DNA of 41,597 bases from IMG/VR virus record IMGVR_UViG_3300037313_000280, positions 1 to 41,597 of that record; one strand, 5' to 3'. Each line of letters opens with the position of its first letter. Position 1 is the first letter of the stretch. Below the pieces are notes generated by a model. It saw only the letters and a list, made by a program, of their open reading frames with translations. It did not search any database and was not told where the DNA came from. This stretch comes from a virus. Lineage: Duplodnaviria; Caudoviricetes. A program made the translations under genes and the position numbers. Positions 1-41,597 of this stretch are shown in pieces.

Positions 1-128
1 GGGCTCTGACTGGTCGGCCGGGTTCATAGGGTCGCCGGGCACACCTTCTATGACGTACTGACTTCCGCTGTGGCGCGAGGCCACGGCGAGCCCGATGCGG
101 CGCGATGCCGCTGAGGAGTGAGGATCCG

Positions 129-353
129 ATGCAGGTGCAGGCCCAGATGCACGTCGAGAAGGCGATCGCGGAGCAGTTCCCGAGCCGCCCCGACTACGTG
201 AAGCAGGCTGCCGATGCCGCGCTCGAGGCGATGCGCGAGACGGCAGCCGAGCGGAACCGGCACGTCAGCGAGGCGCCGCGTCTGGCTGACATCTGCGACA
301 CACGGCTCGGCTTCGTCGAGTTGACGTTCGTGGCTGACACGGAGTCGGACTGA
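129..353 (+). CDS. hypothetical protein upstream of terS
   Basis: ATG at 129 after GAGGAGTGAGG; its stop overlaps the terS start (TGATG). Alternative start at 105. Confidence 0.65.
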   Translation: MQVQAQMHVEKAIAEQFPSRPDYVKQAADAALEAMRETAAERNRHVSEAPRLADICDTRLGFVELTFVADTESD

Positions 354-814
354 TGACGCGCGGTGGTGCTCGTTCGCGTTCTGGCCCGCCGCCGGACCCG
401 AATGCGCTGCGTCGGTCACGCAAGTCCGACCCGGCGTGGACGAAGATCCCGGCGAGCGGAACTGGCAAGCCTGCGCCTGAGTGGCCGCTGGTCGAGCCGT
501 CGCCCCGTGAGCTTGAACTGTGGGAAGCCTGGTGGGCTGAGCCGGTCGCAGTGCTCTGGGAAGAGTCCCACGCGCTGCACTACGTGGCCTTCACGGTCCG
601 CATGTTCGCCGAGGCTGAGCAGCCGAAGGCGCGCACCGAGGACCGCAAGTCGCTGAACCAGATGATGGCGAACCTGTACCTCACGCCTGACTCGCAACTC
701 CGGGCGCGCATCCTGATCGTCGAGGACGACGGCGAGGAGCCTGTCGCTCCGGTTTCGGTCGAGGGCGCGACGGTCACCTCCATCAAGGACCGGCTGAGCC
801 GTGGGAGCGCCTGA
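353..814 (+). CDS. terS: terminase small subunit
   Basis: RGGARSRSGPPPDPNALRR N-terminus and PEWPL...W..WW..P motif typical of actinophage small terminases; directly before terL. Confidence 0.85.
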   Translation: MTRGGARSRSGPPPDPNALRRSRKSDPAWTKIPASGTGKPAPEWPLVEPSPRELELWEAWWAEPVAVLWEESHALHYVAFTVRMFAEAEQPKARTEDRKSLNQMMANLYLTPDSQLRARILIVEDDGEEPVAPVSVEGATVTSIKDRLSRGSA

Positions 815-2450
815 GCGTTACGTTGTCGACTTCCCGACCCTCTGGATCGTCCCGGCCTGGCACGAGCACCACTGCATCATCCCGGACGGGTTCCGCAAGG
901 GCACCCCTTGGCGGCACTACGACTGGCAGCTCTGGATCACGGTCAACCACTACCGCGTGAAGCCAGATGCGGTTCCGTTTGACGACGAGGGCTACCCGAC
1001 TCGGGCGGCAGCGTTCGAGAACCGGCGCTCGCAGGTCGTGGCGGCCCAGAAGACCGGCAAAGGTCCATTCGCTGCGGTCATCGTGTGCGGTGAGGCTGTC
1101 GGGCCGGTGCTGTTCGCCGGATGGGCTGAGGGCGGCGAGATCTACCGCTGCTCCGATCATGGCTGCCAGTGCGGCTGGTCCTACGTTTACGACGCGGGCG
1201 AGCCGATGGGGATGCCGTGGCCTACTCCGCTGATCCAGTTGCTCGCGACGTCTGAGGATCAGGTCGACAACGTCTATCGTCCCTTGCAGGCGATGGCTCG
1301 CGGCCCTTACCTGTCGGCGCTGATGCGTGTCGGCGAGTCGTTCATCCGGCTCCCGAACGACGGTCGGATCGACGTGGTGACCTCGAGTGCCCAGTCTCGC
1401 CTCGGCAACCCGATCACCTTCGCCCTTCAGGACGAGACGCAGCTCTACACGGCCCAGAACAAGCTCATCAAGGTCGCTGAGACGATGCGCCGTGGTCTGG
1501 CCGGCATGGGTGGTCGGTCGATGGAGACGACGAACTGTTGGGACCCGGGCGAGCATTCGGTCGCTCAGCGCACGTATGAGGCGAAGGCGTCTGACGTCTT
1601 CAAGTTCTATGAGCAGCCGCCAGCCGATCTCTCGTGGTCGCGCAAGGCTGACCGGCGCAAGATCCTCGAGTTCAACTACGCCGGCTCGCCGCATGTGCCG
1701 ATCCATCAGGTGCTCGCGGAGGCTGAGGAGTTGGGCGAGGTTGACCCAGGCCAGGCTGAGCGGTTCTACGGCAACCGGATCGTGTCTGGTCATGGCGTCT
1801 GGATGGCCTCCGAGCGCTGGGATGCCCGTGGGAAGCCTTGCGAGGTCGAGCCGGGCACGCAGATCACACTCGGGTTCGACGGCTCTGATGTGGATGACGT
1901 GACTGGCTTCCGTGCGGAGACTCGTGACGGCTACCAGTTCACGCCGACGTTCCCGGATGGCCGCAAGATGATCTGGGATCCGGCCGAGTATGGCGGCAAG
2001 GTCCCGCGAGCCGAGGTGTCTGAGGGGCTCGCCTACATCGTCGAGCACTTCAACCTCGTCCGCGGCTACTTCGACCCGCCGTACTGGGAGTCGGAGTGCG
2101 ACGCGTGGGCCGAGCTCTACGGCGACACGGTGATCGTCCGCTGGTACACGAAGCGGCCGACGCAGATGCACGCTGCCGCGGAGCGGCTGTACGTCGACCT
2201 GGGCAAGACGGACTCGCGGTTCTGGCACGACGGCTGTGACGTCACTCAGCGGCACGTTCACGCCGCCCACAAGACGCCGCGACCGACTGCCGACACTCCG
2301 GGCCGCTACATCCTCCGCAAGCCGGGAGATGGCCGAAAGATCGACATGGCGATCCCTTCCATCCTGGCCCACGAGGCGAACGGCGACGTGACTGCCGCTG
2401 GATGGCCAGAACTCGTTACCGGCCCGACGTACTTCCGCTTGCCCCGCTGA
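801..2450 (+). CDS. terL: terminase large subunit
   Basis: Walker A-like QKTGKG, Walker B ALQDET, nuclease LGFDGS..DD and C-terminal KID motif. Confidence 0.95.
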   Translation: MGAPERYVVDFPTLWIVPAWHEHHCIIPDGFRKGTPWRHYDWQLWITVNHYRVKPDAVPFDDEGYPTRAAAFENRRSQVVAAQKTGKGPFAAVIVCGEAVGPVLFAGWAEGGEIYRCSDHGCQCGWSYVYDAGEPMGMPWPTPLIQLLATSEDQVDNVYRPLQAMARGPYLSALMRVGESFIRLPNDGRIDVVTSSAQSRLGNPITFALQDETQLYTAQNKLIKVAETMRRGLAGMGGRSMETTNCWDPGEHSVAQRTYEAKASDVFKFYEQPPADLSWSRKADRRKILEFNYAGSPHVPIHQVLAEAEELGEVDPGQAERFYGNRIVSGHGVWMASERWDARGKPCEVEPGTQITLGFDGSDVDDVTGFRAETRDGYQFTPTFPDGRKMIWDPAEYGGKVPRAEVSEGLAYIVEHFNLVRGYFDPPYWESECDAWAELYGDTVIVRWYTKRPTQMHAAAERLYVDLGKTDSRFWHDGCDVTQRHVHAAHKTPRPTADTPGRYILRKPGDGRKIDMAIPSILAHEANGDVTAAGWPELVTGPTYFRLPR

Positions 2451-2467
2451 TCTGACAAGGAGGCTCC

Positions 2468-3847
2468 GTGGCACTCACGCCCTCCGAGGTCACCCTTCTC
2501 GAGCAGCTCAAGGCGCAGCATGACGCGCGTTGGCGCGACGACGAGCGGTTCTATCGCTACTACCACTTGCAGCAGCGTGTGGAGCAGCTCGGTATGGCGA
2601 TTCCGCCGAACATGCGCCGATTCCTGGTGGTCGCGAACTGGCCGCGTGTCGTTGTTCGCACGATCGCGGGTCGTCAGAAGGTCCGGGCGATGATCCTGCC
2701 TGGCGAGGAGACCTCGGATGAGCGCCTGCGCGCCATCTGGGACGCCTCGAACCTGTCGGCGCAGACCCGGATGTTCCGTCGTGACGCCCTGATCTGCGGT
2801 CGAGCCTTCCTGTCGGTGGGGACGAACGAGCAGAACCGTTCACTCCCCCTCGTTCGCGTCGAGTCTCCGCGGGAGATGGAGGCTCTGGTCGACGTTCGCC
2901 GCGAGGAGATGATCGCCGCAGCGAGGTTCTACGGGACCGATGCCAAGACGGGCGTCTCGCCGACGAACATCACGCTCTACCAGCGTGACACGACCGTCTG
3001 GGTCGGACGCGATGAGCAGGGACGCTGGACCGAGCTCGGCCGTGACAACCACGGTCTCGGCGCGGTCCCGGTCGTCATGCACCTCAACGAGCGCATGTCG
3101 GGCAGCCTTGATCAGCGCACCGGGTTCGAGGGTGAGTCGGAACTGGTTGACGTGATCGGCCTGACAGATTCGGTGGCCCGGTCACTGACCAATCTCCAGT
3201 TCGCCCAAGAGGCGCACGGCATCCCGCGCATGTTCATGACCGGCGTCTCGACCGGCGACTTCGTGGACGCAGAGGGCAAGCCGATCCCGATGTTCGAGGC
3301 GTACTTCGACGCGATCCACACGCTGACGAAGGCCGAGGCCAAGGTTGGGCAGCTCACTGCTGCTGACTTGAAGAACTTCGAGACGGCGCTGAACATCTAC
3401 GGGCGCCAGGCTGCGATCTCCTACGGCTTTCCGGCCCGCTACTTCGGCATCACGACGTCGAACCCGCCGGCCGAGGGCGCGATCCGGGCCGACGAGAACG
3501 ACCTCGTCAACTACGTCGAGGACAAGAACGAGGCTGAGGGCATGGTGCTCGGCTGGATGGGCGCCCTTGCGCTCAGGTTCGCGACCGGCGACTGGGTCGA
3601 GGGCAACCGGGTCCGTGTCGACTACTTTGACCCCGGCACGCCGACGTTCGCTCAGCGCGCCGACGCCCTGACGAAGATGCGCGCGGTCGGAGGAATCTCC
3701 CGCGAGGGCATGTGGGACGAGCTCGGCTGGTCCGAGGCACGCAAGGCCAAGGAGCGCCAGTACCTCGAGGCCGAGGCTGCCGACCCGGTGACCCAAGCGC
3801 TGATCGGCGAGTTGAATGCCAGCCGAAGCACCACCGTCAGCGAGTAA
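2468..3847 (+). CDS. portal protein (SPP1 gp6-like)
   Basis: 459 aa after terL; NWPRVVV, HGLGAVPVV, GESEL and NPPAEGAIRA motifs; AAGGAGG RBS. Confidence 0.93.
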   Translation: MALTPSEVTLLEQLKAQHDARWRDDERFYRYYHLQQRVEQLGMAIPPNMRRFLVVANWPRVVVRTIAGRQKVRAMILPGEETSDERLRAIWDASNLSAQTRMFRRDALICGRAFLSVGTNEQNRSLPLVRVESPREMEALVDVRREEMIAAARFYGTDAKTGVSPTNITLYQRDTTVWVGRDEQGRWTELGRDNHGLGAVPVVMHLNERMSGSLDQRTGFEGESELVDVIGLTDSVARSLTNLQFAQEAHGIPRMFMTGVSTGDFVDAEGKPIPMFEAYFDAIHTLTKAEAKVGQLTAADLKNFETALNIYGRQAAISYGFPARYFGITTSNPPAEGAIRADENDLVNYVEDKNEAEGMVLGWMGALALRFATGDWVEGNRVRVDYFDPGTPTFAQRADALTKMRAVGGISREGMWDELGWSEARKAKERQYLEAEAADPVTQALIGELNASRSTTVSE

Positions 3848-4586
3848 GTACTACGCGCTCTCGGCCCTGCTCTCGCAGCAGACCGCCCGCGAGGCAGTCA
3901 AGGCACGTGCTCGAGGCTTCGCGCAGGCTGCATCGCTCCTGATGCGCCGCCAGGTGGCAACCGCGAGCCTCGCCGAAGCCGCCATCGCCCGAATGCTCGA
4001 CGACCAGCCGGGAACCACTCCGAAGCCCGACGTAGCCCTTGCGCCCGCCGCGTTCACCACCCTGCCGGACAACCTCGACGCGATGGCTCAGGACATGCTC
4101 AACGACGCCGAGTTCGAGCGTCTGGTCGCATCGATCATGCAGGAGACGGCACGCGCCGCCCAGCAGGTCTCCGTGGCCGCTCGTCCTCACGTCCAGCATG
4201 TCCGACACCTCAACCTGCCGTCCTGCTCACGCTGCGCCATCCTGGCCGGTCGGGTCTACCGCTACAGCGAAGGCTTCAAGCGCCATCCCGGCTGCGACTG
4301 CGTGATGATCCCCGTGACCATCGCCTCTCCCGACCTGACCTACGACCCGGTCGAGCTCGCGCGGTCCGGCCAGGTAACGGGGCTGTCTAAGGCTGACCGC
4401 GAAGCGCTGGATGTAGGCGCAGACTTCGGCCAGATCGTCAACGTCAGGCTCAAGAAGGCTGGCCTTACCGAGTCTGGCCGCGTGCTGGCTCGAGCCGGTC
4501 GCCCTACGCCCGAGGCGCTGCTGCGAGACGCGCCTGACCGCGACGTCGCCCTGCAACTGCTGACGCAGTTCGGCTACGTCCGCTGA
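3816..4586 (+). CDS. MuF-like minor head / capsid maturation protein
   Basis: CSRCAILAGR...FKRHPGCDC motif; lies between portal and scaffold. Confidence 0.8.
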   Translation: MPAEAPPSASKYYALSALLSQQTAREAVKARARGFAQAASLLMRRQVATASLAEAAIARMLDDQPGTTPKPDVALAPAAFTTLPDNLDAMAQDMLNDAEFERLVASIMQETARAAQQVSVAARPHVQHVRHLNLPSCSRCAILAGRVYRYSEGFKRHPGCDCVMIPVTIASPDLTYDPVELARSGQVTGLSKADREALDVGADFGQIVNVRLKKAGLTESGRVLARAGRPTPEALLRDAPDRDVALQLLTQFGYVR

Positions 4587-4589
4587 CTT

Positions 4590-4632
4590 CCCGACGACGC
4601 GAGGTCGTCGGGTGATCCCCCGCGATGGAGGA
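4590..4632 (+). promoter_or_regulatory. tandem hairpins (GCGAG and GCGAT loops) covering the scaffold RBS
   Basis: CCCGACGAC-GCGAG-GTCGTCGGG is a perfect 9-bp stem; TCCCCC-GCGAT-GGAGGA is an imperfect stem containing the SD. Confidence 0.5.
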
Positions 4633-4639
4633 AACCCGC

Positions 4640-5137
4640 ATGTCCACTTCCGCCACCGAGCCGGCCACCGAGCCGACTGAGCCGACTGGAACCGAGGAGC
4701 CGCAGGGCGACCCTGCTGCCGACCTCGGCGACGCCGGCAAGAAGGCACTCGACGCCGAGCGCGCTGCGCGCAAGGCCGCCGAGAAGGCCGCCGCCGACTT
4801 GCAGAAGCAGCTCGACGAGATCGGCCGCGCCAACGAGTCCGCGCTTGAGCGGGCGCAGCGCGAAGCCAAGGAAGCCCAGGAGGCCGCCGCGAAGGCGTCC
4901 GCCGACGCTCTCCGGTTCCGCGTGGCCGCCAAGCACGGCATCTCTGAAGAGGACGCCGACCTGTTCCTGACCGGAGCAGACGAGGCGACCCTCGAACGGC
5001 AGGCGGCTCGCCTGGCGGAGCGGACACCAACCTCGCCCCTCCCCGACCCCACCCAGGGCGGCAAGGGCGGCAACTCGACCGCGCTCAACAGCGACGGCCT
5101 CGAGGAAGCACTCAAGTCCAAGCTCGGCATCCTCTGA
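4640..5137 (+). CDS. capsid scaffolding protein
   Basis: Acidic N-terminus, LGDAGKKALDAERAARK coiled coil, PDPTQG tail; immediately upstream of the capsid gene. Confidence 0.9.
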   Translation: MSTSATEPATEPTEPTGTEEPQGDPAADLGDAGKKALDAERAARKAAEKAAADLQKQLDEIGRANESALERAQREAKEAQEAAAKASADALRFRVAAKHGISEEDADLFLTGADEATLERQAARLAERTPTSPLPDPTQGGKGGNSTALNSDGLEEALKSKLGIL

Positions 5138-5163
5138 TGCCGCCACTGTCCTAGGAGGGACTC

Positions 5164-6066
5164 ATGGCGATCACCGCCGCAACCAAGCTCTCCGACTTCT
5201 CCGGGTTCCTGAACCGGGAGCAGTCCGAGGCCATCTTTAACACGGCCTACCAGTCGTCGGTCGTCCAGCAGCTCTCGCGCCGCGTGCCCCTCGGGTTTGC
5301 CGGCAAGTCGATCCCCGTCGTGACCGGCAAGGTCACCGCCGGATGGGTCGCTGAGGGCGCGCAGAAGCCCGCGAGTTCCGGCTCGATGGCGCTCAAGACC
5401 ATGGACCCGAAGAAGCTCGCCGCGATCGCGGTGGTCTCGGCCGAGGTCATCCGCGCCAACCCGGGCGGCTACATGGACGTCCTGCGTCCGCAGATCGCGG
5501 AGGCGTTCGCCATCGCGTTCGACGCCGCGGCCCTGCACGGCACGTCGAGCCCGTTCTCGACCAACCTCGACACCGGCTCCACGGCGCAGGAGTTCACCGG
5601 CACCGCCCCGGCTTTCACCGCGGTCTACGACGACCTGAACGCCGGCCTGCGGACGCTGGTCAACGCTGGCAAGAAGCCGAACGGCTGGGCCTTCGACTCC
5701 CGCATGGAGCCGGAGTTCAACGCCGCGAAGGACACCAGCGGTCGCCCGCTGTTCCTCGACGCCACGTACACCAACGAGGCGGGCCTGATCCAGCAGGGTC
5801 GCCTCCTGGGTCGCCAGGCATTCCTCGGCGATGGCGTCTACGCCGCCACCCCGAAGATCTACGGCTACCTCGGCGACTGGACGCAGACCGCGTGGGGCGC
5901 CGTTGGCGAGATCTCCTACAGCGTCTCCACCGAGGCCACGGTGACCATCAACGGCACCCTGACCTCCCTGTGGGAGAACAACCTCGTCGCGATCCTGGCT
6001 GAGGCCGAATATGGGTGGCTCGTCAATGACGCTGCCAGCTTCGTCAAGTTCACCAACGCCGCCTGA
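5164..6066 (+). CDS. major capsid protein (HK97 fold)
   Basis: AGWVAEG..KP, KKLAAI, KDTSGRPLF, GDW and WENNLVAILAEAEYG motifs; AGGAGG RBS. Confidence 0.95.
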   Translation: MAITAATKLSDFSGFLNREQSEAIFNTAYQSSVVQQLSRRVPLGFAGKSIPVVTGKVTAGWVAEGAQKPASSGSMALKTMDPKKLAAIAVVSAEVIRANPGGYMDVLRPQIAEAFAIAFDAAALHGTSSPFSTNLDTGSTAQEFTGTAPAFTAVYDDLNAGLRTLVNAGKKPNGWAFDSRMEPEFNAAKDTSGRPLFLDATYTNEAGLIQQGRLLGRQAFLGDGVYAATPKIYGYLGDWTQTAWGAVGEISYSVSTEATVTINGTLTSLWENNLVAILAEAEYGWLVNDAASFVKFTNAA

Positions 6067-6079
6067 TCGGGGGTCTGAC

Positions 6080-6328
6080 ATGGCTACCAAGAAGGCCACG
6101 ACGACCAGCGATCTGACCGCCGAGGATCTGACGGCGAGCGCCGTGGACCCGCAGCCGACCCGCGAGGAGCTGGTCGAGAACATCTCCGAGGCGACCGCCC
6201 CGGAGATGGTTGCGAAGGTCGACGAGCCGAAGACCTACAAGGTCAAGGCGCCGACCGGGGAGGTCGTCGAGGTGCCCGAGAGCATCCTCGACTCTCTCCT
6301 CGACTCGGGCTACAGCAAGACCCGCTGA
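6080..6328 (+). CDS. small virion-region protein
   Basis: ATG at 6080 just after the capsid gene; ends in V.AP.G.VVEV......LL..GY. Confidence 0.75.
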   Translation: MATKKATTTSDLTAEDLTASAVDPQPTREELVENISEATAPEMVAKVDEPKTYKVKAPTGEVVEVPESILDSLLDSGYSKTR

Positions 6329-6347
6329 ACGAGAGGGGTGGCCGCGC

Positions 6348-6722
6348 ATGGCTATTGCGACCTGGCAGGACGTACAGACCGCGCTCGGCCGCCCCATCTC
6401 GGACTCGACCGAGCAGCAGCGCGCCGAGTGGTGGCTCGACGGCGCTGAGGCACAAATCAGGGCACGCCTCGGCGAGGTAAACCTCCTTGACCCCGGTGCC
6501 GTGAGGTATGTCGAGGCCGAGGCTGTTGCCGCCCGCATGAGCAACCCGGACAACTATGCGTCCGAGTCGATCGACGACTACACGTACCGCTACGGCACCG
6601 AGACCCGGCAGATCGTCATCCAGGCCGAGTGGTGGGCGATGCTCAGTCCACAGGCGGACGGATCGTCGACTCGGCCGGGGTTCGAGCCCGACACGGCTCC
6701 TTCGACCTTGGACTGGTCGTGA
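6348..6722 (+). CDS. head-to-tail adaptor
   Basis: AT..DV...LGR start and NPDNYASESIDDYTY motif. Confidence 0.85.
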   Translation: MAIATWQDVQTALGRPISDSTEQQRAEWWLDGAEAQIRARLGEVNLLDPGAVRYVEAEAVAARMSNPDNYASESIDDYTYRYGTETRQIVIQAEWWAMLSPQADGSSTRPGFEPDTAPSTLDWS

Positions 6723-7129
6723 GCCTGACATCCACGCTGATCGCAGGGCGCCGGGCCGCCGAGGCTCGGATGCTGTCCCGCGGGACGATTCTTCGCAAGA
6801 CCGGCGGCACGACCACCACGACGGACGGCCTCGAGGTCCCGCAGTGGGACACGATCTACGCCGACCTTCCCTGTCGCATAGCCGGCATGGCCCGCAGTCA
6901 GTCGCCCTCGCGAACGCTGAACATCGGCGGTGTCGAGGTGCAGGTTGCAACTCGTACTGCGCACTTCCCGCACGACACTGCGGACCTGCGCGACGGCGAC
7001 CTGATCGACGTCACCTCGGGCGAGACCTCGGGGACTGTCTGGCAGGTCGTCGAGGGCGATGCCGCCGACCAGCAGACCGCGCGCCGCGTGCCCGTGATCG
7101 CCGTCAAGCGCCCCGAGGAGTGGACCTGA
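6719..7129 (+). CDS. head-to-tail stopper
   Basis: GTGA overlap; GRRAAEARM...IY..LPCRI...Q.TARRVPV pattern; synteny. Confidence 0.8.
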   Translation: MSLTSTLIAGRRAAEARMLSRGTILRKTGGTTTTTDGLEVPQWDTIYADLPCRIAGMARSQSPSRTLNIGGVEVQVATRTAHFPHDTADLRDGDLIDVTSGETSGTVWQVVEGDAADQQTARRVPVIAVKRPEEWT

Positions 7130-7503
7130 TGCGTGTCTCAGTGAGCCATACCCTTGACGACCTGCAGCGCGACCTTGCGCGTGGTCCGGTGACCTTGGTG
7201 CGCGAGGGGTCGGCCCTGGTCCGTCGCAATGTGACCGAGGGACGAGTGCTGGCGCAGGGATTCGCCCGCGAGAAGTCCGGCCCCCACGGCAAGGCGTACT
7301 TCAAGCGCATCACTGACGAGATGACCGGCCCAATGACGGGTGAGTATGGCCCTCACGACGGAGGAATCCCGGTCGGCGCCGGGTGGCGTCATGGTCCACC
7401 GAACACCGACCTGCCGCGCTCTGCCGACCTGATCGGCCCGAAGCTGCTCGACGACGCTCGCTCACTGCTAGACCGCATCTTCTGGCCCGGCGGCGACCAG
7501 TGA
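7129..7503 (+). CDS. neck / HK97 gp10-like protein
   Basis: TGATG overlap; lies between stopper and tail terminator. Confidence 0.7.
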   Translation: MRVSVSHTLDDLQRDLARGPVTLVREGSALVRRNVTEGRVLAQGFAREKSGPHGKAYFKRITDEMTGPMTGEYGPHDGGIPVGAGWRHGPPNTDLPRSADLIGPKLLDDARSLLDRIFWPGGDQ

Positions 7504-7910
7504 ACGAGCAGGATGTCTGGTCGGCACTCCGTGACCTTCTGACCTACACCAGCCTGGGCGACAACGTCTACGACTACGGCAAGGTCCCTGGACAGTCCGG
7601 GAACCCGGGGGAGTTGCCGACCAAGTTCGCGCTGCTGTCCGTGGCGCGCCGCTATGTGCCGCCGAACCGCTCTGGCGGGACGACGGTGACTGGCTATCGC
7701 GCCTCTGTGCGGTTCGTGGGCAGTTCGCCGGTCAATGCCCGCATCATCGGCGGCTGGGTGCGTGAGGCGTTCGAGTCTCAGCCGGGTCGCGGGAAGCGGA
7801 TCACGCTGGCCGGCGTCAAGTCGACGGTCATCACCCATGAGACGACGACCGAAGTCGAACCCGACGACGGCATGTATTCGGGCGTCACCACCTACACCCT
7901 CGCGCTCTAG
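7500..7910 (+). CDS. tail terminator
   Basis: GTGA overlap; VYDYG.VP motif, ~136 aa, upstream of the major tail gene. Confidence 0.75.
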   Translation: MNEQDVWSALRDLLTYTSLGDNVYDYGKVPGQSGNPGELPTKFALLSVARRYVPPNRSGGTTVTGYRASVRFVGSSPVNARIIGGWVREAFESQPGRGKRITLAGVKSTVITHETTTEVEPDDGMYSGVTTYTLAL

Positions 7911-7918
7911 GAGGAGCC

Positions 7919-8065
7919 ATGACCAACGCTGCACTTCGCCGCGCGCTGCTCGACCAGCGCGAGGACAAGAAGAAGTCCACCAAGAAGACGTCCGCGGCTA
8001 AGTCCGCGACGAAGGCCGCCGAGTCGGCCGCCAAGTCCGACAGCACCGCCGACAAGGAGTCCTGA
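7919..8065 (+). CDS. 48-aa Lys/Ala/Ser-rich protein (not in the ORF track)
   Basis: GGAGGAG RBS, then ATG; MTNAALRRALLDQREDKKKSTKKTSAAKS...; fills the gap exactly. Confidence 0.7.
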   Translation: MTNAALRRALLDQREDKKKSTKKTSAAKSATKAAESAAKSDSTADKES

Positions 8066-8067
8066 CC

Positions 8068-8610
8068 ATGCCGCTCGTCAACCCCCCGACCACGAAGGCG
8101 CTCGGCCAGAAGGCCGTCGTCATCCTCACCACGCCGCCTGCTGCCGGCTCGGGAATCCCGACCATCGCCGAGGTCAACGCGGGCATCTTCGCCTCGCTGC
8201 ACTTCTACGGCAACTTCAACGTGACGCCGAACCAGAACACCGGCGAGGCACCCCGCAAGCTCGGCTCGAAGGTGTCGCCGCAGCGTCTCGGCCTGGTCAC
8301 CTACCCGGCTGTGGATGCCTCCTACTCCTACATGCCGCAGGATCTCGGCACCCCCGGCTCGGACGGCAACGAGGTCTACGAGGCGCTGGTCCCCGGCGAC
8401 CAGGTCACCGTCGTGGTGCTCGATGGTGTTGACGGCGAGGAGACCAGCACGGTCGCCGCGGGAGACATCTCCGACATCTACCTGATGGAGGTCGGTGCGC
8501 GCCGCAAGGGCGAGACCGGAGATGGCGAGTTCGACGAGAAGCAGTGCACCACGTCGCTGATCGTCGTGGGTGGCGAGCCGATCGCTACCGACCACGCGCT
8601 CGCCTCCTGA
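8068..8610 (+). CDS. major tail (tube) protein
   Basis: PTIAEVNAG motif, 180 aa, followed by a hairpin and the tail chaperone. Confidence 0.88.
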   Translation: MPLVNPPTTKALGQKAVVILTTPPAAGSGIPTIAEVNAGIFASLHFYGNFNVTPNQNTGEAPRKLGSKVSPQRLGLVTYPAVDASYSYMPQDLGTPGSDGNEVYEALVPGDQVTVVVLDGVDGEETSTVAAGDISDIYLMEVGARRKGETGDGEFDEKQCTTSLIVVGGEPIATDHALAS

Positions 8611-8617
8611 CCCTGAC

Positions 8618-8660
8618 GACCCGCCGCCAGCCTCTCCCGGTGCCGGCGGCGGGTCTTCTC
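8618..8660 (+). terminator. hairpin / weak intrinsic terminator after the major tail gene
   Basis: 11-bp stem GACCCGCCGCC / GGCGGCGGGTC followed by TTCTC. Confidence 0.6.
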
Positions 8661-8679
8661 TCCCGACATCTCCCGAGGA

Positions 8680-9303
8680 GTGACCGTGGCTAAGTCTGTG
8701 GCTGAACTGCGCGCCGAGCGTTCAACCTCGCGACCCGAGCGTCCCTACCGCGCCATCGTCGGCGAGGGTCAGAAGTACGTTGCTGAGATGCAGCGGCTCA
8801 CCGAGGAGCACGACGACCTCGTAACTCGGCAGGCTGCCGAGGCTGGCCCGCGCAAGATGGGCGCCAAGGCTGAGGTGCCGCCGCGCGTGATCGAGCTTCG
8901 TGACCGCATGGCCGAACTGGTCGACGTGATGGGCGAGTACGAGGGCGAACTGACGATCCGTGCCACGAAGACGGACGGCGAGTGGGAGCAGTGGCGCATC
9001 GCCAACCCTGCCCGCGAGGAAGGCGAACCGGGGCATCGCGACGACCTGCTCGTGACGGGCGGCTACTGCAACGCCGACGCCCTCATGGCCGATCTCGCGA
9101 CCTACGTGGCGGCGTGGAACGGCGAGCCGCTTGAGCCGGGCGACTTCGACACGTTCAACCTGGGCCGCCCCGACAAGAAGGCCATCGCCGCGACGGTGGT
9201 GGGCCTGTATGAGACCGGGGATGATCTCCCAAAATTGCGAAGCGGCTTGTCCGCGCTCCTCAAGAGCGAAGCCTTCTCGCGCTCGCCCGAACCCTCGGAG
9301 TAA
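8680..9303 (+). CDS. tail assembly chaperone (short form)
   Basis: Between major tail and tape measure genes; GAGGAG RBS. Confidence 0.85.
   Translation: MTVAKSVAELRAERSTSRPERPYRAIVGEGQKYVAEMQRLTEEHDDLVTRQAAEAGPRKMGAKAEVPPRVIELRDRMAELVDVMGEYEGELTIRATKTDGEWEQWRIANPAREEGEPGHRDDLLVTGGYCNADALMADLATYVAAWNGEPLEPGDFDTFNLGRPDKKAIAATVVGLYETGDDLPKLRSGLSALLKSEAFSRSPEPSE
9228..9234 (+). other. -1 programmed frameshift heptamer C CCA AAA
   Basis: In-frame X XXY YYZ near the chaperone 3' end; the -1 frame is open from here to 9761. Confidence 0.85.
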
Positions 9304-9761
9304 GCGAGAAGCGGCTCCTCGGTTGGGAGCCGTCCGAGAAGCATGAGCACTTCGACGACGCGGGCAATCCGACGGGCTACACGATCGTCACTCGCGAGCC
9401 TGAGTGGGACGACTTGCAGCGCAACCGGATGCTTGCTCTGGCCGAGTACGAGGCCGGTGTCCACGTCAACGGGTGCGGCCTGCATGACTCGATCGCATCT
9501 GAGGACCCTTACTTTGCGGTCGAGGATCGCAAGTGCCCCGTATGCGCCGCGCTCGACCTGCAGGGACGGGTCCGCGGGAAGCGGGAATACGAACGCGAGC
9601 ACGGACTGGATGCTGCGGTCCCTCGGGCAGGGGACGGGCGCACGACTTTTGTGCGGCTGCTCAGTCCCGCCGAGGTTGCGAAGACGTCAACGCCGAGCCC
9701 TCGTAATACCCAACTCAACCCCAAGCGCAATCGTCCCGACCAGAATCGGGATTCCGCCTAG
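9231..9761 (+). CDS. tail assembly chaperone frameshift extension
   Basis: The -1 frame reads ...LARTLGVSEKRLLGWEP...TREPEWDD...CPVC with no stop. Confidence 0.8.
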   Translation, partial: KIAKRLVRAPQERSLLALARTLGVSEKRLLGWEPSEKHEHFDDAGNPTGYTIVTREPEWDDLQRNRMLALAEYEAGVHVNGCGLHDSIASEDPYFAVEDRKCPVCAALDLQGRVRGKREYEREHGLDAAVPRAGDGRTTFVRLLSPAEVAKTSTPSPRNTQLNPKRNRPDQNRDSA

Positions 9762-9875
9762 GGCTGCCATCGCTACGCCGACATAGCCAAGGAACGCGGC
9801 GCCAGATTCAGTCGATAGGGCGACAAGGAACCAGCCGCACAAGTCGCTGAACAGCCCGATGAGAATCCATGTCAC
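9687..9875 (-). CDS. putative 62-aa two-TM membrane protein, antisense to the tail operon
   Basis: GTG start; MTWILIGLFSDLCGWFLVALSTESGAAFLGYVGVAMAALGGIPILVGTIALGVELGITRARR; occupies the chaperone-TMP gap. Confidence 0.6.
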   Translation of the reverse strand: MTWILIGLFSDLCGWFLVALSTESGAAFLGYVGVAMAALGGIPILVGTIALGVELGITRARR

Positions 9876-9989
9876 CGGTGATCCGTCGCCATGGCTGGAT
9901 CTCACTTGGCTCTGCTCGCTCACGGGTCGCGACGCTACGCGTATCGGCGTCCACTCGTCATCCCTTTGCAGTACCAAGGAGGTAGGGCC

Positions 9990-12900
9990 GTGGGCGTTCG
10001 CCGCGAATCCGTCGTCCTGTCGCTCGAGGACAACGGTTTCACCTCGAAGATGGCGAAGGACGCCGCGGTCACCGCCATCCTGGTCCGCGAGCTGGACCGG
10101 CTGGACGGGACCAGCGTCAAGGCGAACCGTTCGACCACCGCTCTCGGCGGACCCGGCGGCGGCATCGACAAGACAGGGTCGCAGGCGCGTAAGGCTTCTG
10201 GTGATCTGAACCAGTACACCGGCCGACTGTCTCTGCTCGCCACCGCTGCCACTACGCTCGGCCCGGCGCTGCTGCCCATCGGCGCGGTTGCGGTCCCGGC
10301 CGTGACCGCTCTCGCTGGTGGCCTTGGGGCGACCGTTGGGGCGGTCGGCACCGCAGTCTTGGCCTTCCACGGGCTTGGTGATGCGCTAAAGGCCGTCGAC
10401 GCTTACCAGCTTGAACCGACCGCGGCGAACCTCGAAAAGGTGCGCAAGACGCTCGGGCAGCTCTCGCCGGCGGCCCAGGACTTCGTGATGCGCCTCGACC
10501 AGCTCGAGCCGTCTCTCAACCGACTCCGCACGATCGCCCAAGAGGGCCTCCTGCCGGGCGTGGGCGAGGGCCTCGATGAGGTGATGACGCTGCTGCCCGA
10601 CGTCGAAACCGTCATCGACCGGATCTCTCACGAGCTGGGCCACCTTGCCTCCGATGCTGGCGCCTCCCTCGCCAGCGACGGAGACTGGCAGGCCTTCTTC
10701 GAGTACGTCAAGGAGGATGCCGCCCCGATCCTCGACGACTTCGCCCGGGCGACCGGGAACGTGGCCGCAGGACTGGGCTCCATCCTGGTGGCCTTCCGGC
10801 CGTTGTCCAAGGACTTCTCCGATGGCCTGCTCGACATGTCCCGGAGTTTCCGAGAGTGGGCGGCTGGTCTGTCGGAGTCGGACGGGTTCCGCGAGTTCGT
10901 GGACTACATCCGCGAGAATGGCCCGGCCGTCGGCGAGTTCTTCATCGCCACTGCCGAAGCGCTCGGCGGACTGGTCCAGGCGGCTGCCCCATGGGGCGCA
11001 GCCGTGTTGCCGATCCTAACCGAGGCAGCGAAGGTGTTCGGCGCCATTGCCAGCTCCCCAGTTGGCCCGGTCATTTACGACGCGGCTGCGGCGATGCTGC
11101 TGTTCAACCGGTCCTCTGCCCTCCTTGCGACCACCCTCCCGAAGCTGCGCGCCGGAATGGCCGGATTCTCTGCCTCGCTGGGCACGATCGCGGGTGTCGG
11201 CGGGCTAGTAGCGCTAACCGACAGCGGTAAGCGCGCCGGTAGCGCCCTAGGAGCACTGGAGAGTGCGGCCGGCGGCGCCGCCCTCGGCTTCTCCGTCGGC
11301 GGGCCGTTCGGTGCAGCGATCGGCGGTACTGCGGGCGCCCTGCTGGACATGAAGCAGGCGGCCGACGACGCCACAGGGGCGATCGAGCGGCTCGATGACG
11401 CCACCTTCTCTCACGACCGCGAGCAGCTTGTCGACGCCATCAGCGCGGCGAACGACAAGCTGAACAACCTCAACTGGGTCGACCACATGATCGGCGCCGA
11501 CGACGCCCTCCGCGCCTCACTCAAGAGCGCCCAGGACGAACTCGCCGCTCTTGACGCTGCCGGCGGCCACACCGGCGATGTTGCAGACCTCCTCGGCGAG
11601 ACGATCAACCTGACCGGCCAGAAGTTCAAGATCGCGGCCGGCGACGTGGGCGCCCTCAGTGGCGCACTCGGCGACCTCAACGGATGGCTCGACAAACGCG
11701 ACGCGCTTCGCAACTACCAGGCCGCCATCGATGGCTTCACTGCGTCATTGAAGACCAACGGAAACACCTTCGACATTGCCACCGAGAAGGGCCGCGCCAA
11801 CCAGCAGGCACTCGATCAGATCGCCACCTCGGTGGCGCAGGTCGCAAACCAGATCAAGAATCCCGCGGCTCGTCAGAACTTCGTCAAGTCCGCGATCTCC
11901 GATCTTCGCTCGATGGCGAATGACGCATCGCCTCAGGCAGCCGCTGCCATCCGAGGCGTAATCCGCAAACTGAAGGATCTAGACGCGACCCCCGCCAAGC
12001 CGAAGGTCACAGTCGACACCAAGCAGGCACAGACTGGCATCAACGACATCATGTCGCTGATGGGCCGCGTGAACGGCATGCATGCGAGCACCAGCGTCAC
12101 CCTCAAGACGATCTACACCTCGGTCGGGAAGCCGACCAGCAAGACGGACCCCACGCTTGGCGGACTCGTTCCCGGCCATGCAACCGGCGGCTGGACCGGC
12201 CCTGGCAACAAGTATGACCCCGCCGGCGTCGTCCACCGCGACGAGGTCGTGATCCCGAAGGAACTCGTCCACCGTGACGCCCGCTTCCTCAAGCAGCGGT
12301 ACGGCTTCTTGCCGGGCATGGACTCGCTGCCTGGCTACGCGGGCGGCGGTCGAGTGGGTGCCGTGCGGGTCGCCGACTCCTACGGGGTCGACATCGACCG
12401 CGACGACGGCCTCAAGAAGCGGCTGCGTCTGTTCGGGAAGGCGCTCGACGAGGCGAAGAAGGCTCTCGACGCGGAGACCTCGGCGCGTGACTCGCTGGTC
12501 GGCTCGATCACGTCGAACCTGACGGGCGACCCGTTCGGCTCCAGCAGCAGCGGCGCGTTCTCGTCGCAGTTCGCGGCCGGTTCGATCGGCGCCGTCAACG
12601 CGACGCTCAAGCAGCAGATCGCGACAGCGAACGAGCAGGCGCAGCTGCAGAAGATCCTCGCGGCTCGAGGCGTGTCTGGCGCAGCACTGCAGGAGGTCAT
12701 CGAGAAGGGCGGCATCAACGGTCTTCGGTCGTTCGCGAACGCATCCGACGCGGACCTTGCGGCCTACCAGAGCCTGTACGGCCAGCGCGCCGACGCTGTC
12801 CGGGGAGCTGCGAACGGAGCCGCTGAGGCGGTCGGCATGACCGCTGAACTGGTCGGTCTGCGCGGCGACGTCAAGATCCTGACCAACGCCGTGCGCCAGA

Positions 12901-13019
12901 CCAAGCAGCAGGGGGCCCACCAGCACGCCGAGGCACAGCAGGTGCGCAGGAACCAGGGCAGGCAGACGGCGGCGGCGCTGAACCACTCCGCGGGTCGCGC
13001 ACGAAGCAGGAGGCGGTAA
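9990..13019 (+). CDS. tape measure protein
   Basis: ~1009 aa, Ala/Gly-rich; AAGGAGG before GTG 9990; C-terminal ATGGWTGPG.KY.PAGVVHRDEVV and YAGGG motifs. Confidence 0.95.
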   Translation: MGVRRESVVLSLEDNGFTSKMAKDAAVTAILVRELDRLDGTSVKANRSTTALGGPGGGIDKTGSQARKASGDLNQYTGRLSLLATAATTLGPALLPIGAVAVPAVTALAGGLGATVGAVGTAVLAFHGLGDALKAVDAYQLEPTAANLEKVRKTLGQLSPAAQDFVMRLDQLEPSLNRLRTIAQEGLLPGVGEGLDEVMTLLPDVETVIDRISHELGHLASDAGASLASDGDWQAFFEYVKEDAAPILDDFARATGNVAAGLGSILVAFRPLSKDFSDGLLDMSRSFREWAAGLSESDGFREFVDYIRENGPAVGEFFIATAEALGGLVQAAAPWGAAVLPILTEAAKVFGAIASSPVGPVIYDAAAAMLLFNRSSALLATTLPKLRAGMAGFSASLGTIAGVGGLVALTDSGKRAGSALGALESAAGGAALGFSVGGPFGAAIGGTAGALLDMKQAADDATGAIERLDDATFSHDREQLVDAISAANDKLNNLNWVDHMIGADDALRASLKSAQDELAALDAAGGHTGDVADLLGETINLTGQKFKIAAGDVGALSGALGDLNGWLDKRDALRNYQAAIDGFTASLKTNGNTFDIATEKGRANQQALDQIATSVAQVANQIKNPAARQNFVKSAISDLRSMANDASPQAAAAIRGVIRKLKDLDATPAKPKVTVDTKQAQTGINDIMSLMGRVNGMHASTSVTLKTIYTSVGKPTSKTDPTLGGLVPGHATGGWTGPGNKYDPAGVVHRDEVVIPKELVHRDARFLKQRYGFLPGMDSLPGYAGGGRVGAVRVADSYGVDIDRDDGLKKRLRLFGKALDEAKKALDAETSARDSLVGSITSNLTGDPFGSSSSGAFSSQFAAGSIGAVNATLKQQIATANEQAQLQKILAARGVSGAALQEVIEKGGINGLRSFANASDADLAAYQSLYGQRADAVRGAANGAAEAVGMTAELVGLRGDVKILTNAVRQTKQQGAHQHAEAQQVRRNQGRQTAAALNHSAGRARSRRR

Positions 13020-13022
13020 CGC

Positions 13023-15488
13023 ATGCCGATGATCATTGGCGAGACTGGCTCCACGCTCGAGGAGGGCCTGCAGGATCTCGACCTGATCCTGAACTCTCTT
13101 GCGCTGGTCATGGATGATCCTGCCGCGGAGGGCTATCTGTTCGAGGTCTCTGCTGACGGGACGGAGTGGGGCAACCCTGAGGCTGTCATCGCGTCGATCC
13201 AGTCGCAGTTGCAGGATGGCTCGCTGGAGTCGCACGACCGCGACGACAACCGGCAGGCCTCGATCCAGTTGCGGATCTCGGCGCCGGGATCATCGCAGCC
13301 CGGTCGGGCGATCGCGCTGGGACAGAAGGCGCTCGAGCTTGCTTGCCGTTGGCCGTCGGGCCAGGTGCGGGAACTGCGTTGGACGTCTCCGCTGGCGGGT
13401 GCCGAGGTCACGGTCACGGAGATGACTTCGGCGACCGTCGGCAAGGCGTTCGATGACGAGTGGGACTTGGGCGAGGTGCTGCACAAGGAGCGCCGGTTCA
13501 CGCTGACGATCCACGCGCGTCCTTTCGTGCGCGGCGATGTCCCCGCGACCATCGCCGCGCCGTCAGTGATCGGTTCGACGACAACGACCGTTGACTCCGG
13601 GTCTTCGACCACTGGCTGGTCGCTGCTGTCGACCGCTCCCGCTGCGACGACCAACCTCATCACCGATCCCAACGTCACCGGCCTCAACGGCTGGGCTGCT
13701 GGTGGTGGAACCACGTCTCTGACCTACGACGGCGGCCTGCTTGCAACGGCAACCCAGGGCACCAGCGACGTCGGCTACGTGAACAGCATCCCTTACACCG
13801 TAGCCGCAGGGCGCGCCTATCAGTTCGGCGTGAACGCCACTGCGATTGATAGCTGGGGCACGACCCCGTTCGGCATGTCCTTTGGCATCATGCTCCGCTG
13901 GTACTCCGACACGGCGGCATCCGTGCAGATCGGCACCGACGTCAACTACAGCGCCCTTGCATCGGCCACCGAAGGCTCCTCGGTCGACGTGGCGACGCCG
14001 GTCATTCTCGCTCCCGCTGGCGCACTCCGAGTCCGCCTGTTCCCCTACACGCCGCGATCTCCATACCGCGCAGTTCGGTGGCGCATCAATACTCGATGGA
14101 TCAACGAGTGCGCGACGTCGGTTGACCTTCGCAAGGGTTACTTCGACGGTGGCACCACGGACACCCCCGTCATCACCTACGCGTGGACCGGAACCGCCAA
14201 CGCGTCGACTTCGACCGCAATCTGGAGCGCCCCTACCTTGACGGTGGTCTCGGGAGCGGTTCAGGCCAGCGTCTATGGGCGTTCCGCTGCCGTGTACCGA
14301 CGCAACAACACGGGAATCACCCCTGCGGCTATGGCTTCCTTGCCGTACATGCGGGTCCGGGGAACTGCGTCTGCATACTCGGACGGGCAGGTGACCGTCG
14401 CGGATAACGGTGGCGCAACGATCACGCCCGACTCCTACACATACAACCAGGCGACTGGCGCATACGAGATCTTGCTCAAGCGTGCCGCCGGGTTCGCCAA
14501 CCTCGACGTCTCCTTCGCCCGTACCAGCGGGACCGTGTCGACGACCGCGGGCCTCTTCGTCAACGTTGACCAGATCGACATCACCGATAACCCGTTCGCC
14601 AACGGCAAGGTGCAGTCGCGCCAGGTGCAGATCTACGGGTCCCAGCGCGCAGAACTTTCGCTCTCGGTGCTCGGCTTGGACTCTGTCGGCACCACCCCGG
14701 TAGCGCTCGGCGAGCAGGTCTTGGTCTACACCGCATCGGCGGCCGATGACCCGCGGGTCAAGTTCGCTGCGGTTCGCGCACTCTCGTCGGCAGTAGGAAG
14801 CCCCACCACGGACACCACAGCAACGTCCGGTTTCTACAACGGCTCGAGCACGATCGCCTCGGGCACCTACCCGAAGTTCACGATGCCGGTGACGAGCCTG
14901 CTGCCTGGCACCTATGACGTGTACGCGTCGATCCAAGCGACCACTGCGGGTACACACACGGTCTCACTTCGAGCCGACCAGGACGCCGGCCTCGATGCGG
15001 TGCAGACTGGCGCTTGGCAGAGCGTCGACATCGCCACGGGGTCGGCGTGGCCTCAGATCCCGACCTCGACTTGGCGCCTGGTTCCCATCGGGACGGTAAC
15101 GGTGGGGCAGAATGCGGTGGGCACCATCTCGCTCTCGCTCGCCTCCTCCACTGGGTCTCAGATCCGAGTGGACGACCTGTTCATGTTCCACCGCTCGGCC
15201 GGTCAGCTCTCACTGCTGGACACGAAGACGGCGACGGCATCCTTCTCTGCGGTCCGCCTCGATGCTGCAACGGTGACCAGCCCGAAGCCGGCTGCATGGG
15301 TCGGCATCGCGAACGGCACGATGATGGACGCCGCTCTCGCCGGCCGGTGTCAGGCTTTCGACCAGCACAAGGCCGAGCCGGGCCTGCTGCAGATCGTCAC
15401 CATCACTCCGGCTTGTGCGACCAGCCGCGTGTCGGCGACGTACTACGAGCGGTTCGCGCACGACGCGGCGACGGTGACCGCCGCATGA
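13023..15488 (+). CDS. minor tail (distal tail-like) protein with inserted carbohydrate-binding-like domains
   Basis: Follows the TMP; TNLITDP...GW and GYFDGGT...Y.WTGTANASTS motifs; beta-rich. Confidence 0.8.
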   Translation: MPMIIGETGSTLEEGLQDLDLILNSLALVMDDPAAEGYLFEVSADGTEWGNPEAVIASIQSQLQDGSLESHDRDDNRQASIQLRISAPGSSQPGRAIALGQKALELACRWPSGQVRELRWTSPLAGAEVTVTEMTSATVGKAFDDEWDLGEVLHKERRFTLTIHARPFVRGDVPATIAAPSVIGSTTTTVDSGSSTTGWSLLSTAPAATTNLITDPNVTGLNGWAAGGGTTSLTYDGGLLATATQGTSDVGYVNSIPYTVAAGRAYQFGVNATAIDSWGTTPFGMSFGIMLRWYSDTAASVQIGTDVNYSALASATEGSSVDVATPVILAPAGALRVRLFPYTPRSPYRAVRWRINTRWINECATSVDLRKGYFDGGTTDTPVITYAWTGTANASTSTAIWSAPTLTVVSGAVQASVYGRSAAVYRRNNTGITPAAMASLPYMRVRGTASAYSDGQVTVADNGGATITPDSYTYNQATGAYEILLKRAAGFANLDVSFARTSGTVSTTAGLFVNVDQIDITDNPFANGKVQSRQVQIYGSQRAELSLSVLGLDSVGTTPVALGEQVLVYTASAADDPRVKFAAVRALSSAVGSPTTDTTATSGFYNGSSTIASGTYPKFTMPVTSLLPGTYDVYASIQATTAGTHTVSLRADQDAGLDAVQTGAWQSVDIATGSAWPQIPTSTWRLVPIGTVTVGQNAVGTISLSLASSTGSQIRVDDLFMFHRSAGQLSLLDTKTATASFSAVRLDAATVTSPKPAAWVGIANGTMMDAALAGRCQAFDQHKAEPGLLQIVTITPACATSRVSATYYERFAHDAATVTAA

Positions 15489-16534
15489 CGCCATGGATCA
15501 GGATCGGCGGCCCTCAGGGAGTGCCGGCGTCCGCTCTCGGTCCAGTCGGCGACGACATCGAGGTCACGCACGAGTGGCCCGACGGTGGGACGTCGCTGTC
15601 GTTCACCCTGCTCCTCCCGACGTCAGACCGCCCGGCGCAGATCAGCAAGAAGGCGGCTGTCGACCTGATGATCGGTGCTCGTCCGGTGTGGCCGGGCTAC
15701 CTGTCCGAGGTCGACTGGGATAGCGGCCGGATCACCGCGCGGGGCAGTGCGACCGAGGGCGACTCGACGCCGACTCTGGACAACAGCGGCCTGACCACGA
15801 GCATCCCTGACTCCGCCGTCGACAGCGCCATCACGCGGGGCGAGGTCACCTGGCGCCGCGCATCGTCGATCTCCTCGACCGCTTATGGAGCGTCCGGGGA
15901 GACGGTGAGCCTGAACTCGCTGACCGACCTCCTGACGGCTTGGCAGACCGAGGCGAAGAAGCGAACCTATGTCGACCCCTCACGGGCGCTCAGGGTCGCA
16001 GATGACCCAACCGTGCCGTCGTACCACCTGCTGCCCGGCTCAGGGGAACTCTCTTGGGCGAGTGAAGCGCAGGCAGATCGGCTCATTGGCCGATACCAGT
16101 CGTCGGCTGCGGGAGCGCTCTCGAATGTCACTGTCACCGCTCCCGGTGCCAAGGTGCCTTACACGGTGCGGATGATCGACATGACGCCCCGAGGGCTGCT
16201 CGACTCCACGCGAGCAACCAACATCCTGCAGGGCATCTTGGCCGACGTGGCCGCTGGTGGATGGACGGGCGGAATCACGATCACGCGACATGATTTCGCA
16301 GGCGCCCCGGACCTGTCCGAGGTTGCTGAGTCGGTCGGCCGAGGGCTGATGGTTCACAAGCTCGGCCAACGCGACCCGCGACCCGGACGCGTTCCGGTCG
16401 GATACATCGACTTCATCGTGGGCCAGTCCGTCTGGCGTCCGGTCGAGGACACGATCACCCTGACGCCGATCGGCTCCGTGGCGCGCGACTGGTCGGCTGT
16501 GCTCGAGGAGAACGAAGTTCAGGAGGCGGCATGA
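15485..16534 (+). CDS. minor tail / baseplate hub protein
   Basis: ATGA overlap; WPDGG..LSF, VW.GYL motifs; synteny. Confidence 0.8.
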   Translation: MTPWIRIGGPQGVPASALGPVGDDIEVTHEWPDGGTSLSFTLLLPTSDRPAQISKKAAVDLMIGARPVWPGYLSEVDWDSGRITARGSATEGDSTPTLDNSGLTTSIPDSAVDSAITRGEVTWRRASSISSTAYGASGETVSLNSLTDLLTAWQTEAKKRTYVDPSRALRVADDPTVPSYHLLPGSGELSWASEAQADRLIGRYQSSAAGALSNVTVTAPGAKVPYTVRMIDMTPRGLLDSTRATNILQGILADVAAGGWTGGITITRHDFAGAPDLSEVAESVGRGLMVHKLGQRDPRPGRVPVGYIDFIVGQSVWRPVEDTITLTPIGSVARDWSAVLEENEVQEAA

Positions 16535-16809
16535 CCTGGGACGGCCGACCGTCGAACACACGGCAACCCGGAGAAGCGGTCGGCGTCCCATCTGCTGCCA
16601 ACCTGGCTATCACCTTCCCGCGCCAGTTCGCCTCCCCGCCGTCCGTGTGGGTCGCTCCCGGCGACAACGCCAGCGACCTGCGCAACGTGGTCTTGATTAG
16701 AGCCACTGTCACGACATCGGGATTCACCGTGCAGTGCTGGAACTCGACAGGCGGAGCCATTAGCGGCCTGCCCGTGCGCATCTGTTATATCGCCGAGGTC
16801 ATCTCATGA
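16531..16809 (+). CDS. small tail-tip protein (H-type lectin / gp53-like fold)
   Basis: ITFPRQFASPPSV...VTTSGFTV...YIA pattern. Confidence 0.7.
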   Translation: MTWDGRPSNTRQPGEAVGVPSAANLAITFPRQFASPPSVWVAPGDNASDLRNVVLIRATVTTSGFTVQCWNSTGGAISGLPVRICYIAEVIS

Positions 16810-16964
16810 GCGTCGTGACTTGCCGCAACGAGGACTGTCCGTCGGTCAACCAGCCACGCGAGATGGTGCTGTCGTGGACCGACCACAACGGCACGCACGA
16901 GGTCACGTCGGTGGTCTGTGGCGCGTGTCAAGTGCCGATCACTGATCTCGCCGAGACGGCCTGA
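16806..16964 (+). CDS. 52-aa Cys-rich protein (not in the ORF track)
   Basis: ATGA overlap; VTCRNEDCP...VVCGACQVPITD. Confidence 0.7.
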   Translation: MSVVTCRNEDCPSVNQPREMVLSWTDHNGTHEVTSVVCGACQVPITDLAETA

Positions 16965-17122
16965 GCAAACAAAGGGTGCGGCCCCCTGCCCGTGCAGGGA
17001 CGCAGGACAGGGGACCTCGTGAACGCGACTGCTCCAACAGCCGCGCGCACGTAACGCAGGAGTCAACGACATGGAGCGGTGATACGACACCCCCTGTCTC
17101 AGATCGCGAAGGGGACGCCGCG

Positions 17123-17401
17123 ATGCCGGAAATTCCGCCCGACCTATTGGATGGCCTCAAGATCGGCGCCGTCCTCGCGATCTTCGGCTGGATGTTGGCG
17201 ACGTCGAGGCTCTACACCAGGAGCCAGCACAACGAGCTGATGGCTGCGCTTCGGCGTGAGAACGAGTCGATCAGCGCCGACCGGGACGTGTGGCGCGACA
17301 ACTTCCTTGACCAGAAGGGGCTGATGTCTCAGCTCCTCATTGGCCAGGAGACCACCAACAGGCTGCTTCGGGCGATCCCCAAGGTGGAGGACGACGCGTG
17401 A
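17123..17401 (+). CDS. single-TM plus coiled-coil membrane protein (lysis cassette)
   Basis: IGAVLAIFGWML hydrophobic segment then coiled coil; AAGGGG RBS. Confidence 0.75.
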   Translation: MPEIPPDLLDGLKIGAVLAIFGWMLATSRLYTRSQHNELMAALRRENESISADRDVWRDNFLDQKGLMSQLLIGQETTNRLLRAIPKVEDDA

Positions 17402-17598
17402 AGTGGTTTCGACGGGGCGGGAACGAGCCCCCCGATGACGAGCGACCGCAGCCGTCTGATGAGGCGCTGCGTGAGGCCGAGGAGTTGAAGCGGCTCCGTC
17501 CCCGTGTCGAGCGGGCGGCACGCGAGCGTGACCGGCTCCTGCGCGAGAACAACTACGCCGCGCGCATCCGCGCCATCTACGAAGGGCGGACAGGGTGA
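17398..17598 (+). CDS. small lysis-cassette protein
   Basis: GTGA overlaps at both ends; RENNYAARI motif. Confidence 0.7.
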   Translation: MKWFRRGGNEPPDDERPQPSDEALREAEELKRLRPRVERAARERDRLLRENNYAARIRAIYEGRTG

Positions 17599-17891
17599 CC
17601 TCGGATCAGATCTTCGGCGCGCTCGTGCTGATCGCCCTGCCTGCTGCTGTTGCGTACCCGTTGATCTATGGCACGCAGGTGCGGTGGTGGCATGACTGGA
17701 TCGGTCGGGCGCTGCTCATCAAGGCGTGTGGCGTGGCTGACCTGCTGCTGGTCTGGGCGGCCTATCAGGTGTTCGGGCCCGACTACTGGGCCCGCGACAC
17801 TCTGCGCATCACCGGCATCGCGCTCGTGGCGATCGGTGTCTGGCTGGCCCTGATCGCCATGATTCGCGCCGTCTTCCAGCGCCGCGTGTAG
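17595..17891 (+). CDS. putative holin (3 TM)
   Basis: Three hydrophobic segments; WW.DWIGRAL motif. Confidence 0.75.
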   Translation: MTSDQIFGALVLIALPAAVAYPLIYGTQVRWWHDWIGRALLIKACGVADLLLVWAAYQVFGPDYWARDTLRITGIALVAIGVWLALIAMIRAVFQRRV

Positions 17892-17897
17892 CCCGCC

Positions 17898-18038
17898 ATG
17901 GACGCCCGGCCCGACGACCACAACGCGCCGGGCCTCTCGCGCGATCTGCCGTGCTCGGTCTGCGGGCACGACCACGGGGCGCTTCCGTGCGACTGGTGCC
18001 CGTGCGGCATCGCATTGCGCAACGGCATCGACTTCTAA
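17898..18038 (+). CDS. 46-aa Cys/His-rich protein (not in the ORF track)
   Basis: MDARPDDHNAPGLSRDLPCSVCGHDHGALPCDWCPCG...; fills the holin-endolysin gap. Confidence 0.6.
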   Translation: MDARPDDHNAPGLSRDLPCSVCGHDHGALPCDWCPCGIALRNGIDF

Positions 18039-18063
18039 GCAACAAGTCAACAGAGGAGCCGTC

Positions 18064-18624
18064 ATGGCGAATTTTGCTGCGCCCGCCCCGCCGATGATCG
18101 TCGCCCGGTGGCATGGCGGAAGTCAGACCCCGCGCCTAATCGTGCTGCACTCCACGGTCAGCCCATGCAGGAACGGCGCCGCCCGCGAGGTCGCCCGGTT
18201 CTTCAGCAACCGCCCCGAGACCGGCAAGACCTCGGCGCACTACGTCGTGGACCCCGGCGAGGTGATCCAGTGCGTGCCCGATCACACGGTCGCCTACCAC
18301 TGCGGCTACAACCAGGACTCCCTCGGCATTGAGCTCTGCGACATGCCGGACGCCAAGAGCAAGAGGCGCTGGGACGACAAGAACCACCGGGCGATGGAGG
18401 TGCGTGCCGCTCGGCTCGTCGCTGAACTCTGCCTGGCCTACAACATCCGTCCTTGGTTCGTGCCGGCGTTCGCGCTGAAGATGGGCGTCAAGGGCGTCAC
18501 GACCCACGCGGAGATGTCGAAGGCGTTCAAGAGGTCGACGCACTGGGACCCGGGCGCCTGGCGCCAGGTGCGATTCATGCGCCGCGTGCGTGCGGAGATC
18601 GCTGCCATCAAGAGGGCGAAGTGA
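18064..18624 (+). CDS. endolysin, N-acetylmuramoyl-L-alanine amidase (Amidase_2)
   Basis: IVLHST, SAHYVVD, AYHCG.N..SLGIE, TTH and HWDPG zinc-amidase motifs. Confidence 0.95.
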   Translation: MANFAAPAPPMIVARWHGGSQTPRLIVLHSTVSPCRNGAAREVARFFSNRPETGKTSAHYVVDPGEVIQCVPDHTVAYHCGYNQDSLGIELCDMPDAKSKRRWDDKNHRAMEVRAARLVAELCLAYNIRPWFVPAFALKMGVKGVTTHAEMSKAFKRSTHWDPGAWRQVRFMRRVRAEIAAIKRAK

Positions 18625-19220
18625 CCAAGCGCGCCCCGGGCCGCTGGTTCGCCCACTTCGACGACCGGATAACCACGGCGGGCGGCATCCTCGGCGACTC
18701 CCGCGCGGGCAGCGAATTGGCCCACCGTCGTGGCTACAAGTGGGTCGACAACAACCTGCACCTGACCGCCGACCTGCGCTGGGTCAACGCTCACGGTGCG
18801 CCGTACAACCCGGCCGGACTCCCCAAGGGCGACAAGTTCGAGGACCATCCCGCCGCTTGGCTGCACAAGCGCATCCCCGGGCTGCGGTCGGCGCGGCAGA
18901 TGTTCAAGCAGAACGCCGCGCTCGGACTGAACACTGAGGCTGAGATCAAAGATCTGCACCCGCTCGCCACGCACGCCAACCTCGTTGTCGCGTTCGCCCG
19001 TCTCGCCAAGGCTGCCGAACTCGCCTACGGACCCGACTGGCGCAAGCACGTCCAGATCAAGGTGCTCACCAACCTGCGCGGCGGACTGCCCTACGCGATG
19101 AAGATCCTCGAGCACGCCCACGCGGCCGGTTTCGCCACGATCATCCTTCCGCGCGGCAAGGACCGACTCCGGCGACTGAACGGCGAGGCGATCAGCTTCA
19201 ACCGCGGCGGGCTCTACTGA
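18621..19220 (+). CDS. glycerophosphodiester phosphodiesterase (GDPD)-like protein
   Basis: FAH...DS..G...A...GY.WVDNNLHLTAD...VNAHG...EAEIK parallels the GDPD pattern AHRG..ENT..G.D..E.D...T.D..V..HD..EIK. Confidence 0.6.
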   Translation: MTKRAPGRWFAHFDDRITTAGGILGDSRAGSELAHRRGYKWVDNNLHLTADLRWVNAHGAPYNPAGLPKGDKFEDHPAAWLHKRIPGLRSARQMFKQNAALGLNTEAEIKDLHPLATHANLVVAFARLAKAAELAYGPDWRKHVQIKVLTNLRGGLPYAMKILEHAHAAGFATIILPRGKDRLRRLNGEAISFNRGGLY

Positions 19221-19462
19221 TGCCTGCGCTGATCTTGCTGTTGGCCGCCCCAGTCCTCAACTACGTGCAGCACAAGTTGGGCCGGCCCACCATCTGCTCG
19301 ACATGCCGCCGCTTCATCGGCCCGCACCTCATGACCGCCCTCGTACTCGGGATCGTCGGCTGGTTCATCCCCCACTACACGCGACCGTTCGCTCGAGCCC
19401 TCGCCGCCGCTGCGGACGTTCTCGACGACTTGCACGACGTCAGTTTCGAAACCGAGGAGTGA
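19220..19462 (+). CDS. small membrane protein
   Basis: TGATG overlap; TICSTCR followed by a hydrophobic segment. Confidence 0.7.
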   Translation: MPALILLLAAPVLNYVQHKLGRPTICSTCRRFIGPHLMTALVLGIVGWFIPHYTRPFARALAAAADVLDDLHDVSFETEE

Positions 19463-19470
19463 CCATTCAA

Positions 19471-19791
19471 ATGGCCGACCACACCCCCACCCCTGCGCTC
19501 GACGTCAACACCGACGCCAAGTCCCGCGCCGCACGCACGTTCCTGACCGGACTCGGCTGGGACGTCATCATCGCCCTGGCAACCGCCCTCCTGCTGTGGC
19601 TGCCCGACGCTGACCTCACCAGCAAGGAGGCGTGGCTGGTCCTCGGCACCGCCGTCGCCAAGACCGTCCTCACCGCGGCCGGCTCCTATGTGCTGCGCTA
19701 CAAGGTCACCCCGCCCGCTCCGGTCAACCCTGGCGACGGCCTGATCGACCGCCCCTTCGGCGGAGGTCACCGCCCCTCGGAAGGCGAGTAG
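19471..19791 (+). CDS. putative holin (2 TM)
   Basis: DAKSRAARTFL.GL..D...A.A and W..LG.AVAKTVLTAA.SY pattern. Alternative GTG start at 19459. Confidence 0.75.
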   Translation: MADHTPTPALDVNTDAKSRAARTFLTGLGWDVIIALATALLLWLPDADLTSKEAWLVLGTAVAKTVLTAAGSYVLRYKVTPPAPVNPGDGLIDRPFGGGHRPSEGE

Positions 19792-19794
19792 CCC

Positions 19795-21006
19795 ATGCCC
19801 GGCGTACTGCTCGAGTCCTGGAATCTCGTCCGGGTATACGGAACATGGGTAACCCCCGACGGCGCGACGATGCTGTCGGGGACCTACACGATCACCATCC
19901 CTGGCCGGCTCACTAACAGCACGGATGACCGGATCATCCCGGCAGGCACGTTCGCCTCAGGTCAGCTCAACACGACCCCTGGCAGCGGAGCGTCCCTGGA
20001 CATCATGGTCCCTGCCACGGACGACCCGGACATCGAGCAGGACGACTGGAAGCTCGTCATCACGGTCAAGTTCTCCGGTGCGGCACAGGAGATATACGAG
20101 ATCGATGTTCCGGTCGCGAACCGTCCGTCCGCTGACGGCGGTAACGGGGCTGGCGTCAACCTTCGGCAGATCGCCCTCTCGGCTCAGATCACGCCACAGA
20201 TTGCCCTGTACGGCGTCGGAGTGCCTGGCGGCCTTGCGCGGCTGTCGACGGATGGCCTGGCGGTCCTGAATGCCAATGGCGACCCGATCACCGGCACAGG
20301 GGGCACTGGCGGCAGTTCGACGTGGCCGGTCGCCGGGACGCCTTCACCGCTGGCCGGGCTGAGTTCGACCGCGAACGCCACCAATGTGCGGGACGCGATC
20401 CAGGCTGCTGCCGCGACGGACCTGACGGCGCTGTCAACGACGGTCGCTGCCAAGGCCGACTCGACGACCGTCAACACTGCGCTCGCTTCCAAGGCTGACG
20501 TCACGACGGTGAACTCGCTGACGGCTACCGTCTCAACCAAGGCCGATGCGTCCTCCGTCGTCCCGAACTCGCGGACCGTCAACGGTAAAGCTCTTTCGGC
20601 CAACATCACTCTGTCGGCGGGCGATGTCTCGGCCGTGCCGACGACGCGCACTGTGGCCGGCAAGGCGCTCTCGGGCGACGTGACCCTGGTTGCCTCGGAC
20701 GTGGGCGCGGTCGCCACCACGGGCGCCGAGACCATCGCGGGGGTCAAGACCTTCTCGAGCACCCCGGTCCTGCCGGCGGCGAACCCAACGACCTCCACTC
20801 AGGCGGCACACAAGGGCTACGTCGACTCCAAGACGAATCCGACGCTGCCGTGGATCTATGACACGACCGCAGCCGCGTGGCCGACGCTGCCGGGCACCGC
20901 GCCGACTGGTGTCATCCTCGTCGAAGCGATCGGCCCAGTTGCTCCCACCTCGGCGCAGGTCCCGAACTGGCCCGGCGTCACCTTCATGTACCGGGCGACC
21001 GTCTGA
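19795..21006 (+). CDS. fibre-like protein with BppU-like N-terminal beta domain and tail-fibre repeats
   Basis: ATDDPDI...W motif; three KAD repeats; VP.(S/T)RTV.GKALS..(I/V)TL.A.DV.A twice; ETIAGVKTFSS.P and A.KGYVD. Confidence 0.8.
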   Translation: MPGVLLESWNLVRVYGTWVTPDGATMLSGTYTITIPGRLTNSTDDRIIPAGTFASGQLNTTPGSGASLDIMVPATDDPDIEQDDWKLVITVKFSGAAQEIYEIDVPVANRPSADGGNGAGVNLRQIALSAQITPQIALYGVGVPGGLARLSTDGLAVLNANGDPITGTGGTGGSSTWPVAGTPSPLAGLSSTANATNVRDAIQAAAATDLTALSTTVAAKADSTTVNTALASKADVTTVNSLTATVSTKADASSVVPNSRTVNGKALSANITLSAGDVSAVPTTRTVAGKALSGDVTLVASDVGAVATTGAETIAGVKTFSSTPVLPAANPTTSTQAAHKGYVDSKTNPTLPWIYDTTAAAWPTLPGTAPTGVILVEAIGPVAPTSAQVPNWPGVTFMYRATV

Positions 21007-22439
21007 TGGCCGGCCCGATTCCTGGCATTCCGTACATGTGGAGTCGCACGGACCAGAAGTGGAAGGCCCCCGGCCGCCCGTCGCTCGGGACCGACCCAAC
21101 CCCCACGCCGTCGACCGCGGACTGGTCTACGACGAACCTGCCGTGGGCGTACAGCTCGACCAGCGACTTCACGACCCGCTGGCCTGCCGGCGTCAACATC
21201 GTGCCCCTGCAGACCGGCACCGGCGACTTCTACACCGACCTGCAGAACACGGTGAACGCTGCTGGCGCCAGGTGTGTCGTGCAGCTGCCCGCCGGCGTCT
21301 TCACCTTCAACCAGTTCCGGCTGATCGGCTCCTCGGGCGACCCGCTGTACGCGTTCGGGTTCTGGCACTCGAACCTGCAGGGCCTCCTCGGCGCCGGTGC
21401 GGACAAGACCTTCGTTCGGTTCGCCCCGAACAGCATGAGTTCGGCCCAGGTAACGGCGATCCAGAACCGGACCACTACCGACGGCCCGATCCAGCTCGGC
21501 TTCATGCGCCTGGACTCCACTGTGTCGACGAGCCCGATCCTGCTGTCGGGGATCACCTTCCAGGGCAGCGACCAGAACATCATCAGCTCCTCGACCTCGC
21601 CCTACGGCATGGTCACCCCGCAGCCGGCCCCGTGGCAGGGGATCACGTTCTTCTCGGACAACAAGGGCGTCATCGTCTCGCACTGCCGCTTCCAGGCGGT
21701 CGGCCGAGTCTCCACCGCGGCGCCGCCGTTCGAGACCGGACACTTCACCTCCCAGCGCGGCAACGTGAAGGTCTACAACACCGAGTTCGACGGGCGCCTC
21801 GCCCCGGAGATCAACAGCGCGCAGCCTCGTCGCGCCGGCGCGGTGATGTTCAACAACGAAACCGTCGGTCTCCTGCAGGACGTATGGCTGCACCACTCCG
21901 CCAACTCGCGGTACGCCGTCAACGACCAGAACACAGCCACCACCGGCGTCTACACGCTGACCCGCTGCAAGCTCGAGCAGATCAGCAACGTCAACAACAC
22001 CGACCCGGTCTACGGGGCTCTCGGCGGCTGGACGGGTGAGCTGGCGTGCGCCGGCTTCGAGTCGACGAACGCGACGATCAACGTCACCGACTGCATCTTC
22101 TCCCAGGACAACCCGTTCACCACCGGCGGGCCGCCGCACCACTTCGAGCTCACCACGATCACGCGTGATCCGCAGGGCGGTCGGCTCTTCATCGTCGGCG
22201 GCCAGTACCGCGACACCACGAAGCCGGCCGTCAACGGGTTCACGGTCATCCGGGTGCCCACGAACACCTACTGGTCGCGCGACGGGTTCGCCACGACCAT
22301 CGACGTCCGCGACACCGCGGGCGGGCCGCGCAAGACCGCCTATGTGGTCAGCACCGCCCAGTACAACGCGCTGACCGCCTCGAGCCTCGCCGCTGCTGGC
22401 ATCACTCCGGCCACCCACTACATCGTCCGTAACTCCTAA
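21006..22439 (+). CDS. putative beta-helix (pectate-lyase-like) depolymerase / tailspike
   Basis: LQNTVNAAG...VVQLPAGVF, LLGAGADKT and LSGITFQG are typical of beta-helix N-termini. Confidence 0.7.
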   Translation: MAGPIPGIPYMWSRTDQKWKAPGRPSLGTDPTPTPSTADWSTTNLPWAYSSTSDFTTRWPAGVNIVPLQTGTGDFYTDLQNTVNAAGARCVVQLPAGVFTFNQFRLIGSSGDPLYAFGFWHSNLQGLLGAGADKTFVRFAPNSMSSAQVTAIQNRTTTDGPIQLGFMRLDSTVSTSPILLSGITFQGSDQNIISSSTSPYGMVTPQPAPWQGITFFSDNKGVIVSHCRFQAVGRVSTAAPPFETGHFTSQRGNVKVYNTEFDGRLAPEINSAQPRRAGAVMFNNETVGLLQDVWLHHSANSRYAVNDQNTATTGVYTLTRCKLEQISNVNNTDPVYGALGGWTGELACAGFESTNATINVTDCIFSQDNPFTTGGPPHHFELTTITRDPQGGRLFIVGGQYRDTTKPAVNGFTVIRVPTNTYWSRDGFATTIDVRDTAGGPRKTAYVVSTAQYNALTASSLAAAGITPATHYIVRNS

Positions 22440-22448
22440 GGAGCCGCA

Positions 22449-23753
22449 GTGACTACCGAGAACCTCACATTCGAGGACGTCAGCAACGGCGTCGCGGTCA
22501 CCTCGCCGTACAACAACTGGGGCATCACCGGCACCGCGCTCGGCGACACCACCCAGTTCAAGCAGGGCTCGAAGTCGGTCAAGTTCGCCTCGGGCTCGAC
22601 CGTCGCCCAGTTCGCGCGCGGCGTCACGGCGGCGACCGGGCGCATCCGGGTCGCGATCCGGTGGCCCTCGAGCATCACCGCGAACGTCTTCCTGGTGCAG
22701 ATCCAGCCCACGAGCGGAACCCGCGCGGTGCGGCTGTATGGCACGACAGCGAACAAGCTGGTCATCACCGACAACTCCTCGTCGAGCGGCAACCTGTGGA
22801 CGTCGACGACGACGTTCACGGCCGGCAACTGGTACTACCTGAACCTGTGGATCGCTGCCGGCACCACCGGCGCCGACGGGCAGATCCAGGCCACCGTAGA
22901 CACCGGCACGATCACCAGTCCGACCGACAACTCCGGTCTGCTGACGGGGAAGGACTGCGGCGCGGCCGGCACCATCTCGTCGTTCGCGTTCGGCCGAATG
23001 AACGGCACCTCGATCGGCGACGTCTGGTTCGACGACGTCACGATCGAGTACCCGTCGACCGGAGTAATGCCGCCGGCCAACGTCCCCCCGTCGGTCGGCA
23101 TCACCCCGAACCAGAACGTCGCCGCTGGCTCCACCGTTAACGCCTCGGTGACCGCCACAGACTCCGACGGCACGATCGCGTCCTACGCGTGGACGGTGTC
23201 CTACACCTCGGGCACGACGCCGACCCTGACTGGCGCATCGACAGCCAACATCTCCTTCACCGCGCCCGCGGCCGGCACGCTCGTCAAGCTGCAATGCGTG
23301 GTCACCGACAACTCCGGCGGCGCCACCACGGCGACCACGGAGGTCCGGGTGCCGACAACCGGCTCCGGCATCCGGCTCCTGGCGAACAGTGCGACTGGCG
23401 GAACCGGCTGGACGAACCAGGGTGGCGCGGCGAACGAGGCCGCGGCGATGTCGGACTCCAGCGACACCACCTACGTCGAGTCTCCGACGTTCGCAGCGAC
23501 GGCGGACGAGCGCCGCTGGCGGATCTCGCCACTACTCGCAGGGTCGGCGATGTCGCTGACGATCCGCACGTCGCTGAGTGCGGTCGGCGGCGTCACCAAG
23601 GCGCGTCTCTACGAGGGCAACACGCTGCAGCAGGAGTGGACGATCACCCAGGGCACCTCGCCCACGAACCAGACGCTCACACTCGACTCGGCCACGATCT
23701 CGGCCATCACTGACTGGGGCAACCTCTGGTTCGCCGAGTCGGTCTCGACCTGA
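22449..23753 (+). CDS. multi-domain protein: ConA/LamG-like, PKD/Ig, C-terminal jelly-roll
   Basis: TFED...GSKS...GNWY...VWFDDV; N.PP.V...ATDSDGTIASYAW...SFTAP...VTDNSG; AAGGAG RBS. Confidence 0.8.
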   Translation: MTTENLTFEDVSNGVAVTSPYNNWGITGTALGDTTQFKQGSKSVKFASGSTVAQFARGVTAATGRIRVAIRWPSSITANVFLVQIQPTSGTRAVRLYGTTANKLVITDNSSSSGNLWTSTTTFTAGNWYYLNLWIAAGTTGADGQIQATVDTGTITSPTDNSGLLTGKDCGAAGTISSFAFGRMNGTSIGDVWFDDVTIEYPSTGVMPPANVPPSVGITPNQNVAAGSTVNASVTATDSDGTIASYAWTVSYTSGTTPTLTGASTANISFTAPAAGTLVKLQCVVTDNSGGATTATTEVRVPTTGSGIRLLANSATGGTGWTNQGGAANEAAAMSDSSDTTYVESPTFAATADERRWRISPLLAGSAMSLTIRTSLSAVGGVTKARLYEGNTLQQEWTITQGTSPTNQTLTLDSATISAITDWGNLWFAESVST

Positions 23754-23767
23754 TCAGAGGATGACCG

Positions 23768-24250
23768 ATGGCGACCCTGCGCACCTACGACGTCTCTGTC
23801 ACCCACGTCCTGCCGAAGCTCCGCACCTACGACGTCTCGGTCGCGCACACCGCCGCGGCGGGGCTCGGCCCGCTGCGGACGTTCTCCGTCAGCGTCACCC
23901 ACACCGCGATCCCGGTGCTGGTCGACCTGCCCGACCAGACCGACGTCGAGCCGGCCGCGCAGATCCAGTTCACCGCGGTCTCGGCCGACGGCGGCGCGCT
24001 CGACTCAGCGACCTGGACGCAGACCGCTGGACCAACGGCCACCCTCGCTCCGTCGGGGCTCTCGTGCATCGTCACGGCGCCCTATCTGATGCCGGGAGCG
24101 GCCTCGTCCATCGTCATCAGCGTGGTCGGGCATCGCGGGACGGCCAACTCGCTGCCGGTCACGGCCACGATCACGGTCCTGCCGCAGCTTAGTTGGGCGT
24201 GGGATCCTGTCGGACTCGCCTGGAAGGGCGGCCTGTCATACGAGCTCTGA
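23768..24250 (+). CDS. PKD-like protein with three N-terminal LRT(Y/F)xVSVxH repeats
   Basis: Repeats read directly; DQTDVEP...WTQTAGP...TAP is PKD-like. Confidence 0.8.
   Translation: MATLRTYDVSVTHVLPKLRTYDVSVAHTAAAGLGPLRTFSVSVTHTAIPVLVDLPDQTDVEPAAQIQFTAVSADGGALDSATWTQTAGPTATLAPSGLSCIVTAPYLMPGAASSIVISVVGHRGTANSLPVTATITVLPQLSWAWDPVGLAWKGGLSYEL
23777..23902 (+). repeat. three degenerate 30-bp coding repeats
   Basis: 23777-23806, 23819-23848 and 23873-23902 encode LRTYDVSVTH, LRTYDVSVAH and LRTFSVSVTH. Confidence 0.9.
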
Positions 24251-24476
24251 CAACTGCCGAGTGGGTCAGCGCGGCGTCAGGGCCGGCGAAGCGGCGCATC
24301 TTCCACAGGCCCTCGCGGCGGCGCCACATCACAATCCACGGCTTGCCCAGCGTCACGATCCACGGCTTGCGGTCGTAGTAGACCCGACCGTGGCGAGTCT
24401 CGGTCATCCACTCCTCGACGAGAGTCCAAACCTCCCCCGTCACCTTCACTGGTGGCGGGGGAGTTTTGTCGTTCAC
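24189..24476 (-). CDS. hypothetical Trp-rich protein
   Basis: GTGA-coupled to the upstream minus-strand gene; internal KPWIV duplication. Confidence 0.55.
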   Translation of the reverse strand: MNDKTPPPPVKVTGEVWTLVEEWMTETRHGRVYYDRKPWIVTLGKPWIVMWRRREGLWKMRRFAGPDAALTHSAVVRARMTGRPSRRVRQDPTPN

Positions 24477-24649
24477 GCCTCGGATCGGAGCTCGGCCATG
24501 AGGCGTGCCTCCGCCTCCTCGACGGCCCGCTCCCGCTCGGGGACGACCTTGTCGGCCCCGTACTGCTTCCCCCAGGCGAGTGCCGTGTTCAGTGCGTCGA
24601 CGGCCTCGACGAACTCTCGGGCCGCGGTCGAAGCGATCTTCTGTGTCAT
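24473..24649 (-). CDS. hypothetical 58-aa helical protein
   Basis: ATG at 24649 lies 6 nt after a CACAGT -10-like box, so possibly leaderless. Confidence 0.6.
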   Translation of the reverse strand: MTQKIASTAAREFVEAVDALNTALAWGKQYGADKVVPERERAVEEAEARLMAELRSEA

Positions 24650-24746
24650 GGGTTGACTGTGGCGCTCGTCGACCAGCGCGATCTGTTCACGCGTGCCGGA
24701 TACCCCATACCGGGGAACTGCCGCGATCGCCAGCTTGAGCCGATCG

Positions 24747-24966
24747 TGTGTCAGTTTGTGTGTCCCTGCCACCTTCCATCATCTAGCCCGGACGCCGTTT
24801 CTGCTGGTAAACCTAGGTAGGCCCCGTGGGACTCGAACCCACAACTAACGGATTAAAAGTCCGCTGCTGAGGTATGATCTGAGCGGGAAACGGCGGATTC
24901 TGAGCGTAACAACGTGTGGTGGACTATGGCGGGATCTTGTGTCATAGTGTGTCTACCTAGTGTGTC
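24747..24966. mobile_element. attP region with TGTGTC arm-type direct repeats
   Basis: TGTGTC at 24747 and 24759 (left of core) and at 24938, 24948 and 24961 (right of core). Confidence 0.75.
24816..24868 (-). mobile_element. attP common core: 3' ~53 nt of tRNA-Lys(UUU)
   Basis: Minus strand AGCAGCGGACTTTTAATCCGTTAGTTGTGGGTTCGAGTCCCACGGGGCCTACC contains the anticodon arm (TTT), T arm and 3' acceptor strand; the 5' half is absent. Confidence 0.92.
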
Positions 24967-24991
24967 AAGCCGGACGAAGTGGAGTGGGATC

Positions 24992-25249
24992 ATGAAGACC
25001 CGAACCCGAGTGGGAGCCGTTGTTGCCGGCGCGCTGCTCACCGTGATTGCCCTTGCTGCGCCCGGCTCTGCCCGGCCGCTTCCTACTGACGGCAAGATCG
25101 TCAGTCACTCCGGGTCCTGCGCCCGAGTCATCATCGGTACGCGGGGTGCCTGCAAGTTCCCGACCTCGCCCCTGAGCGCCAAGGCTCACCGGGCGGCGAT
25201 GCGCGACAATCACGGTCGTCGGGCTGCTGTCCGCGAGACGGAGAGGTGA
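24992..25249 (+). CDS. small secreted protein (signal peptide)
   Basis: MKTRTR, hydrophobic core, then GSA/RP; two Cys in the mature part. Confidence 0.65.
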   Translation: MKTRTRVGAVVAGALLTVIALAAPGSARPLPTDGKIVSHSGSCARVIIGTRGACKFPTSPLSAKAHRAAMRDNHGRRAAVRETER

Positions 25250-25252
25250 ACC

Positions 25253-25480
25253 ATGAGCAACGTCACCGAGAGTCGCCGCCTGTTCGACGTCCCGGCCCAA
25301 GAGGTCGTCGCCGGAGTTCCGTGCACGTGGTGCGGGGCAGCCCTTGGAGCGGAGTGCGCAGAGCGAGACTCAGCCCCCGGCATTCCTCATGCGCAGCGTT
25401 GGCGCGACTACTGGAACGCCACGCATGACCGCGGCGAACGCGTCGCGGTCTACCCGGCGCCGTGGCGGATCTCGCTATGA
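25253..25480 (+). CDS. small zinc-finger protein
   Basis: CTWCGA..G..C...H..R; GGAGAGG RBS. Confidence 0.7.
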   Translation: MSNVTESRRLFDVPAQEVVAGVPCTWCGAALGAECAERDSAPGIPHAQRWRDYWNATHDRGERVAVYPAPWRISL

Positions 25481-25887
25481 CCGCCTCGACCCTGGCCCTG
25501 ACCGAGTTCCTGCTGGCCCGCATCGCCGAGGACGAGGAGCGGGCGCAGTTCGTAGCCCGGCAGATCGAGGGCAACAACTGGGCTCCGTTCGAGCCGTGGA
25601 AGCTGTCGTGGCACGACGAGTACGACCTGCTGTGCATCGAGCCATCACGGGCGCTGGCCGAGTGCGAGGCCAAGCGGCGGATCGTGGAGTTGCACCCGAT
25701 CTACCGCGGACCACGCATCCAGCAGGTCCAGAGCGGAGGCGTCGACTTCGGGTGTGAGACCTGCCATGCGCTCGACCGAATCAACGACGACTCAATCATC
25801 GAGGCGCTCGGCTACTGCGACACGCTGCTCGCCATGGCGCCGCCCTACGCCGACCACCCTGACTACCGCGAGGAGTGGCGTCCGTGA
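25477..25887 (+). CDS. DUF6221-like protein
   Basis: EFLLARIAEDE...LAECEAKRRIV...PYADHPDYREEWRP. Confidence 0.8.
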   Translation: MTASTLALTEFLLARIAEDEERAQFVARQIEGNNWAPFEPWKLSWHDEYDLLCIEPSRALAECEAKRRIVELHPIYRGPRIQQVQSGGVDFGCETCHALDRINDDSIIEALGYCDTLLAMAPPYADHPDYREEWRP

Positions 25888-25900
25888 GCGGTAGCCGCCC

Positions 25901-27073
25901 ATGACGAAGCGACGCACCAAGGGCGACGGCGGCCTGATCCAGCGTCACGACCATCCGACCTGCCCGCCGCTCATCGAGGGCCAACGTACCGACCACACCT
26001 GCAAAGGGCGCTGGGTCGGCACACTGGACGTCAGGCAGCCCGGCGGCGGGGGAGTGCGGCGCAAATACGTCTACGGGCGCACGCAGAAGGAAGCGCAAAC
26101 CAAGCTCCGCAAAGCGATCCGCGAACGCGACGCCGGGACGCTCGTGATGTCCAAGGAGACCGTTGAGGCTTGGCTGACGTACTGGCTGGAGAACATCGCC
26201 GCACGCAACCTCAAGCCTAAGACGCTGCTCGGCTACCGCGGATACGTCGACAACCACCTGATCCCCAACCTCGGCAAGCGGCGACTGACCGACGTCCGGC
26301 CCGAGCACATCCGCGCGCTCCACGACGCCATGCGAGACGCCGGACGCAAGCCTGCGAGCATTCTGCAGGCGCACGCCATCCTGGCTAAGGCTCTCGGTGA
26401 CGCCGTGAAGGACGGACGACTCGCCGCCAACCCATGCGACCGGGTCCAACGGCCCAGCGCGCCCAAGAACCACCGCACGGGCCTCACGCTCGAGCAGGCG
26501 CTCCACCTACTGCGGTCAACCGACGCGCTGCGCTGGTGGCTCGCCGTCTTCTACGGCATGCGACAGGGCGAGGTGCTGGGACTCCGCTGGGGCGACGTGG
26601 ACCTCGACGCCCGAGTGATCCGCATCGACCAGACGCTCGTCAACCTCGGCAGGCATGGCGGGCTGACATTCGGAACGCCCAAGTCGAAGACGTCGCGGCG
26701 GACCATCCCGATCCTGCCGCTCATCGAGGCCCGGGTCCGGCTTGCGCTGGCTGAGCTAGACGAGTCGCCGGCGCCGGACGCCCTGGTGTTTGCACGCCCG
26801 GACGGCAGCCCTATCCACCCGAGCGCAGACCACAAGGCCTGGCGCGAACTGCTCACGTCCCTCGACCTGCCGCAGATCGCCCTCCATGCCGCCCGGAACA
26901 CGGCCTCGAGCGTCATGGAAGCGGCTGGCATCCCCGACCGCCTCGTGGCCCAGATTCTTGGTCACTCGTCCGTCCAGATCACGCACGGCTACCAGTCCGC
27001 AGAAGTCGAACGGATGCGGTCCGCGTTGGCCCAGGTCGAGGCGCTGCTCAGGGAGCCGAAGGAGCTGGACTAG
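25901..27073 (+). CDS. int: tyrosine integrase
   Basis: GMRQGE (R), PKS (K), HAAR, LGHS and HGY catalytic set; arm-binding-type N-terminus. Confidence 0.96.
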   Translation: MTKRRTKGDGGLIQRHDHPTCPPLIEGQRTDHTCKGRWVGTLDVRQPGGGGVRRKYVYGRTQKEAQTKLRKAIRERDAGTLVMSKETVEAWLTYWLENIAARNLKPKTLLGYRGYVDNHLIPNLGKRRLTDVRPEHIRALHDAMRDAGRKPASILQAHAILAKALGDAVKDGRLAANPCDRVQRPSAPKNHRTGLTLEQALHLLRSTDALRWWLAVFYGMRQGEVLGLRWGDVDLDARVIRIDQTLVNLGRHGGLTFGTPKSKTSRRTIPILPLIEARVRLALAELDESPAPDALVFARPDGSPIHPSADHKAWRELLTSLDLPQIALHAARNTASSVMEAAGIPDRLVAQILGHSSVQITHGYQSAEVERMRSALAQVEALLREPKELD

Positions 27074-27261
27074 GCCGCTCTCGGCCGCCGACCAGCACCC
27101 AGAATGGTCCACGCATCCGACAGTGCCTCCGGGCACACTGCGGACTGCTTGATGAAGAAGCAGTCACGCCCGTCGTCGAGCACTACGTAACACCAGTCGT
27201 GGCCTGCGGGCAGTTCGTCATCCCCCACGAACGCCACCCTTTGATCGTCCCTCATGTTCAC
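27070..27261 (-). CDS. hypothetical 63-aa protein downstream of the repressor
   Basis: GAGGGGG before GTG; converges on int with a 4-bp overlap. Confidence 0.65.
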   Translation of the reverse strand: MNMRDDQRVAFVGDDELPAGHDWCYVVLDDGRDCFFIKQSAVCPEALSDAWTILGAGRRPRAA

Positions 27262-27358
27262 GGTGCCCCCTCAAGATCCCGGAATCCGGTGAACGTGGAG
27301 TTAACCGTGCAGCACCGACAAGGGTCACGGCAATGGGCGATAGGGCAGTGTCTCCTAC

Positions 27359-27802
27359 CTAATGTTCGGTACGTCGGCTCATGCTTTCGATCAACCTCTC
27401 GACCGCCTCTTGTAAGGCTGGAAGGTCGCTGATAGAACCGCGCAGCGTGACCGTCGCGCCTGGCTGACCGGCAGCCGGTTCCACCCGGAACTCCACCACT
27501 TCGGCGGGGTCCTTGGCGGGCTCCGGCGGTCGCTCGCTGCTCATCTCGGCGTCGAGCGCGTGGATGCGCTTCTCAATCATCTTCCACTTGCTTGCACGCA
27601 CAGTCGGATCGCCAGCGAAGACCCTGCGAAGCGTCTCGCGGTCGACCTCGATCTTCTCAGCCATCGCGCGGATGCTCTGGCCCAGGTTGATACGGATCTG
27701 GTCGAGCTGCTCGCCAGCCAGGCGCCGCTCGTTCTCGTCGCTCGTTTGATGTGTCACCGCGGGCATCCCGTCTACAGCGTCATGGGTCTCGGGCGTCCTC
27801 AT
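27359..27802 (-). CDS. immunity repressor (XRE-type HTH); start uncertain
   Basis: RINLGQSIRAMAEKIEVDRETLRRVFAG HTH; divergent from the early operon. Confidence 0.8.
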   Translation of the reverse strand: MRTPETHDAVDGMPAVTHQTSDENERRLAGEQLDQIRINLGQSIRAMAEKIEVDRETLRRVFAGDPTVRASKWKMIEKRIHALDAEMSSERPPEPAKDPAEVVEFRVEPAAGQPGATVTLRGSISDLPALQEAVERLIESMSRRTEH

Positions 27803-27926
27803 TACGACTCTCTCATCGTGTGTCAGTAAGCAGCGTGCAACTTACCGAGTGTCGCCCTGTTTACCGCTTCGAGGAATCGCCAATCTTCGGCGTATCAAAA
27901 CAGTCCCGCCAATCTCCTTAAAAGGC

Positions 27927-27962
27927 TTGCGGAGTGTGGCGGGAAGTGGCACAGTCATGCCA
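27927..27962 (+). promoter_or_regulatory. early rightward promoter (TTGCGG-N17-CACAGT), probably leaderless, with a TGGCA-N6-TGCCA dyad over the -10
   Basis: -35 at 27927-32, -10 at 27950-55, ATG at 27962, dyad at 27947-62. Confidence 0.65.
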
Positions 27963-28192
27963 TGACCAGCCAAACACCGAGACGAGGCACCGAAGAAGGG
28001 GCGCACCTCGACCCGATCTTCATCTCCGTCAAACAAGCGGCGCGTCTCCTCAACCTCACGCCGTGGTCCGTCTACCAGCTTTGCGACGAGGGCACCCTCG
28101 AGTCCCAGTACTTCGGCAAGCGCCGGCTGGTGCGCCTGACCTCGGTCCGCGCCTTCGCCGACGGCCTGCCGACTGAGCGGGACGCGTCATGA
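27962..28192 (+). CDS. xis: excisionase-like HTH protein
   Basis: ISVKQAARLLNLTPWSVYQLCDEG.L.S..FGKRRLV. Confidence 0.85.
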   Translation: MTSQTPRRGTEEGAHLDPIFISVKQAARLLNLTPWSVYQLCDEGTLESQYFGKRRLVRLTSVRAFADGLPTERDAS

Positions 28193-28278
28193 GCGCCCCC
28201 AAGCCCACCCCGCGCGAGGTCGTCATCGCCCGCGTCGGCCAGCGCATCCCGGGCACTCCGAAGGTGGGTGCCGCATGA
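28189..28278 (+). CDS. 29-aa hypothetical protein
   Basis: ATGA overlaps at both ends. Confidence 0.55.
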   Translation: MSAPKPTPREVVIARVGQRIPGTPKVGAA

Positions 28279-28622
28279 CCGCCCAGCCCGCATTCGACTC
28301 GGTCGACAACTACACGGCCGACATCCTCGACCTCGTCGCCCTCGGCTCCCCCACCGGCACCGCTGACCGCGAGTGGGACTACTACGTCGACGCGCTCGCC
28401 ACGGTGGCTGCTCGTCACGCTGGCCTGATCCCGCCGAACGAGCTGCGGCCCCTGGTGCGCGGCCACGTTGCCCCGAAGCGCGTCGGTGCCTTTGCGCACC
28501 GGGCGATGGCTCGTGGGCTGGTTCGCCGCACGGGTGACTGGCAAGTGTCCGATGACCACGAGGGCAAGAACGTCGGGAAGCCTGTCCCGGTTTTGGAGTG
28601 GCTCGGCGGTGACGCGGCATGA
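28275..28622 (+). CDS. hypothetical (possible winged-helix) protein
   Basis: Translationally coupled in the early operon; S.D..G.N.GKP motif. Confidence 0.7.
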   Translation: MTAQPAFDSVDNYTADILDLVALGSPTGTADREWDYYVDALATVAARHAGLIPPNELRPLVRGHVAPKRVGAFAHRAMARGLVRRTGDWQVSDDHEGKNVGKPVPVLEWLGGDAA

Positions 28623-28813
28623 GCATCGAGCACCAGGCCGCCCGCTTCCTTGCCGACATCGCCGTCGCCCTTGAGTCGGTGAAGTCAGGGCGGACCACTT
28701 ACGGCGAGCTCTACGTCATCGAGGTCCACATCGGCTTCGACGGCGCGGACGCAGGGTTGCGTGTCGTCGCGAATGAGCACGGCGGCTATGACATCGCGGA
28801 GGTGGAGTCATGA
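28619..28813 (+). CDS. hypothetical protein
   Basis: ATGA coupling. Confidence 0.65.
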   Translation: MSIEHQAARFLADIAVALESVKSGRTTYGELYVIEVHIGFDGADAGLRVVANEHGGYDIAEVES

Positions 28814-28971
28814 CCCTCCACCCGTCCACCGCCCAGGCCCTCCTCGACTTCATCGCCGACGACCCCCGAGGCCTCAACTTCGAGCCCCTTGCCGCCCGCC
28901 TCAACTGCGACCCGACCCTCGAGTCAGTCACGGCGGCGCTGCGGGTGGTCGCTGGGAGGGAAGCGGCATGA
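28810..28971 (+). CDS. 53-aa hypothetical protein
   Basis: ATGA coupling at both ends; MTLHPSTAQALLDF... Confidence 0.6.
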   Translation: MTLHPSTAQALLDFIADDPRGLNFEPLAARLNCDPTLESVTAALRVVAGREAA

Positions 28972-29153
28972 GTCAGCAGCAGCGAGCGATCTACCGCCTC
29001 CTGTTGGAGCACGAGTACGTCGTCCACCACAGCACCGGGGCCATCTGCGTCTGCGGATTCGTCCCGACCGTTCTCCCGAGTGCCCTGGCGACGCAGCAGG
29101 ACTACCACCGAGGCCACGTCGCGTCGGTTCTGGCCGAAGCGATCTCCCGGTGA
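28968..29153 (+). CDS. hypothetical His/Cys protein
   Basis: H...CVCG...H..H pattern; ATGA coupling. Confidence 0.65.
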   Translation: MSQQQRAIYRLLLEHEYVVHHSTGAICVCGFVPTVLPSALATQQDYHRGHVASVLAEAISR

Positions 29154-29286
29154 CCGCCCGGCTCGCCACCCCCTGACCCCTCGGCGCGCGATTCGACCCC
29201 GCGCGTCGAGGACCACACGAAAAGAACGAACGCCCGTCCACCGCCAAGCAGCCGGGCGCTCGCAAACCTACGGAGGAGATCATTCC

Positions 29287-29781
29287 ATGACACTCAATGA
29301 CTTCCAGCCCATCGAAGGCGCTGCCGGTGACTGGAACCGCGACCGCGAAGACGGCGTGCGAATCCTGAATGAGGAGAACCAGGCCGAGATCGAGTCCCTG
29401 TTCATGGGCCACAAGGTGTCGAAGGTCGACGGCGAGCACCTGCTGCTCGACAACGGCACGGCCATCAAGGCCATCGGCCACGACGGCGGTTGTGCATGCT
29501 CGGCTGGCTGCTACGACCTGTCTGTCCTCAATGGCGTCGACAACATCATCACGCGCGTCGAGTTCGACTACCGGCCCGCTGGCGACGGCGAGTACCCCGC
29601 ATTCGACGAAGGCGACCCGGATGCGCCCGAGGACGAATGGACCGGCTACTACCGGGTGTTCGTGTTCGCCGATGACCAGCGCGTCAACCTGATGCAGTTC
29701 GACGGATCGGACGGGAACGGCTACTACGGAACCGGCTTCGAGATCCTCGTGCGTGACGTGACGAGCGAGGTCTCCCGATGA
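29287..29781 (+). CDS. conserved phage protein with GGCAC and GNGYYG motifs
   Basis: GGAGGAG RBS; acidic, 164 aa. Confidence 0.75.
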   Translation: MTLNDFQPIEGAAGDWNRDREDGVRILNEENQAEIESLFMGHKVSKVDGEHLLLDNGTAIKAIGHDGGCACSAGCYDLSVLNGVDNIITRVEFDYRPAGDGEYPAFDEGDPDAPEDEWTGYYRVFVFADDQRVNLMQFDGSDGNGYYGTGFEILVRDVTSEVSR

Positions 29782-29975
29782 ACCTCGCCCACACCCCAGA
29801 CCCCCTGCACAACTGCAACTCGGTCGCCATCCACCGCTCGTTCGCCGCCACCATCGTCCGCAACACCGCCCGACCAACCGAGGGCCGCCACAAGTCGAGC
29901 TGGCCCGGCAAGTACGGCGAGGCAGACATCCCGTTCTGCTGCCCGAAGCACCGGGCGGAGGTGCAGGCGGCATGA
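29778..29975 (+). CDS. hypothetical protein
   Basis: ATGA coupling. Confidence 0.6.
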   Translation: MNLAHTPDPLHNCNSVAIHRSFAATIVRNTARPTEGRHKSSWPGKYGEADIPFCCPKHRAEVQAA

Positions 29976-30493
29976 CGCGCGAGTGGAAGCCGGGCGACGT
30001 GGCGCTGGTGCGCTGCGATACGTCCGAGTGGCACCCAGCCCTGCGAGTCAAGGGCAGGCCGGGCAAGGAAGACGTGTGGGTCTGCTCGGCAAGCGGTGGC
30101 GAGCCATCACTACACGTTACCGAGGCGCATCCCGTTGTCGTCATCGACGCCGAGGACATCAAGCAGGTCGAGCGGCTGGTCCACCTGTACGTCGAAGAGG
30201 GCACTCGACGGGGCTATCCGATGCCGAGTCACCAGGACGCTGACCGGATCGAAGCGATGGCCGACGCCCTCCGCGAGTTCGCCGACCCGAAGCCGCCGAA
30301 GCCTGAGGAGCCGACCGGGCTCGGGGCTGTTGTTGAGGCCGAGGATGGCCGTCACTTCATTCGCACCAGCAAAACCGACTTCCCGTGGGTCCTCGCAAGC
30401 AACCCGGCTAGCAACGCCTTCCATTGGTCGAAGTACGGAGCGCTCGACGGCTCAGAGCCTGCCCTCATCCTCTCCGAGGGGGTGCAGGCATGA
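29972..30493 (+). CDS. hypothetical protein
   Basis: WKPGDVA start and PEEPTGLGAVV motif; coupled. Confidence 0.7.
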   Translation: MTREWKPGDVALVRCDTSEWHPALRVKGRPGKEDVWVCSASGGEPSLHVTEAHPVVVIDAEDIKQVERLVHLYVEEGTRRGYPMPSHQDADRIEAMADALREFADPKPPKPEEPTGLGAVVEAEDGRHFIRTSKTDFPWVLASNPASNAFHWSKYGALDGSEPALILSEGVQA

Positions 30494-30660
30494 CCACCGC
30501 CACCGACCTCCTCCGCCAAGCCCGCGCCTACCTCGACCACGAGAAGTGGTGGGACGGACTCACCGACGAGCAGCGGGCCGAGCTGTCCCGCCGCCGCCAG
30601 ATCCTCGGCAGCCTCGACGACACCTACGCGCTGAACCGGCACGAGCGGTGGTCGGCATGA
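30490..30660 (+). CDS. hypothetical protein
   Basis: ATGA coupling. Confidence 0.6.
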   Translation: MTTATDLLRQARAYLDHEKWWDGLTDEQRAELSRRRQILGSLDDTYALNRHERWSA

Positions 30661-30908
30661 GCTCCTGCACGTGTGGTGCGTCGTGGACCGGCCTCCGTAT
30701 CGAGCACTGCGGCGCGTGCCACCAGTCCTTCACTGGGACCTCTGCTGGTGATCGGCACCGCGTAGGCGAGCACCACGTCTTCGAGGGGCCGAAGCGTCGG
30801 CGCTGTCTCACCCCTGACGAGATGCGCGCCAAGGGCATGACCCAGAACGCGCGCGGTGTCTGGACCAACGGCGGCACATCGCCGTGGGCGAAGGGCGGGG
30901 CATCATGA
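30657..30908 (+). CDS. FDXHR-like zinc-binding protein
   Basis: CTCGASWTG...HCGACHQSF...GDRHR...C..P. Confidence 0.7.
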   Translation: MSSCTCGASWTGLRIEHCGACHQSFTGTSAGDRHRVGEHHVFEGPKRRRCLTPDEMRAKGMTQNARGVWTNGGTSPWAKGGAS

Positions 30909-31480
30909 CCGACTACGCAACCCAACACCGCTGGCAGAACCGCGTCCGGTGGAACATCGCCTACGCGCTCAACCGGCTTCCGCGCACCTGCTGGGCCAAC
31001 CTCGTCTCCTGGGCGATGCGCAGCCGACCGCTGATCGGCCGTCACGGCGACGGCGACATTCGACAGGACTGGATGTGCCGCCGTGACGCAGCGGACAACG
31101 GGCACTGCTACTGCGGGAAGTTGAGTCGCTCCGACCGTGGCGCCGCCGACATCCTCCAACTCTGCTCCGGCGCCCTCCTCATCGCCCTCCCCGCCGTCGC
31201 ACTCCTCGCTGGCTACACGGGCCACCCGATCATCTGCACAGTCCTCGCGACCGTGTGCGTGATGGTCGGCGGCGCGGTTCTCGTCGGCCGGGCGATCGCG
31301 TTCGGCATGGGCCCACACGAGGATGACGCATGGGAGGCCCACGTTGCCGACGCGATCGACCTGGCGACGTTGCCCTTGGCTAAGCGAGTGGCTGCCGACA
31401 TGGCGCGCGACATCGACGGCGAGTGGCTGGGGCTGGCTGAGGTGCCGGTGCGGGAGTGGCCGGGGTGGGGTGTCGTATGA
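30905..31480 (+). CDS. Cys-motif domain fused to a membrane segment
   Basis: CWANLVSW...C..D....G.CYCGK, then two hydrophobic helices. Confidence 0.65.
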   Translation: MTDYATQHRWQNRVRWNIAYALNRLPRTCWANLVSWAMRSRPLIGRHGDGDIRQDWMCRRDAADNGHCYCGKLSRSDRGAADILQLCSGALLIALPAVALLAGYTGHPIICTVLATVCVMVGGAVLVGRAIAFGMGPHEDDAWEAHVADAIDLATLPLAKRVAADMARDIDGEWLGLAEVPVREWPGWGVV

Positions 31481-31752
31481 GTGATCGACACATCGCCGAG
31501 ATATACGCGGCCAAGCGCCAGGGCTACCTGATCGCACTGAACCTCTGGCATGAGGCAGACCCTGACCATTGTGGCGGCGAGTGCTTTCGCGAGAGCGACA
31601 TCCAGCTCGCGCTCGCCCGCGTCACTCCCCCTGATGTGACACCCGACCCAGCCCGACCACCCCTGTCCCCCGTCGACCCCGCGGCCTACGACTGGCCGGA
31701 GCGGTTGCGGGATGAGGAGATCGCAGAGCGCGGCCGGGAGTGGTGGGCATGA
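31477..31752 (+). CDS. hypothetical protein
   Basis: ATGA coupling. Confidence 0.6.
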   Translation: MSDRHIAEIYAAKRQGYLIALNLWHEADPDHCGGECFRESDIQLALARVTPPDVTPDPARPPLSPVDPAAYDWPERLRDEEIAERGREWWA

Positions 31753-32564
31753 GCCTGACCGTCTACTCCGACCTCGAGCAGCGATCCGACGAGTGGTACG
31801 CGGCTCGATGCGGGATTGTCACGGCGTCGGTCGTCGGCAAGCTCATCAGCACCGGTGCGCCAGAGGCCATCACGGTCGCCTGTGAGACGTGCGCCGCCCC
31901 TGCCGGGAGTCCGTGCATCAGTGCGGCTCGGAAGACGCCCACGCCGATCAAGACCTTCCACGACGCCCGGGCAGCCAAGGCCGCCGACCTGCCGCCCGTC
32001 TACTCAGTCGCTGACAACGACACGTCTCGAGCCATCACAAACGCCTTGGTTGCTGAGCGCGTCACCGGTTTCACCGAGGACACGCCCATGAGCAGGGACA
32101 TGTATCGGGGAGTCTGGTCCGAACCGCTGGCCCGCGACCTCTACAGCGGCCACTACCACGAGGCCATCGAGTGCGGATTCATGCGCCGAGACGAGCCGGG
32201 ATGGACCCTCGGTTACAGCCCGGACGGCCTCGTGGGCGACGACGGACTGATCGAAATCAAGGCGCCGCGGTCAAAGACGCAACTCCTGACCGTGATCTCA
32301 GACGAAGTGCCAACCGCCCACATGGCCCAGTGCCAAGCCGGCCTCTTGGTTTCTGGTCGGAAGTGGATCGACTTCGTCTCCTACGTCGGCGGCATGCACG
32401 TCTACGTCAAGCGCGTCTACCCCGACCCTGCCTGGTTCGCGGCCATTGAGGCCGCCTGCCGCTCTTTCGAAACCACTGCGACTGCGCTGGTCGCCGACTA
32501 CCGCGAGCGCGTGGTCGGCCTCCCTGTTGCGCCCCGCATCGACTTCGACCTGGAAGTGATCTGA
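31749..32564 (+). CDS. YqaJ / lambda-type exonuclease with a zinc-finger insertion
   Basis: EQRSDEW..ARCG.VTAS, G...EP.AR..Y, SPDGLV, IEIKAP, QCQ..L.VSGR.W.DFVSY. Confidence 0.92.
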   Translation: MSLTVYSDLEQRSDEWYAARCGIVTASVVGKLISTGAPEAITVACETCAAPAGSPCISAARKTPTPIKTFHDARAAKAADLPPVYSVADNDTSRAITNALVAERVTGFTEDTPMSRDMYRGVWSEPLARDLYSGHYHEAIECGFMRRDEPGWTLGYSPDGLVGDDGLIEIKAPRSKTQLLTVISDEVPTAHMAQCQAGLLVSGRKWIDFVSYVGGMHVYVKRVYPDPAWFAAIEAACRSFETTATALVADYRERVVGLPVAPRIDFDLEVI

Positions 32565-32565
32565 C

Positions 32566-33147
32566 ATGCCCGACATCAGCGAGACGCTCGCGCCGAACTC
32601 GAACCAGCTCGACAACATCGACCTGCGCGGGGGGCCGCCGCGGGTCTTCACCGTCACCAAGGTTGACGTTCGAATCGGCGCAGACCAGCCCGTGTCCGTC
32701 CACCTCGCCGAGTTTGACCGCCCCTGGAAGCCCGGGAAGAACATGCGGCGCGTCTTGGCTCACTGCTGGGGCAGGGAGTCTGACAACTGGATCGGCAGGC
32801 GGGTCGAGTTGTTCGCCGACGAGAAGGTGAAGTTCGGCAACGACACGCCCGGCGGGACTCGGATCTCTCGACTCTCGCACATTGACGGCACCCAACATGC
32901 ACCGATCCTCGTCAGCCAGGGCAAGCCGGGCACCTACAAGGTCGACCCGCTGCCGGAGGCTGCCCCCGCGCTCACCGACGCCATGATCGCCTGCGCCACC
33001 GACCTGGCACGGCTCGGCGACTGGTGGAAGCAGAACCCGGCCCAACGTGCAGCGATCGAGGCGCGCGTGGCTGAGATCAAGGCCGCCGACACCCTGCCGG
33101 TCGACGTCGCTCCGTCCGCTGAGGAGCCAGCAGGGGGTGCGGTGTGA
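32566..33147 (+). CDS. exonuclease partner, putative ssDNA-binding/annealing protein
   Basis: Position right after exo; P.S.QL...D, PWKP.K.MRRVL..CWG, W.GR.V.L..D..V.FG...GG.RI..LSHI. Confidence 0.7.
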   Translation: MPDISETLAPNSNQLDNIDLRGGPPRVFTVTKVDVRIGADQPVSVHLAEFDRPWKPGKNMRRVLAHCWGRESDNWIGRRVELFADEKVKFGNDTPGGTRISRLSHIDGTQHAPILVSQGKPGTYKVDPLPEAAPALTDAMIACATDLARLGDWWKQNPAQRAAIEARVAEIKAADTLPVDVAPSAEEPAGGAV

Positions 33148-33677
33148 GCGAGCCGCTCGTCCCGCTGGGGCATTTCACGAACTGGCTCGCACGCGGCGAG
33201 CGCGGAATCTCGTCCGAGGCCATCGTCTCGCGCCTAACCGGCTCTCAGGTAGGGCGCACGCATTGGGGAAGCACGTACCCGCACGATCCTGCCGACTTCC
33301 GCCGCTGCCAACTGCTGCTCAAGTCGCACCCGCTGGCCGAGCTCACCTTCCAGGCCATGCGCGACGTTTCTCCTCAGTGGGCGCGTCTCGTCGATGCGTG
33401 GGAGGAGATCCATGCTGCGATCGAGGCCGAGGCCCCCGGATACCTAGGCAAGGTCTCCGGGGCGGCACCGAAGGCGTACCGGCTCATGCGCCGGATCATT
33501 GAGGACGGCGCGATCTGCGACCCATGCGAAGGCACCGGACGCGGTGAGATCTGCTCGAAGTGCAAGGGCAGTGGTCGTCGAGGTGGCGGACGCTGTAGAG
33601 CAGACAACTGCTACCGGGGCTATGGCCTCTGCCCGGCTTGTCGTGGCGTCGGGTTCACCAAGAGCGAAGCCGCATGA
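33144..33677 (+). CDS. protein with a C-terminal DnaJ-like zinc finger
   Basis: N-terminal GERGISS...P.DP.DF.RC; four CxxCxGxG-type repeats. Confidence 0.75.
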   Translation: MSEPLVPLGHFTNWLARGERGISSEAIVSRLTGSQVGRTHWGSTYPHDPADFRRCQLLLKSHPLAELTFQAMRDVSPQWARLVDAWEEIHAAIEAEAPGYLGKVSGAAPKAYRLMRRIIEDGAICDPCEGTGRGEICSKCKGSGRRGGGRCRADNCYRGYGLCPACRGVGFTKSEAA

Positions 33678-33997
33678 GCACCGCCACTTCGGGCCGCGCC
33701 CGCGAGCACAAGATCCGCGACCTGTTCATCGACGCCGGCTGGCTCCTTGTGGCCCGCTCGGCAGGGTCGAAGGGTGCCGCCGACCTCGTGATGGTCCACC
33801 CGTTCTTCGGGCTCGCTTTGATCCAGGTCGGGACCGCGAACAAGACCCTCGGTCCCGACGACCGCAACCGCTTCGTCACCCTCGCCGAAGCCTGCGGGGC
33901 GATGGCGCTGCTCGTCTCCTGCGCGCCCCGAGTCGCTCCCGTGTGCTGGCAGGTGACCCGGGATGTGCCGAGCAAGTGGGAGAGGTGGTCGCTGTGA
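33674..33997 (+). CDS. Holliday-junction resolvase-like PD-(D/E)xK nuclease (Hjc-like)
   Basis: G.ARE......GW...RSAGSKG.ADL...IQV. Confidence 0.75.
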   Translation: MSTATSGRAREHKIRDLFIDAGWLLVARSAGSKGAADLVMVHPFFGLALIQVGTANKTLGPDDRNRFVTLAEACGAMALLVSCAPRVAPVCWQVTRDVPSKWERWSL

Positions 33998-34257
33998 CCC
34001 TCCACACCTGCGGCGCAGACCACCAGGACAACGTCGTCGCCCGCGCCCTCTGCGAGTTCGAGGGAGCCATCGCCGCCGAACTCGTCGCCCACGCCGACCG
34101 CTACGGGATCGACGCCGTAGCAGCTCGCGACCTGTGGGCACACCTGCGCGACATCAACGACGACGGAGCCAACGCCTACCGACTCGCCAGGAAGGTCATG
34201 GCACTCGGATGGCGACCCACGAACGGACTCGCCTGCAACCCCAAGGATCCAACATGA
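33994..34257 (+). CDS. hypothetical protein
   Basis: GTGA/ATGA coupling. Confidence 0.65.
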   Translation: MTLHTCGADHQDNVVARALCEFEGAIAAELVAHADRYGIDAVAARDLWAHLRDINDDGANAYRLARKVMALGWRPTNGLACNPKDPT

Positions 34258-34529
34258 TCACCGACATCCTCAACTGGGCCGCCACCATCCCCGCATGGAT
34301 GACCAAGGCCAGCTGCTCCACCGGCGACGTCCTCGGCCCTGACGCCTGGTTCCCGACCACCGCACAGCAAGCCGAGCTCCCGAAGCAGATCTGCACCGAC
34401 TGCCCCGTGCGCCAGAAGTGCCTCGAGTTCGCCTTCGAGATCGGCGACCTCGACAACGGCATCTATGGCGGGCTGACGGCTCGGGAGCGTCGGGCGCTGG
34501 TTCGGAAGGGGAAGCACGATGCTGCCTGA
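34254..34529 (+). CDS. whiB: WhiB-family Fe-S transcription factor
   Basis: W...A.C...WFP...K.IC..CPV...C...GIYGGLT..ER. Confidence 0.93.
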   Translation: MITDILNWAATIPAWMTKASCSTGDVLGPDAWFPTTAQQAELPKQICTDCPVRQKCLEFAFEIGDLDNGIYGGLTARERRALVRKGKHDAA

Positions 34530-35142
34530 CGATCCGCGGCACGGAACCACGGCCGGCCACAAGGCGCATCGCCGCGATGGAGAGAAAGCATGCGCACCGT
34601 GCGTCGCAGCGAAGACCCGATACGAGAAGTCGCGCACGGTCTACGGCGCTCGAATGGTTCCCGCCATCGGCACGCGCCGTCGCATTCAAGCGCTGATGGC
34701 GATGGGGCACAGCGGAACCGTGATTGCGCAGGCCCTCGGCGTCACAGCTCAGGCGGTGCACAAGATCGAAACCGGCACGTCTCCCAGCGTCTTCGCAGCG
34801 ACCGCCGAACGAGTCGCCGAAGCCTACGAGCGGCTGTGCATGACGCTCCCTACCGGCTATCACCGAAACCGAGTCCGCAATAGGGCCGCGCGATTGGGGT
34901 ACGCCCCGCCGCTCGCCTGGGACAACATCGACGACCCCGGCGAGCGGCCGAATAGGGGATCTGACACCACGGTCGGCGGGGGTCTGCCCTGGCGCGAATT
35001 GCTCGACGAGTGGGACTTCCTGAGGAACGTCTGCTCACTGAGCGAACTCGACGCATTGGGCCGACTCGGCGTCACGTCAGACGCGATCAGAAGGGCCGAG
35101 AAGAAGCGGCATGCAGCTGAACTCAAGGAGTCCGCGGCATGA
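34519..35142 (+). CDS. HTH DNA-binding protein with an N-terminal His/Cys motif
   Basis: HGT..GH..HRR....C.PC; RRRIQAL.A.G HTH; PPLAWDNIDDP. Confidence 0.8.
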   Translation: MLPDDPRHGTTAGHKAHRRDGEKACAPCVAAKTRYEKSRTVYGARMVPAIGTRRRIQALMAMGHSGTVIAQALGVTAQAVHKIETGTSPSVFAATAERVAEAYERLCMTLPTGYHRNRVRNRAARLGYAPPLAWDNIDDPGERPNRGSDTTVGGGLPWRELLDEWDFLRNVCSLSELDALGRLGVTSDAIRRAEKKRHAAELKESAA

Positions 35143-35287
35143 TGCGTTTGCCCAGTTCAGGCGCCATTTTTAACCCCTCAGTGCGGTACACTGGCCTTGC
35201 CGCCTTGACCGCAAACAGGGCGGCCCGAGCGACCGCCGCAAAACGGTCCTCGGGCCTGACCGACCAACTGATTAGGAGTGATCGGTA

Positions 35288-35488
35288 GTGAGCATTCTGC
35301 CACCAACCGAGGGCGTGGCAACACCGCCCGACTCAACCTGCACTGACCCGCACGTTGACGGATGCCCGCGTTGCGTCCTCAACGTCGAGGAGCCCATCTA
35401 CCTCGTGCGCGTCGAGGGCGGATGCGACGCCGCCTACGTCTGCACTGACTGCAAGCACTCCTGGGAAACGGCTTGGGGGTGCCGCTAG
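35288..35488 (+). CDS. small Zn-ribbon protein
   Basis: CPRC...YVCTDCKHSW; AGGAG RBS. Confidence 0.65.
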   Translation: MSILPPTEGVATPPDSTCTDPHVDGCPRCVLNVEEPIYLVRVEGGCDAAYVCTDCKHSWETAWGCR

Positions 35489-36270
35489 TGGTCTGGTTCA
35501 AGGTCGACGACAAGCTCCACGACCACCGCAAGGCCCGCAAGGCTGGCAAGGCGGCGATGGGCGTCTGGGTCCTCGCTGGATCCTGGTCGATGAGCAACCT
35601 CACAGACGGATTCATCCCAGAGGACGTGCTCGGCCGCTGGGGCTCGAGGGCCGACGCCAAGCGCCTGGTCGACGCAGGACTCTGGGACGACGCTGTCCAC
35701 GAGGGCGAGAAGGGCTGGCGTTTCCACGACTGGTCACGCTTCCAGCCGAGCGCGGCAGTCACCGAAGCCATCCGCATCAAGGAGGCCGAGGCTGGCGCTC
35801 GCGGCAACCACAAGCGCTGGCATGTCGCCCGCGGTGTGACTGACCCTGACTGCGAGTTGTGCCATCGGGTACCCGATCAGGTACCCGATGGGGTGCCGAT
35901 GGGGTCGCCCGAATCGCCCCCGAATCGCCCCGTACCCGTACCCGAACCCAATACAGAACCTGACGGTTCTGGCGCGCCGGCCGAGTCGACTTCGCAGGTG
36001 CTCGTCGCCGAGTGGATCGACCACTGCAACGCTCGACCACCCGGGCGCGTCATCGGACAGATCGGCCGCGAGGTCAAGGCCCTGCTCGCTGAGGGCATCC
36101 CCGCCAATGACGTTCGCGCTGGACTCGCTGCCTGGCACCGCAAGGGCCTGCACCCGTCGACCCTGGCGTCCGTGGTCCACGAGGTCCGTCAGGCCAGCCC
36201 CTCCGTCCGAGTCGACAACAGCGGTCGCCTGATCCTCCCGCCTCTGCCTAAGGGGGTGTTCGAGCAGTGA
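35488..36270 (+). CDS. replication initiator-like protein
   Basis: WFKVDD..H.H.K, G.W..AGSW...TDGFIP, LV.AGLW, FHDW; internal iteron tract; upstream of the helicase. Confidence 0.8.
   Translation: MVWFKVDDKLHDHRKARKAGKAAMGVWVLAGSWSMSNLTDGFIPEDVLGRWGSRADAKRLVDAGLWDDAVHEGEKGWRFHDWSRFQPSAAVTEAIRIKEAEAGARGNHKRWHVARGVTDPDCELCHRVPDQVPDGVPMGSPESPPNRPVPVPEPNTEPDGSGAPAESTSQVLVAEWIDHCNARPPGRVIGQIGREVKALLAEGIPANDVRAGLAAWHRKGLHPSTLASVVHEVRQASPSVRVDNSGRLILPPLPKGVFEQ
35864..35950. repeat. putative replication origin (iterons)
   Basis: Palindrome ATCGGGTACCCGAT; GGTACCCGAT x2, CCGATGGGGT x2, CCCGAATCGCCCC x2, then CCCGTA/CCCGAA repeats. Confidence 0.7.
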
Positions 36271-37490
36271 TCGAGATCGAGCAGCGCTACGACAAGCAGG
36301 CAGAGCTCGCGCTCCTGTCCGCCTGCCTCTACTCCAAGCCCGCCCGCATGAAGGCCCGAAAGATCGTCGTCGGTTCGGACTTCTACCAGCCTGCACACGA
36401 GGCGATCTGGAACGCCATCAGCCGACTCGACCACCACGACCGGCTCGTCGACATCAGCACCATCAGAGCGCTGCTCGTCAGCGACAAACTGGCTCTCCAA
36501 GCGCTCGGCGAGGTTGTCATCGCTGGTGGCGTCGCTGCCGGGGCGGCTGACTACGCATCCATCATCCGCGCTTGGTCGACGAGACGCCGGATCGAGGAGA
36601 CTGCCCGCGCGGCCCTGCAAGAGGCGCAGAACCTCGACGCCAACCCGGTCGGCCTCGCGGCCAGCATCGCCAACCGGTTCGTCGGCATCCGCGACATGGG
36701 CGTCGACGAGGAACCCGCAGCGGTCACCGTCACCGAACTCCTCTCGCAGGTCGATGACGAGCCCGAGTGGCTGATCCCCGGCCTCCTCGAGCGTCGCGAC
36801 CGGTTCATGCTCACCGGCGAGGAGGGGCTCGGCAAGTCACACCTGCTGCGGCAGTTCGCCATCCATGCCGCGGCCGGACTCAACCCGTTCGACTCGCTCC
36901 AGCACTTCGAGCCGGTCCGATCGCTCATCGTCGACTGCGAGAACACCTGGTCTCAGGTGCGACGCAAGATCCGGCCCGCGGTCGACTGGGTCCGCAAGAC
37001 CGCGGCACCCGACCCGTCCGAGCGCGTCATGGTCGAGTGCTCCACGCGGCTCGACGTGACCCGCGACAAGGACTTGTCGAAGATCCACCAGCTTCTCGAC
37101 GCCACCGAGCCAGACCTCGTCGTCATCGGCCCGCTGTACCGGCTCACCACCAAGGCGATCCAGACCGACGACGAGGCCGCCCCAGTGCTCGCAGCACTGG
37201 ACACGATCCGCGACCGAGGGTGTGCGCTGCTGATGGAGGCACACGCCGGCCACGCGATCGGCAAGGGCGGGGTTCGCGACCTGCGTCCCCGTGGCTCCTC
37301 GGCGCTGCTCGGCTGGCCCGAGTTCGGCTATGGCATGCGCTCGATCGGGGCGGAGGGGTTCGCGGATCTCGTGCAGTGGCGTGGTCCGCGCGAGGACCGC
37401 GACTGGCCGAGCCGACTCCGCAAGGCCGATGGCTTCCGCTGGCAGCCGCACGGCGAGATGTACGGCCTGAACGGAGGGGCGATCGCATGA
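36267..37490 (+). CDS. replicative helicase (DnaB-like N-terminus plus RepA/AAA_25 ATPase)
   Basis: AE.ALL...DFY.P.H..IW; GEEGLGKS Walker A; VDCEN; RPRGSS. Confidence 0.9.
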   Translation: MIEIEQRYDKQAELALLSACLYSKPARMKARKIVVGSDFYQPAHEAIWNAISRLDHHDRLVDISTIRALLVSDKLALQALGEVVIAGGVAAGAADYASIIRAWSTRRRIEETARAALQEAQNLDANPVGLAASIANRFVGIRDMGVDEEPAAVTVTELLSQVDDEPEWLIPGLLERRDRFMLTGEEGLGKSHLLRQFAIHAAAGLNPFDSLQHFEPVRSLIVDCENTWSQVRRKIRPAVDWVRKTAAPDPSERVMVECSTRLDVTRDKDLSKIHQLLDATEPDLVVIGPLYRLTTKAIQTDDEAAPVLAALDTIRDRGCALLMEAHAGHAIGKGGVRDLRPRGSSALLGWPEFGYGMRSIGAEGFADLVQWRGPREDRDWPSRLRKADGFRWQPHGEMYGLNGGAIA

Positions 37491-37548
37491 CCACTGACCG
37501 GCTGGCGAAGGCGCAGCACACCGAGACCAACGCCGAGGAGGCGACAGC

Positions 37549-37728
37549 ATGAGCAACGAAACGATCGCAGGTCACTACTGCGGGCAGAGGCAGCCTCACG
37601 CTGCGCACATCTGGCAGACGCCGCCGACCTACGGTGCGGCCACGTTCGTCAGCACCTACCAGTGCGCCGGACTGACCAACCCCACCTCCGCCGACCAGGC
37701 GGGCGAGCAGCAGGGAGCAGGAGCATGA
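37549..37728 (+). CDS. 59-aa hypothetical protein
   Basis: GAGGAGG RBS and ATGA coupling; C....PH..H.W...C. Confidence 0.6.
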   Translation: MSNETIAGHYCGQRQPHAAHIWQTPPTYGAATFVSTYQCAGLTNPTSADQAGEQQGAGA

Positions 37729-38015
37729 GCGAGCAGGACCGCACGGCCGACTCTGGTGCACATCTGACTTCCGCCGAGCGAGCGGACCTAGATGCGCTCT
37801 TCATCGCCCTTGCTGACGAGATGGAGTGCGAGCCATCCGACGTCATGCCCGCCGACCTGTACATGGTCGTCGAGCAGATCGTCGACAGCCGAATCCGCGC
37901 CGCACGCGACAAGGAGCGGGGTCGGACGGACGAGTACCGCGAGCGGATGCTGAATACCCGCATGGAGCGCGACAAGTTGGCCGAACTGCTCGCCAAGGCT
38001 GAGGGGCGGTCGTGA
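37725..38015 (+). CDS. hypothetical protein
   Basis: ATGA coupling. Confidence 0.65.
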   Translation: MSEQDRTADSGAHLTSAERADLDALFIALADEMECEPSDVMPADLYMVVEQIVDSRIRAARDKERGRTDEYRERMLNTRMERDKLAELLAKAEGRS

Positions 38016-38284
38016 TGATCCATCTCGTTCCACAAGAGCCGCCTAAGGCACTCGGCGTCGACGAAGCCAAGAGCGCGGCGAACAACGCTTACGCGAAGGC
38101 GCGCGCCGCACAGAGGGCGCTCGTCGCACGGCTCGACCTGACCGAACTGCTGTACCGCCCCGGCATGGTGTCCTACGCCCGCCTCAAGGGTGAGCGGTAC
38201 GCCGCTAGGGAGCAACTGGCCCGTGCGCAGGCTGTGGTCGACGCACTCGAAGAAGCCATCGAAGCACTGGAGGCGACGAAATGA
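38012..38284 (+). CDS. hypothetical coiled-coil protein
   Basis: Translational coupling. Confidence 0.65.
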   Translation: MMIHLVPQEPPKALGVDEAKSAANNAYAKARAAQRALVARLDLTELLYRPGMVSYARLKGERYAAREQLARAQAVVDALEEAIEALEATK

Positions 38285-38532
38285 CCAAGACAACGTGCTG
38301 CGACATGTGCAGGGAAGACGTGGATCCTGGCGTGATCCGTTATCGGGTCGACCGCTACGACCACACGGGGTACGTCGACCAGCTCGACATCTGCTCGTCC
38401 GAGTGCTTGGCAGTCATGGCGACGCGAGAGGCACATGCACGGGGTGCTCGCGAAGAAGTCCGTGCGCAATGGCAACGCGTCTTGCGCGACACCCCGAACC
38501 GGAGGCGGCGTTGGAGAGGCGGTGCCCGATGA
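38281..38532 (+). CDS. hypothetical Cys-motif protein
   Basis: CDMC...DICS.EC; coupled. Confidence 0.65.
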   Translation: MTKTTCCDMCREDVDPGVIRYRVDRYDHTGYVDQLDICSSECLAVMATREAHARGAREEVRAQWQRVLRDTPNRRRRWRGGAR

Positions 38533-38978
38533 CCGGCCCGCAGCCCACCCCGAGCGAGTATCTGCCGTGCTGCGCCGACTGCAACGGCTGCCCCGCTTGC
38601 GAACCTGAGCTGGAGAGCGTCGAGCAGCCCACCCCGAGCGCGGGCGACGTGGAGGCGCTGGAGGGCGATGCGGTCCTCGCCGAGTGCGCCGAAGCGGTGG
38701 CGAACGCTCTGGCAGACCGTCCGCAGCGGTGCGGCCACAGCAGCGATCCGATGTGCTGCCCCTACGAGAACTTCCCGGCGCTGGCCGCGTTCTTCGTGCA
38801 GGCCGCGCGGGACGACGAGCGGGCGCGGGTGCGACACGCCCACATTGGCTGCGCCCGGCGAATGGACGGCGACATCGTCCATTACGAGTGCGGAATCAGC
38901 GTGAAGCGCGGCGAGTACGACGGTGGCGTCTACGCCGAGCACGTCCGCCAGGCTGAGGCCCGAGGCGGTGGCCGATGA
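38529..38978 (+). CDS. hypothetical Cys-rich protein
   Basis: ATGA coupling; internal QPTPS duplication. Confidence 0.6.
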   Translation: MTGPQPTPSEYLPCCADCNGCPACEPELESVEQPTPSAGDVEALEGDAVLAECAEAVANALADRPQRCGHSSDPMCCPYENFPALAAFFVQAARDDERARVRHAHIGCARRMDGDIVHYECGISVKRGEYDGGVYAEHVRQAEARGGGR

Positions 38979-39265
38979 GCGCGGAGCACGGCGAGCAGGC
39001 CTTCCGGTCCGAGCTGTCGAAGGCGCTGCATCACGAACGCGCGGAGGCCAACACTCGCAACGTCGACTGCTGGGCATGCGAAGTCGTCCAATCGCAGACC
39101 ATCGCCAACCTTGCCGCCCGAGTCGTACTCGCCGAAGCCCGAGCGGCCCACGTCGAAGCGGTGCTGCGGCGGGCGGTACCCGACGAGGCTGACCAGTTGG
39201 CGCTGTGGCAGGACCACTGGCACGAGCAGATCACGCCCGCCCTGACGCAGGAGTCCGACCAGTGA
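38975..39265 (+). CDS. hypothetical protein
   Basis: Coupled; CWAC. Confidence 0.6.
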   Translation: MSAEHGEQAFRSELSKALHHERAEANTRNVDCWACEVVQSQTIANLAARVVLAEARAAHVEAVLRRAVPDEADQLALWQDHWHEQITPALTQESDQ

Positions 39266-39579
39266 GCCGCCCGCTGGAGGAGGTGCTGCGGGAGCGGCTG
39301 GGCTGCCAGTGCGTGCGGCTCGATGACATGTGGCACCACGAGCGCTTCTGCCCGGTCCCTGTCGCCGCGCAGACGGTGGACGAGTGGCTGGCCGAGCAGC
39401 GCGAGACGGTGGCCGACCGCTTCTCTGCGCCAGAGCACGCGCCGATGTCCGACCACGATCCGCGCACCGGCGAGTGTGTGTCCTGTCCGTGGCCCGCTCG
39501 CCAAGTGCTGTCGGATGTGGAACTTGCCGACGCTGCTCTCGGCGCGGTGCGTGGGCGGATCAGCGGGGGTGGGCGATGA
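39262..39579 (+). CDS. hypothetical protein
   Basis: GTGA coupling; CQC...H...C and CVSC. Confidence 0.6.
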   Translation: MSRPLEEVLRERLGCQCVRLDDMWHHERFCPVPVAAQTVDEWLAEQRETVADRFSAPEHAPMSDHDPRTGECVSCPWPARQVLSDVELADAALGAVRGRISGGGR

Positions 39580-39872
39580 GCGGTCTGACGGCTGAGGAGC
39601 AGGAAACGTTCCTCGAGGTGCTGCGAGATGTCGAATACACCGGTGCTCAGACCGGCACATGGGAGCAGGGCAAGGTGTTCGCCGCCGTCGAGCGGATCGT
39701 CGCCGAACGGGAGCAGGCCGCTGAGGTGCGGGCGCTTCGGGCGGCGGCTGACGAGTTGGGCGGCCGCGTGACCACGCCTGTCGGATCTCCGGGCCGCATC
39801 GGCGACTGGCTCCGTGACCGCGCCGACCGGATCGAGCGTGACGTCGATGCAACTACCGAGGGGGACGAGTGA
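39576..39872 (+). CDS. hypothetical protein
   Basis: ATGA coupling; ALRAAAD...WLRDRADRIE. Confidence 0.65.
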   Translation: MSGLTAEEQETFLEVLRDVEYTGAQTGTWEQGKVFAAVERIVAEREQAAEVRALRAAADELGGRVTTPVGSPGRIGDWLRDRADRIERDVDATTEGDE

Positions 39873-40759
39873 GCGAGACCGAGACTGAGACCAACGTCAG
39901 CCCCGTCGTAAAGGTGGCTCGGAACTTGACCACCATCGTCGAGCTGTACGCCAACCTGCTCGCCCAGGCCATCCACCGAGCGTCGGCCAAGATCGACGGG
40001 CACAGCCTGCCTGGCGGTGAGGCGATGGTGGCGCTGGCTGGAGTGGCGGACCGGGAGACCAACGAGCGGCGAGTCGAACTCCACGAGGAACGCCACCTCG
40101 CCACCTGCCAACGGCTCGACCACTCGCGCTGTTGGACTGGCAGTGAGGACGAGGACGACACCGAGCCCGTGCTCCAGACGCTCCTGTTCTGGTCTGAGCA
40201 ATGGCGGGCAGAGCACGGGTTCCCGTTAGAGGGCCGGCGACCAACCGTGGCGACCGAGGCCAACGTGATCCGTTCGCTGCTCGACTGGGCGTGGGAGAAC
40301 CTGGCCGAGTGGGATGACTTCGCCAGCGACATCGGGAAGGCGCGGGTGCGGCTCGAGAACCTGCTCTACGCTGGCAAGCGCCAGGAGCTGACCCGTGTCG
40401 TCTGCCCGCACTGCGACAAGCCGCCGCGACTCATCCACCTTTACGGCATGCGAGACGACGGGAGTGACGACGAGTGGAAGTGCCCGCGATGCAAGGTCCG
40501 GCTCGACACGGCCGGGGTCCAGCGAGCGCACGCCAAGATGCTGCGATCCGAGGGCGCCGAGAAGTGGGTCCACCAGATCGACGCCATCGGCACACTCAAG
40601 GCGCAGGGACGACCAGAGCGGACGGTGCGCCAGTGGCTCGCCGACTGCGAGGCCGAGGCCTACTGTGACCCGAAGACGCACGAGGTCTGGGTGTGGTGGC
40701 CTTCGCTCTGGAGGAAGCACCTAATGACGCCGACGAGGAAGCGAGAGGTGGCGGGATGA
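39869..40759 (+). CDS. putative late-gene regulator (Zn ribbon plus C-terminal HTH)
   Basis: CPHC...CPRC then RPERTVRQW; last large early gene before the late promoter. Confidence 0.7.
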   Translation: MSETETETNVSPVVKVARNLTTIVELYANLLAQAIHRASAKIDGHSLPGGEAMVALAGVADRETNERRVELHEERHLATCQRLDHSRCWTGSEDEDDTEPVLQTLLFWSEQWRAEHGFPLEGRRPTVATEANVIRSLLDWAWENLAEWDDFASDIGKARVRLENLLYAGKRQELTRVVCPHCDKPPRLIHLYGMRDDGSDDEWKCPRCKVRLDTAGVQRAHAKMLRSEGAEKWVHQIDAIGTLKAQGRPERTVRQWLADCEAEAYCDPKTHEVWVWWPSLWRKHLMTPTRKREVAG

Positions 40760-40986
40760 GCAGGCTGTGGCTTGTCGTCCTCGCCGGTTCCGTAGCAGCG
40801 CTGAACTTCACGATGTGGCTGGCGTCTAGCGACGACGTGGCGATGCTCGCAACGTTCACGAACGGTGTCGTGGCTGTCACTGCTTGGGCGCTGCATTCGC
40901 GGCCGAGTAAGGGCGTGGCACGTTGCTGCCAATCCATCCATGTGGCATGCTTATGCCACCGGCAACGGGGCGACTGCATCCCCTGA
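40756..40986 (+). CDS. small two-TM protein
   Basis: ATGA coupling; hydrophobic N-half; 3' part runs over the late promoter. Confidence 0.5.
   Translation: MSRLWLVVLAGSVAALNFTMWLASSDDVAMLATFTNGVVAVTAWALHSRPSKGVARCCQSIHVACLCHRQRGDCIP
40916..40959 (+). promoter_or_regulatory. putative late promoter TTGCTG-N17-CATGCT with two TGGCA-N6-TGCCA dyads
   Basis: -35 at 40923-28, -10 at 40946-51; dyads at 40916-31 and 40943-58. Confidence 0.65.
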
Positions 40987-40997
40987 TACCGGCATCT

Positions 40998-41035
40998 GCC
41001 CCGTCATCCTGCCTTGGATTGGCGGGGCTTTGTCG
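40998..41035 (+). terminator. intrinsic terminator / attenuator in the late leader
   Basis: GCCCCGTCATCC-TGCCTT-GGATTGGCGGGGC-TTTGT. Confidence 0.65.
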
Positions 41036-41049
41036 TCGGGGAGGTTGCC

Positions 41050-41232
41050 ATGACCGTCATCCGCGTCACCGACCAGAGCACGCGCGCAGAGATCGCCGAC
41101 GTGCTGGCAATGGCGAACTACCAGGCCAAGCGGAAGCCGCACGTACTCGGCAAGGTGCAGCCCTCGGCATGGGACGAGTGCCACAAGCTGATCGATGAGC
41201 TGCTGCAGGACTGGCTGGATGCGCCGGCGTGA
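41050..41232 (+). CDS. hypothetical 60-aa protein
   Basis: GGGGAGG RBS; H..ID.LL..W C-terminus. Confidence 0.7.
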   Translation: MTVIRVTDQSTRAEIADVLAMANYQAKRKPHVLGKVQPSAWDECHKLIDELLQDWLDAPA

Positions 41233-41558
41233 AGGTCTGCGCCGAGCCCGGATGCTGGAGACTGCAGCCTGAGTCACGGTGCGCTGAGCACAGGCGCGAA
41301 CGTGAGCGCGCACGAGGGACACGACAGGCACGCGGCTACGACACCCACCACGACAGGCTGCGAGCCGACTACCAGCGTCGTATGGATCGCGGCCTGTCGT
41401 TCAACTGCTGGCGGTGTGGCGAGCCGATCGACCCGGGCAACTGGACGCTCGGTCACTGCGACATCGACCGGAGCAAGTGGCATGGCCCGGAGTGTCCGCC
41501 CTGTGACTACGCGGTGGCTGGGCGCATTGGGTGTCCGCATATATCGCACAAGGTATGA
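41229..41558 (+). CDS. packaging-associated HNH endonuclease
   Basis: CAEPGC...C.EH, RGY...H, CWRCG.PI....W.LGH.D.DR...GPE...C; last gene before the genome end. Confidence 0.85.
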   Translation: MKVCAEPGCWRLQPESRCAEHRRERERARGTRQARGYDTHHDRLRADYQRRMDRGLSFNCWRCGEPIDPGNWTLGHCDIDRSKWHGPECPPCDYAVAGRIGCPHISHKV

Positions 41559-41597
41559 CCCTAGGGGGTAGGGCCGGATCGAGCCGCCCCAGAGGAC

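Follow-up and report, generated by a model that had tools for sequence, protein, structure and literature searches.

We have found in a phage genome a pair of neighbouring genes, P0001 and P0002, whose products are probably held together by a donor-strand joint: each strand-like plug at the start of P0002 would complete one socket at the end of P0001, with up to three lectin-like arms on each anchor. The socket is a jelly-roll domain which is one strand short, and the neighbour gene has 2–4 look-alike strands in the different loci; therefore the adaptor P0002 likely clips several arms onto the particle. Insertion of the strand and an occupancy of 3:1 are predictions.

The window is the whole stretch of DNA which we have analysed, a complete virus record of 41,597 bases with a genome of siphophage type. 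Genes for terminase, portal, capsid, tail tube, tape measure, amidase and integrase are recognized in it with Pfam and PHROG. Downstream of the lysis genes there is a block formed by the gene at 19795, which is fibre-like by its PHROG tail fibre matches, the gene at 21006, whose positional counterparts in relatives have beta-helix matches, and P0001 and P0002 as the last two (Table 1). Relatives of the locus sit in contigs of Leifsonia, Microbacterium and Cellulomonas, which makes an actinobacterium the likely host of this phage. When single sequences were searched against viral contigs and annotated phages, no relatives appeared, and a cultured phage is therefore not available.

Table 1 Features of the P0001 and P0002 genes in the window
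Feature	Position	Strand	Details or basis
P0001	22449-23753	+	434 aa; ends ...ITDWGNLWFAESVST
P0001 N-terminal ConA/LamG-like beta-sandwich, likely sugar-binding cargo	22449..23063	+	AF2 model, Foldseek
P0001 PKD spacer, residues 220-301	23106..23351	+	PF22352 K319L-like PKD
P0001 C-terminal galactose-binding-type jelly-roll without last strand (socket), residues 302-434	23352..23753	+	homologues, fold alignment
Shine-Dalgarno-like AGAGGA, six bases upstream of the adaptor ATG	23756..23761	+	sequence
P0002 (adaptor)	23768-24250	+	160 aa
Putative donor strand 1, LRTYDVSVTH, residues 4-13	23777..23806	+	sequence, shuffle test
Putative donor strand 2, LRTYDVSVAH, residues 18-27	23819..23848	+	sequence, shuffle test
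Putative donor strand 3, LRTFSVSVTH, residues 36-45	23873..23902	+	sequence, shuffle test
Adaptor PKD-like spacer	23915..24184	+	homologues match PF22352 below cut-off, E 0.007-0.08
Adaptor C-terminal Trp-hairpin-like motif, putative anchor	24188..24223	+	kept at adaptor ends

The two genes are translated separately. They are 14 nt apart and their reading frames differ; the frame of the downstream gene has a TGA at 23762-23764. The frame difference and the TGA had been pointed out in the preliminary description and are directly visible in the sequence. The abrupt end which it assigned to P0001 is also confirmed by the translation. Third-position GC is 0.92 in P0001 and 0.91 in P0002, versus 0.56 in the competing frame. 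It is hardly credible that read-through or a frameshift makes one protein of both, or that an assembly error has cut a single gene in two, even if the reading frames are in phase in 5 of 17 pairs and forms with the strand in cis exist. In the window both frames have stops and P0002 possesses a ribosome site of its own, which speaks against the read-through or late frameshift fusion that had been declared excluded. The gaps between the genes of the pairs are spread over the three phases (6, 6, 5) and therefore speak against recoding. The C-terminal end is at most 4 residues away from the same point in 151 of the 155 socket proteins which were scored; the other four comprise two which extend 19–20 residues and two with long, different tails. 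Furthermore another gene intervenes between the partners in two loci (L005 and L055). Given the distribution of the gaps and the common early end we have rejected both recoding and assembly error.

P0002 had been described as starting with three spaced copies of an alternating beta-strand of 10 residues. The copies are real: their triple-repeat score is 17, while the maximum obtained by shuffling is 12 (0/300 shuffles reach the observed value). The alternation is not strict, as the hydrophobic residues occupy positions 1, 3, 6 and 8, with hydrophobic fractions of 0.87, 0.81, 0.96 and 0.90 at these positions in the strands of the adaptors. To judge by their sequence, this is the bulged pattern of the last strand of a jelly-roll. 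A plain self-repeat score misses the diverged adaptors and picks a wrong frame in the window.

In P0001 the best Foldseek matches of the N-terminal domain are sandwiches of the alginate lyase and lectin type (E 5e-8), a fold which suggests that it binds sugars. Among 155 family members 130 have this sandwich, and in others it is replaced. In P0001 the sandwich has a bulged last strand of its own, VWFDDVTI, with the same 1-3-6-8 pattern as the repeats of P0002. The PKD domain that follows passes the curated cut-off of PF22352 (34.8 bits vs 27).

The C-terminal domain of P0001 is indeed a jelly-roll of the galactose-binding type, as had been proposed. Its whole model aligns with the beta-sandwich topology of CBM jelly-rolls (VIA: 8hhv, Z 9.3; 4bj0, Z 9.2, rmsd 2.8, 116 aligned; 2zew, Z 8.9), and a further comparison was in agreement. 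Foldseek alone gave nothing with E under 0.001 for the socket, sequence searches of the PDB gave no solved relative of it, and Pfam had no consistent match among the sequences of 15 sockets and 8 in-cis forms. With 1490 clusters at 50% identity in a profile search the socket family is large, yet neither the socket nor the adaptor has a family in Pfam or PHROG. Toxin and viral chains which appear among the fold matches were discarded; they only share common sandwich folds. The fold also matches unnamed proteins of 310–420 aa in phages of Proteobacteria (TM about 0.6 in a search of viral models), such as Achromobacter AchV4, Serratia JS26 and Cronobacter JC01, some of them with several paralogues.

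In a jelly-roll of this kind the last strand would lie inside the sheet, not at its edge. The alignment of the socket model with the CBM22 entries 4xuo (Z 7.6) and 1h6x (Z 7.4) ends at 141, and their terminal strands, YLLDEFQI and FYIDEAI, are found at 146–153, past the end of the alignment if entry and sequence numbering coincide. Both strands share the 1-3-6-8 hydrophobic pattern of the repeats. Prediction of the domain alone had been suggested as a check. The AlphaFold model is confident without any partner (pLDDT 83.9, with seven strands of at least 6 residues), which counts against the donor-strand joint. Such a confident model would also be found if the domain with seven strands were complete by itself and the repeats either folded together, as a three-strand sheet or the stalk of an oligomer, or were bound to another protein of the virion. 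We consider this alternative to be distinctly unlikely, for reasons which are given below with the distribution of the repeats.

Homologues with the strand fused in cis, which the preliminary description recommended to look for, do exist. In 14 distinct loci, detected by scans with DNA patterns and profiles, the domain goes on, by way of a loop rich in Gly, to a further strand; the proteins P0147 and P0153 extend in the same way. The added strands are of the types GVVSWAEL, VEISWAEL, ARVSWARL, CQVDTVTF, LRVSWITL, GQVSWARL, GYVTQAYL, GRVSYALF, VYASWAEL and FEVAEIYL. The profile of the sockets aligns with the in-cis profile over columns 9–134 of 156 (probability 98.7). These homologues, which are longer by just one strand, and the structural alignment, which stops before the last strand of CBM22, agree with the claim that the jelly-roll of P0001 is devoid of its last strand. 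One case counts against the donor-strand joint: P0134 has an internal socket without strand in the middle of a protein of 1014 aa, and no strand comes after it. In P0078 the end of the socket runs directly into a donor-like stretch followed by sequence of low sense, perhaps a frameshifted record.

We have also compared the repeats with the in-cis strands. An earlier donor matrix was seeded from cis strands and was excluded as circular; when it was built without the cis seed, 7 of 8 cis strands had ranks 8–14 among 413–651 windows and one had rank 2. For 5 of 17 copies a donor-only matrix ranks the in-cis tail among the best 5%, with a cis-only matrix 4 of 16 next genes pass, and a leave-one-out test is passed by 14 of 16. 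It failed in L010 and L013, with Gly/Ser-rich repeats (33 and 183 of 500). A trend across the trans loci towards the cis forms is not significant (rho 0.31, p 0.19), and the matrix of 8 residues is too noisy for genome scans. The profile of the adaptor family of the window has no match with the in-cis tails (probability 0.2), which is a point in favour of a socket domain complete by itself. The repeat strand of the separate chain appears to have the pattern of the missing strand, with a likeness which is weak in the subfamily of the window.

A gene with 2–4 copies of the strand adjoins the socket, or is found one gene further on, in 19 of 23 distinct truncated loci, 17 of them reached through the socket and 2 through the adaptor. 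A single script found repeats within the next two genes in 17 of the 23 truncated loci and in 0 of the 8 readable in-cis loci; the Fisher p value of 3.8e-4 is too small, because the pattern was drawn from donors, the adaptor had led to two of the loci and the cis/trans labels cluster on the tree. Direct reading revealed repeats in two further truncated loci. The remaining 6 of the 14 in-cis loci have no readable next gene. Duplicates were left out of the tally (L004, L012, L015, L016, L020, L022-L024, L026, L029, L037, L038 and L048), as well as L028 (stops inside and no socket match), L047 and L049 (no socket match) and L032, a record of 7 kb which is uninformative for absence.

Two loci deserve attention, since they branch among the in-cis forms in the tree and their sockets stop early. 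In L055 the neighbour has the strands VRIGWAEL, VRISWAEL and LRISWAEF, spaced by 78 and 98 residues; in L050 the strands are LRLGYAEF, ARLSYAEL, MRLSYATL and LRLSHASF. These trans strands (VRISWAEL; ARLSYAEL) are near-copies of in-cis strands such as VEISWAEL, ARVSWARL and GRVSYALF. Both loci are the independent contrast in this comparison. Over 27 loci the similarity of the strands, located by hand-chosen patterns, follows that of the sockets (Mantel rho 0.41, 0/5000), a correlation which reflects common descent and not binding. The set used for the tree and the Mantel test includes 8 in-cis loci with whole domains; the socket of L014 is miscut in it (30% filled).

Five loci were reached through the body of the adaptor. 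Three of them have strands and an upstream socket, and the other two (L033 and L032) have neither. In L033 a lectin-like domain is fused directly to the PKD and Trp motif of the adaptor, there are no strands, and no socket was found in its record, which is 80% complete. Repeats are thus not found beside the in-cis forms, nor where the socket is absent, and the strands of L055 copy the in-cis strand; all this is against a socket complete by itself, as are copy numbers of 2–4 and spacings of up to 98 residues, unlike those of one folded unit. The idea that the repeats are the trans source of the strand has gained comparative support from their co-occurrence with truncated sockets, from the near-identity found in L055 and L050 and from the joint absence of strands and socket in the fused L033. 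All these comparisons support the reading of the repeats as probable donor strands.

The four truncated sockets with no donor gene nearby (L008, L009, L040 and L054) count against the donor-strand joint and favour a complete seven-strand domain. Three of them, at about 406,600-418,700 of G001:C2 (L008), 399,800-404,200 of G002:C2 (L009) and 4,064,800-4,079,000 of G1160:C1 (L040), directly follow a very large gene in bacterial contigs. This gene has tape-measure matches in L008 and L009 and an unknown PHROG in L040. Integrases bound about 12–14 kb in the donor-less loci of G001 and G1160. No PF05065 capsid gene is found in G001 or G002, and in G1160 the only one lies 2.5 Mb away. These three loci are either prophage remnants or satellites which would plug their own lectin arm into the adaptor of a helper phage. 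In L054 (1659-2117) a stand-alone truncated socket is followed by a short tail of YEG type, repeated three times, where the last strand would be expected; a donor gene was not found in the approximately 60 kb of its record.

If donor-strand binding is real, it may still be that one plug, or fewer than all of them, is used at a time, the repeats being redundant or serving to speed up capture, with a complex of about 1:1. We find this unlikely. It would agree with the distance of only 4 residues between the first and the second strand of the window, with the divergence of copy 3 and with a likeness among repeats of 0.50 within a protein vs 0.27 between proteins (some registers are misplaced), as recent tandem duplication would give. 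On the other hand 2–4 copies are kept in 19 loci and in 21 aligned adaptors, where an Arg is nearly invariant in all three repeat positions, although three is not a fixed number. The spacing from start to start is never below 13 residues across adaptors, which might leave room for sockets stacked along an extended chain. Copy number and spacing fit independent plugs.

L005 also speaks against the use of a single plug, as it retains two types of plug, both in two copies. A second lectin-like gene (1185-2096) is inserted there; the FN3-like domain at its end is cut after the Tyr strand (strand F). The adaptor of L005 (2100-2648) has two new repeats DSxIGYxTVxL followed by two usual ones. It is possibly a second, orthogonal plug-and-socket pair. 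The FN3 assignment should be taken as a lead only (Atlas 0.87, E 0.19, no Pfam match); a search for an intact homologue of this domain gave only E values of 0.6–9.

P0002 itself has no Pfam match, and its PKD-like domain stays below the PF22352 cut-off; this spacer is missing from the adaptors of L011, L027, L036, L039 and L050. A hairpin-like motif Trp/Tyr-x-x-x-Gly-x-Trp closes the adaptors and opens the neighbour genes of beta-helix type, in the window at 21006-21070. It is also found at L002:3505, L010:2002 and L011:6399 and at the adaptor ends of L027, L036, L039 and L050. In L011 the strands, the Trp motif and the beta-helix are all in one protein. Its place at adaptor ends, its recurrence at the start of beta-helix-like genes, the L011 fusion and the analogy with Jabs ORF56-ORF57 discussed below suggest that this motif may be an anchor. 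The fibre-like gene upstream of the beta-helix-like genes has a conserved domain of 60 residues at its end, which together with the Trp motif might form a docking pair at the fibre tip. Single extra donor-like strands are found outside the adaptor gene or further along a fused adaptor (L002:3505-4995, L010:6053-6607 and L030:5001-6407), the one in L030 before a GH16-like domain; they suggest further attachment points.

The donor-strand joint would then work as follows. P0001 would be an arm, with a lectin-like head, a PKD spacer and a socket; judged from its model we read the C-terminal jelly-roll as a putative connector here. P0002 would be a scaffold with three plugs, a PKD-like spacer and the Trp motif as an anchor to the fibre tip. 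Each repeat would slot into the gap left by the missing terminal strand and so join tightly two proteins which are made separately, and one adaptor could hold up to three arms on the fibre apparatus. Fold and gene position suggest that the assembly is on the virion and takes part in attachment to the host surface. If true, this would account for the way in which phages whose hosts have thick walls multiply and exchange their sugar-binding arms with no fusion of genes. The same domain would exist in two states, whole and split, its freed strand duplicated into a scaffold. A plug of 10 residues and a socket of 130, with natural variants which perhaps do not cross-react, make a multivalent protein connector which can be tested.

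A wider picture is doubtful: a widespread and modular plug-and-socket display of phages, in which a jelly-roll gave away its last strand and this strand multiplied into scaffolds with 2–4 plugs. Orthogonal jelly-roll and FN3 plugs would share a scaffold and cargo would be swapped freely. Small integrated elements without capsid, which encode nothing but a socket arm and a protein of tape-measure type, would add their lectin to the scaffold of a helper phage and redirect its host range.

Some known systems should be compared. In chaperone-usher pili (Fim/Pap) an acceptor without its last strand receives it from the N-terminal stretch of another chain; the fold is Ig-like, each subunit is both donor and acceptor in a linear polymer, and a chaperone and an usher are needed. 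P0001 has in common with them an acceptor devoid of its terminal strand. However its acceptor is a jelly-roll of CBM type, not Ig-like, and donor and acceptor are different proteins: P0001 has no repeat and P0002 has no socket. With a multivalent donor the product would be a branch point instead of a filament. Cellulosome scaffoldins also gather carbohydrate-active arms on repeated docking units; cohesin and dockerin are two folded domains, whereas here completion of a fold by a strand of 10 residues is predicted, and we claim no homology. The literature on donor-strand or fold complementation in phage tails which we covered, mostly outside subscription journals, has no matching description, and the sections of PMC13232314 considered contain nothing bearing on donor strands.

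Among phages, the DUF7941 fibre proteins of Goslar, which serve in host recognition, have a predicted assembly of a peptide of one chain with a globular domain of another and carry sugar-binding cargo (10.64898/2026.04.21.720040). They differ in that the members of one family, reported to occur only in chimalliviruses, join head to tail into filaments, and the sections of that work considered here describe no jelly-roll with a missing strand. The mycobacteriophage Jabs, an actinobacterial siphophage, offers an analogy for the Trp-motif anchor: in its ORF56-ORF57 pair a CBM-like protein docks on the tip of a trimeric rod through intermolecular beta-sheets (10.64898/2026.07.24.740622). It differs in having one CBM protein per rod, with no tandem donor strands described in the sections considered.

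A close likeness is found in the Lactococcus phage Tuc2009, whose adhesion device retains an accessory carbohydrate-binding protein through completion of a sheet: the C-terminal hairpin of BppU completes one sheet of the C-terminal beta-sandwich (domain 2) of BppA (PMC4742702). Fold completion as a way to fix a phage CBM protein is therefore already known. According to the sections of that paper considered, Tuc2009 uses one C-terminal hairpin of two strands per BppU chain and a titin/Ig-like acceptor. In the loci described here we find instead single N-terminal strands, 2–4 per chain, an acceptor jelly-roll of CBM type and intact homologues with the strand in cis. What appears to be new is the multivalent, scaffold-like donor of single strands and the presence, side by side, of whole and split forms of the same domain.
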